IMG/VR virus record: IMGVR_UViG_3300035497_000162
Span: 55,731-119,730 of that record
From: a virus
Lineage: Duplodnaviria > Caudoviricetes
Length of the DNA stretch: 64,000 nt
Reading direction: 5' to 3' (one strand)
The position numbers were made by a program, and so were the translations under genes. Shown here in pieces: positions 1 through 64,000 of this stretch. Numbering within the stretch: position 1 is the first letter of the stretch; the number at the start of each line of letters is the position of its first letter. The notes under the pieces were generated by a model that did no database searches, was not told the DNA's origin, and saw nothing but the letters and a program-made list of their open reading frames with translations.

Positions 1-50
1 AGTAGATTCTCTATTTCCACAAATGTAGTAAAAATTATTTGCAAACTTAA

Positions 51-86
51 AAGAGTAGATTTTTATTTATCTGCTCTTTAATTTTT
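51..86 (+). terminator. Rho-independent terminator
   Basis: Hairpin AAGAGTAGAT..ATCTGCTCTT followed by T-rich tract. Confidence 0.6.
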
Positions 87-176
87 ATAGTGCCTAGATT
101 AACTAGAATCAAAATAAAGACACTTTAATATTAAAGTAATATAATTTCATTACCTAATTTAGAAAGGAGTTTAATT

Positions 177-356
177 ATGAGAGATATAGAAAGAATAGAA
201 CCTATATGTAATACAATTAAAGAAATTTGGACTGAAAATCCAGACTTAAGATTAGGTCAACTACTATGTAACGTAATACCAGAAGGATATATCTATTTTA
301 TAGAAGATGATGACCTTATTAATACTATTAAAAACTATTACAAAGGAGGAATTTAA
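177..356 (+). CDS. Small phage protein, 59 aa (MRDIERI..W..NPDLRLGQLL; DUF1040-like)
   Basis: RBS AGAAAGGAG, ATG177, TAA354-356; not in ORF track. Confidence 0.7.
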   Translation: MRDIERIEPICNTIKEIWTENPDLRLGQLLCNVIPEGYIYFIEDDDLINTIKNYYKGGI

Positions 357-357
357 T

Positions 358-957
358 ATGGATGACGTAAATCAACATAAAATTTATGTTACCTTAGGTG
401 CTAGTAATCATTGTAAAGATGATAGAGCAGACCTGGATTTTTATAATACTAACCCCGAAGCTGTAAAGGTTTTACTAAATAAACTTAAAGAAGATAACAT
501 AGAACTACACCAAACTATTTGGGAACCCGCTTGTGGTAATGGTCTTATTAGTAAAGTATTAGAAGAATATGGATATAACGTAATATCTTCAGATATAGTA
601 GAGAGAGAGTACTCAAATATGATTATTAGAGATTTTTTAACTTATAATGAACCGATGAATACTCAAGTAGATATTTTAACAAACCCACCTTATAAATATG
701 CACAACAATTCGTAGAAAAAGCTTTAAGCTTACAAGATGATGGTTATTACACTATTATGTATCTAAGAATACAGTTTTTAGAAGGTAAAGCTAGATATAA
801 ATTATTTCAAGAGTACCCACCTAAATATGTATACGTTAATTCTACTAGAAGAGGTTGTAGTAAGGATAATAATTTTAGTGGTGGTGCAGTTTGTTTTTGC
901 TGGTTTATTTGGGAGAAAGGATTTACTGGAGAACCTATAATCAGATGGCTAAAATAA
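358..957 (+). CDS. DNA amino-methyltransferase
   Basis: EPACGNG SAM motif and TNPPY catalytic motif; RBS AGGAGG before ATG358. Confidence 0.85.
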   Translation: MDDVNQHKIYVTLGASNHCKDDRADLDFYNTNPEAVKVLLNKLKEDNIELHQTIWEPACGNGLISKVLEEYGYNVISSDIVEREYSNMIIRDFLTYNEPMNTQVDILTNPPYKYAQQFVEKALSLQDDGYYTIMYLRIQFLEGKARYKLFQEYPPKYVYVNSTRRGCSKDNNFSGGAVCFCWFIWEKGFTGEPIIRWLK

Positions 958-1072
958 ATAGTCATAGAAAGTCACAGAACAATCATAGGAGCATTTTATT
1001 ATCTAAGTAATATAATTTTATACCTTAAATAATAAAATGCTCAAATTTTTAATTTAAAAGGAGGTAATAATA

Positions 1073-1705
1073 TTGTCTAATACTAAAATAAATCACTTTA
1101 TGGGAATCGATCCATCTTACAAAGGTTTTGGTTTATCTTTCATAAATTCTGAAAATAAAACTATTACTTTTAAAGAATTATCTGTTGAACTAGGTCATGG
1201 AACTTTTGCTGAAGTATGTAAAGCTTCTGAAGATATGGTCGATAAATTTCTTACAGAAGCAAAAGACTTTATTAGATGTAATGTAATGATAGGAATGGAA
1301 ATTCCTCCGGTACAAGGAATGTATGCTGTTAAGTTATGGGCTTTAGATACCCACATTTATAACTCATTAGTTTTTACTGAACCTTACTTATTTAATGTAT
1401 CATATCTAAAATTTATTAATAAAAAATATGAAGGTAAAAAAGATACTATTAATATGATAAATCAAATACTAGAATCATTTAAAGATAATGGTTACACTAT
1501 AATACAAGATTTAAAAGATAAAAAAGGTAAACCTCGTAAACTTACCTCTAATGAATGCGATAGTTTTATCTATACTATTAGAATGTTTGTTAAATACCAC
1601 TACGACAATGGAATAGAAAATCCAATGTTAGCTGAAATCATAAATATTAATGATAAATTTTTAGTAGAAAAAGAAACTTTATTAGGAAAAAAGATAGTAG
1701 ATTAA
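1073..1705 (+). CDS. RuvC-like Holliday junction resolvase
   Basis: N-terminal MGIDPS..GFGL, central E, C-terminal NECDS acidic motif. Confidence 0.7.
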   Translation: MSNTKINHFMGIDPSYKGFGLSFINSENKTITFKELSVELGHGTFAEVCKASEDMVDKFLTEAKDFIRCNVMIGMEIPPVQGMYAVKLWALDTHIYNSLVFTEPYLFNVSYLKFINKKYEGKKDTINMINQILESFKDNGYTIIQDLKDKKGKPRKLTSNECDSFIYTIRMFVKYHYDNGIENPMLAEIININDKFLVEKETLLGKKIVD

Positions 1706-1741
1706 ATATGAAAATTACAATATAAATTTATAAAATAGTAG

Positions 1742-1847
1742 CGTTCAAAAAAATACCTGACTCGTTCAAAAAAATACCTGACTCGTTCAAAAAAATACCT
1801 GACTCGTTCAAAAAAATACCTGACTCGTTCAAAAAAATACCTGACTC
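1742..1847. repeat. Five perfect tandem 21-bp repeats (CGTTCAAAAAAATACCTGACT), probable iterons of a replication origin
   Basis: Copies at 1742, 1763, 1784, 1805, 1826; followed by AT-only tract ~1908-1950 and GC hairpins at 1963-1978 and 2028-2046. Confidence 0.85.
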
Positions 1848-2230
1848 AAAAATTTTGTGTCTTGTAATCTTAGGGAGATAAGGCTTTCAAGACTTCTTAT
1901 GCTTCCGTATAAATAATATTATAAATATATATTATAAATAAAAATTATAAAGAGTGGTTATACCGAGTCGAGACTCGGATTTTTTTCACTTCTTCTTTTT
2001 CTTTTATTTTTCATTAAAATAAAATGAGTGGGAGCTTCGCTCCCACGAAAAGAATTAGTTAGAAATTAAAAATATAAAATTAAACTTTTAAAGTTAAACT
2101 TTTAAAGTTAATAGCATAATATAAATAAAGAGGTTTATTAAAATTAAAACGATGATTGTGGCGTGATATATAAACTTTATAGTAAAGTTTTACTATCAAA
2201 TAAAAATAAAGAATAAAGGAGATTACAATT

Positions 2231-3025
2231 ATGAAAAATGAAGGACTTAGTATTCCATATTTTATTTTAAACAAAAGAGAATTTAACTCAACAGATAAAA
2301 TAGTATTAGGATTTTTAATAAAAAATAATAATAAAAGGGATTATTATACTATAAAAGATTTAATAAAATTTACTTCTTTACCAAGATTAACTTTATTAAG
2401 AAGTTTAGAAAAATTAAATAAGATACAAATTATTTATTTTAATAAAAATGATGAATCTTGTTATATTGACATTAATTATGAGATTAATAGAATTCAATTA
2501 TATAAAATATTAAAAGATAAATATAAAAAATTATATATTCCTAGGAATATTTTATTTAATAAAGATTTAACTAGTACAGAAAAATTAATACTATCTTATC
2601 TAACAGCATTTGAAAGAAGTAAAAAGAATTGTTTTACTAGAAATAAAACTATTTTAGAAACTTTAGGAATTAGTAAATCAGTATTAAATAAATCTATAGA
2701 AAAGTTTAAATCTTTAGGTTTAATTGGTGTTCAAGGAAAAAATGATAAGTATAATTGTAATAGAGTTATTAAAGCAGATTTAGATAAAATACATAATTAT
2801 TATGAAAATGTAAAAATAGGTAAAATTGAAACTGAAGAGGTTAATATAGAAACTGTTGATAATATTAATGAATTAAAAACTAAAATTATGAATATTAATA
2901 CTATGAAAGCTGAAAATAATGTAGAAATTAAATTACCTGATAATATTACCATTGAAGATGTGGAATTTCTAATGAATAAATTAAAAGATAATTTTAATTT
3001 AAATAGTTTTAGTTTGAGATTATAA
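2231..3025 (+). CDS. Tandem winged-HTH protein, putative replication initiator
   Basis: Two repeats of IP..IL.N..L.STEK.IL..L plus HTH; adjacent to iterons. Confidence 0.6.
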   Translation: MKNEGLSIPYFILNKREFNSTDKIVLGFLIKNNNKRDYYTIKDLIKFTSLPRLTLLRSLEKLNKIQIIYFNKNDESCYIDINYEINRIQLYKILKDKYKKLYIPRNILFNKDLTSTEKLILSYLTAFERSKKNCFTRNKTILETLGISKSVLNKSIEKFKSLGLIGVQGKNDKYNCNRVIKADLDKIHNYYENVKIGKIETEEVNIETVDNINELKTKIMNINTMKAENNVEIKLPDNITIEDVEFLMNKLKDNFNLNSFSLRL

Positions 3026-3179
3026 TTTTAGATATACGAAATTGGAATGTGAATATATCTATTTTCACTTTTAATATTAAAGTAATGAAATTATATTACT
3101 TAATATATAAAGTGTCTTAAAAACTTATTCTAATACTTTATAAAAAATAAACATATTATAATTATAAGGAGATGATATT

Positions 3180-4496
3180 ATGGCAAAAGAAATAAAATCT
3201 ATAGAAGATTTATCTTCTGAGTTTAATTTATGGAATGAAGAGCCAAAAATAGTGAAATTAAAAAATCCAATATTAAATGGAATGTTTCATGGAGGATTAC
3301 CTCTAGGTAGTGTTATACAAATAGCTGCTCAATCTGGAGTAGGTAAATCTACTTTAGCTATACAAATTTCTAAGGAACTGTGTGAACTTGGATATAAAGT
3401 ATCTTATATAGATGCAGAAAAGGGTTTAAACGTAAACATGTTAAAATCTACTGGTATTTATAAATTCGTACATAGTAAAAATAATCCAGATGGAACTTTT
3501 TCTATACTTAGAATAAATGATTGTACCCAAGTAAACCTTGCTATACAACAGTTAAGTAATAATAAATTAGTAGATGTAGTAATACTAGATAGTTTAGGTT
3601 CATTAGATTCTGGTTTATATAAAGAAGGTGGAGTAGAAGCTGATAATCCTAAAGTAGGAGCTGATACTAAAAGTTTAAAGATTATTATGAAAACTATGAA
3701 TTCTATGGCTATAAGTAATAATACTACTTTTATTTTTATAAATCATTTAGCTCAGTCTATAGGTACTTATATACCTACAGAAAGCCCTACAGGGGGTAGA
3801 GCCCCTATTTATCTTTCTGACATTATAATAAAGCTAACTAAAAAATCTAGTGATTTTGAAAAATTAAGACTAGGACAGAAAGTAGAATATGAAGCTATGA
3901 AATCTAGATTTGGTCCTGGAAAGTCTAAAATGCCTTTTTATATTTTCTATGGCCAAGGTATTTGTTTAGCTCCTACTTATCGAGAATTTATAGACCAAGT
4001 AGATACTATTTATAAAGGTAAACCTCATAAATTAGTAGAATTAAGAGGTGCTGGTAACGGCTCTATGTTTATTAATGATGAAGAAGTTAAATTTAGAGGC
4101 GAAAACCAACTTATGAATTTAATAGGTAAAAATTTAAAAGAAATTATGAGGATTGTTCCAGAAGATGTATTTATTGTAAAACCTCCAGAATTACCTGATT
4201 ATATAAAGTCTAGTATAGATACTGAAAAAGCTGTTTATAATGAATTAGAATTACCAGATAAATTTAAAGATTTAGAAATATTATATAGTAGTGGTACTAA
4301 AGTATATTTTCATAAAGGAATAGATCCTACAGGTCAAGAATATAGTTTATCTTATGATATAGCTAAGGATAAACTAATACTAAATATGGATGGTATAGAA
4401 GATACTATTAAATCTCCTAGTAAAGAAGATTATAATAGTAATTTAGAAGTACTTAATAATTATTTGGATAAAACTAAAAAAGAAATGGAGTCTTAG
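3180..4496 (+). CDS. recA: RecA/UvsX-like recombinase
   Basis: GGLPLG, Walker A AQSGVGKS, YIDAE, VILDS, FINH, PTGG motifs. Confidence 0.9.
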   Translation: MAKEIKSIEDLSSEFNLWNEEPKIVKLKNPILNGMFHGGLPLGSVIQIAAQSGVGKSTLAIQISKELCELGYKVSYIDAEKGLNVNMLKSTGIYKFVHSKNNPDGTFSILRINDCTQVNLAIQQLSNNKLVDVVILDSLGSLDSGLYKEGGVEADNPKVGADTKSLKIIMKTMNSMAISNNTTFIFINHLAQSIGTYIPTESPTGGRAPIYLSDIIIKLTKKSSDFEKLRLGQKVEYEAMKSRFGPGKSKMPFYIFYGQGICLAPTYREFIDQVDTIYKGKPHKLVELRGAGNGSMFINDEEVKFRGENQLMNLIGKNLKEIMRIVPEDVFIVKPPELPDYIKSSIDTEKAVYNELELPDKFKDLEILYSSGTKVYFHKGIDPTGQEYSLSYDIAKDKLILNMDGIEDTIKSPSKEDYNSNLEVLNNYLDKTKKEMES

Positions 4497-4622
4497 AATT
4501 ATAATTTAGATATATGAAATTTTAATCAGAATGAAGATATAGACATTTTAATATTAAAGTAATGAAATTATATTACTTAGTATATAAAGCGTCTTAAAAT
4601 TCATTCTAATAAGGAGTAATTT

Positions 4623-5810
4623 ATGAATTTTAAAGTAAACATAAAAGATTATCAAATTATCAAAAAAGCATCTTTAGAGTTTATACCAGGGCTTAATGTA
4701 ATAGTAGGTCCTAGTAATAATGGAAAATCTAGTATTTTGAAAGCTATAAAAGCTTGTATTTATACTGTACCTGGAGCTAATCCTATTAGGGCAGGACAAA
4801 ATCAATACTTAGTAGGTATAGAATATAATGGTCATACTGTAATATTACAAAAAGGACTTAAAGAGTCCGTTTATATAGTAGATGGAGAAAAGTATACTAA
4901 ATATGGAACTACTACTCCAAAGGTTGTATCAGATGCTTTAGGTTTAAAGGAGTTAGTATTAAATAATAATAAAGAAATATTAAATTATTGGAATCAGATG
5001 GATTATCCTTTTTTAATAGACAGAACTTCAGTGGAGTTATTTAGGTTTATAGTAGACTCTGGAGAAAATGATAGAGTATCAGATGCTTTAAAAAGCATGG
5101 TATCTGATAGGCAGTCTATTTCAAAAGATATTAATTTAATTCAAGGTGGTATAGATACTGTAGACTTAGAAATTAAGTCTTATAAGGACAAATTAGATAA
5201 ATCTAAAGAAATTATTGATACGTGTAATAGTATTATAAAATTACAACCTTTGGTAGCTAAATTAAACTTAATGAAAAATATTAAGGAGTCTTGCTCTAAA
5301 ATATTATCAGATTTATCTAAAACAAATGAAGAATTAGTTAAAAAATCTAATATTTTAGATATTTATACTAATTTCAATAAATCTATTACAGGAAATAATA
5401 ATAAATATTGTGCTTTAGTAGATAAATTTAATATATTACGTTCTATTATAGAAAATTTATCTACTGTAGAATCTAAAATTAATTCATTAAAAATTATTTT
5501 AAGCTTATCTTCAATAGACACATCAGGATTAAATTTAAGGAAAGAAATTTTAAATAAGATAAATTATATTAATAATGAATTAAAATCTCTTAAATCTCAA
5601 CCTAGTGCTAAATTTGATATATCTAATGATACTATTGAAAGGTATTTTAATTTAAAAAATATAAAAGATAAATTAATAGATTTTGATAATCAAAAAATAA
5701 GATTAGAAGATAGTAAATTAAATTGTGATAATAGCATAGAATTATATAAGGAATTAAAATTACTTTTTGATTTTTGCCCTTATTGTGGTAGTGGGCTATC
5801 AACTACCTAA
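4623..5810 (+). CDS. Rad50/SbcC (gp46-like) N-terminal half: ATPase, coiled coil, zinc hook
   Basis: Walker A GPSNNGKSS, coiled coil, terminal CPYCG hook. Confidence 0.85.
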   Translation: MNFKVNIKDYQIIKKASLEFIPGLNVIVGPSNNGKSSILKAIKACIYTVPGANPIRAGQNQYLVGIEYNGHTVILQKGLKESVYIVDGEKYTKYGTTTPKVVSDALGLKELVLNNNKEILNYWNQMDYPFLIDRTSVELFRFIVDSGENDRVSDALKSMVSDRQSISKDINLIQGGIDTVDLEIKSYKDKLDKSKEIIDTCNSIIKLQPLVAKLNLMKNIKESCSKILSDLSKTNEELVKKSNILDIYTNFNKSITGNNNKYCALVDKFNILRSIIENLSTVESKINSLKIILSLSSIDTSGLNLRKEILNKINYINNELKSLKSQPSAKFDISNDTIERYFNLKNIKDKLIDFDNQKIRLEDSKLNCDNSIELYKELKLLFDFCPYCGSGLSTT

Positions 5811-5852
5811 AGGAAAGAACAAAGAATTTAAATCACTAGGGTTTGAATTAAA

Positions 5853-5910
5853 TGAAGTGGTTTATACCTTGTAATAAAACTATTGCGGTAATGAACTTTA
5901 TTAAAAGAAA
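5853..5910 (+). repeat. Internally deleted copy of the scaffold-repeat cassette plus guide-like flank
   Basis: TGAAGTGGTTTATACCTT (scaffold 5' end) joined to GTAATAAAAC (repeat 3' end), then TATTGCGGTAATGAACTTTATTAA = YCGNELY*. Confidence 0.65.
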
Positions 5911-5919
5911 GGAGATATT

Positions 5920-6225
5920 ATGTATTTAGAAACTTTAATTAGTAAATCTAAAGAAGAAATGAAACCTTGGTTAGATTCTATTTCAGATTCTGAAAAGAAA
6001 ATTTTATTTTCTGAAATAGAACAGAAAAAGAAATCTGCTGAGGAAGAATTTATTAGAATTGAAACTACTAAGAAAAAACTAGAGGAAGATGAACAAGAAC
6101 AAATGCAAAAATTATCTGAACTTGGAATTTTTTCTTATGTGGATTTAGAAACTGAAATTAAAAAGTTAGAAGATAGTATTAATGAAGAGCTTATAAAATA
6201 TGCAGAAATATTGAAAGGAGAATAG
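5920..6225 (+). CDS. Coiled-coil protein, probably middle segment of split Rad50
   Basis: Highly charged heptads, lies between the two ATPase halves. Confidence 0.55.
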   Translation: MYLETLISKSKEEMKPWLDSISDSEKKILFSEIEQKKKSAEEEFIRIETTKKKLEEDEQEQMQKLSELGIFSYVDLETEIKKLEDSINEELIKYAEILKGE

Positions 6226-6226
6226 C

Positions 6227-6865
6227 ATGATAGATAATTATAATGCTTTATATAATAAGGCTATTCAAATTAAAAGTAAATATGATACTATTCAAAATCA
6301 GTTAGATAATAGGATAGAATACAAAAAAGAACTTGTAAATAAGCTAGAAGATACTATACATACACAAACTACTTATGAAAAAGCAATATCTTACATGAAA
6401 GAAATTATAGATGCTTTATCTAGAACTCATATAAATCATTTAGAAAAATTATTAAATTCAGCAGTAGAAACTATATTTTTTGATAAAGTTTATAGAATAG
6501 AGTTTGAAGTATCAGAATATAGAAATTCAAACAATCTCACTATCTATCTTATAGAAACTTTAGAAGATGGGTCAGAAATTAAAACAGATATAAAAGATAA
6601 TGGATTTGGTATTAAAACAATAATAGGTTTTATACTTCAAGTATATTTTATCATCTACAATAAGTTAAGCCCTATATTATTTATAGACGAGGGATTTTCT
6701 TCTCTCAGTCAAGTATATATACCTTATTTAAAAAGCTTATTAGATTCTTTAAAAGAAAAATATGGTTTTATATTTGTTTTAGTAGCTCATGACCCTAGAT
6801 TTATAGATTTAGCAGATAAAACATATGAAGTAAAGAATGGTGAAGTAAAACTTAAAATATTATAG
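6227..6865 (+). CDS. Rad50/SbcC C-terminal half (Walker B ATPase)
   Basis: LFIDEGFSSL Walker B/D-loop, VAHD H-loop. Confidence 0.85.
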   Translation: MIDNYNALYNKAIQIKSKYDTIQNQLDNRIEYKKELVNKLEDTIHTQTTYEKAISYMKEIIDALSRTHINHLEKLLNSAVETIFFDKVYRIEFEVSEYRNSNNLTIYLIETLEDGSEIKTDIKDNGFGIKTIIGFILQVYFIIYNKLSPILFIDEGFSSLSQVYIPYLKSLLDSLKEKYGFIFVLVAHDPRFIDLADKTYEVKNGEVKLKIL

Positions 6866-6882
6866 AGAGGATATGTTAAATT

Positions 6883-9014
6883 ATGACTTATGAAGAATTA
6901 ATACAAAAAGAACAAGACCGACAAGATAATAATGTAGAATTAATCGCTAGTGAAAATTTTTGTAGTAAAAGAATAAGAGAAGCTTGTGGTAGTATATTAA
7001 CCAATAAGTATTCAGAGCGGTTATCCAGGAAAGAGATATTATGGTGGTTGTAAATATATAGATGAAATAGAATCTAAGGTAATAGAAGATGCTTGTAAAT
7101 TATTTAATTGTAAATATGCTAATGTTCAACCTCATTGTGGTAGTTCAGCTAATCAAGCTGTATTTAGAGCTTTTTTAAATTATGGAGATACTGTACTTAG
7201 TATGAATTTAGGAGCTGGAGGTTTGTGTTAGACTGGCTTCCCTAGTATAGTGATATACTAGACAATAACCCAGAATATGCTGGAATCCCCTGAGAGCTTA
7301 AATTAGTAGTTACTATTAGAAATTTTAGTAATATCTGAAAATATTTAAGATTGGGCAATCAGCAGAGATAGACCTAAGTTCTTTGTGGAATATGGTAAGC
7401 TCTCAACGACTATCAATGGGTAACTTTAAAATTAAGGAGGAAATATGTATATTTACTCAATTAGTGATAGTAGAAATAATATTTATATTGGTAAAACAAG
7501 TAATATAAAGAATAGAATTTATACACATAAATCTAAGTCTAAATATAGTAATACAAAGCTATATAGATGGATAAGAAATGTAGGTTGGAGCACTTTAAAA
7601 GTAACTAAAATTTGTGAGTGTTCAATGGAAGAATCATTTAATTTGGAAATAGAATATATTAAACTCTATGAAAGTAAAGGATTTAATTTATTAAATGAAC
7701 AGCATAATAGTCAATATGAACCTGCATTAAATTTTAATAAAAGGATTTTTAATAAAGATGAAATCTGGAAAGATTATTTAAACGGCAAAGGTAGAGTAGA
7801 AATTTGTTTAAGTTATGGAATATCAGATTCTATGTTGTCTAAAATAATTTCAGAAAATGGCGGAATTAACAGAATTAGCAAATTAGAGCCATACTTTAAA
7901 GAAATACAAGATAGTATAATACAAGGTGTTCCAATTAGGAAACTTGCTAGAAAATATAATGTGTGTAAAAATTCAATATCAAATATAAATAAGGGCATAA
8001 CTGCATATGACCCAAACTTAAATTATCCCTTAAATAAAAGTTAAAGGTATAGTCTGCTCTTATACAAAAGTATAAGCTAACAAAATGCACTTAACACATG
8101 GTCACAAAATGTCATTTAGTGGACAAGATTATAATATTATATCATATGGATTAGATAAAGATGGTATTATTAATTATAATGATTTTGTTACTAAATTGTA
8201 CGAATATAATCCAAAGATAGTAATTATTGGAGCTAGTTCATATTCTAGAATAATAGACTATAAATTCTTTAAAAATATATTAGATAAATATAAAGAGGAT
8301 AAAGGAGAATGTCCTATATACTTTGTTGATATGGCTCATGTTGCTGGATTAGTTGCAGCTGGAGTACATCCTAATCCTTGTGATTATGCTGATGTAGTAA
8401 CTTCAACTACTCATAAAACCTTGAGAGGACCACGCGGAGGTTTAATTTTAACTAATAATGAAGAATATATAAAGAAGATTAATAAAGCTGTATTCCCAGG
8501 TATACAAGGAGGTCCACTTGAACATATTATAGCAGCTAAAGGAATTTGTTTTGAAGAAGCAATGACTGATTATTTCAAGGAATATGGAAAACAAGTAATT
8601 AAAAATGCAAAAGCTTTTTCAGATTCTTTTAAAGAGCTAGGTTGGAAAATAATATCAGGTGGAACAGATAATCATATGTTTATATTAGATGTTTATAATT
8701 CAACTGAGAGAAAATTAACAGGTAAACAAGCAGAAACAGCTTTAGATGAAATTAATATTACAGTTAATAAAAATCAAATACCAAATGATTCATTACCACC
8801 TTTAAAATCTTCTGGAATAAGAATAGGAACTCCAGCTATGACCACTAAAGGATGGAAAGAAAAAGAATTTAAAGATTTAGCTATTATTATAGATGAATAT
8901 TTAAAATATTGTATTAAAGAAGAACTTGTAGATGTAACAATTATAAATAGTTATAAAGAAAAAGTATCTAGTATAATTAGAAGAGTAAATATGAGAGAGG
9001 ATAATTGGAATTAG
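6883..9014 (+). CDS. glyA: Serine hydroxymethyltransferase, join(6883..7017,7019..7222,8088..9014), ~421 aa; one +1 shift at CGG and one intron
   Basis: [32 protein letters not shown]|[26 protein letters not shown]. Confidence 0.93.
7223..8087 (+). mobile_element. Group I intron in glyA
   Basis: Exon ends in T (GGT), intron ends in G; P/Q/R/S-like cores ATGCTGGAA, AATCAGCAG, TCAACGACTA, AAGGTATAGTCT; splicing restores GG-HLTHG. Confidence 0.92.
7445..8044 (+). CDS. Intron-encoded GIY-YIG homing endonuclease
   Basis: YIY..IYIGKT..R..E..LLN, C-terminal HTH motifs; between intron R and S elements. Confidence 0.88.
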   Translation: MYIYSISDSRNNIYIGKTSNIKNRIYTHKSKSKYSNTKLYRWIRNVGWSTLKVTKICECSMEESFNLEIEYIKLYESKGFNLLNEQHNSQYEPALNFNKRIFNKDEIWKDYLNGKGRVEICLSYGISDSMLSKIISENGGINRISKLEPYFKEIQDSIIQGVPIRKLARKYNVCKNSISNINKGITAYDPNLNYPLNKS

Positions 9015-9023
9015 GAGTATAAT

Positions 9024-9662
9024 ATGGAGAATAATATTTTTAGTAGAGAAGAAATTAGAAGATTAGAAAAAGCAGCTAAAGATAAAAATAAACAGAAATT
9101 ATTAGACTGGGCAATTAGTTATGATGACCAATTAAGAAAGGAATATGATAAAGCATTTAAAGACGAACTTAAAGATTCAATAGATAATTTTTGTACAGCT
9201 ATTGCCTATACAGCTAGATTTAGTGAAACCTCACATTTAAGTAAAAAGAAGATTCCTGAATTTATGGAAGATTTATTCTCTACTATAGATATGTTCAGAC
9301 TTGGAGAATATCTACCCAAGGAATATGAAGAAGAGCTACTTAAATGTGGTATAAAGGATATAAATTATCATGTAAAAGATAGAAAGTATAAAACATTATA
9401 TATCTGTGCTGATATGAACTATACAGGACAAGATGAAATAATAAGTATATATACAGAGCTATCTGAAAAATATATTTGTTTATTACCTACATTTTTGGAT
9501 ATAGAGCCTGAAAATATATTAGAAGAGAAAATTAAAATGTCTAATACAGTTTATGTACTCAATGATATGATTATTTCAGACCCAATGAAATATCAGATAG
9601 AATATGCTAAAAAATTAAGAAAAACTATTATATATTATAAGGAGGTAGACGATGGGAACTGA
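9024..9662 (+). CDS. Hypothetical protein
   Basis: ORF with RBS, coupled to next gene. Confidence 0.7.
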   Translation: MENNIFSREEIRRLEKAAKDKNKQKLLDWAISYDDQLRKEYDKAFKDELKDSIDNFCTAIAYTARFSETSHLSKKKIPEFMEDLFSTIDMFRLGEYLPKEYEEELLKCGIKDINYHVKDRKYKTLYICADMNYTGQDEIISIYTELSEKYICLLPTFLDIEPENILEEKIKMSNTVYVLNDMIISDPMKYQIEYAKKLRKTIIYYKEVDDGN

Positions 9663-10338
9663 GCTAATATGCACTTTGTGTAATACTGGTATACAGGGAG
9701 ATGAAAAAGGAACTTTTATTTTCTGTGAATGCGGAGCATGTTATATAGACCAAACTAAATACTATACTAGAATTGGAGGAGACCCTAGAAATATATTAAT
9801 AAAAGAAAATGGAGAGTATGTTCCTATGACTTCTGTTAATGAATTAGAAGAAAAGCCTAATAAGAATAGAATAGATATACATAATTACTACTTAGAAATC
9901 GCAGAATCTGTAGCTAGAAAAAGCACTTGTCTAAAGAGAGCTTATGGAGCTGTTATAGTTAATAATAAAGAAATAATAAGTACAGGATATAATGGCAGCC
10001 CTAGAGGTATTAAATCATGTTTAGATACTGGAAAATGTTTAAGAAAAAACTCTTATAGAGGTACAGACTATTCTAATTGTTTATCCTGTCATGCTGAACA
10101 AAATGCTATTATCTCTGCAAGTAGAAGAGATATGATAGGAGGTACTTTATATCTTACAGGCATAGATATTTCTAATGAGAAAGAATCTTATATAGATAAT
10201 CCATCTCCATGTAGTTTATGTAAAATAATGATTATAAATGCTGGAATAGAAAGTGTAATAATAAGATTAAATAGTAAAAATTACATAGAATATAAAGTAT
10301 CAGATTGGACTGAACAAGATTTGATTGGAGGTTATTAA
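9652..10338 (+). CDS. dCMP deaminase with N-terminal Cys-rich extension
   Basis: STGYNG, CHAEQNA, PCSLC zinc deaminase motifs. Confidence 0.9.
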   Translation: MGTELICTLCNTGIQGDEKGTFIFCECGACYIDQTKYYTRIGGDPRNILIKENGEYVPMTSVNELEEKPNKNRIDIHNYYLEIAESVARKSTCLKRAYGAVIVNNKEIISTGYNGSPRGIKSCLDTGKCLRKNSYRGTDYSNCLSCHAEQNAIISASRRDMIGGTLYLTGIDISNEKESYIDNPSPCSLCKIMIINAGIESVIIRLNSKNYIEYKVSDWTEQDLIGGY

Positions 10339-10898
10339 AATGAGAATTAAAAATGCAAATTTGAAATGGAATGTTATAATTCATGATTTTTCTAATAATA
10401 AAATAGAATATTATGATATAATGAGTGGAAGTTTTGCAGAAGATTTAGCTAAGATTATAAAGAAAAAGAAAATAACTACTAAGGAATCTTTAAAAAGTCA
10501 ATTAAAATTAGAATTTATGTATAGGTATTGGTGTAAATGTGAGTTTGAAGTAATAATCGGTGGATTATTTAGTAAAACTATAGATGAATTAGACAAAATA
10601 GACGTATGGTATCAGATAGAGCCTAACTTAGATACTATAGTAGATTATTTGAATTACAAAATGGATTTAAAATTAAAGTAGGAGGAATATTATGAGTAAA
10701 GTTATTTTTGAATTTGATAGTGAATTTGAAGAAAGAGATATTGATTTAGTAGTCAATAGAGATTCATTAGCTTGGATGTTGTATGAAGTACAAGAATTAT
10801 ATAATTATGTAGTTAAGAACGATGATCTTACTAAAGGTGATATAAGTTTAAAATTATATAATATCTTAGAAGAAACAAAACATCTATTGAAACAATAA
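10339..10898 (+). CDS. Two small hypothetical phage proteins (~10339-10681 and 10692-10898)
   Basis: Consecutive ORFs with GGAGG RBSs. Confidence 0.6.
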
Positions 10899-10929
10899 CT
10901 AAGTATATTAGAACTGAAAATAAAGCTAT

Positions 10930-10958
10930 TTTACAATTTAATTAATAAATTATATAAT
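10930..10958 (+). promoter_or_regulatory. Sigma70/SigA-type promoter
   Basis: TTTACA-N17-TATAAT upstream of SpoVG-like gene. Confidence 0.55.
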
Positions 10959-10985
10959 ATATTATATTATAAGGAGGATGTTGTT

Positions 10986-11264
10986 ATGAATATAACAAAA
11001 GTAGAGTATAATACTGAGAAAACTAATAATAAAGAAAATTATTTAGCTAATGTAGCTATAACATTAGATTACAATTTAGTAGTTCATGATATAAAATTAA
11101 TGACTGGTTCAAAGGGAGAATATTTAATATTTCCAACGGATTATCAAAATAGATTTGTTGCTAACCCTATGAATGAAGATACTAGACAGTATATATTAAA
11201 AGAAGTATTAAATGGATATTATAGTGAAGTTTCTAGTATAGATATAGGTGAGGTTAATGAATAA
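10986..11264 (+). CDS. SpoVG-family nucleic-acid binding protein (divergent copy)
   Basis: MNITKV..LA...LD...VHDIK..G.KG...FP...ANP. Confidence 0.75.
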   Translation: MNITKVEYNTEKTNNKENYLANVAITLDYNLVVHDIKLMTGSKGEYLIFPTDYQNRFVANPMNEDTRQYILKEVLNGYYSEVSSIDIGEVNE

Positions 11265-12156
11265 GGAATTTGAATCTATAATAAAAGGAACCAATAGAAC
11301 CCCAGTATTTGTAGATTTAAATAATATTTTATATAGATATTTTTATACTTTTGGACCTGATAAATTTAAATCAAGGTCTGGAGTATATAATGGTCATTTA
11401 TTTGGTTTATGTCAGATACTTAGAACATTAGATAAATTAAATTATGAAGTATTTTTATGTGAAGATTCTAGTTGTACTTGGAGAAAACAATTGAATGAAA
11501 ATTATAAATCTAATAGAAATCTTAAAGAAAATAATACTGAGTTCTGGAAAGATTATCCTATAATTAGAGATTTAATATCTAATTTAGAACATACTCATTC
11601 TTTAAGATCTGAAGGATATGAAGCAGATGATTTAATGTTTACAGGAGCTAAATTATGTAGTATGTTAAATATAAATAGCTATATATTTTCTACTGATAAA
11701 GATTTATTACAAGCTTTAGATACACATATAAAAATATTACATAAGGTAACTTTAACTGAAAATGAAGAGATAGATGAGAACTCAGATTATTATACTAGTA
11801 AATTTCCAGTAGCTCCAAAAAAATTACCATTATATAGAGCTTTTAAAGGAGACCCTTCTGATAATATAGAAGCTCCCATAAAGAGATTTCCAAAAGATTT
11901 AATATTATCTATAATAGATTATTTATGTGATAATAACGGAGTAATTGCTGGTTATGTTCCAGAAAAAATTTCTCATATAAAATGGATAAAACAACTTTGT
12001 GATAATTGGGATAAGTATATATCTAACTATAAATTAATGAAACTTAATATAATAGATTTTGAAGTATTGGAAAAATCAAAAAGAGGTTCTTATATAAAAG
12101 TATGTCAAGACTATGATTTGTTTCAATTTCTAAAATATTGTAGTGAACTAGCATAA
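11248..12156 (+). CDS. 5'-3' exonuclease / RNase H (T4 rnh/FEN family)
   Basis: VDLNN, YKSNR, EADD, STDKDLLQ, GDPSDNI. Confidence 0.9.
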   Translation: MRLMNKEFESIIKGTNRTPVFVDLNNILYRYFYTFGPDKFKSRSGVYNGHLFGLCQILRTLDKLNYEVFLCEDSSCTWRKQLNENYKSNRNLKENNTEFWKDYPIIRDLISNLEHTHSLRSEGYEADDLMFTGAKLCSMLNINSYIFSTDKDLLQALDTHIKILHKVTLTENEEIDENSDYYTSKFPVAPKKLPLYRAFKGDPSDNIEAPIKRFPKDLILSIIDYLCDNNGVIAGYVPEKISHIKWIKQLCDNWDKYISNYKLMKLNIIDFEVLEKSKRGSYIKVCQDYDLFQFLKYCSELA

Positions 12157-12319
12157 TAAATAATAGGAGGTTGATATTTATGAACAAGGTTTCAGCACCT
12201 GAAGTTATATCATCATTAATTAAAGATAAATTAATACTTTCTAAACAACTTAATGAAAAAGATATAATTATTAAAAATTTAAAGAAACAACTATCTAAGT
12301 ATGAAAGGAGTATATTATA

Positions 12320-12565
12320 ATGGATAATGAAAAAGATAATTTACATTATGTAGGAATAATGTTTGAAAGTAAGTATGATTCAACACCTGAAAATCCTAAG
12401 TTTTATGGTAAGGTGTATGAATATAAAACTAGAAAAGATTTAAAAGAAGGTCAAGTTATTACTATAGATACTAATTATGGTAAATCTAGAGTAGTAGTAA
12501 TGAGTGAGAATATTCCAGAAGATAAATTAGAATTTGATAATATTGAATTAATAAAGGAGATTTAA
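12320..12565 (+). CDS. Hypothetical protein
   Basis: ORF with RBS. Confidence 0.6.
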   Translation: MDNEKDNLHYVGIMFESKYDSTPENPKFYGKVYEYKTRKDLKEGQVITIDTNYGKSRVVVMSENIPEDKLEFDNIELIKEI

Positions 12566-12567
12566 TA

Positions 12568-13523
12568 ATGTCTAAAATAATGTTTGTTGGAGACCCACAT
12601 TTAACTCGGTAAAAGACCTATTAGTAGAAAAGGTGATGATGAATCATATAGATTAGTTCTAATGAATAAATTATCAAGTCTAATAGATATTTGTATTGAA
12701 AATAAAATATCTAATGTTATTTTTACAGGAGATATGTATAATAATAATACAGGAATTACTAATTCTTTTGAAGGAGATATTTGGAAAAAATTACTTGAGT
12801 TTAAATCCAATAATATTGATATATATTCTATCATACGGAAATCATGACCAAATATATCAAAACCAAGGCGAATTTAAAGGTTCTTATTTATATAAGGCAT
12901 TTATTACAGGAATAATAAATCATTTATCTGAGCTAATAATTGATAATGTTTATATTAGAGGTATAGATTATGCCAATGATTTTATTCCTATCTCTGAACC
13001 TTATAAATATAGTATATGTGTGGCTCATAGTTTCTATGAAAATGAAAGATTTGGTGGAATTGGGAATGGAAATTTAACTGATTCTAAGTGTATTGAACTT
13101 AAGTATAATGCTTATGTACTAGGGCATGACCATGTACCATATGAACAAGTAATAAAACCTACTTATACTATAGTAAGACCTGGCTCTTTAACTAGAGCTA
13201 CTTCTAAGACTTGCAATATTTATAGAAAAGTACAAGTGGCTGTTTTTGATACTGATATATTACAATGGAGTTATATTGAAGTTCCAATTATACCAGGAAC
13301 TGAAGCTTTTAACGAAAAAGTAATAATACAAAAATCAGAAGATTTAAATTTAGAGAAAATATTATCTAATTTAGAATTTTCAAGTAGTGATAATCTGTTT
13401 GATTTTTTAGAAAGCGATAAGAATAAAGCTAAAGAAGTATTAGGAGATTCTTATGATGATGTAATAAAACTTATTACTAGATACTGTGAATCTTTTGGAA
13501 TTTATAGAAATTTGGAGAGCTAA
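12568..13523 (+). CDS. Mre11/SbcD-like metallophosphoesterase, join(12568..12606,12608..12835,12837..13523), ~317 aa; two +1 shifts at CGG
   Basis: GDPHL, TGD, GNHD, AH, GHDH, PGSL motifs are spread over three frames and join only by skipping C12607 and C12836. Confidence 0.88.
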
Positions 13524-13525
13524 AT

Positions 13526-13846
13526 ATGATTGTTCAAGATAGAGTTGATTTTTTAAAAAAGAATATGTATTTTACATTTTGTGGAATTAAATTTGATTTA
13601 TATAGAACAGACTATATTAGAATCTATAATAATGCTAGTAAAAGTATTTGTATTTTTACTACTACTTTAGATAGATTAGACGAAGTTCCAGAAGAAATTT
13701 TAAAAGAAGAAATATCTAGTGAACAATTAATTAAATTAAATAAAGATGATTTCAAACTTAAATCATCTTTTGCAGTTTGTATAAAGCTTGGTAAATTTAT
13801 AGAAAAACCAGAAGGTGGCATATCAGCTAAAGTAACGTATAAATAA
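13526..13846 (+). CDS. Hypothetical protein
   Basis: ORF in operon. Confidence 0.6.
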   Translation: MIVQDRVDFLKKNMYFTFCGIKFDLYRTDYIRIYNNASKSICIFTTTLDRLDEVPEEILKEEISSEQLIKLNKDDFKLKSSFAVCIKLGKFIEKPEGGISAKVTYK

Positions 13847-14039
13847 GGAGGTATACTATGATTTTTATTTTATTATTTATAAGTGTCATATCTATTATAA
13901 TAGGACTTGTATTTTTATATAAAATATATATTTTATTAGATGATATGAATAATTATCAAGTATCAAATATACAAATAGATGATTTAATTGATATTATTGA
14001 AACTAGACAAAAAAATAATAATAGATTGGATGGATAATT

Positions 14040-14582
14040 ATGAGTACAAAATATTATTTAAGACCAAAAGGATATGAATATTTAAATGTATTAAATAAGA
14101 CTACCGAAAATGTATTAAATCAAACTAAAACTAGTTATATAAATTCAGTACAATTTATGATTAATAAGAGTAATAGTATGACATCTTTATATAAAGATTT
14201 ATTTAATATTAATTTTAATGAAGATAAAATAATGGTAAAACTAGAATATCCGTTTGAGACTCCTGAGATTTATTTATGTTCTACATTTAGTGGTAGTAAT
14301 ACTATATTTATGAATAATAAGTATTATTGCTCTTTTAATTCTTTGAAAGAGTTTTATCTAAAAAATAAAGAATTATTAAATATATATGATGAGTATAATA
14401 AATTAATTATATGGGATGATTTTGAATCTGAAATATTGGAAAAAGCTAAGGTTTCTAAAAAATCACATATTGAAGAAATTTATAATAATCTTCCATTTAA
14501 ATATACTGAAGCTTTACAAAATGGGTATGTAGATAAAGATTATGAAAATATTGAATGGTTTGATGGAGACCATATGTTATAG
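14040..14582 (+). CDS. Hypothetical protein
   Basis: 180-aa ORF. Confidence 0.6.
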   Translation: MSTKYYLRPKGYEYLNVLNKTTENVLNQTKTSYINSVQFMINKSNSMTSLYKDLFNINFNEDKIMVKLEYPFETPEIYLCSTFSGSNTIFMNNKYYCSFNSLKEFYLKNKELLNIYDEYNKLIIWDDFESEILEKAKVSKKSHIEEIYNNLPFKYTEALQNGYVDKDYENIEWFDGDHML

Positions 14583-14596
14583 TAGGAGGTGAACTT

Positions 14597-14869
14597 ATGA
14601 ATAAAAATGAATTAATAGAAGCTGTATCTGAAAGAGCTAATATTACTAAAGTAGATGCTTATAAAACTATAGGTGCAACTATAGATATTATAGTAGAATC
14701 TGTAAAAAATGATGAAAAAGTATCTATAGCAGGTTTTGGAACATTTTCTGCAAATCACAGAAATAGTAGAAAATGTAGAAACCCACAGACTGGTGATATT
14801 ATAGATGTGCCAGCTAAAATTGTTCCAGTATTTAAAGCGGGGAAAACTTTTAAAGACACATTAAAATAA
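14597..14869 (+). CDS. hup: HU DNA-binding protein
   Basis: MNKNELI..GFGTF..RNPQTG..VPVFKAGK. Confidence 0.93.
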   Translation: MNKNELIEAVSERANITKVDAYKTIGATIDIIVESVKNDEKVSIAGFGTFSANHRNSRKCRNPQTGDIIDVPAKIVPVFKAGKTFKDTLK

Positions 14870-14909
14870 ATAAGAGTTGTAATAATACAACTCTATTTTA
14901 ATATTTGAG

Positions 14910-16082
14910 GTGGATATAATGAATTTAAATAGTACTATTCTAGAATTAGAAGAATTTATAGAAGATAGCACAGGTGAAATAGATTTAAATATTAAATATA
15001 AATATTTAATTTTAAAAAAATCAGATTTAGTTAGAGTGATGAATATTTGTAATAAAATGATTCTATCTAAATCTAACGAGATAGAATATAGTTCGATCTC
15101 TTTGGTTCCAGTATTGCATGATAAAAGTGTTTTATTGTACACTACTAATGAATTATCTCAATTTAGATATAGGACCGAGTTGATAGGTGATACTAACGAA
15201 ATGATTAATGAGCCACTATCAGTATCTTTTAGCGTACTACAAAAAATAGTAAAACTTATGGCGAATAAGGTAATGTTTTATATTAAAGACAATAATATCT
15301 ATGTTAGATTATTAGATGGAGATTTATTATTGGATTATAGAAAACCTAGACTAGACGTCTTGAATTTTCCAGGAAACCCTACTGATAAAATAGCTGAATT
15401 GTCTTTATCTAACGTGGGAGAATTAATTAATAAAGTATATACATTAATAGAAAATGAACCTGTGCTAGATAAAAGAAAATTAAATTTTTTGGGAGATAAA
15501 TGTTATTTTAATTCTACTTATTATTACATTGAAAGTGATATAACTACTCCTAGATTATCTCTTTCAGTCAGAGATTTAGATATAATAAAGAAACTATATA
15601 AATATTATAAAGATAATAAAATTCAGTTATTTAATTTTGACTCTAGTGTTTCTAGATTATTTATAAAATTAGATAATATAGAATATATATCAGTGTTATC
15701 GAGTGTATCTAATATTTTTTCACTAACTCAGGAATTACAAGACAGAATTAATGAAACTAAGTTTTCTTTGGATTATAATAAGTTATATAGAATAATTAAT
15801 TTAGCTAATACTTTACCAGGTAATAGTGGAGACCTTAATTTATCATTAGATGATAAATTAACTATAGAAATAAAGTCTAATAATGGCTCATCTAGTTTTA
15901 ATTTAGATGTTAAATATATTAATAACAAAAATTTAACTTATTTTTTATCTATTAAATCTGAGGTATTAAGAAAAGCCTTGATTCCATTTGAAGGAAGTAA
16001 TGAAATAGAATTATCAGTTTCAGAATCAGGGATGATAATTAGTAATAATAAGATAAAATCTATACTAACTTGTTTATTATAG
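14910..16082 (+). CDS. Putative sliding clamp (DnaN-like)
   Basis: 390 aa, TTNEL and beta-clamp-like layout, near primase and clamp loader. Confidence 0.5.
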   Translation: MDIMNLNSTILELEEFIEDSTGEIDLNIKYKYLILKKSDLVRVMNICNKMILSKSNEIEYSSISLVPVLHDKSVLLYTTNELSQFRYRTELIGDTNEMINEPLSVSFSVLQKIVKLMANKVMFYIKDNNIYVRLLDGDLLLDYRKPRLDVLNFPGNPTDKIAELSLSNVGELINKVYTLIENEPVLDKRKLNFLGDKCYFNSTYYYIESDITTPRLSLSVRDLDIIKKLYKYYKDNKIQLFNFDSSVSRLFIKLDNIEYISVLSSVSNIFSLTQELQDRINETKFSLDYNKLYRIINLANTLPGNSGDLNLSLDDKLTIEIKSNNGSSSFNLDVKYINNKNLTYFLSIKSEVLRKALIPFEGSNEIELSVSESGMIISNNKIKSILTCLL

Positions 16083-16124
16083 CATAATATTATTTATAGA
16101 AGTATTTAATATACCTCTATAAAT

Positions 16125-16286
16125 GAGGTAGTTTATCCCTTTTAAGTACATCGCTACTCGTATAGAGCTTAGGTGTAAAGTTATGTTATTTGAGGTTTTA
16201 TATGTATACTAAATAACATAGTAATAAAACGCACTAGATAAAAGAAAATTAAATTTTTTGGTTTTATATGTATACTAAATAACATA
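16125..16286 (+). CRISPR. Cassette A: 70-nt scaffold, repeat 16195-16230, 30-nt spacer, truncated repeat
   Basis: Repeat GTTTTATATGTATACTAAATAACATAGTAATAAAAC; spacer 16231-16260. Confidence 0.85.
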
Positions 16287-16299
16287 AAATGAATAGTGG

Positions 16300-16995
16300 T
16301 TGGTGATTTATATGAATTATAGTAACTTAAAGAGGATTTTTGAATTAGGTAGACTAATTAATAAAGATGATAATTTTCCATATAAACATTTAGCATATAA
16401 ACATAAATTTGATAATTATAGGTTTATAACCTCTGGCGAATTGTTTATTAGAGGTAAAAATCTTGAAATACCTCAGTATGTTGCTCAATTCATGAATTTT
16501 CATAATGAAGCTGTAATGATTGCAAATATCATAGAAGATAGGGTAATATCAATAACTTTTAGAAGTACAGACCATATTAAGGAATTTATAAAATTAGGAA
16601 CTACTAAATCTACTTTTTATGGATTAGGAAGATTATCAGAGGATTTTAGATTTGGTGATCCTATATTGTTAGTTGAAGGTCATTTGGATAGAGATATGAT
16701 GGCTCTTATTTATCCTAATACTTTAGGTATAATGACTAGCCATTTATCTAAATCACAGATAGAGATACTAAGTAATTTAACTAATAAATTTATATTAATG
16801 TTAGATAATGACGAAGCTGGTATTAATGGACAGAGAAAGACTAAATTTGATTTAAAAGGAAATAAAATTTATGAGTTAAAACATAATTCTAAATTAAAAG
16901 ATGCAGGTGACCTAGTTGATTTAGATATTACTAATCACCGATTATATAATGAAATCATAGAAGATTATAAAACTCAAATTGAATATTTTATTTAA
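16300..16995 (+). CDS. TOPRIM primase (DnaG-like, no zinc finger seen)
   Basis: LVEGHLD, LDNDEAG, KDAGD motifs. Confidence 0.8.
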   Translation: MVIYMNYSNLKRIFELGRLINKDDNFPYKHLAYKHKFDNYRFITSGELFIRGKNLEIPQYVAQFMNFHNEAVMIANIIEDRVISITFRSTDHIKEFIKLGTTKSTFYGLGRLSEDFRFGDPILLVEGHLDRDMMALIYPNTLGIMTSHLSKSQIEILSNLTNKFILMLDNDEAGINGQRKTKFDLKGNKIYELKHNSKLKDAGDLVDLDITNHRLYNEIIEDYKTQIEYFI

Positions 16996-17112
16996 GGAGG
17001 AATAATTTTATGTATTGTGAAAAATTTGGAATTGATACTACTGAGTGTAATGAGGAAAAATGCGGTTGTATTGGTTGTTATTATTATGAATTAGAAAAGG
17101 AGGAGAATAGAG

Positions 17113-17397
17113 ATGATAAAAATAAAGGATAATATTTTAATAGATGCCACATCAAACTGTTATATATTAAAACAAAAGAATACTATTCAAGATGAAAATA
17201 GTGCTAATTTTGGTAAGATTACTTATCTTGATTTAGGGTATTATACTAATATAGAAAGCTGTATTAAAGGATTTTATAGATTAGAAATAAGAAAATATAT
17301 TAGTAAAGCCGAAGAATCTAGTTTAAAAGATTTATCCGAAAAAATAGATGAACTTAAAAAAGAAATAAAAGAATTATCAGATAAAATAGGAGAATAG
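17113..17397 (+). CDS. Hypothetical phage protein
   Basis: ORF with RBS AGGAGG. Confidence 0.6.
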   Translation: MIKIKDNILIDATSNCYILKQKNTIQDENSANFGKITYLDLGYYTNIESCIKGFYRLEIRKYISKAEESSLKDLSEKIDELKKEIKELSDKIGE

Positions 17398-17424
17398 CAT
17401 AATATATTATATGGAGGCAGTATT

Positions 17425-18462
17425 ATGATTACTCAAATTTATAGACCACAGACTTTTTCAGAAGTAGCTGGTCAAGAACTATCTAAGAGCTTATTAAAAT
17501 CAATAATTAAAAATCCTCAAGAATCTCCTAAGACTCTTATATTTGAAGGCGAGTATGGTACAGGTAAAACCACTTGTGCTAGGATTTTTGCTAAAGCATT
17601 GAATTGCAAAAATAAAACTAAAGATGGAGATTCTTGTGGTAAATGTGAGTTTTGTAGGTCAAATATAGAAACTAGTATATTTTATAATGAGTTTGATTCC
17701 GCTATGATAGGTAATGTTACTGATATTAAAGATTTAAAAGATTCTTTTTATTTTAATAGAGAACTAGGTTATAAAGTAATAGTATTAGATGAAGCTCAGT
17801 TAATGACACCACAAGCTCAATCTGCTTTATTAAAAATATTAGAGGATTCTTTAGATGGAGTGTTCTTTTTATTATGTACTACACATATAGATAAGATACT
17901 ACCTACAATTAGAAGTAGAAGTTTAAAACTTAAATTTGATTTAGTATCTGATAATGAGTTAAGAAATAATATAAAGGTAATTAGTGAGAACAGACAAATG
18001 GAGCTATCAGATGATATTATTAATCTAATATTAGATAGATGTAATGGACACGTTAGAGATGCTCACATGATGCTGGATCAGTACATATTATTAGGAGAAG
18101 ATAAATTTAAAGAATATAATAAATCATCTATTGATTTATACTACAAGTTAATTATAGCTTCTTTAAGAGGTGATTTTAATTTAGTTGAAAAAATAATTGA
18201 AAATTTATTACATTTTCCAATAAGTGTATTAAAATTAGATTATGAAAAGGTAGTTTTATCTATTATAAAATCCGGTATATTATTAAATAATTTAGATAAC
18301 ACATATTTAAAAATCATTGTAACTTATTTTAAGAATAAGTTATTTACTCTAATAGATGTATTAAATAGTGAAATTATATATAGTATGTTTACTTCCGATA
18401 ATAGAATACAATCCGCAATGTTTATATTAGCTAAAGATATTTTTAGTATTAGAAATAAGTAG
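17425..18462 (+). CDS. dnaX: Clamp loader AAA+ subunit (DnaX gamma/tau-like)
   Basis: YRPQTFSEVAGQ, GTGKTT, CGKCEFC, LDEAQ, TIRSR. Confidence 0.9.
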   Translation: MITQIYRPQTFSEVAGQELSKSLLKSIIKNPQESPKTLIFEGEYGTGKTTCARIFAKALNCKNKTKDGDSCGKCEFCRSNIETSIFYNEFDSAMIGNVTDIKDLKDSFYFNRELGYKVIVLDEAQLMTPQAQSALLKILEDSLDGVFFLLCTTHIDKILPTIRSRSLKLKFDLVSDNELRNNIKVISENRQMELSDDIINLILDRCNGHVRDAHMMLDQYILLGEDKFKEYNKSSIDLYYKLIIASLRGDFNLVEKIIENLLHFPISVLKLDYEKVVLSIIKSGILLNNLDNTYLKIIVTYFKNKLFTLIDVLNSEIIYSMFTSDNRIQSAMFILAKDIFSIRNK

Positions 18463-18472
18463 AGGTGATTAC

Positions 18473-19027
18473 ATGGATAATAGTAATTCTGTAGAATCTA
18501 TGATAGATAATATAGTAACTGTAGTTTTTAGAATACACTTTGGTTATATTAATAATAAAGATTTAGAACAGGATTTAAAACAGGAGGGTTATTTGAAAGC
18601 ATATGAATTATTGTCCTTAGGTAATTATGACCCTACTAAGAATCTAAGAACCTTTATATATACTGGGGTACGAAATGCCATGACTAATTATATGTATCAT
18701 CATAAAAAAGAATCCCACACAGATTTAGATTTTATTTATAGCTCTTCTTGGAAAGATAGAGATTCTATCACTTTAGATGATTACTGGAATAATAAGCTAT
18801 TCTATACTAATGAAAATGAAGCTAATTTAAAGATTATTACTTTAGATGATATTAAAACTATTTGTAATAAATATACTATGTTTGGAGACTATATTGATAC
18901 TGCTTTATTTAGGTGTAATGAGCTTGGTTTATATATTAGTGACTATAATAAAAGTAATATATTAAATGAACCTAAGTCAGTGGTTGATGCAATAGTTGGA
19001 GAAATACTATGGAATTATTTTGATTAG
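18473..19027 (+). CDS. Phage sigma factor-like protein
   Basis: Region 2-like DLKQEGYL..YDP...TFIY..VRN. Confidence 0.7.
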   Translation: MDNSNSVESMIDNIVTVVFRIHFGYINNKDLEQDLKQEGYLKAYELLSLGNYDPTKNLRTFIYTGVRNAMTNYMYHHKKESHTDLDFIYSSSWKDRDSITLDDYWNNKLFYTNENEANLKIITLDDIKTICNKYTMFGDYIDTALFRCNELGLYISDYNKSNILNEPKSVVDAIVGEILWNYFD

Positions 19028-19040
19028 GAGAAAAAAACTT

Positions 19041-19436
19041 ATGAAAGAAGATTTTAATAAGGTAGATTTTGATGTAGGTTCACTTATTGTATTTAAAGAT
19101 TTAAAAGATAATGAAGTAGATTTATTAATTAAATTATTGTCTGATGAAAATTCATATTTATTTCAGGTTTTATTTAATGTTATTGGTATAAATGATACTC
19201 TGAAATTAATAGATATATTTTCAGATAACAAAATAATATTCCCACCTAGAAAAAGAATATATAAATTAATAGAAAAAATAAAAATATATGAATATATTAA
19301 ATCTAAAAATGAATCTGAAGAAGCATATAAATTATTATCTAAACAGTATAATAAAAGAATATCACAGCTAAAATCTATTGTAGAAAGAATAGATTATCTA
19401 CTTGAAAATAAAAATTTAAAGGAGGAAACAAAATGA
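19041..19436 (+). CDS. Mor-like transcription regulator
   Basis: KLIDIF...IIFPP ... LSKQYN...IV pattern; RBS before ATG19041. Confidence 0.5.
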   Translation: MKEDFNKVDFDVGSLIVFKDLKDNEVDLLIKLLSDENSYLFQVLFNVIGINDTLKLIDIFSDNKIIFPPRKRIYKLIEKIKIYEYIKSKNESEEAYKLLSKQYNKRISQLKSIVERIDYLLENKNLKEETK

Positions 19437-19693
19437 AAATTACAAATGTAAAAATTAGAAAGGTTGATAACAATACTAAAATGAAAGGGATAGCTTCTAT
19501 AGCTATAGATAATAATTTCGTAATTCATGGAATTAAAATTATAGAGAGCCAAAATGGATTTTTTATAGCTATGCCTAGTAAAAGAAACGAAGATGGAACT
19601 TTTAGTGACATAGCTCATCCAATTAACTCAAATACTAGAAATTACATTCAAGATATGATTCTAGAAGCATATAATAATAATATAGAGGGTTAA
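19433..19693 (+). CDS. spoVG: SpoVG
   Basis: MKITNVKIR..FVIHGIKII..FIAMPS..DIAHPIN. Confidence 0.92.
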   Translation: MKITNVKIRKVDNNTKMKGIASIAIDNNFVIHGIKIIESQNGFFIAMPSKRNEDGTFSDIAHPINSNTRNYIQDMILEAYNNNIEG

Positions 19694-19858
19694 AATAATA
19701 TAAAACTTTAAAATTCTGTTTACTTTTTAGGAATTTTGTTGTATAAATATAATATAGTTAATATATTAATTATATAATTCAGACAACTTTCTGAATATGC
19801 GTGAGTAGAAAGGTGGGATTCCCTCCGCTGAAAACATAAATTAAAATCCCACTTAAAT

Positions 19859-19931
19859 GCTACTTTAGCTCAGATGGTAGAGCAATTGATTAGTAATCAA
19901 TAGGTCATCTGTTCGATCCAGATAAGTAGCT
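19859..19931 (+). tRNA. tRNA-Thr(AGT)
   Basis: Acceptor GCTACTT/AAGTAGC, anticodon arm ATTGA-TTAGTAA-TCAAT, T loop GTTCGATC. Confidence 0.9.
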
Positions 19932-19937
19932 TCACTT

Positions 19938-20072
19938 GAGGTTGTTTATACCTTTAAAGTACATCGCTACTCGTATAGAGTCTAGATGTAAAGTTATGTT
20001 ATTTGAGGTTTTATATGTATACTAAATAACATAATAGTAAAACATCGTCGATTATATTCTAATTACATATAT
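19938..20072 (+). CRISPR. Cassette B: scaffold, single repeat 20008-20043, 29-nt flank ending at tRNA-Gln
   Basis: Same scaffold and repeat variant (..CATAATAGTAAAAC), between two tRNAs. Confidence 0.8.
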
Positions 20073-20146
20073 TTCAGAATAGTGAAATGGTATCACATTG
20101 GATTTTGATTCCAATATTCTTAGTTCGAGTCTAGGTTCTGAAACCA
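20073..20146 (+). tRNA. tRNA-Gln(TTG)
   Basis: TTCAGAA/TTCTGAA-A-CCA, anticodon arm TTGGA-TTTTGAT-TCCAA. Confidence 0.9.
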
Positions 20147-20445
20147 CTAGCTATTATACTATATATAGTATAATAGACTAAGTACTTTTAATTACTTTTT
20201 AAATCTTAAACAAAGTATTAGCCCGTCTATGCTAGATAGGCTGGTTTGATACAACCACTTTGTACTAAAGTAAAAAGGGTATCTAAGGTTTTAATCTATT
20301 CCTTATAGTACAAAAAAGATTATGCTTTGAAAAGTTTCAAGTTTCTATATTTCAGTACAGCGTAAAATCTTTTCTATAAAAGAGTACTGAAGATCTTATA
20401 TATTAAATAATATAATAGTAAAATATATTTGACAGTACTTTATTT

Positions 20446-20522
20446 GGCTCGTTAGTTTAGTCGGTTAGAATACATGCCTGTCACGCATGAGGTCAACAGT
20501 TCAAATCTGTTACGAGTCGCCA
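20446..20522 (+). tRNA. tRNA-Asp(GTC)
   Basis: GGCTCGT/ACGAGTC-G-CCA, CATGC-CTGTCAC-GCATG. Confidence 0.93.
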
Positions 20523-20842
20523 CGAAGTATTATAATATTACATAGAATAAATATTCTTTTATTCCCTCAAATTGATGTTTATTTATTATTTTTTAATTTG
20601 CTTTATAATAAATAAACATTATAGATATATTATAATATTTCGACAAGTTTTTGGTTTAGCGCTCTTAATTGAGTTCAATTCTTGGTAAAGTTATATAAAT
20701 CCAAGAGTCAAGTGTATACGGCAACTTTCATGGAGCTGAAAATTAAGCAGAGACGAAGAAATACACAGAAATACTAACTCTATATAAATATAGAGGAGAA
20801 TCTTAATTGACAGTCTGGAATAGACAGACGTTAATATTATTT

Positions 20843-21013
20843 GAGGTAGTTTATACCTTTTAAGTACATCGCTACTTCTTAATGAAGTTTAGGTGTAAAA
20901 TTATGTTATTTGAGGTTTTATACGTATACTAAATAACATAGTAATAAAACGTAATAGTAACTGTTACTGGAAGTATCGTTTTATATGTATATAAAATAAC
21001 ATAATAGTAAAAC
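20843..21013 (+). CRISPR. Cassette C: scaffold, repeats 20915-20950 and 20978-21013, 27-nt spacer
   Basis: Scaffold variant with compensatory hairpin ACTTC-TTAAT-GAAGT. Confidence 0.85.
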
Positions 21014-21051
21014 GGACCAGTAGTTGTAGGTTCAAATCCTATCTAAGTCCA
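21014..21051 (+). pseudogene. 3' half of a tRNA (identity uncertain)
   Basis: GGA-CCAGT-AGTT-GTAGG-TTCAAAT-CCTAT-CTAAGTCCA; no 5' half upstream. Confidence 0.7.
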
Positions 21052-21058
21052 TTTTTAT

Positions 21059-21133
21059 GGAGTATTAGTCAAGTTGGTAAGACAATAGATTGCAAATCTA
21101 TGATCGTTGGTTCAAATCCAATATACTCCTCCA
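21059..21133 (+). tRNA. tRNA-Cys(GCA)
   Basis: GGAGTAT/ATACTCC-T-CCA, ATAGA-TTGCAAA-TCTAT, U73. Confidence 0.93.
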
Positions 21134-21136
21134 TTT

Positions 21137-21437
21137 GAGGTAGTTTATCCCTTTTAAGTACATCGCTACTCGTATAGAGCTTAGGTGTAAAGTTATGTTA
21201 TTTGAGGTTTTATATGTATACTAAATAACATAGTAATAAAACTCAGGATATGGTTCTATTATTAAATTAAGAGTTTTATATGTATACTAAATAACATAGT
21301 AATAAAACAATCTGTACATATATTTTGTATTAATTGTTTTATATGTATACTAAATAACATAGTAATAAAACGAAAAAACATAAGATTAATAATTTAGAGT
21401 TGTTTTATACATATACTAAATAGCATAATAGAAAAAC
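21137..21437 (+). CRISPR. Cassette D: scaffold, 4 repeats (21207, 21273, 21336, 21402), spacers of 30/27/30 nt
   Basis: 36-nt repeats, last one degenerate. Confidence 0.92.
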
Positions 21438-21477
21438 ATCTTTAGTAAATAGTAAAACATACTAATTAACTTTTTTA

Positions 21478-21510
21478 AAAGTAGATAATATTATCTGCTT
21501 TATTTTTTTG
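21478..21510 (+). terminator. Terminator after cassette D
   Basis: AAAGTAGATAATATTATCTGCTTT plus T tract. Confidence 0.65.
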
Positions 21511-21569
21511 TATCAAAATAGATTATTTTTTATATATTTATATAGATAACGTGTATGGGAGGTAATAAT

Positions 21570-24500
21570 ATGCAGGAAAATTTAAAGCAAGATTCATTGA
21601 ATGATTTAGTAAACACTATTATAGATATGAAAGATTCTGAAAAGAAAGCAGCTAGAATAAGAGATATAGTACCTATAGAGGAATGGATAAATTCAGAATA
21701 CTACGTAGGTCCAGATGCTTTATCTATATACCCTTATTGGAAACAACATATAATAAATATATTTAATAGTAAAGTTAAGATTAATGAAGTTATATTAACT
21801 GGAGGGTTAGGAACAGGTAAGACAACTATTGCAAATATTATATTATTAAGAAGGATATATGAGTTATCTTGTTATAGTAATATACCAGCTCTATTTAATT
21901 TGATGGCTAGTTCAAAGATAATGTTAGCTTATTTTAATCTTAATTTAGGACAAGCACTATTAACAGGGTTTGGTCAACTTAAAGAGATGATAGATAATTG
22001 CCCTTATTTTTTAGAACACTTTCCTAGAAATAATAAAAAGGATAGTGAAATAGTTTGGCCACAAGCTAATATAATGGTCCGCTTTGCCTCTGGAACTCAA
22101 CATACCATCGGATCTAATTTGATAGGTTAAATCTAATATAAGCCTAGGTATCGCGTGAGCGGTATATTAATTTGATACATTGAATTGCTGGAAACTCGTA
22201 AAGCTAACTAAACTACAACATAATATCTTAAATGATATAAGTGTGAATGTTACGAAAGTAGAAAAAATTAGTTAGATGGTATATGGTTAAATCCTAAGTA
22301 CTATTAAAATTGATAATCAGCAGCTAAGCTCGAAAGAGAAAGTTCAACGACTATCTTCGTTAAGAAGAGTAAAACTCAAGTGAGAAGAAGTGGTGTACCC
22401 TTAGTAATAGGTGATGATATAGTCTGTCCTTTATAGAAATATAAAGAAGTTCATAAGAGAACTGATAAAGATTAACGAACTTTATTGAACATAAATTTCA
22501 TTAGATGAATATTTAATACTTTTAAAGTATATATCCTTATTAGGGGGGTATTTTAGATGATAGGTTATATTTATGAAACAACTAATTTAATAAATGGAAA
22601 GAAATATATAGGAAAACATAAATCTTGTAATTTTGATAAAAATTATTATGGTTCTGGAATAGGATTAAAAAGAGCTCTAAATAAATATGGAAAAGAGAAT
22701 TTTAAAATTGTAATTTTAGAAGAAATAGAAACTAATCAAAAAGACTTAGATCTAAGAGAAGTTTATTGGATAGAATATTTTGATGCTGTAAAAAGTAAGA
22801 ATTATTATAATAATTCTTACGGTGGAGAAAATGAAGGTTGGTCTGGAGTAAATAAAATGTTTAGAGAAAATTCAGATAAATGGAAAGCTAAAGTTGAAAA
22901 GTCAGCAAAAACTCAAACAGGTCAAAAGAGAAGTTTTGAAACTAAACAAAAAATATCTAAATCTTTAAAAGGTAAATCTAAATCAGAAGAACATATAAAA
23001 CATTTACGAGATGCTAAATTAAAATTTTGGGAAAACGCTTCTGAAGATTTAAAGAAAAGAATGGGATATAACTTTGGAACTTTAGGTAAACAATCTCCTA
23101 TAAAAGGACTTAATGCCGAAAATTCTGAGTATGTTAGAAAAGCTAGAGATAATATGATGAAAACAAAAAATTCAGAAGAGTGGAAACAGACTAAAGGTTT
23201 AGAATCAAGGAAAAAATTAAGTAAAACTAGAAAAGAAAGAGGTTTAGCTAAAGGAAAAAATAATCCTATGTATGGAACTAAAACTGTATATGTTTCAAAT
23301 ATAAAACAAAATAAAGTAAAACGTATTAATTTAGGTGATTTAGATAATTATTTATTAGATGGTTGGATAAAGGGTAATATTCATAAAATGAAATAGAGAG
23401 CATATTAGACGAAGCAAATTTTTTTAGTAAAACAGAAAAAATAACTGAGACAGCTATGCAAGTACAAGATAAAGCTAAAGATATTTATACAGCAGCAAGA
23501 AACAGACGGAAAATCACGTTTCTTGGTTAATGGTGAGAATAATTCTATATCTATACTAGTATCATCTACTACTTTTGATAGCTCTTTTACTAATCAGAGG
23601 TTAAAAGAAACTGAGAACGATCCACACACTTATGTAGTAAATGCTAGGAGTTGGGATGTTAAACCACAAAATTATAGTAAAGAAAGGTTTTATGTATTTT
23701 GTGGGTCTGGTGAGATAGACCCTTGTATATTAGATACATATATAGATGTTAATAATATATTAGATTCTTATGGCTTATCTAGACTAGAAGATATGTCAGT
23801 AAATGAAGCTATAGGATATATCCCAATAGAGCTCAGAACTCAAATTGTAGACATACCGATAGACTTTTTATCTGATTTTAGACAGAATTTATTACAGTCT
23901 ATTCAAGATATTGCAGGTATGACTGTAGCCGGTGAGGGAAAATTATTTAATAATAAAGAATTATTTAATCAAGCTATTTATGAACCTGAAGAAAAAGCAT
24001 TTCTAAAAGATACGTTTATTATATCTACAAAGTTAGATACTAAACCTCAAGACTATATAAACCCTAATTGGAAACCTGAACAACCAGAAAAATTAAGGTT
24101 TATGCACCTAGATCAAGGTATAGCATCAGATCATTATGGTTTATCTTCTTGTTTTATAGATAATATAGATATAAATAAAGATGAAACTATAACTCTACAC
24201 GTAAAGTTTGATTTTATAATAGATATAGTTCCACCAAGACCACCAGCAAAAGTAGATATATCTAAGGTAAGAAGTTTAATTCCTTGGTTATCACAAAATA
24301 AAGGAATTAATTGGGGTAAAATTACATATGATACTTTTCAATCACAGGAATCAATACAGGAATTAGATAAAGCTGGTTTTCCAGTAGGTTATCAGTCTGT
24401 TGATAGAACAGATGAAGCTTACCTTTTATTAGTAGATTATATTTATAATAAACAAATTAGATTTCCATATAGCAAAGAATTTGAATTTAATCTATTTAAT

Positions 24501-24659
24501 TTAGTTCATTTTAGAGAGAAGCGAAAGGTAGATCATATTTCTACTGGAAGAAAAGATGTATCAGACTCAGTTGCAGGTAGCTTGTATAATGCTGTATCTA
24601 GTAAAGTTTGGCAAAATGAGTTAATTAAAAATGATTTAAGTATATTTATGCAAATATAG
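21570..24659 (+). CDS. terL: Terminase large subunit, join(21570..22127,23399..23506,23508..24659), ~605 aa; intron plus +1 shift at CGG
   Basis: Walker A GGLGTGKTT, Walker B LIG|SILDEANF restored by splicing, R-GKSRF, nuclease HLDQG, YDTFQS, KVDH..KDVSD. Confidence 0.9.
22128..23398 (+). mobile_element. Group I intron in terminase
   Basis: Exon ends GGT, intron ends G; cores AATTGCTGGAAA, AATCAGCAG, GTTCAACGACTA, GATATAGTCT. Confidence 0.9.
22557..23396 (+). CDS. Intron-encoded GIY-YIG endonuclease with NUMOD3-like motifs
   Basis: GYIY..YIGK, YYGSG, YYN..GG; stop 2 nt before 3' splice site. Confidence 0.9.
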   Translation: MIGYIYETTNLINGKKYIGKHKSCNFDKNYYGSGIGLKRALNKYGKENFKIVILEEIETNQKDLDLREVYWIEYFDAVKSKNYYNNSYGGENEGWSGVNKMFRENSDKWKAKVEKSAKTQTGQKRSFETKQKISKSLKGKSKSEEHIKHLRDAKLKFWENASEDLKKRMGYNFGTLGKQSPIKGLNAENSEYVRKARDNMMKTKNSEEWKQTKGLESRKKLSKTRKERGLAKGKNNPMYGTKTVYVSNIKQNKVKRINLGDLDNYLLDGWIKGNIHKMK

Positions 24660-24667
24660 GAGGATTT

Positions 24668-25441
24668 ATGTTTGGGTATATTTATGAAACAACTAACTTA
24701 ATAAATGGAAAGAAATATATTGGTAAAAGACAATCAAATATATTTTTAGGTAATAAGTATTTAGGTAGCGGTAAAATATTAAAACAAGCTATTATAAAAG
24801 AAGGTGAAGAAAATTTTTCAGTTAAACTATTAGAGAAATGTGATAGTAAAGAAGATTTAGAATTTAAAGAAAAATATTATATTAGCAAATTTAATGCAGT
24901 AAAAGATACTAATTATTATAATATAGCCACTGGTGGAGAAGGTGGAGATACTTTTTCTGGATTATCTGATAAATGTAAAGAGCAAGTAAGACTTAGACAT
25001 TCAATTGCTAGTTCTAAATTAATTATGTCTGAAGAGACTAAAAATAAAATATCTAGAGCTAATAAAAATAGAGTACATTCTGCGAAATCTAGATTTAATA
25101 TGTCTATAGGTCAAAAGAAAAGATATAGTAATGGAAATACTGTTTGGAATAAGGGTTTAAAAAATTGTTTTTCTAGTGAAACGTTGAAATTAATGTCTGA
25201 GCATAATGTTGGTATGAAAGGTAAAAAACACAAAGAATCTACTAAAGAATTAATGTCAAATAATCAAATTGGAAATAAAAATTCATTTTATAATAAACAT
25301 CATACAAAAGAAGCCAAAGATAGAATTGGTTATTATTCTAGAAATTCAGTTTGGATTACTAAAGATAATGAACATAAAAGAGTTTTATCAGAAGTTCTTA
25401 ATACTTATTTAAGTTTAGGATGGCATAAAGGGAGACATTAA
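24668..25441 (+). CDS. Free-standing GIY-YIG homing endonuclease (Seg-like)
   Basis: GYIY..YIGK, YLGSG, NUMOD3-like KKHKESTK. Confidence 0.9.
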   Translation: MFGYIYETTNLINGKKYIGKRQSNIFLGNKYLGSGKILKQAIIKEGEENFSVKLLEKCDSKEDLEFKEKYYISKFNAVKDTNYYNIATGGEGGDTFSGLSDKCKEQVRLRHSIASSKLIMSEETKNKISRANKNRVHSAKSRFNMSIGQKKRYSNGNTVWNKGLKNCFSSETLKLMSEHNVGMKGKKHKESTKELMSNNQIGNKNSFYNKHHTKEAKDRIGYYSRNSVWITKDNEHKRVLSEVLNTYLSLGWHKGRH

Positions 25442-25547
25442 AGATATTGCAGATTCTGTAGTAGGTAGTTTATTTAATGCGGTAAAGTCAGATATATACT
25501 TATCTGAGGTAATACAAAAAGACCTTGATATTGTTCTTAATACTTAA
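25440..25547 (+). pseudogene. Orphan duplicate of terminase C-terminus (KDIADSVVGSLFNAV..DLDIVLNT*)
   Basis: Aligns with KDVSDSVAGSLYNAV..DLSIFMQI at the end of terL; no start. Confidence 0.85.
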
Positions 25548-25588
25548 TAAGTACTATAAAATTATATATTAATTAGAGGAGATGAATT

Positions 25589-26074
25589 ATGAGAGTTTCA
25601 AAAGCTATATTGGATAATATTAATGAGTCTATTTTATCAGAAAAAGCTTCCATTGACTGGAATAACTATTTAACTCTGGAAGAAGTTAAAAAATTTTTAT
25701 CTAAAGATAATAAGATAGAATCAGCTAAGGATATTATTTATTCTAATAATTTTAAAGACAGATTTAAAGATTTTAAGAAATCAAATTGGACTAAGAATGA
25801 ATTAGTAAAAGATTTAGAAAACTATTATAATTATGGACATTTTAATGAATCTGATAATACTAAAAGTCAATTAGAATTATGGAAATCTCAAGTAGATTCT
25901 AAATCTAATGATGAATTACGAAGTTTATTGGATAAATTATATACTAAAATACAAAATTATAATAAAACAAATAATGAAATTAAGTCAAAAGAGATATTTG
26001 ATTTAATTAAAAAAGCAAATTATATAGAAAATAAATTAGGTGTAAAAATAACTAGAGGAAGAATTTTACATTAG
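25589..26074 (+). CDS. Hypothetical protein (possible head-associated)
   Basis: ORF between terminase and portal. Confidence 0.6.
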   Translation: MRVSKAILDNINESILSEKASIDWNNYLTLEEVKKFLSKDNKIESAKDIIYSNNFKDRFKDFKKSNWTKNELVKDLENYYNYGHFNESDNTKSQLELWKSQVDSKSNDELRSLLDKLYTKIQNYNKTNNEIKSKEIFDLIKKANYIENKLGVKITRGRILH

Positions 26075-26089
26075 AAAGGAGAATATACA

Positions 26090-28066
26090 TTGGCTATTTT
26101 TAATAAAAAAACTAAAACTCCAATATCTAATCCAGATAAAGAGCCACTTAATGAGTGGGAAACATCCGACGGATTATCTATGTATACCTTTATTCAAGGT
26201 ATTAATAAAATAGATAGTAATTATATTAATAATGATATATTAATAGATAGAATGACTCAAGATTCTATTATATCTTCTGCTATTGATATGTGGACGGAAG
26301 ATTCTTTACAGAAAGATCCACAAACTAAAGAAATATTTAATGTTGAAGTAGATACTCCAGATGATAATATAGAATCAACCTTATCTAAGGGTTTAGCTTT
26401 AGAATTGAACAGATTTTTAAAAACAGATTTAAGAATGGAAAAGGAATTAGTTCCTATCCTTAAAAGAATTTTAATATACGGAAATTGCCCTGTAAAATTG
26501 GATTTTGCTGATACCTTAGCAGATGAAAAATTAGAATTAAAAGAATCTAATATAGACTTAATGCAGTCAGTTTCTAATAAAGTAACTAAGTTATATGGTG
26601 ATACTACTATTTCTGGAACAGGTAAACTTAATCATCAATATTCTATAGACGATAAAACTAATAGAGTACTAACTGAATCTGAATATAATATAGATTGGGA
26701 ACAGTGTGGAGAAGATGTAATTAGTACTGATAATAAACAATTATTAAAACTTAGAGAGTCTATAGAAAAGAAACAAAAAGTATTAAAAGAATCAGCTTTA
26801 AATGAGGACCAATTAGTTAATATGAAATCAATGATGAAGGGTAGATGGTATACTCAAATAATAGGACATGGAACTAATATTTACACTTTATCATCTAAAC
26901 AGAAATTAATAGCTTATATGGATAGAGATAATCCTAATAAATTTATTAAGCCTGATAGAATTGTTAATTTTTCTAATAATACTGGAAAACATAAGGTAAC
27001 TTTTGAAGTAGGTGAATTAAAAGAAGAGCTAAATAAAAAAAGATATTTTTCTTTAGAGCGAGGAGAAAGCTTTTTAGAAAATTCTATGGTTGCTTGGCAA
27101 GTATTATCCGCTTTAGAAGATATTTTATTACTTACTAGAATGACTCGCTCAGTTTTATATAGAATCTTTTCTGTAGAAGTAGGTAATAAAGGTAATACTG
27201 AAACCATGAATTTACTTAATAGACTTAAAAATAAAATAAAGATGGATGAAACTGTAGATGTTAGAAGTAAAATTTATAATTCTTCATTATCACAGGTTCC
27301 ATTAGGTGACTCTATATTTATACCTACTAGAAATGGTACCGGTGTTATAGATGTAAAAACTGTAGGTGGTGATGTTAATTTAACTGACGCTATAGATTTA
27401 GATTATTTTAAAGATAAGTTATTTGCAGGTCTTAGAATACCAGCTCCATTTTTAGGATTTACAGAATCTTTACCTGGAGGTATAGGAGATACCTCACTTA
27501 CTAGAATGGATATTAGATATTCTAGAACTATTACTAGAATACAGTCTATACTATCTGAAGGGTTAAAAGATTTATGTTTAGTATATTTAAAACTAACTAG
27601 AACTGAAAAAGCTTTAGAAGAGCTCCCAGATTTTAAGATTACTTTTACTTCTGTTAATTCTGCTGAAGATATAAGTAGAGCTAATTTAAAACAAACACAA
27701 ATGGATACCCTAAAGAATGTTTTAGAAACTCTTAAAGGATTAGGTGTAGATATAGCTTCTAATTCAGAAGGTTATGAAAAGACTAGACAACAATTAATAA
27801 AAGAATATTTTGGGTCTACTTTATTAGATAAAATATTAGAGGATGAATCTTCTATGCCAGTACAAGGCCCTACAGAAGGAAATCCTCATGATTTAAGTAG
27901 TGACTTCGATAGTTCGCCATCTGCTACACCTCCTTCTGGAATAGTATCTGGTCCAGAATTGGATAACGAACCTAAAGAACCAGTAGAAGAACCTACAGAA
28001 GAACCAACTAGTGATTTAGATACTTCAGATATTACAGATAATACTGAAACTAGAGAGCTAGGTTAA
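26090..28066 (+). CDS. Portal protein (T4 gp20-like)
   Basis: LEDILLLTR..R.F.VEVG, FIPTR, D.DYFKDKLF..LRIP..L. Confidence 0.88.
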   Translation: MAIFNKKTKTPISNPDKEPLNEWETSDGLSMYTFIQGINKIDSNYINNDILIDRMTQDSIISSAIDMWTEDSLQKDPQTKEIFNVEVDTPDDNIESTLSKGLALELNRFLKTDLRMEKELVPILKRILIYGNCPVKLDFADTLADEKLELKESNIDLMQSVSNKVTKLYGDTTISGTGKLNHQYSIDDKTNRVLTESEYNIDWEQCGEDVISTDNKQLLKLRESIEKKQKVLKESALNEDQLVNMKSMMKGRWYTQIIGHGTNIYTLSSKQKLIAYMDRDNPNKFIKPDRIVNFSNNTGKHKVTFEVGELKEELNKKRYFSLERGESFLENSMVAWQVLSALEDILLLTRMTRSVLYRIFSVEVGNKGNTETMNLLNRLKNKIKMDETVDVRSKIYNSSLSQVPLGDSIFIPTRNGTGVIDVKTVGGDVNLTDAIDLDYFKDKLFAGLRIPAPFLGFTESLPGGIGDTSLTRMDIRYSRTITRIQSILSEGLKDLCLVYLKLTRTEKALEELPDFKITFTSVNSAEDISRANLKQTQMDTLKNVLETLKGLGVDIASNSEGYEKTRQQLIKEYFGSTLLDKILEDESSMPVQGPTEGNPHDLSSDFDSSPSATPPSGIVSGPELDNEPKEPVEEPTEEPTSDLDTSDITDNTETRELG

Positions 28067-28183
28067 TATTATAAAGATTTTTATAGTTGGGTAATATAAT
28101 TTAATTACTTAACTATAAAACGCTTATATTTTAATCCTAGTACTTATAAGTAATGATATATTTAATAGAAAGAAGGTGTTATT

Positions 28184-28750
28184 TTGATATTAAATGAAGC
28201 TAAAATAAAAGAATTACAGTCTAAAACTCGAAATCAAACTCCAAAGTTAGCTGGTAGGTCTAACTATGTTAATACAGATTATATAGGTATTAGTAAATTC
28301 GGTATTTTTAATTTTAGAACTACTAGTCAAACAAGTCCTGGAAATTATTGGTATCAGACCTTAGAAATAGTAGACTTTGAATCTAAGATAATGGATGAAG
28401 ATATTACAGCTGATTTTATTAAAGATTTAATAGAAAATAATGATATAAGAATTATGTGTGATTGTTTAACTGGAGATTCAAACATATTAATGGAGGATGG
28501 AACATGTAAATATATAAAGGATATTGAAGAAGGAGATAGAGTTGTAACTCACTTAGGTAATGTTAAAACTGTAAGAGGTAAGTCTAAAAGACCAGCTGAT
28601 AACGATTTACTAGAAATAGATTTAGGTGATAGAAAAATTAAATGTACTAAAAATCATCAGTTTTTAGTAAATGATGGTAAAAACAATACTTGGGTATATG
28701 CTAAAGATTTAACTACTGATATGGAATTATTAGAGCTAGGAGATGTATAA
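28184..28750 (+). CDS. SWIM zinc-finger protein N-extein fused to split-intein N part (IntN from 28463)
   Basis: ..IMCD|CLTGDS, block B CTKNHQFL, VYAKDL. Confidence 0.85.
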   Translation: MILNEAKIKELQSKTRNQTPKLAGRSNYVNTDYIGISKFGIFNFRTTSQTSPGNYWYQTLEIVDFESKIMDEDITADFIKDLIENNDIRIMCDCLTGDSNILMEDGTCKYIKDIEEGDRVVTHLGNVKTVRGKSKRPADNDLLEIDLGDRKIKCTKNHQFLVNDGKNNTWVYAKDLTTDMELLELGDV

Positions 28751-29458
28751 ATGTTTGGATATATTTATGAAACAACTAATTTAATAAATGGAAAGAAGTA
28801 TATAGGACAAAAGACTAGTAAAATATTTTTAAAAGAAAAATATTTAGGTTCTGGAACTTATTTAAAAAGAGCTTTAAATAAGTATGGAAAAGAAAATTTT
28901 AAAGTAAGACTTATAGAAGAATGTGATTCTAAAGAAGAATTAGATAGTCAAGAAATATATTGGATAGATTATTACAATGCAGTGAAGTCTAAAGATTATT
29001 ATAATCAATCTAGTGGTGGAGAACATTGGGATTTACCTAGTGAATACATTGCTGAAACTAATAGAAAATATCAATCAAAAAAGATGAAAGGTAGAATTTA
29101 TATCAGTAGAAATTATGATGAAGAAAAACTTATTTGGTCATATGAATTGGATGAGTATACTAATTGTGGTTGGACGAGGGGTAGAAGTAAAAAATCTAAA
29201 CTTGTTATTAGTCAGAAAACTAAGGAAGCTTTAAAAGATGTGGTTTTTACAGAAGAACAGAGATATAAGATGGGTTCTCCTAATCGAGGCAAACATCTTT
29301 CAGAAGAAACTAAAACTAAAATGTCTAATTATTGGAAAAATAGACCAAAGCCTTGGAGTAGACAACTTAAATCAGAAGAGACAAAAGCTAAAATGTCTAT
29401 TTCAGCTAGAAATAGAAAAAGGGATGCTAAAGGTCGTTTTATAAAGGAGGTATTATAA
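28751..29458 (+). CDS. GIY-YIG endonuclease between split-intein halves
   Basis: GYIY..YIGQ, YLGSG, NUMOD3-like GKHLSEETK. Confidence 0.9.
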   Translation: MFGYIYETTNLINGKKYIGQKTSKIFLKEKYLGSGTYLKRALNKYGKENFKVRLIEECDSKEELDSQEIYWIDYYNAVKSKDYYNQSSGGEHWDLPSEYIAETNRKYQSKKMKGRIYISRNYDEEKLIWSYELDEYTNCGWTRGRSKKSKLVISQKTKEALKDVVFTEEQRYKMGSPNRGKHLSEETKTKMSNYWKNRPKPWSRQLKSEETKAKMSISARNRKRDAKGRFIKEVL

Positions 29459-30109
29459 ATGTCTGCAAAAATAAAAGGAATAAAAGAAATACCTAATGAA
29501 GATGTTTACTGTTTAGCAGTAGAAGATGATGAATCTTATATTGTAAGTAATGTTATAAGTCATAATTGTCCATCATTTTTATATTGGGGTCTAAAGTATA
29601 TGGCTTGGAATAGAGATTATGGATTAGAACCTGAAAATAGATACCCAGAAGTAAATAATACTGAACTAAGAGGAGCTTTGTGTAAACACCTTCTTAGTGT
29701 AGTAGATTTAGTTCATTCTGGTAATTTGTATGAACAGATGGCTAAAGATACTATAAATTGGAGATCTTATAGAAATGGAGAAACTCATGGTACTTTCAGT
29801 AAAGGTAGATTAATGGGAGATGCTAAAAACAAAAAGAATAGAATAAATTGGGAAAACTATGATAGTTATATGAATGATTATTTTGCATCATTAGCAGGAA
29901 AAAATAAATTTTTAGATGACGAAGATATAAAGGGTAGTTTAAAAGATGAAATAGAAAGAACAGCTAAAACAGATCCTAATATGACCTTAGATGACTTTAT
30001 CTCTGATGAATTTGGAGTAGATGGTATGCAAGGTTTAGCTAACGAGTTACAGATAGATATAGACTATATTAGAAAATATTTTAAAGATTTAGGATTCGTA
30101 GAGCTATAG
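29459..30109 (+). CDS. Split-intein C part (36 aa) fused to SWIM-finger C-extein
   Basis: VYCLAVEDDESY..VISHN|CPSFLYWG..LCKHL. Confidence 0.87.
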   Translation: MSAKIKGIKEIPNEDVYCLAVEDDESYIVSNVISHNCPSFLYWGLKYMAWNRDYGLEPENRYPEVNNTELRGALCKHLLSVVDLVHSGNLYEQMAKDTINWRSYRNGETHGTFSKGRLMGDAKNKKNRINWENYDSYMNDYFASLAGKNKFLDDEDIKGSLKDEIERTAKTDPNMTLDDFISDEFGVDGMQGLANELQIDIDYIRKYFKDLGFVEL

Positions 30110-30126
30110 AAAGGAGTTGAATTAAA

Positions 30127-31008
30127 TTGCCTATATTAAATAGAAAGAGCCAAACTAGAACTATACAACCTTATTTTAAAACTATACAGGATAATATATT
30201 ACCTTTATTAAGTAACTATGGTATTAGCATGAGTACTACACCTATAAATTCTACTATGACTCAAGTATCTTATTCTGGTAATACTTATAATAATGATAGA
30301 GTTATAATAGATTTTTTAAGTAATAGCTCTAAGATAGAAGATAATGATTCTCTATTTTGTAATGTTCATTATAATTCTGGTGCAAATTCAGCAGGAATTA
30401 TAAATCTTAAAGAATTAGATGATAGTATCTTACAAATAGTTCATGCTTTAAATGAATTAGGATATAAAACTCCAGAAGAAAACCAAGAAGCTATCGAAAA
30501 AGCTGAAAAAGAAAAAGCTAATAAAAAAGGTGATTGGAAAACTAGATATAAAGATAAAGAAGATTTTTTAAAGAAAAATATAATACCTGATGAACCAAAT
30601 GATAGCAAGAATGATGGTGAATCATATAAACAAGATCAAGAGCTATCAGTTAAAGAATCTAAAGATAAGTTTGATAAATATTTGAAAGTAATGACTAAAA
30701 ATAATATGGCTGACTCTCGTATGTTTATTACTATATTAGTACCAACTGGGTCTGTTAGAAAAGCCTTAAGTATAGATTTAATATATGTTGATTCAGAAAA
30801 TTGTAATATTAAAACTGAAGGAATATCACCTAAAATAGATAAACAAACTACTTGGACTAAAGCAAAAAATTATATATTTAAAGTAACCGAATCAGTAAAT
30901 GGAACTATTTCTATAGAAGCTTCTGATGTTAATGGTAAATCTATAGATATAAAAGATACTGTAGTAAATAATGTAGAAGATGATATTGATTTAGGATTTG
31001 AAGTTTAA
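30127..31008 (+). CDS. Hypothetical protein
   Basis: 293-aa ORF with RBS. Confidence 0.65.
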   Translation: MPILNRKSQTRTIQPYFKTIQDNILPLLSNYGISMSTTPINSTMTQVSYSGNTYNNDRVIIDFLSNSSKIEDNDSLFCNVHYNSGANSAGIINLKELDDSILQIVHALNELGYKTPEENQEAIEKAEKEKANKKGDWKTRYKDKEDFLKKNIIPDEPNDSKNDGESYKQDQELSVKESKDKFDKYLKVMTKNNMADSRMFITILVPTGSVRKALSIDLIYVDSENCNIKTEGISPKIDKQTTWTKAKNYIFKVTESVNGTISIEASDVNGKSIDIKDTVVNNVEDDIDLGFEV

Positions 31009-31023
31009 TAAGGAGGTATTAGT

Positions 31024-40656: not shown

Positions 40657-43600
40657 TTGGCAACTAATGGAAATGATGGAAATAATCAAGGTGGTACTAT
40701 AAGATATACTAATGAAGCTGTATCTAGTAGAGGTATCTCTGGAGCTATGCAAGAGAGATCTGTAAAAAGTTCTTTTGCTCGAGATGTTTGGAGAAATGAA
40801 GGTTATTTATCTAGTGCTATAAAAGATATGCAAGAATTAGTAAAATTATATACTAATTTACAAGGTATCACTGATAAAATGTCTAAATCTGAACAAAAAG
40901 CTGCTAAGGATAAATTATCAGCAGCTAAAGACTATTTAGACTATACTAATCAAATTAAAGAATCTGGAGAAGTTTCTGATAAAGAAGCTATAGATATGAT
41001 AAAAGCTGTCAATAAGCTTAAACTTGAAGGTCAGAAAGAGTATGTAAAAATATTAGAAACTGCTCAATTAACTCAAGAAGAAATTGATAAGAACCATCTA
41101 CAGTCTTTAGAAAGTGCTAGAAATGAATATAGTAGTATTAAAACACAAGTAGAAAATACTAGTATACAATTAACTAAGGTATCTAAAACATTAGATGCTA
41201 CAGGTAAAAGTTTTGCTACTAATTTAAGTGATACTTTAAGTAAAGCTGGAGATAGATTATCTAGTTTATCTAATATGTTCAATTTGAGCAAGATAGCAGA
41301 TAATACAGCTAATCAGCAGTTAAAAGAGATAAATACAATAAAGACTTCAGTAAATCAACAATTTGGCTTTACTTCTAGTGCTCAATTTGATGAGTTCGCT
41401 AATAGTTTAAATGATACTCTTAAAGAAATGAATAGTAATATGGATAACTTATTTAGTATGTCTGATATGACTCAATATCTCCAAAACTTATCTGAATATG
41501 GAGTTACTAATACACAATTAGCTCAAGACTCTATGAAGGATTCATTAATAGCTACTAAATATTTAGGAGCTTCAACTGAAACTATGACTCAGATGTTTAA
41601 GTTTATGAAACTAACTAATAATTCCGATACTATTTCTAAATACAATAGAACAATGGTTGGATTAATGAAATCTCAATTAGGATTAAGTGCCGACCAGTTA
41701 AGTGCTTTATCCGAAATAGCCTATGGCTCTACAGAAGATAAATTAGCTTTAGGAATGACAGCAGATGCTGTAGAAGCACAAAATGAAGCTTTATCTATAG
41801 GCGGGTCTGCATTGGAGGCTATGTATGGAGAAGATGTATCGAAATCTATTTTAAGTGCATTTAATGATTTTATGCTTAACCCAGATAGTGAATCTTGGAG
41901 AGCTACTTTAGGAACTGATTATAATAATATTTATAATACTGCATTTAGTGGAACTACTGTAGAAAGTCAACAGAAAGCATTTAATGACTTTTTAAATGCT
42001 ATAGCTAATTCTAATATGGTTGGAGTTACTAGTGGTTCTAGTGTAGGAACAGCCATAGCTAATAAAACCTTGAATGGAATTACTGATTTAAATTCAAGTG
42101 TAATATCTGCTTTAAAGGGTTTTGATGATTCGACTTATCAAAATGAAATTACTAATGCTTTAGATAGTATAAATAGTACAACTGATGAGATGGTAGAACA
42201 ATTTGTAGAACAGTCAACAGAAGCTACTTGGTTAGAAAAAATTCAAAATTGGTTAGAAACTACTATTGGTACAAATGCTTGGAATATGTTACCTTTTTTA
42301 GCTAATGCTGCTTTTACAGCTTATTTAGCATCAGATTTATTAAAAGGTGGTAAATTTATAGTAGACTGCTTTAAAGGTAGTGGTAAAAATTCTATAAGTG
42401 GAATAGTTGAAAATACTGGAAGTACTGTTAGTGAAACTTCATCTTTAGCTTCTGCATTTAAAACAGGAACAGCTGTAGTAGCATTAACCGCAGCTACTAT
42501 AAGTGCTATGGCAACCATTAGTGATAAGCTTACTTCCCAGGCTCAAAGTAAATATGCTAATGAAGCAACTGAAGCACTTGCTGGAACTGAATTTGAAGGT
42601 AATAATGCTTTAATAGGGTCATATGCAACTACTCAAGCAACAGAACATAAAAGTTTTTGGCAAAAGAACTTTGGTAGCTTAGCATCCGGAGCATCATATT
42701 TTGCTAGTGGTATTGTTGGAAGTAAAGATGGGTCTTATAAAAATGAGAAATTAATTAAATGGATGTATGATACTGGATATATTGATAGTAAAGCTAAAGC
42801 TTTAACTATAGCTTATATTATGGATTCTATTGGTGATTTAAGTGCTTTTAATAGTGCAATGGGTACTAGCTACACACATGATGATTTGAAACAGCTATTA
42901 GACACTGAAATTATTACAAAAGATACAATAGATCAAGAAGCACAATATATATTTAATAAAGGTGGTTATAGTTTTTATAATGATGATGGAAGTAGATTTA
43001 AGTCATTTAATTTAGATTTAAATGGATATAAAAAGAACGGTTTAGTTTATGTTCCAAAAGATAATTATAAAGCTTTATTACATCAAGGAGAAATGATTCT
43101 TACGGCTGATGAAGCTAATCAATATAGAAATATGATGAATATAGACAGATATGGTAATACATTAAATGCTGGTGGTTCTATTGGTATAGGAGGTTCTGCT
43201 AATGTAGGTGGAGATAGTGATAGTAGCTGGACTAGTATTATACACTCACCTTGGACTAGAATATCTTCTATGTGGGGTAGTAGACCTAATCCATTTGGTG
43301 GAAATGGTAATGAAAATCATGGTGGTATGGATATAGCAGCACCTCAAGGAACTCCTATTGGAGCTCCAATAAGTGGTAAAGTTTATACTACTACTTCTGG
43401 ATATGGTGGAGGTTTTGGTAATTCAGTATATTTACAAGGAAGTAATGGAATGAACTATATATTAGCTCATATGGTTAGTAAACCTAAAGTATCTTCAGGA
43501 GATTCTGTTACTGCTGGACAAGTAATTGGATATGTAGGTTCTACTGGTAGAAGTACTGGACCGCATTTACATTTCCAAGTAGATGCTAATAATGCATGGA

Positions 43601-43959
43601 ATAAAGCTAATACTGTAGATCCAGTACCCTATCTTAATACTGGTGTATTATATCCAGGTGGAGAAATTACAGGAGTTTCAGGATATTCTAGTAGTAGTTC
43701 AACTTCTAGTAGTTCAACATCATCTAGTGGTCAAACAGTATCAACGACTAAATTCATACCTAAAGCTTTTAAATCTAGTATAGGTGGTCCAGCTGATGAT
43801 TCTAATACTATAGACTCAGCTACTAAGATTACTAATTCAGTAGATAATGGATTTAAAAATTTAATAGCTTATTTAGATAGTATTAGAGAAGAGCAAGAAA
43901 ATCAAAGAGCTTTATTAAATACCTTTGCACAGTCTAGAATATCAGAGTCTAATTTTTAA
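40657..43959 (+). CDS. Tape measure protein with C-terminal M23 peptidase
   Basis: Helical Ala/Ser-rich body; HGGMD, YILAH, STGPHLHF. Confidence 0.85.
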   Translation: MATNGNDGNNQGGTIRYTNEAVSSRGISGAMQERSVKSSFARDVWRNEGYLSSAIKDMQELVKLYTNLQGITDKMSKSEQKAAKDKLSAAKDYLDYTNQIKESGEVSDKEAIDMIKAVNKLKLEGQKEYVKILETAQLTQEEIDKNHLQSLESARNEYSSIKTQVENTSIQLTKVSKTLDATGKSFATNLSDTLSKAGDRLSSLSNMFNLSKIADNTANQQLKEINTIKTSVNQQFGFTSSAQFDEFANSLNDTLKEMNSNMDNLFSMSDMTQYLQNLSEYGVTNTQLAQDSMKDSLIATKYLGASTETMTQMFKFMKLTNNSDTISKYNRTMVGLMKSQLGLSADQLSALSEIAYGSTEDKLALGMTADAVEAQNEALSIGGSALEAMYGEDVSKSILSAFNDFMLNPDSESWRATLGTDYNNIYNTAFSGTTVESQQKAFNDFLNAIANSNMVGVTSGSSVGTAIANKTLNGITDLNSSVISALKGFDDSTYQNEITNALDSINSTTDEMVEQFVEQSTEATWLEKIQNWLETTIGTNAWNMLPFLANAAFTAYLASDLLKGGKFIVDCFKGSGKNSISGIVENTGSTVSETSSLASAFKTGTAVVALTAATISAMATISDKLTSQAQSKYANEATEALAGTEFEGNNALIGSYATTQATEHKSFWQKNFGSLASGASYFASGIVGSKDGSYKNEKLIKWMYDTGYIDSKAKALTIAYIMDSIGDLSAFNSAMGTSYTHDDLKQLLDTEIITKDTIDQEAQYIFNKGGYSFYNDDGSRFKSFNLDLNGYKKNGLVYVPKDNYKALLHQGEMILTADEANQYRNMMNIDRYGNTLNAGGSIGIGGSANVGGDSDSSWTSIIHSPWTRISSMWGSRPNPFGGNGNENHGGMDIAAPQGTPIGAPISGKVYTTTSGYGGGFGNSVYLQGSNGMNYILAHMVSKPKVSSGDSVTAGQVIGYVGSTGRSTGPHLHFQVDANNAWNKANTVDPVPYLNTGVLYPGGEITGVSGYSSSSSTSSSSTSSSGQTVSTTKFIPKAFKSSIGGPADDSNTIDSATKITNSVDNGFKNLIAYLDSIREEQENQRALLNTFAQSRISESNF

Positions 43960-43972
43960 GGAGGTAAAATAA

Positions 43973-44515
43973 ATGGGTGAAACTTCAATATCAAAGAAAA
44001 AGAAACTAGATGGAGATGAATCTGGAAAATTTACTAGTTATATACGTAATAATTTAACACAAACTATGATAAAGTTTCCAGTTACTCCAACTAATATAAG
44101 TGAATCTGTATCTGCTAATTTTACTCAACAGGATATAATAGGAGCATCAATTCCTAGAATAGTATATTCAAATACTTCTGCTCAAACAATGACTTTATCA
44201 CTACAAAATTTAACTTCAGATTATGTACAATTAGGTTTTGATAATCTATTAAGCTATGTTAGAGCTATACAAGCTTTAGCTTATCCTAGTTATTCTGGTG
44301 GTATAGTTAAATCACCAGACTTAACTTTAGTACTAGGTAGAGTATCTTATTCTTGTGTATGTACTAATGTTAGTGTTTCTTGGAGTGAAGACGTAATTAA
44401 CACAGGTGGAGGTTCATTTTATAAATCATGTAATATAGATTTACAATTATTAATTACTAGAAATTCAGTACCTGGAGCTACTGAAATAGAAAATTCAATA
44501 GATGGAGATTCTTAG
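43973..44515 (+). CDS. Tail tube initiator-like baseplate protein
   Basis: Position; P.NISES...F..IIG..P..Y pattern. Confidence 0.5.
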   Translation: MGETSISKKKKLDGDESGKFTSYIRNNLTQTMIKFPVTPTNISESVSANFTQQDIIGASIPRIVYSNTSAQTMTLSLQNLTSDYVQLGFDNLLSYVRAIQALAYPSYSGGIVKSPDLTLVLGRVSYSCVCTNVSVSWSEDVINTGGGSFYKSCNIDLQLLITRNSVPGATEIENSIDGDS

Positions 44516-44532
44516 GGATAGGAGGTAACTAT

Positions 44533-46858
44533 ATGAGTACACAGCGGAGCTGTACAAGTGAAAGTAATAATAAATAATCAATCATTGACTATAAAGAAAG
44601 ACCATTTGGTATCTCTTAAAGTAACTAGAGTAATAGGTGATTCTGCTAATGAGTTTACTTTAGAAGCTTTTGATGAAACTGCTTGGCAACTAGAAAATGC
44701 TTTAATGGGAGAACAATTAGCACCAATTACAATTATGTATTCTGCTGCTAATGATTTAACTAAAGCTATTAGATTTCAAGGTACCTGTTTAAATTATCAA
44801 ATGTCTTTTTCTGGAAAAGCTACTTTACTCACTATAACAGGTGTATTAGCTGCTACTGAAGAACAAACAGGCTGGTGGTTTAATTCTCAAGCTATAGAGT
44901 GGTGTGGTTCTGAACCTTATACTACTATTATAGGAAGTACTTCTGAACAAGATTATTCAGTAGATGGTAAAAGCTATGATGTTTGGAGTAATTATGAAAA
45001 CAATGAAGATGTCTGTGCAATGATTAGAATGGATAAAAACAATAATCCTATAGTATATTTTAATCCAACTAGAATATTTGAAAGAATAATCCATACTTAT
45101 AATGGAGATAAGTTAGGAACTACTTCGTCAGATACTACAGTATCATATACACAGGATATATCTACTACTAATGTAACTACTGCTGTATGGAAATTTTTTA
45201 CACAAAGAGGTTTTACAGAAGAATCTACAGCTGCAATAATGGGTAATATACAACAAGAAAGTTCATTTAACCCATATAGCATAGAAAATAATGGTAAAGG
45301 TCCAGCAGCAGGTTTATTTCAGTGGAATAATTATAGTACTCAGTCTGGTAGATGGAAAAAGATGGCTGATTATGCTACCAGTAAAGGTAAAAGCTGGACT
45401 GATTTACAATGCCAATTAGAGTATGCTTTATCTGAAATGCCAGGTCAATTTGAATCAGGTACAGGTAAAATTTATACTTATGATAATGGTACTGTAACTT
45501 GTTGGCCTAATGCAGTTACACTAGACCAGTTTAAAGCTATGACAGATATTAACACAGCTACTCAGATTTTTGAACGAGCATTTGAAAGGGCTTCTTCACC
45601 TTTAATGGATAAAAGAATAACATATGCTAATTCATTTTATGAACAATATAAAAATTCTAAAACTACAGAACAAGCTTTACAAGGTCAAAAATTAACTTTA
45701 TCTAGTTCCATAGATGTAAGATTACAACCAACTTTATTATCATTTATTATAGATACTTTATCTTCTGGTACTACAGTAGAAGTAGTATCTTATAATGGAA
45801 CTTATACTTGTATTAATTATGGAGATAGTAAACGAGGTTGGGTTCTTACTGTTGATTTAAATGCAAGTTCTTCAACAGTTACATCTGGAACTACTACTAT
45901 GTCTTATACTATGTATTCTGGTACAGCAGTAGATGGTTGGGGTACTGGTGGTACTGGTCACTTTAAAATAGGTGAATTTGATAAAAGTAGATGGATAGCT
46001 GGTTTAAATACTAATCAATCAGCAGGGCAGACTGCTGCACAGTATATAACTAATGTACTTTGTAAATCAGCAATATCAGATACTGGAGCCGCTTATGAAG
46101 ATGAGGTAGCTGGATTTAGGTATTATGTAGATGCTAATGGACATAATTTTAAGATGCTTAGATATAATGAAGATCCAACTGATGCTAATACAGTATATAT
46201 CCAGTATGGACAAAAAAATTCTGAGGTTATATCTTTCTCTATCGCTAATTTAGGAAGTGTAGCTATGGTAGGAGTAAACAATGCTGATAGTTCTTTAGTA
46301 GATACATCTGGATTAGATTATTTATATGGAGATACAATTAAGGCTGGAGCAGAAAATGTACTTGATTCAGGAGTAGATGAAGAAGTAATAAATCAAAATG
46401 CTACTTATACTAATTGGTATTCACTACAACAAAAAGCTACATCAGTTTATATAAGTTCTTCTTCAACAGAAAATGAACTTACTTCTACATTAAGTAGTAC
46501 TTGGAATGATTTACAACAGTTTTCTTTTTCAGCTGAATTAACTGTTTGGGGAGAATATAGTAATAAATATACTCCAGGTAATTACTTAGATATATCTATA
46601 GTAGGTCCAACAGGTCAAAAACATTATGCTTCTGGTACCTATATGATATTACAAATACAGGATAGTGTTTCTTCAGATGGATTTACTCAAACTATGAAAT
46701 TATTAAAGAATATAAAAGAAGCTACTTCTAGTAGTAAATCTACTTCTACTTCTAGTTCTGATACTACTTCAGTAACTTCTTATACTACTTTGTCTGAAAC
46801 AGATAGTACTATATTTAGTGCTCTTCCTGGAAGTAGTAAGATACATACAACTAAATAG
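44533..46858 (+). CDS. Baseplate hub with tail-lysozyme and SH3-like domains, join(44533..44544,44546..46858); +1 shift at CGG
   Basis: GGAGGT RBS before ATG44533; AAIMGNIQQES, GLFQW, FERA lysozyme motifs. Confidence 0.75.
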
Positions 46859-46861
46859 GAG

Positions 46862-47815
46862 GTGGAAATAGTGTTTGATATTTTATCTTCTCGTATAGAG
46901 AGCTCAGATTTAATGAAAGAGTCTATGAATAAATTTAAAAGTTCAATACAAACGTTTAATGCTAATGCTTTTTATATGGCTATAGTAGTAGATACCAATG
47001 ATTCTTATAAATTAGGTAGAGTAAGAATTAGAATACCTGCTATACATGGTGTAGATTCATCACAGTCTTACTATACTGAAGATGATTCTTTACCTTGGGC
47101 TAGACCTGCTATTTGGAATGGAGCTGGTAATGATACTGGTCAATTTATAGTACCATCTGCCGGTACTAGAGTATTTGTAACTTTTGAATATAATAGTGAT
47201 GATAAACCTATATACTTTGGTGGAATACCTACTCTTTATAATAAAGTAAAAGAATACAATGATAATCCTAAAATATTCACTGGTGATAATATAGATATTT
47301 ATACAGATGATAGAATTACTGATTTAGATGAATTATCTGCACAACAAGTAGTATATAAAAGTATTAAAGGTGCTACTATATTGATAAACGATGAAGATAC
47401 TAAAGAAAGTATTAAAATAATAGATGCAGCAGGACAACAAATAATAATGGAAAATGAATCTGGTAATTCTTTACCTCGTAGAGGTAATAATACAATACCT
47501 ACTAAAGGAGCTAATATAAAAATTATAACAGCTGGTAAATTAAACTTAGACTGTGATACTTTAGATTTAGACGCCAATAATACTAATTTATCAGATTATG
47601 TCTCAGCAGAAGGTACCGGAGATAAATCATTTATTTATTCTCAATTGTCTGCATCTAAAGAGTGGAATATTAATCATAATTTAAATAAATATCCATCTGT
47701 CACTGTTACAGATAGCTCTGGTAATATAGTAATAGGTGATATTACCTATATAGATAAAAACAATTTAATTATTAATTTTTCTAGTGAGTTCTCAGGTAAA
47801 GCGTATTTGAATTAA
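46862..47815 (+). CDS. Baseplate spike (gp5/VgrG OB-fold)
   Basis: LGRVRIRIP, LPWA, P..GTRV.V.F. Confidence 0.85.
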   Translation: MEIVFDILSSRIESSDLMKESMNKFKSSIQTFNANAFYMAIVVDTNDSYKLGRVRIRIPAIHGVDSSQSYYTEDDSLPWARPAIWNGAGNDTGQFIVPSAGTRVFVTFEYNSDDKPIYFGGIPTLYNKVKEYNDNPKIFTGDNIDIYTDDRITDLDELSAQQVVYKSIKGATILINDEDTKESIKIIDAAGQQIIMENESGNSLPRRGNNTIPTKGANIKIITAGKLNLDCDTLDLDANNTNLSDYVSAEGTGDKSFIYSQLSASKEWNINHNLNKYPSVTVTDSSGNIVIGDITYIDKNNLIINFSSEFSGKAYLN

Positions 47816-47918
47816 ATATTTATAGTAATATAATTTAATTACTTTAATATAAAAACGCTCATATGACCGACCTGAAGCTTTCTAGCTATATTTAAAAATG
47901 AATAAGGAGGAATTAATC

Positions 47919-48935
47919 ATGCCTAAATATTTAGCACCTATAGATTTAAATAATAACGAGTTACAAAATGCAGTAATACAAAATTTAGCTACTGCTCCAG
48001 CAAATCCAATAAAAGGATTAGTATACTATAATACTACAGACAATGATTTTTACATTTATAATGGTGAAACTTGGGATAGTCTTACTACTGGAATATCAGA
48101 CTATAATTTGTTATCTAATATACCTATTACAGTAATATCAAATACTTTTAAACTATCCAAAAATCCACCTACGATTGATTCTATGGGTGTTTACAAAGTA
48201 TCTGGTAGTATAAGTATATACAGTAATTTATATAATGTAAGATCCGGTTTAATTTTTTATAATGATAATAATACTATCATAATAGATGGAGATAATATAA
48301 CGCTCTTACATAATGAGGACGGAGTAGTAACTTCTAAAACAGTGCTTACAGAAATTCCGGATTTATCTGATACTTATATAAATAATAATCAAAAGGGGGT
48401 TGCTAATGGAATAGCTACTTTAGATGATTCTGGATTAATACCATCAGAGCAGTTACCTAGTTATGTAGATGATGTAATAGAAGGTTATTATAAAGATGGA
48501 AACTTTTATTCAGGTAATACATATGAATATGAAATAACGCCTGAAACTGGAAAAATTTATGTAGATTTATCAACTAATCAAGAATATAGATGGAGTGGTT
48601 CTACTTATATATCTATATCGAACCCTATAGATATAGCAACTGAGAATGATGCTACTACTGGAACCAATAATACTAAAGTAATGACACCACTTAGAACTAA
48701 ACAAGCTATAGATTCTAGGTCTTATCAGTCTAATATAGGTGATGGTAGCTCTACTAGTTTTAAAATAGAGCATAACTTAAATTCAAAAAATATAATAGTT
48801 AGATTATATGATAATACTAGTAATGAAGAAATTTATACTGATGTTTATATATCTGATGATAATTACATTACAATTAATACTTCAGTAGCTCCTAGTGAAA
48901 ATGCTATAAAGGTAGTAATATTTAAAGTAAATTAG
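47919..48935 (+). CDS. Tail fibre-like protein
   Basis: KGVANGIATLD..IP..QLPSYVDDV, GKIYVD..YRWSGS. Confidence 0.7.
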   Translation: MPKYLAPIDLNNNELQNAVIQNLATAPANPIKGLVYYNTTDNDFYIYNGETWDSLTTGISDYNLLSNIPITVISNTFKLSKNPPTIDSMGVYKVSGSISIYSNLYNVRSGLIFYNDNNTIIIDGDNITLLHNEDGVVTSKTVLTEIPDLSDTYINNNQKGVANGIATLDDSGLIPSEQLPSYVDDVIEGYYKDGNFYSGNTYEYEITPETGKIYVDLSTNQEYRWSGSTYISISNPIDIATENDATTGTNNTKVMTPLRTKQAIDSRSYQSNIGDGSSTSFKIEHNLNSKNIIVRLYDNTSNEEIYTDVYISDDNYITINTSVAPSENAIKVVIFKVN

Positions 48936-48951
48936 ATGGGAGGAATTAATT

Positions 48952-49671
48952 ATGCCTAAAAACTATGGAACAATAAAAGATGATTATGATATTCCTAATA
49001 AAAAATATGTAGATGATACTTTTTCTAGTATAATACCATATAATGGAATTTCTAGCTTAGTAATAAGTGAAGGTACAACCGATGGAACGATACTAGTAGA
49101 CATAGATGGTATAGCTACAGAAGTAAATGTTAAAGGATTAAATACCGCAGCTTATAGAGGAACCGTAACTTCTTCAAGCAAGACTCATACTAATTATGGA
49201 ACAAATGGATCTTACTTGCCTACGATGGATTTTTTAACTTATTGGAACGGAGCTTATAGTAGTAGTAATTCATCGAATTTAACTTACTGTTATCAAGGAA
49301 CAATACAGGCAAAACCTACAAGTTTATATAGTAATTCAAGTGGTTCAAATGGAACTATTACATTAAGTAGTAGTGCTGCTAATTTTAATTATTTAGAAAT
49401 ATATTATACAAGGTCAAGTGATACTACAAGTGCTACTGACTATGATATGGTAAAAATATCATCTCCAAATAATAAATATGCGTCATTGACCATGAATCAT
49501 TATACATCATCCAATATATTACAAGTTTATGGTGATAAAATTGTAATAAGTGGAACTAGTATAACAAGAACTGCTTATATGATAGCTGGATTAAGTTCAT
49601 CTGGAGTATCTCAATGGACTGAAAATTCTGGTGGTATATTTAAAATATATAAAGTATTAGGATATAAATAG
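48952..49671 (+). CDS. Tail fibre/receptor-binding domain protein
   Basis: Ser/Thr-rich; ITLSSSAANFNYLEIYY..KVLGYK. Confidence 0.6.
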   Translation: MPKNYGTIKDDYDIPNKKYVDDTFSSIIPYNGISSLVISEGTTDGTILVDIDGIATEVNVKGLNTAAYRGTVTSSSKTHTNYGTNGSYLPTMDFLTYWNGAYSSSNSSNLTYCYQGTIQAKPTSLYSNSSGSNGTITLSSSAANFNYLEIYYTRSSDTTSATDYDMVKISSPNNKYASLTMNHYTSSNILQVYGDKIVISGTSITRTAYMIAGLSSSGVSQWTENSGGIFKIYKVLGYK

Positions 49672-49684
49672 AAAGGAGTTTATT

Positions 49685-49981
49685 ATGGCATTACAAAAAG
49701 AAATAGAATTAGATAATGGTGTGGTAGTAAATTATCACAGAATAGTCAGTATAAATAAAATAACAAATAGTCAAACAATTATAGAAGTTGCATCATACAC
49801 AAATGAAGATAAGAGGCAAGAAGAAATTGATTATTATAATAGTACCGAAGAAGATAAATCAATGAATGTTTATATAGACACAAATTATATAAGCATCGAA
49901 TATGATGAAAATAAAAATATAGAAGATTATTATGAGTATTTGAAAACTACAGAAGAATATAAGGATGCAGAAAATGTTTAA
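49685..49981 (+). CDS. Small fibre-associated protein (paralog of 58571 and 60891)
   Basis: MAL.K...NG...YHRI. Confidence 0.6.
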   Translation: MALQKEIELDNGVVVNYHRIVSINKITNSQTIIEVASYTNEDKRQEEIDYYNSTEEDKSMNVYIDTNYISIEYDENKNIEDYYEYLKTTEEYKDAENV

Positions 49982-50016
49982 TAGTTAGATTATATATTAT
50001 ATTAGGAGGTGTAAAT

Positions 50017-50406
50017 ATGTCAGTTAGTGAAGATAAATTAACTAGGTCTTGGTATTCAGAAACCTATGTAGATAAAATAATAGTACCTAGTCTTACTTCT
50101 TGGAGAAGTAGATATGATTTAAAAGAAGAGCTACTTTTATCGAATGGTAGATTAGTAAAAAGAAATATGAGACAGAATGATATTATTCCAGTTTCAACTT
50201 CTGAAGATATGGAACATATAGTATCTGCTGCTGAACATAATAGACCAGATATTATAGCTTATAATATGTATGGTGATGCTAGATTAGCTTGGGTAATATT
50301 AGCTGCTAACGGATTAAATGATATGTTTGAATTAGAAACTAATATGCAAATAATAATACCTTCTGCAACTTCACTATATCAGACTGGAGGTGTACTTGCA
50401 AAATGA
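50017..50406 (+). CDS. Baseplate wedge gp53/LysM-like
   Basis: RPDIIAY..YG...WVILAAN. Confidence 0.8.
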   Translation: MSVSEDKLTRSWYSETYVDKIIVPSLTSWRSRYDLKEELLLSNGRLVKRNMRQNDIIPVSTSEDMEHIVSAAEHNRPDIIAYNMYGDARLAWVILAANGLNDMFELETNMQIIIPSATSLYQTGGVLAK

Positions 50407-50780
50407 TAATTTTTGGAATTTCAGGTCCATCTTCACAAAATCTTCTTACTAATTTAGGTGGAGTTAGAAGATTAACTTCGATAAATAAATTTCATGATAA
50501 TTTAAAAGTCTTATTAGAAACTAAAAAAGGTACTCAAATAGGCGACCCTGCTTTTGGAAGTAATTTATGTGACTTATTATATGAACCAGCTAATGAAATT
50601 ACAGCAGCTTTAATAAGGCAAGAAGTAGCTTCTACTGTGGAATCCTATTATACTAATGTTACTATACAATCTGTAGATATTAAATTTAAAGAGCTTACAA
50701 TACAAATATCTATTACTTATAATATAGTAAATACTAATGTAGGTGATACTGTAATGCTTGAATTTATAAGAGCTAGTTAA
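50403..50780 (+). CDS. Baseplate gp25-like
   Basis: LL.TKKG...DPAFGS.L...YEP. Confidence 0.85.
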   Translation: MIIFGISGPSSQNLLTNLGGVRRLTSINKFHDNLKVLLETKKGTQIGDPAFGSNLCDLLYEPANEITAALIRQEVASTVESYYTNVTIQSVDIKFKELTIQISITYNIVNTNVGDTVMLEFIRAS

Positions 50781-50798
50781 ACGAAAGGAGGAAATTAT

Positions 50799-52802
50799 AT
50801 GTCTTTAGAAACACCACAAGATTTAACTAATTCATACTCAATACTTATAGCTTTAAAAGATTATGCTGAAACTACTAAAGATGTTAATATGTTAGAAATT
50901 ATTAATCAATATATTAATCAATATGAATTAGTAGTAGAGGCACCAGATGATTCAGATTTAACTACTTTACCATATAATAGAAAAGATGCTTATTCTATAT
51001 TAGAATATTTAAAATTACAAGCTGAACAGTTATCTGATGGAAGATGGACTGATTTTTCTGATGCTGATATAGGTACAGTATTTTTAAAAATAATGTCTTA
51101 TTTATCTGATATGAATAACTATCAAGTAGATAAAGTAGCATCTGAGCTATATTTAAAAACAGTTACAGAGAGAGCTAACGCTATATCCCTAGCTTCTTTA
51201 TTGGGATATGAACCTAGACATTATATGTCAGCTTATTCTACTTTAAAAATTACTAATGTATCTGGTAGAGATATTACAGATGGAACAATAATACCAATGT
51301 ATTCTGTATTTACTGATTCTAATATGGAGGTTCAGTATACAACATTACAAGATTATACTATATATGATAACTCAGCTACCTTAAAAGTATATCAAGGTAC
51401 TCCCACCACTTTATCATATTCTATTTCTAATATAGATACTTTAGGTAGAATAGTATTACCTAGTTACTATATAGGAGTAAATACTATTCAACTAAATATT
51501 AATGGAGTAGACTGGAGTAGAGTAGATGATGTTAGGTTTGTAACAGGTGATTTATCTTTTAGTGTTCATATTTCTGAAGATAAATACTTATATATACAAT
51601 TACCATCTTATTGGTCTGACTTAATTACTCAAGGTTCTGTAATTAAAATAAATTATTTAATTAGTTCAGGAGAAAGTGGTAGAATAGGTAAAAATGTTCT
51701 TTCTAGAATTAGTATATTAAACTCTGATGAAAAATCTAATATGAATATCTTATCTAATACTGCTTCAGAAGGTGGATATGACCCAGAAACTGTAGATGAA
51801 ATGAGAGTAAGTTTACCTAAATATGCTAGAACTATGAATACTATAGTTACTATTAATGATTTTGAAGAAGTAGGTACTAATGTTTTAGGTATATCAGATA
51901 TATCAGCATTAGATTATAATGACCCAGCGTCTGGTTTAATACAACCTCAAGATTATTATAAAGTATATCTATATGTATTACCTCAAGCAGACTCTTATGA
52001 CCCATCAGACTCTTATCTATTAAAATATAGAAATACTATTATTAAAGATAGAGCTGATTGGACTATAGAAGATATGAGTAAAGTAGCTAAAGAAGTAGAA
52101 ACTATGTCTAGGTCTAGTATATTAGGCTCTACTATAACTTTACAAGGATTAACTAATACTTATTCAGATATATCTGATATAATCCCATCAATAGATACAG
52201 GGAATGAAGCATTATCTTATTTAATCCCGGTAGTAGATAATATAGAAGATGTTACTGATGAAATAGCTTGTAACATTGATATAGATAAGGATAATGATAT
52301 TATTACTATTACTTTAAATACTAATTGGAGAGATTTTATAAATGATACAGATAAGATAGCTATATATTTTAAACAAGATCAAGTACTTACTGATAAAGGA
52401 CAACAACTAAGAGAATATATAGACGAAAGAAGATTGGCTTCTTTAAATGTTACTTATCACGAATTAGATATAGTACAACCTACTATTATAGTAGATATAT
52501 ACATGGATAAAAATGATGTTAATTTTAATTCTACTTCTACAGCTGTAAAGAATTTTATAGTAAATAAGTATTCTAGAGATAATATTAAAATAGGTGAACC
52601 TATCTTTGCTAGTGTAATAGGTGCAGATATATTAACTAATTTTAATTATATTAGATATTGTGAAGTTAGAGATCCTGAAGAAGCTATAGAGGTTACTCCA
52701 AGAGGATTTATTGATATTATTCCTAATTACTTAAATGAAGAAGGTAATTTAGTAGATAAAATTATAGTTAATGTTCATGATTATCAAAATAGAGTAATTT
52801 AA
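50799..52802 (+). CDS. Baseplate wedge gp6/J-like
   Basis: WTDFSDADIG, LGYEP, GG.DPET..E, IVT..DF. Confidence 0.85.
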   Translation: MSLETPQDLTNSYSILIALKDYAETTKDVNMLEIINQYINQYELVVEAPDDSDLTTLPYNRKDAYSILEYLKLQAEQLSDGRWTDFSDADIGTVFLKIMSYLSDMNNYQVDKVASELYLKTVTERANAISLASLLGYEPRHYMSAYSTLKITNVSGRDITDGTIIPMYSVFTDSNMEVQYTTLQDYTIYDNSATLKVYQGTPTTLSYSISNIDTLGRIVLPSYYIGVNTIQLNINGVDWSRVDDVRFVTGDLSFSVHISEDKYLYIQLPSYWSDLITQGSVIKINYLISSGESGRIGKNVLSRISILNSDEKSNMNILSNTASEGGYDPETVDEMRVSLPKYARTMNTIVTINDFEEVGTNVLGISDISALDYNDPASGLIQPQDYYKVYLYVLPQADSYDPSDSYLLKYRNTIIKDRADWTIEDMSKVAKEVETMSRSSILGSTITLQGLTNTYSDISDIIPSIDTGNEALSYLIPVVDNIEDVTDEIACNIDIDKDNDIITITLNTNWRDFINDTDKIAIYFKQDQVLTDKGQQLREYIDERRLASLNVTYHELDIVQPTIIVDIYMDKNDVNFNSTSTAVKNFIVNKYSRDNIKIGEPIFASVIGADILTNFNYIRYCEVRDPEEAIEVTPRGFIDIIPNYLNEEGNLVDKIIVNVHDYQNRVI

Positions 52803-52892
52803 TATTCTAGTAATATAATTTTATTATTTAAATATAAAAGTGCCTAGATTTTTATTCTAGTGCACTATACATATATTAGAAAGGAGGTTCTT

Positions 52893-64000: not shown

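What the first reader, a model, noticed from the sequence alone, without database searches (positions are those of the whole stretch)
5778..5910. Collapsed cassette whose guide is the alternative C-terminus of the Rad50 half-gene, again after CCT
Seen: 5853-5880 joins the scaffold 5' end to the repeat 3' end. The next bases read TAT TGC GGT AAT GAA CTT TAT TAA (YCGNELY*), a variant of the gene's own ending TAT TGT GGT AGT GGG CTA (YCGSGL) at 5781, which follows CCT at 5778-5780. This is a second independent local target with the same flank. Inference: the cassette inserted at its target site, supplied a recoded gene end and used the displaced flank as guide, as TnpB omega-RNAs do; it later decayed.
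Basis: partly seen in the sequence, partly recalled or inferred. Interest (0 to 1): 0.8.

Follow-up and report, generated by a model that had tools for sequence, protein, structure and literature searches.

The report
Fossil TnpB guide cassette in Rad50 gene
A 100-base scar at the end of a phage DNA-repair gene is the decayed remnant of a guide-RNA cassette for the phage's own RNA-guided nuclease (TnpB); the gene's original last codons sit exactly where the guide would be read, which is the layout expected of an RNA-guided "cut the rival allele and copy yourself in" element, but cutting and copying have not been shown.

Summary
Both observations hold. Window 5854-5880 is hairpin 1 of the phage's omega-RNA-like scaffold (15/17) fused to the last 10 nt of its 36-nt repeat (10/10). 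It is preceded by 46 nt that match, 39/46, the gene end lying upstream of an intact cassette. The next 24 nt (5881-5904) encode YCGNELY*. This is a genuine Rad50-N-half tail: it adds 15.6 bits to the family profile, as the real tail does, and 0 of 6000 random tails reach that score. The motif occurs only twice in the 120-kb genome.

In 10 distant relatives the gene stops within about 18 nt of the next gene, or overlaps it. Here the gap is 109 nt, or 15 nt if the displaced tail is used. The phage, a 119.7-kb IMG/VR record, carries an intact TnpB outside the window, no TnpA and no Cas1.

The homing reading is only partly supported. No empty allele or full cassette was found at this site: relatives are either 100% identical or about 54% identical. 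CCT as the target-adjacent motif rests on two sites, and a third self-like target lacks it. The relic has lost stems 2-3 and has no promoter, so it is inactive.

Earlier AI notes from this scan report the same layout with intact TnpB cassettes in other phages. Interest is moderate.

The parts
4623..5810 (+). Rad50/SbcC-like N-terminal half gene (395 aa) as now read; it ends FCPYCGSGLSTT* just after the CPxC zinc-hook motif
   Evidence: Pfam AAA_23 3e-13 and PHROG exonuclease. 120 homologues of about 393-402 aa all end a few residues after CPxCG.
5778..5780 (+). CCT, the Pro386 codon of the hook: the last base triplet before the duplicated segment and the candidate target-adjacent motif
   Evidence: Read. 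The same triplet flanks the 28/30 self-like target of spacer 16231. CCT frequency is 0.58%. Its role as TAM is inferred only.
5781..5810 (+). Substitute gene tail YCGSGLSTT plus stop (B1), the left end of the inserted segment
   Evidence: Matches the displaced tail at 11/13, then diverges. 44% GC with rare codons. No other copy in the genome. Scores as well as the displaced tail against the family profile.
5808..5853 (+). Remnant (B2) of the 3' end of a gene like the 278-aa gene at 33414-34250, which lies directly upstream of intact cassette E
   Evidence: 39/46 identity, including a 21-nt exact run; the only such match in the genome.
5854..5870 (+). Scaffold hairpin 1 remnant (B3), GAAGTGGTTTATACCTT
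   Evidence: 15/17 to GAGGTAGTTTATACCTT, which is present at 10 full cassettes. It corresponds to the first stem-loop of the predicted scaffold fold.
5871..5880 (+). Last 10 nt of the 36-nt repeat (B4), GTAATAAAAC; scaffold stems 2-3 and the rest of the repeat are missing
   Evidence: 10/10 identity. 18 of the 22 exact copies in the genome are repeat ends; alignment.
5881..5904 (+). Displaced native gene tail YCGNELY* (B5), lying in the guide position
   Evidence: Adds 15.6 bits to the family profile; 0 of 6000 random tails reach it. Would give a 393-aa protein and a 15-nt gap to the next gene, as in relatives. Not part of any ORF now.
5905..6225 (+). Native ribosome-binding site (AAGAAAGGAGATATT) and the next gene (101 aa, coiled-coil partner of the split Rad50)
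   Evidence: Same order and spacing in relatives, for example TAA AGAAAGGAATAAAGAA ATG in L016.
34184..34366 (+). Reference locus E: 3' end of the 278-aa gene, the full scaffold and the first repeat; the intact counterpart of the relic
15459..15491 (+). CCT plus a self-like target of spacer 16231-16260 (28/30, mismatches at positions 2-3): the first local target with the same flank

Best explanation
The site is the fossil of a protein-less TnpB guide cassette that once sat at its own target.

Ancestral state: the Rad50 N-half gene ended ...FCP-YCGNELY*, 15 nt before the next gene.

The insertion: a segment entered between CCT and TAT. It carried, in order, a substitute tail (YCGSGLSTT*), at least the end of a 278-aa-type gene, and a scaffold-plus-repeat unit. 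The native tail was left directly after the repeat end, which is where TnpB omega-RNA guides are templated.

Proposed mechanism: RNA read from such a unit, loaded on the phage's single TnpB acting in trans, would recognise the uninterrupted allele of co-infecting sister phages. The phage's own recombination machinery would repair the break from the carrier and copy the insert in. The carrier would be safe for two reasons: its copy of the target follows ...AAAAC instead of CCT, and its working tail mismatches the guide at positions 6, 11, 14 and 15.

Decay: once the insert was fixed there was nothing left to cut. The cassette lost stems 2-3 and about 30 nt between B2 and B3. The scar stays because only a precise deletion would restore the gene.

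Shown: the layout, the homologies, the insertion relative to kin, and an intact TnpB elsewhere in the genome.
Inferred: cutting, CCT as the motif, copying, and the order of events.
For: (1) The relic is made of three colinear pieces of an intact cassette locus.
(2) The displaced tail is a real family tail (+15.6 bits, 0/6000 random; motif unique in the genome).
(3) It starts at the first base after the repeat end and runs without a break into the native ribosome-binding site and next gene.
(4) The duplicated segment starts at the same codon on both sides, right after CCT. CCT is also the flank of the only other strong self-like target that has seed mismatches.
(5) In 10 of 10 distant relatives the stop codon is within about 18 nt of the next gene or overlaps it, against 109 nt here.
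(6) An intact TnpB with the scaffold 10 nt after its stop codon; no TnpA and no Cas1 in the genome.
(7) Intact cassettes in the same genome also use uninterrupted flank as guide, with no closing repeat (A4, the second guide of A5, and window 19938).
(8) The tail now in use is compositionally foreign-looking.
(9) Weak replicate: the first guide of intact cassette A3 (L020:3458-3486) reads in frame as an alternative tail ...SLMEMKK* of the methyltransferase gene just upstream. It shares an exact 10-mer, GGAAATGAAA, with the tail (...RLKEEMK*) of a 79%-identical homologue.
Against: - No empty allele and no full cassette at this site was found anywhere. The scaffold and repeat occur in no other record searched.
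- Eight distant relatives lack the TnpB.
- The TAM is unknown. A third self-like target has a TTAAT flank, and the closest solved homologue, ISDra2 TnpB, uses TTGAT (my own knowledge of Karvelis 2021).
- Nucleotide similarity of the two tails is modest (14/24) and fails a loose alignment test.
- The origin of the substitute tail is unexplained.
- The relic has no promoter-like site and lacks the RNA parts needed for function, so nothing can be tested on it directly.
- The same test on cassette A1 had no power: 261.6 against 261.3 bits.
Confidence: 0.5

Rival explanations
1. Spacer-target recombination. The native-tail sequence was first a stored spacer in a mini-array, here or in a sister phage, aimed at a rival Rad50 allele, as spacer 16231 is aimed at a variant of its neighbouring gene. 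Homologous recombination between that roughly 30-nt spacer and the resident gene end then dragged the cassette and its upstream DNA into the gene. The guide was therefore not defined by position, and no homing cycle is needed.
For: - The genome has true repeat-spacer-repeat arrays, and two spacers match its own genes at 28/30.
- The piece B2 shows that DNA from a locus like E came along.
- The final structure would be identical to what is seen.
Against: - It needs a second, illegitimate junction on the left that happens to supply an in-frame family-type tail starting at the same codon.
- No repeat remnant follows 5904.
- Intact cassettes with flank-as-guide exist in this genome.
Confidence: 0.25
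2. Unguided recombination scar. A module exchange, or templated patch repair at a break, copied short pieces of locus E and a foreign Rad50 tail into the junction. The position of the old tail after the repeat end is then a coincidence.
For: - The relic is a patchwork of three short colinear pieces with skips, as template switching can give.
- The phage is full of mobile DNA: three GIY-YIG paralogues, an interrupted SHMT gene and dispersed cassettes.
- The start of the tail now in use also resembles the cassette start TATTGAGGTAGT at 11/13, which could serve as microhomology.
Against: - It does not explain why native sequence resumes exactly at the base after the repeat end.
- It does not explain why the duplication starts at the same codon on both sides.
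- It does not explain why that point follows CCT, as at the other self-like target.
- The similarity to the cassette start does not extend beyond about 12 nt.
Confidence: 0.15
3. Chance. 5881-5904 is ordinary intergenic sequence that happens to read like a Rad50 tail.
For: A loose nucleotide alignment test is not significant.
Against: - 0 of 6000 random tails reach its profile score.
- The motif is unique in six frames of 120 kb.
- The 15-nt spacing to the next gene matches relatives.
Confidence: 0.03

Closest known systems
IS200/IS605-family TnpB with right-end omega/reRNA (ISDra2 type); TnpB as an RNA-guided homing endonuclease for transposon retention (Meers et al. 2023, PMC10055086; review PMC13565253)
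   Same: A TnpB protein of the same family (E 1e-32 to PDB 8h1j/8bf8). A scaffold RNA gene sits directly after tnpB. The guide is templated by the DNA that follows the element's right end, and the target is the uninterrupted site.
   Different: - No TnpA, and no recognisable left-end or right-end hairpins were sought or found.
- The guide units are dispersed, protein-less and partly arranged as repeat-spacer arrays.
- The insertion lies inside a coding sequence and brings a replacement gene tail.
- The proposed target is a sister phage's allele (non-restorative homing), not the excised donor site.
- This copy is a decayed relic.
Type V-U / TranC-like TnpB-to-Cas12 intermediates, with arrays born by duplication of omega-RNA segments (Altae-Tran et al. 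2023, PMC10691335; LaTranC, PDB 9jfo)
   Same: A small TnpB-like nuclease is associated with short repeat-spacer arrays whose repeat is the 3' part of the scaffold. There are no adaptation genes.
   Different: Here the arrays and single-guide units are scattered over a 120-kb phage genome rather than lying in one locus beside the nuclease. The nuclease is much closer to ISDra2 TnpB (E 1e-32) than to LaTranC (E 5e-16). The relic itself has no array.
Free-standing homing endonucleases of T4-like phages (intronless homing, e.g. SegF; described in PMC13565253)
   Same: The setting is co-infecting related phages. [quoted passage not shown]
   Different: Recognition would be by an RNA guide rather than a protein. 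The element splits the target from its flanking motif and carries a spare gene end.
Virus-borne mini-CRISPR arrays used against related viruses (reviewed in PMC11656645)
   Same: Short arrays on a virus whose spacers nearly match the virus's own genes, implying conflict between related viruses.
   Different: Those rely on the host's Cas proteins. Here the nuclease is the phage's own TnpB, and at this site the guide is the flank of an insertion.

Membership tests
IS200/IS605 TnpB-omegaRNA (OMEGA) system | TnpB protein with a RuvC D-E-D triad and a C-terminal zinc finger | tested here: met
   L018:883-2127 (genome 40882-42126, outside the window) has Pfam Cas12f1-like_TNB 2.6e-21, OrfB_IS605 and HTH_OrfB_IS605. 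It matches ISDra2 TnpB at 1e-32, with D, E, D and the CxxC...CxxC residues aligned.
IS200/IS605 TnpB-omegaRNA (OMEGA) system | A structured RNA scaffold encoded at the 3' end of tnpB, ending where the guide starts | tested here: met
   The scaffold starts 10 nt after the TnpB stop codon. It has a three-stem fold, with variant inner hairpins that keep pairing among 10 copies. No formal covariation statistics were run.
IS200/IS605 TnpB-omegaRNA (OMEGA) system | The guide is templated by the DNA flanking the right end, and the target is the uninterrupted insertion site | tested here: inconclusive
   The layout at 5880/5881 fits: native tail and native downstream gene follow the repeat end. No uninterrupted allele with this sequence was found.
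IS200/IS605 TnpB-omegaRNA (OMEGA) system | A defined TAM immediately 5' of the target | tested here: inconclusive
   CCT flanks this site and the target of spacer 16231; a third self-like target has TTAAT. An assay is needed.
IS200/IS605 TnpB-omegaRNA (OMEGA) system | Y1 transposase TnpA | tested here: not met
   There is no PF01797 match in the 94%-complete genome, while the control genomes did match. tnpB-only elements are nevertheless accepted members of the wider family.
CRISPR-Cas type V | A repeat-spacer array next to the effector, plus adaptation genes | tested here: not met
   Mini-arrays exist, but they are dispersed. No Cas1 was found. The site studied has no array.
Homing genetic element (functional class) | The nuclease cuts the allele lacking the element, and repair copies the element in | not testable with these tools
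   Only the layout is seen. No polymorphic population was found: all other assemblies are identical.

The most novel reading that the evidence does not exclude
One phage TnpB serves in trans a fleet of protein-less guide cassettes. Each is a separate RNA-guided 'home-and-rescue' drive that lodges inside a conserved gene, carries a mismatched spare copy of the codons it displaces, and uses the displaced codons as its guide against sister phages. This site would record the end of that life cycle: invade, fix, decay to an immune scar.
Probability: 0.35. Interest if true: 0.8.

Novelty: new variant of a known kind. Interest (0 to 1): 0.5.

Why it matters
If the reading is right, the scar is natural-history evidence for two things. 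First, TnpB guide units can spread between phages by RNA-guided homing without a transposase. Second, they solve the problem of landing inside an essential gene by bringing a recoded replacement, which is the design that engineers call cleave-and-rescue or home-and-rescue gene drives. It would also show how such units die, and that the scar itself confers immunity to the guide.

TnpB-driven restorative homing is published, and non-restorative homing is discussed in the literature. In the papers I searched I found no description of the spare-gene-end layout.

The value of this particular site is limited. It is a dead copy with no informative relatives, and earlier AI notes of this scan report intact examples of the same layout in other phages.

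Tried and rejected
- **Empty allele.** A degenerate codon pattern for CPYCGNELY* found nothing in viral contigs or in metagenome contigs.
- **Cassettes elsewhere.** The scaffold pattern found nothing in viral or metagenome contigs, and the repeat pattern found nothing in genome contigs.
- **INPHARED phages.** blastn of 4000-7000 gave no match.
- **Close strains.** Assemblies from other samples cover this site (6), the TnpB locus (5) and locus E (5). All are 99.6-100% identical, so there is no polymorphism to read.
- **Sequencing runs.** None was listed for 4700-6900, so no read-level test was possible.
- **TnpB in relatives.** It is absent from 8 IMG/VR relatives found through the Rad50 half. 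The TnpB relatives found in IMG/VR are only 27-31% identical.
- **Loose alignment tests.** The guide against upstream DNA is not significant for this site, nor for the second relic at genome 27986.
- **Substitute tail as a mutated scaffold start.** Similarity is limited to about 12 nt and the remainder is not similar (p 0.66), so this was rejected. No other genomic source for the tail exists.
- **Replicate at cassette A1.** The guide-encoded tail against the current tail gives 261.6 against 261.3 bits, so the test has no power.
- **Replicate at cassette A3.** Only suggestive.
- **Recoding.** Translational bypass or read-through across the 100 nt, and a link to the CGG +1 recoding noted by others, were rejected. 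Several stops lie in frame 0 after 5810, and the displaced tail has no start codon.
- **Expression signals.** No promoter-like or terminator-like site lies in the relic.

Full report
**Context**

The window is the second half (55731-119730) of a 119,730-bp IMG/VR virus record rated 94% complete. The genome is 26% GC, nearly all ORFs of 100 aa or more are on the + strand, and it has T4-like genes such as Gp23 capsid, gp13, a UvsX/RecA-like protein and a split Rad50/SbcC.

Outside the window, at genome 40882-42126 (L018:883-2127), lies a 414-aa TnpB. It has the Pfam TNB, OrfB_IS605 and HTH domains, matches ISDra2 TnpB structures at E 1e-32, and keeps the RuvC D/E/D and zinc-finger residues in the alignment. 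The genome has no TnpA and no Cas1.

A scaffold of about 72 nt (TGAGGTAGTTTATACC...GTTATGTTATTTGAG) starts 10 nt after the TnpB stop codon and recurs at nine other places. It is followed either by a 36-nt repeat (GTTTTATATGTATACTAAATAACATAGTAATAAAAC) with spacers of about 30 nt, or by a short form that fuses the scaffold to the repeat's 3' part. The predicted fold has three stems. Stem 3 pairs the scaffold's 3' end with the repeat, and the copies carry variant inner hairpins that keep pairing. This larger system was already noted by first readers of this scan; I verified the parts that I use here.

**The observation**

From 5778 the sequence reads as follows:
- CCT, the Pro386 codon.
- B1, 5781-5810: TATTGTGGTAGTGGGCTATCAACTACCTAA, encoding YCGSGLSTT*.
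- B2, 5808-5853: 39/46 identical to 34184-34229, the 3' end of the 278-aa gene that sits upstream of intact cassette E. It overlaps the stop codon of B1.
- B3, 5854-5870: 15/17 to scaffold hairpin 1.
- B4, 5871-5880: the last 10 nt of the repeat, 10/10.
- B5, 5881-5904: TATTGCGGTAATGAACTTTATTAA, encoding YCGNELY*.
- AAGAAAGGAGATATT, then the ATG of the next gene at 5920.

A 15/17 match to the 17-mer also occurs once by chance inside a deaminase-like gene. The three colinear pieces together are what make the relic secure. A second collapsed copy, hairpin 1 followed by ATAAAAT, lies at genome 27986.

**Is B5 really a gene tail?**

Yes.
- All 120 listed homologues of the N-half end a few residues after CPxCG. 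Residue +1 is N, Q, S or H, and residue +3 is I, L or M.
- A profile built from 37 homologues scores the body truncated at Pro at 519.9 bits. With the present tail it scores 535.3, and with B5 it scores 535.5.
- None of 6000 random 7-residue tails drawn from the genome exceeds 529.1.
- The motif YCG[NQSH]x[ILMFV] occurs only twice in six frames of the whole genome: at B1 and at B5.
- At nucleotide level the two tails agree at 11/13, then diverge to 14/24. That is 4.6e-5 per position against the real genome, but it is not significant in a loose local-alignment shuffle. The position-specific and protein-level tests are the appropriate ones, and they are clear.

**Is 5781-5880 an insertion?**

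In ten relatives 35-54% identical in this protein, the stop codon overlaps the next gene or lies at most about 18 nt before it. Here the gap is 109 nt. With B5 as the tail the protein would be 393 aa, one of the commonest lengths among the homologues. The gap would be 15 nt, with a ribosome-binding site like that of L016.

B1 has 44% GC (top 3% of 27-nt windows) and uses the rare codons GGG, ACC and CTA. B5 uses mostly common codons. B5 is in no ORF now.

I conclude that B5 plus the downstream sequence is the native arrangement, and that B1-B4 came in.

**What the layout implies**

- Native sequence resumes at exactly the first base after the repeat end, the position where every guide in this genome begins.
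- The duplicated segment begins at the same codon on both sides.
- That point follows CCT, which is also the flank of the 28/30 self-like target of spacer 16231-16260, whose two mismatches sit at positions 2-3.
- Intact cassettes in this genome also use uninterrupted flank as guide, with no closing repeat.

These are the properties of a TnpB right end with its guide. The extra feature is a spare, mismatched gene tail at the left end (guide positions 6, 11, 14 and 15 differ). The best reading is therefore a fossil of an RNA-guided homing unit served in trans by the phage TnpB.

Cutting, the motif, copying and the order of events are all inferences. The relic lacks stems 2-3 and any promoter-like site, so it is inactive. 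What it still does, if anything, is keep target and motif apart, which would make the carrier immune.

**Limits**

- Assemblies from other samples are 100% identical across the site, and 99.6-100% identical at the TnpB and E loci.
- The next relatives are about 54% identical.
- Patterns for the empty allele, the scaffold and the repeat found nothing in viral, metagenome or genome collections.
- No sequencing run was listed.
- Eight distant relatives lack the TnpB.

CCT as the motif rests on two sites. A third self-like target (spacer 21372-21401 against genome 33969, 28/30) is flanked by TTAAT, and it begins within a start codon, so it cannot have CCT in homologous alleles.

A stored spacer recombining with its target would give the same structure. 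An unguided patchwork repair is less likely, because it leaves the three exact coincidences unexplained.

**Replicates**

At intact cassette A3 the upstream methyltransferase gene now ends ...KNSLMVDLTSN*, inside sequence shared with cassette A1. There the same bases end a different gene in another frame (...NGRFNK*), so that left arm acts as a generic terminator of reading frames. The first A3 guide reads in frame as ...SLMEMKK*. It shares the exact 10-mer GGAAATGAAA with the tail ...RLKEEMK* of a 79%-identical homologue. This is suggestive but post hoc. At A1 the profile test had no power.

**Comparison with what is known**

TnpB as an RNA-guided homing nuclease that restores excised transposons is established (PMC10055086), and homing into homologous DNA without TnpA is discussed (PMC13565253). 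Arrays arising from duplicated omega-RNA segments are proposed for type V-U (PMC10691335). I found no paper describing a TnpB unit that carries a replacement gene end. Earlier AI notes of this scan report the same layout with intact TnpB cassettes in several other phages. They are leads, not evidence, and I did not test them.

**Verdict**

This is a new variant of a known kind. Interest is moderate, because this copy is dead and has no informative relatives.

Noticed in passing
L020:2487-2510 (genome 27986-28009): A second collapsed cassette: intact hairpin 1 (GAGGTAGTTTATACCTT) joined to ATAAAAT. It lies between a 482-aa gene and the start of a DNA methyltransferase gene. The left breakpoint is the same as in the relic studied, and the right breakpoint is 3 nt away. 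The methyltransferase is thus flanked by a relic upstream and cassette A3 downstream, as TnpB is flanked by A4 and A5.
   Followed up: partly
L020:3458-3486 (genome 28957-28985) and L046:2128-2202: The first guide of intact cassette A3 reads in frame as an alternative tail (SLMEMKK*) of the methyltransferase gene upstream. It shares an exact 10-mer with the tail of a 79%-identical homologue. The left arm shared by A1 and A3 (GGTAGATTTAACAAGTAACTAA) ends two different genes in two frames and carries stops in all three.
   Followed up: partly
window 33414-34250: The 278-aa gene upstream of cassette E (PHROG 10678, no Pfam hit) is the gene whose 3' end is copied in the relic. Its nearest ESM-Atlas cluster has the AcrVA2-like family (PF26125) on 14% of members. 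AcrVA2 is an anti-Cas12a protein. This is a lead only.
   Followed up: partly
window 5781-5793 versus the cassette starts (e.g. 34257-34269): The working tail begins TATTGTGGTAGTG. This is 11/13 identical to the sequence spanning the promoter end and scaffold start of five cassettes (TATTGAGGTAGTT). The displaced tail is 10/13. The similarity does not extend further. It could be microhomology used in recombination, or chance.
   Followed up: partly
window 21372-21401 versus genome 33969-33998: This spacer matches the start of a small phage gene at 28/30 (mismatches at positions 13 and 29). The flank is TTAAT, which resembles the TTGAT TAM of ISDra2 and conflicts with CCT as a universal motif.
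   Followed up: partly
window 4623-6865: The Rad50/SbcC-like protein is split at the zinc hook into an N-half ending CPxCG(4-10 aa), a coiled-coil ORF of about 100 aa, and a C-terminal ATPase ORF of about 212 aa. The split is conserved in more than 100 phage homologues. Without the 100-nt insert the first two ORFs here would be in one frame, separated by a single TAA.
   Followed up: partly
window 5854-5900: The relic and the displaced tail together can form a hairpin (-10.5 kcal/mol, z -2.9 against shuffles). Its function is unknown.
   Followed up: no
window 6883-9014: The SHMT (glyA-like) gene is interrupted: a 56-aa N-terminal piece, a GIY-YIG endonuclease ORF, then the C-terminal 309 aa. 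Three further GIY-YIG paralogues lie at 22557, 24668 and 28751.
   Followed up: no
window 1721-1847: About five to six tandem copies of a 21-bp unit (CGTTCAAAAAAATACCTGACT), which looks like an iteron array.
   Followed up: no
L020:2729-3286: The methyltransferase has homologues up to 89% identical. Among the close homologues, those that carry names come from Clostridiales, Ruminococcus and Lachnospiraceae assemblies. This is a clue to the host range or to the source of the gene.
   Followed up: no
window 19859-21133: Four tRNA genes (Thr, Gln, Asp, Cys) are interleaved with cassettes. One guide ends exactly at the first base of tRNA-Gln, and a scaffold starts 3 nt after tRNA-Cys, which suggests processing by tRNA enzymes. 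Other readers have also noted this.
   Followed up: no

What the first reader, a model, noticed from the sequence alone, without database searches (positions are those of the whole stretch)
15459..16260. Spacer A targets a variant allele of the adjacent phage gene, with self-escape mismatches beside a CCT motif
Seen: spacer 16231-16260 (GCACTAGATAAAAGAAAATTAAATTTTTTG) matches 15462-15491 in the upstream clamp-like gene at 28/30. The two mismatches (GCA vs GTG, Ala vs Val) are at positions 2-3, next to CCT at 15459-15461 (AGG on the other strand). Inference: CCN (or NGG) is the PAM, the mismatches lie in the seed, and the guide cuts sibling phages ~700 bp from the cassette. That would favour inheritance of the cassette in co-infection, like a free-standing homing endonuclease but RNA-guided.
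Basis: partly seen in the sequence, partly recalled or inferred. Interest (0 to 1): 0.88.

Follow-up and report, generated by a model that had tools for sequence, protein, structure and literature searches.

The report
Phage guide RNA aimed at own clamp-gene variant
A 120-kb T4-like phage carries its own small RNA-guided nuclease (TnpB family), and one of its ten guide cassettes holds a guide matching the neighbouring sliding-clamp gene at 28 of 30 bases, most likely to attack close relatives while sparing itself; no such relative is in the public data.

Summary
Spacer 16231-16260 matches 15462-15491 at 28/30. The mismatches are at guide positions 2-3 (GCA Ala in the guide, GTG Val in the gene), and CCT lies just 5' of the site. 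No shuffle of the window reproduces the match.

The cassette is not Cas-less. The phage (119.7 kb, 26% GC) encodes one intact 414-aa TnpB-family nuclease, 13.6 kb upstream of the window. It also holds ten cassettes of a 72-nt structured scaffold with an anti-repeat, a 36-nt repeat and 27-30-nt guides. Two TnpB homologues (52-54% identity) on other contigs are followed by the same scaffold and repeat. Guides sit 3' of the repeat, so positions 2-3 are next to the PAM/TAM side and should block self-cleavage.

The target gene folds as a DnaN-type beta clamp. CCN as the PAM is unproven: a second near-self guide, D3 (28/30), is flanked by TTAAT.

No GCA allele or cassette-less sibling exists in any collection searched. 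Only clonal copies and relatives at or below 46% identity are present, so homing-like drive is plausible but untested.

Mutated own loci and array-proximal targets were already described for archaeal virus mini-arrays (PMC6858448). Other first-stage notes of this scan recorded the same genome's system; no other DNA in the scan shows it.

The parts
14919..16082 (+). Target gene: phage DnaN-type beta sliding clamp (387 aa, P0045)
   Evidence: ORF. Model pLDDT 87.7. Foldseek best hits are bacterial DnaN clamps, E 3e-20, TM 0.76-0.80. Syntenic with HU, Toprim and clamp-loader genes.
15459..15461 (+). CCT (Pro181 codon) directly 5' of the protospacer-like site; candidate PAM/TAM, unproven
   Evidence: CC occurs at 1.3% of positions. 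Not shared by the D3 near-self site (TTAAT).
15462..15491 (+). Protospacer-like site in the phage's own clamp gene, 28/30 to guide A; mismatches at positions 2-3 (GTG Val182 versus GCA Ala)
   Evidence: Identical in all clonal copies L012-L016. It falls in a variable stretch of the clamp alignment.
16118..16125 (+). TATAAATG, resembling a T4 late promoter, overlapping the start of the scaffold (inference only)
   Evidence: Read from the sequence. Other cassettes carry TATAAT here or abut a tRNA 3' end.
16123..16194 (+). Cassette A scaffold: 72-nt structured RNA ending in the anti-repeat GTTATGTTATTT and the junction ATTTGAG
   Evidence: Ten copies in the genome and two beside TnpB homologues. 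Four stems, 6 pairs with compensatory changes; G-U pairs that would be A-C on the other strand.
16195..16230 (+). 36-nt repeat 1 of cassette A; its 3' half is the handle preceding the guide
   Evidence: Collapsed cassettes keep only the 3' 18 nt before their guides.
16231..16260 (+). Guide (spacer) A, 30 nt
16261..16286 (+). Truncated terminal repeat (first 26 nt only); no second guide follows, and the Toprim gene starts at 16313
19936..20072 (+). Cassette B: scaffold starts 4 nt after tRNA-Thr; one repeat; the 29-nt guide ends at the first base of tRNA-Gln (20073)
20841..21013 (+). Cassette C: scaffold, repeat, 27-nt guide, repeat
21135..21437 (+). Cassette D, directly after tRNA-Cys: four repeats. 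Guides D1 (21243-21272), D2, and D3 (21372-21401; 28/30 to genome 33969-33998)
   Evidence: The D3 mismatches are synonymous. D1 matches thyA of relatives at 24/30.
34259..34561 (+). Cassette E: scaffold plus four repeats, followed by a terminator-like hairpin and T run

Best explanation
Guide A is the single guide of one of ten scaffold-repeat-guide cassettes that serve a nuclease encoded by the phage itself. This is a 414-aa TnpB-family protein (genome 40882-42126, 13.6 kb upstream of the window). It has an intact RuvC triad, and the genome has no TnpA or Cas1. The cassette is transcribed on the + strand. The scaffold's anti-repeat pairs with the repeat, and the 30-nt guide follows the repeat's 3' handle, as in an omegaRNA or a Cas12f/TranC tracr-crRNA pair. 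The guide specifies a clamp-gene allele that differs from the resident one only at guide positions 2-3. The resident gene is therefore not cut, because the mismatches lie next to the TAM side (and the TAM itself may be absent). A co-infecting close relative carrying the matching allele would be cut in an essential replication gene. This is interviral conflict. Because the immune allele and the cassette are 0.7 kb apart in a recombination-proficient T4-like phage, repair of the cut genome from the resident genome would co-convert both. That would be a homing-like bonus.

Shown: the match, the cassette anatomy, the RNA strand, the effector gene and its co-occurrence with this scaffold and repeat on three contigs, and the clamp fold.

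Inferred: that the TnpB uses these guides, that mismatches at 2-3 block cleavage, that a sensitive sibling exists, and that linkage gives drive.
For: - Match 28/30 versus 0 expected.
- Ten cassettes share a 72-nt scaffold and a 36-nt repeat, all on the + strand.
- TnpB family: Pfam HTH_OrfB_IS605, OrfB_IS605 and Cas12f1-like_TNB; NCBIfam guided_TnpB 207 bits against a cut-off of 100; ISDra2 TnpB 8H1J/8BF8 E 1e-32, with IAIDLG, IIIED and HDRD aligned to its RuvC motifs.
- There is a single TnpB copy, and no Y1 transposase or Cas1.
- Scaffolds flank the TnpB gene. The homologues P0052 (54%) and P0053 (52%) are each followed within about 15 nt by a homologous scaffold and the same repeat 3' half. 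L026 carries an array of at least 8 repeats with 30-nt spacers.
- Consensus structure: 25 pairs, 6 with compensatory changes, and G-U pairs on the + strand.
- Collapsed cassettes keep only the repeat's 3' 18 nt before the guide.
- A second guide, D3, is 28/30 to another gene of the phage, with synonymous differences, as expected between sibling alleles.
- Guide D1 is 24/30 (p about 0.003 per spacer) to thyA of relatives, a gene this phage lacks.
- Relatives carry a 120-139-aa ORF where cassette A sits.
- Precedent: in virus mini-arrays the carrier's orthologous loci hold point mutations and the targets lie close to the arrays (PMC6858448). A TranC system has been reported in a phage (bioRxiv 10.64898/2026.03.27.714800).
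Against: - No genome with the perfect (GCA) protospacer was found in the IMG/VR, JGI metagenome or GenBank phage scans or in the 15-billion-protein collection. All accessible copies are clonal.
- The TAM is unknown. The two robust near-self sites have unlike 5' flanks (AACCT and TTAAT).
- D3's target is 43 kb from its cassette, so proximity is not a general rule.
- D3's own-genome site has a perfect 12-nt TAM-proximal match. This needs another explanation for self-tolerance, such as no TAM there or the mismatch at position 13.
- No expression or processing data exist.
- No adaptation genes are present, so how the guides are acquired is unexplained.
Confidence: 0.55

Rival explanations
1. Relic of autoimmunity. 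The guide was copied from the phage's own clamp gene (by local capture or by a host adaptation machine). It was self-targeting, and survivors fixed an escape change at guide positions 2-3 of the gene. The guide now has no target and no function.
For: The 28/30 match is to the adjacent gene only 0.7 kb away (p = 0.013 by chance), which suits local capture. Both differences sit in one codon at the most escape-effective positions. No sibling allele exists in any database.
Against: D3's differences from its own-genome site are two synonymous changes at positions 13 and 29. This looks like neutral divergence between siblings, not escape. Most guides have no match in the phage's own genome at all. 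The cassette is perfectly conserved, with an intact scaffold and repeat, in every copy. The two readings are not exclusive, because escape in the carrier also creates a weapon against non-escaped kin.
Confidence: 0.2
2. The arrays serve a host type II-A Cas9, read from the - strand. The crRNA would be the reverse complement of the spacer plus the repeat start. AGG (the reverse complement of CCT) would be an NGG PAM, and the two mismatches would fall in the Cas9 seed.
For: 36-nt repeats with GTTTT...AAAAC ends and 30-nt spacers. The repeat gives a weak, sub-threshold match to Rfam CRISPR-DR22 (20.7 bits against a gathering score of 50). From memory, the repeat's reverse complement resembles streptococcal and Listeria II-A repeats, and ATTTGAG resembles a II-A leader-end motif. 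GG/CC next to the site is rare in this genome (1.3-2.6%).
Against: - All genes and the two terminator-like hairpins after arrays D and E are on the + strand.
- The scaffold and anti-repeat stems hold many G-U pairs that become A-C on the - strand.
- Degenerate repeats sit at the + strand 3' end.
- The same scaffold and repeat follow TnpB homologues on two other contigs, on the same strand.
- The single-repeat cassette B and the TnpB-upstream cassette have no upstream spacer for a type II crRNA.
- No bacterial genome among 185,579 species holds the repeat.
- D3's site would have ATT, not NGG.
Confidence: 0.07
3. Self-regulation. The imperfect guide directs the nuclease to bind its own clamp gene without cutting it, tuning clamp expression or marking a replication or recombination site.
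For: Partially matching guides that repress rather than cut are known in other CRISPR systems (general knowledge). The target is a replication gene next to the cassette.
Against: The mismatches lie at the TAM-proximal end, where R-loop formation starts, so binding should be lost rather than merely cleavage (published TnpB/Cas12 behaviour; not tested here). The RuvC triad is intact. The guide has mRNA sense and would pair with the template strand only. The second near-self guide targets an unrelated 96-aa ORF.
Confidence: 0.05

Closest known systems
Virus-borne mini-CRISPR arrays in interviral conflict (Saccharolobus portogloboviruses SPV1/SPV2; Medvedeva et al. 2019, PMC6858448)
   Same: Short arrays in a virus genome. 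The spacers match close relatives. The carrier's orthologous locus holds point mutations that prevent self-targeting. The targets lie close to the array.
   Different: Those arrays use the host's repeats and host Cas proteins. Here the repeat was found in no bacterial genome and the phage encodes its own TnpB-family effector with a tracr-like scaffold fused to each array. No sibling virus is available here, whereas SPV1 and SPV2 target each other.
TranC / type V-U / Cas12f: TnpB-sized effectors with a downstream CRISPR array and tracrRNA (PMC10691335; LaTranC PDB 9JFO; bioRxiv 10.64898/2026.03.27.714800)
   Same: A TnpB-fold RuvC nuclease of about 400 aa with no adaptation genes. Array of 36-nt repeats downstream on the same strand. 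A scaffold RNA with an anti-repeat. One such system (CauTranC9) has been reported in a phage.
   Different: Here the guides are spread over ten loci across 120 kb, each with its own copy of the scaffold joined to the first repeat. Three are collapsed into single-guide-like forms. Some are bounded by tRNA genes. At least two guides nearly match the carrier's own genes. Only the C-terminal part of LaTranC matched (query residues 259-410; E 5e-16); ISDra2 TnpB matched over the full length (E 1e-32).
IS200/IS605 TnpB-omegaRNA (ISDra2; PDB 8H1J, 8EXA) and its homing-type role (Meers et al. 2023, cited in PMC11656645)
   Same: This is the best full-length natural sequence match (the top PDB hit is an AI-designed RNA-guided nuclease, 9YYG, E 2.7e-36). 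The guide sits at the 3' end of a structured RNA encoded just downstream of tnpB. The nuclease cuts the allele that lacks the element, favouring retention or spread.
   Different: There is no TnpA and no transposon ends. The guides are CRISPR-like spacers between repeats, not the flank of the element. The protein has a 20-aa insertion relative to ISDra2.
Free-standing homing endonucleases of T4-like phages (Seg/Mob; PMC2988022, PMC10055350)
   Same: The nuclease specificity is aimed at a conserved gene next to the element. The carrier is protected by a polymorphism at the site. The expected outcome is co-conversion or marker exclusion in co-infection. This phage also carries three GIY-YIG/NUMOD3 genes and inteins.
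   Different: Recognition would be by RNA. The nuclease gene lies 30 kb from the cassette and is shared by ten cassettes. Cutting and drive are untested.

Membership tests
Type V-like TnpB/TranC CRISPR system | TnpB/Cas12-fold effector with an intact RuvC D-E-D triad | tested here: met
   Pfam and NCBIfam hits. Alignment to ISDra2 TnpB places D198, E306 and D400/D402 on its RuvC motifs.
Type V-like TnpB/TranC CRISPR system | CRISPR repeats and spacers next to the effector, downstream and on the same strand | tested here: met
   A cassette starts 10 nt after the TnpB stop codon. L026 has at least 8 repeats after its homologue, and L027 has the scaffold plus repeat.
Type V-like TnpB/TranC CRISPR system | Scaffold (tracr-like) RNA whose anti-repeat pairs with the repeat | tested here: met
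   RNAalifold on 12 copies gives an 11-bp anti-repeat:repeat stem and three further stems, with 6 covarying pairs. Expression was not tested.
Type V-like TnpB/TranC CRISPR system | PAM/TAM-dependent, guide-dependent DNA cleavage | not testable with these tools
   Only two robust protospacer-like sites exist, with unlike flanks (AACCT, TTAAT).
Host-dependent virus mini-CRISPR array | Repeats identical to a host CRISPR-Cas locus | tested here: inconclusive
   No match to the repeat in one genome each of 185,579 species, by two patterns. The host is unknown, so absence is not proof.
Host-dependent virus mini-CRISPR array | Spacers match related viruses, and the carrier's own locus is mutated | tested here: inconclusive
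   The phage's own loci are mutated at 2 of 30 positions for guides A and D3. No related virus with a perfect match was found.
IS200/IS605 OMEGA transposon | TnpA (Y1 transposase) and/or transposon ends, with the guide equal to the flanking DNA | tested here: not met
   No PF01797 hit in the genome. The guides lie between repeats.
Free-standing homing endonuclease | The element-bearing genome is resistant at the cut site and the site lies near the element | tested here: met
   Two mismatches at guide positions 2-3; the site is 0.63 kb from the cassette start.
Free-standing homing endonuclease | Cleavage of the element-less allele, and biased inheritance in co-infection | not testable with these tools
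   No element-less sibling with the sensitive allele is known. Distant relatives have another ORF at the site.

The most novel reading that the evidence does not exclude
The cassettes are guide-only, non-autonomous homing elements. One phage TnpB, acting in trans, cuts sibling genomes at sites that are linked to (A, perhaps D1) or distant from (D3) each cassette. Recombinational repair then copies the cassette together with its immune allele into the sibling. That would be a distributed, RNA-programmed gene drive or marker-exclusion system in a lytic T4-like phage. It may also preserve unsplit (fused scaffold-guide) and split (array) guide forms side by side.
Probability: 0.25. Interest if true: 0.85.

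Novelty: new variant of a known kind. Interest (0 to 1): 0.64.

Why it matters
If guide A works as proposed, the phage uses a programmable nuclease of its own against its nearest kin. It would be protected by a two-base change in its own clamp gene. The immune allele and the guide are linked tightly enough to travel together, which would be an RNA-guided counterpart of the Seg/Mob homing endonucleases of T4.

This would extend interviral CRISPR conflict, so far shown with host-dependent arrays of archaeal viruses, to a bacteriophage with a self-contained TnpB-level system. It would also offer a natural setting to study:
- how TnpB guide RNAs became split into tracr and crRNA;
- how guides are matured, since tRNA genes bound some cassettes;
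- how guides are acquired without Cas1.

The system is compact (414 aa, with a scaffold plus handle of about 90-110 nt) and could interest tool builders. The specific pattern, a mutated own locus with the target near the array, has been described before. The novelty therefore lies in the effector and the dispersed architecture rather than in the self-near-match itself.

Tried and rejected
- **Host or other carriers of the repeat.** A degenerate full-length repeat and a two-repeat gapped pattern gave 0 hits in genome contigs, viral contigs and metagenome contigs. The repeat's 3' half gave two single, apparently chance hits in IMG/VR.
- **Sibling allele.** The 27-nt protospacer core gave 0 hits in IMG/VR and JGI metagenomes; near-identical records are masked by the tools. 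The clamp region has no match in GenBank phages. A clamp peptide scan of IMG/VR found no relative.
- **Population variation.** Contigs from more than 10 samples are identical.
- **TAM from more protospacers.** The phage's own guides and L026's guides were scanned against relatives' loci and 80 TnpB-bearing viral loci. Only D1-thyA (24/30) stood out, and g1 and g3 hits are at chance level. Arrays D and E against GenBank phages gave noise only. A degenerate D1 codon pattern gave 0 hits in IMG/VR. The conserved 16-nt guide shared with L026 gave 28 unrelated chance hits.
- **Closer TnpB-array systems in IMG/VR.** The 80 best loci are at most 37% identical and lack the scaffold and repeat.
- **Single-sequence folds.** Folds of the repeat and scaffold were not better than shuffles. 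Only the comparative analysis was informative.
- **Rejected readings.** Cas13 or type III RNA targeting is rejected because the guides have mRNA sense. Type II read on the + strand is rejected because the 3' flanks GGA and AAG give no common PAM.

Full report
**1. Observation**

The window is bases 55731-119730 of a 119,730-bp IMG/VR virus record (94% complete, 26% GC, all genes on the + strand). It has a T4-type major capsid protein and portal. Its nearest cultured relatives are Listeria, Bacillus and Streptococcus myophages at 34-38% capsid identity.

The 30-nt spacer at 16231-16260 matches 15462-15491 on the same strand at 28/30. The mismatches are at spacer positions 2-3, and no shuffle gave such a match. 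The site is in frame: GTG is Val182 of the 387-aa product of 14919-16082, and the spacer reads GCA (Ala). The preceding codon is CCT.

The gene has no Pfam hit. Its AlphaFold model (pLDDT 87.7) superposes on bacterial DnaN beta clamps (E 3e-20, TM 0.76-0.80). The targeted residues fall in a stretch that varies among homologues.

**2. What the cassette is**

The 36-nt repeat (GTTTTATATGTATACTAAATAACATAGTAATAAAAC) occurs about 20 times, always on the + strand. It is grouped in ten cassettes: five in the window (A at 16123, B at 19936, C at 20841, D at 21135, E at 34259) and five upstream in the genome. Each cassette begins with a conserved 72-nt element that ends in an anti-repeat (GTTATGTTATTT) complementary to the middle of the repeat.

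An earlier first-stage note (e1-5867037) pointed to a TnpB gene, and I tested that lead.
- Genome 40882-42126 encodes a 414-aa protein with HTH_OrfB_IS605, OrfB_IS605 and Cas12f1-like TNB domains.
- It scores 207 bits on NCBIfam guided_TnpB, against a cut-off of 100.
- It matches ISDra2 TnpB over its full length (E 1e-32), with the three RuvC motifs aligned, and LaTranC in the C-terminal part.
- It is the only such gene in the genome. No Y1 transposase or Cas1 is present.

Scaffolds flank the gene. In these and one other cassette the anti-repeat/repeat hairpin is shortened or deleted, leaving the scaffold, the repeat's last 18 nt and the guide. This is a natural single-guide layout.

Two homologues at 54% and 52% identity, on unrelated contigs, are each followed within about 15 nt by a homologous scaffold and the same repeat 3' half. 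L026 has an array of at least 8 repeats with 30-nt spacers, in a syntenic phage context.

A consensus fold of 12 scaffold copies gives four stems, with six pairs kept through double changes. It also has many G-U pairs that would be A-C on the opposite strand. Together with the gene orientation and the hairpin-plus-T-run after arrays D and E, this fixes the + strand as the RNA. It also places the guide 3' of the repeat, as in omegaRNAs and Cas12f/TranC guides.

**3. Consequence for the finding**

With this polarity the 5' flank (…AACCT) is the TAM/PAM side. Guide positions 2-3 are the first bases of R-loop formation, where published work on TnpB and Cas12f shows no tolerance for mismatches. The resident clamp allele should therefore be immune.

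The identity of the PAM does not follow from the data.
- A second guide, D3 (21372-21401), matches genome 33969-33998 at 28/30. Its two differences are synonymous, at positions 13 and 29. The site begins at the G of an ATG start codon and is flanked by TTAAT.
- Guide D1 matches thyA of distant relatives at 24/30 (1 of 300 shuffles did as well; 23 guides were tested) and is flanked by CTAAT. This phage lacks thyA.
- CC occurs at 1.3% of positions and TAAT at 1.9%, so neither flank is what chance would favour.

Either CCN is the TAM and the D3 site is safe because it lacks one, or a TAAT-like TAM applies. A TAAT-like motif would be reminiscent of TTGAT, the ISDra2 TAM as I recall it. In that case the clamp site has lost both the TAM and the seed match. 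I cannot decide between these.

**4. Is there a sibling to cut?**

None is accessible.
- The 90% cluster of the clamp protein holds only the resident sequence and three fragments of it.
- Contigs from more than ten samples are base-for-base identical across 1-7 kb. They carry both the GTG allele and cassette A.
- The next homologues are at most 46% identical. They sit in 120-129-kb relatives that have a 120-139-aa ORF where cassette A lies here, and no scaffold or repeat in the 20 kb examined.
- Exact scans for the protospacer core found nothing further.

The sibling-targeting and homing ideas are thus neither confirmed nor refuted. They gain some support from three points: the 0.7-kb linkage (p about 0.013 by chance), the non-random position of the mismatches (p 0.007-0.034), and the allele-like nature of D3's differences. 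They lose some from D3's target lying 43 kb from its cassette.

**5. Comparison with known systems**

The pattern was reported for the mini-arrays of the archaeal viruses SPV1 and SPV2. There the carrier's orthologous locus has point mutations and the target lies close to the array (PMC6858448). Virus mini-arrays aimed at relatives are an accepted class (PMC11656645).

TnpB-sized effectors with downstream arrays and no other cas genes are also known. These include 40 V-U branches (PMC10691335) and the TranC clades, one of them from a phage.

Three things are unusual here. One effector serves ten dispersed cassettes, each with its own fused scaffold. Fused and array forms of the guide coexist. 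Some cassettes are bounded by tRNA genes. These belong to the wider system, which other first-stage notes also flagged. The present finding is one informative guide within it.

**6. Verdict**

Best reading (about 0.55): a guide for the phage's own TnpB-family nuclease, aimed at a kin allele of the clamp gene, with the carrier protected by TAM-proximal mismatches. Homing-like co-inheritance is a plausible consequence (about 0.25). The main rival is a functionless relic of self-acquisition followed by escape (about 0.2). This is a new variant of a known kind.

Noticed in passing
window 19859-20146 and 21059-21242: Cassette B's scaffold starts 4 nt after tRNA-Thr, and its 29-nt guide ends exactly at base 1 of tRNA-Gln. 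Cassette D's scaffold starts right after the CCA of tRNA-Cys. tRNA processing (RNase P/Z) may cut out the guide RNAs, a natural analogue of engineered tRNA-gRNA arrays.
   Followed up: partly
window 21014-21051: After the last repeat of cassette C, the 'guide' position holds a tRNA 3'-half-like minihelix (T arm GTAGG-TTCAAAT-CCTAT plus an acceptor strand). It could be a processing signal, a remnant of a disrupted tRNA gene, or a guide against a tRNA gene.
   Followed up: no
genome 40819-40834 (outside the window; L011:2819-2834) and L026:4429-4446, 4532-4549: The guide directly upstream of the TnpB gene begins with AACGGCTTAAAAGTTT. The same 16 nt begin two short guides in the array of the 54%-identical homologue's locus. 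No target was found; 28 IMG/VR hits look like chance.
   Followed up: partly
genome 28850-29051, 40744-40848, 42135-42310 (L010, L011): Three cassettes have the anti-repeat/repeat hairpin shortened to a 3-nt loop or deleted. This gives compact scaffold-handle-guide units that look like natural single-guide RNAs. Two of them flank the TnpB gene.
   Followed up: partly
window 16188-16230 and all first repeats: The repeat gives a sub-threshold match to Rfam CRISPR-DR22 (20.7 bits against 50), and the leader ends in ATTTGAG. From memory these resemble type II-A repeats (in reverse complement) and a II-A leader-anchoring motif. Whether a host II-A adaptation module could load these arrays is untested.
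   Followed up: partly
window 19433-21500 compared with L018/L021-L023: Relatives carry a glycosyltransferase and thyA upstream of SpoVG. This phage lacks thyA altogether and has the tRNA and cassette B-D cluster just downstream of SpoVG. Guide D1 matches the relatives' thyA at 24/30.
   Followed up: partly
window 34367-34459: Guides E1 (27 nt) and E2 (30 nt) share the same last 12 nt (ACACTATTTAAC). This suggests duplication or two alleles of one target.
   Followed up: no
window 22557-23396, 24668-25441, 28751-29458; genome 17935-22321: Three paralogous GIY-YIG/NUMOD3 (Seg-like) endonuclease genes lie in the window. A family A DNA polymerase gene upstream is interrupted by an intein with a LAGLIDADG domain. 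The genome is rich in homing elements.
   Followed up: no
window 1721-1847 and 62894-63907: Six tandem copies of a 21-nt unit (CGTTCAAAAAAATACCTGACT) lie in an intergenic stretch. About 11-14 copies of a 72-nt unit lie inside the last ORF of the window.
   Followed up: no
L021:551-1815, L023:234-1498; genome-wide notes e1-5867057, e1-5867029 and e1-5867049: Several conserved genes in the relatives (for example SHMT in two of three loci) appear as two or three adjacent ORFs. Other first-stage notes propose +1 recoding at CGG in this genome. I did not examine this.
   Followed up: no
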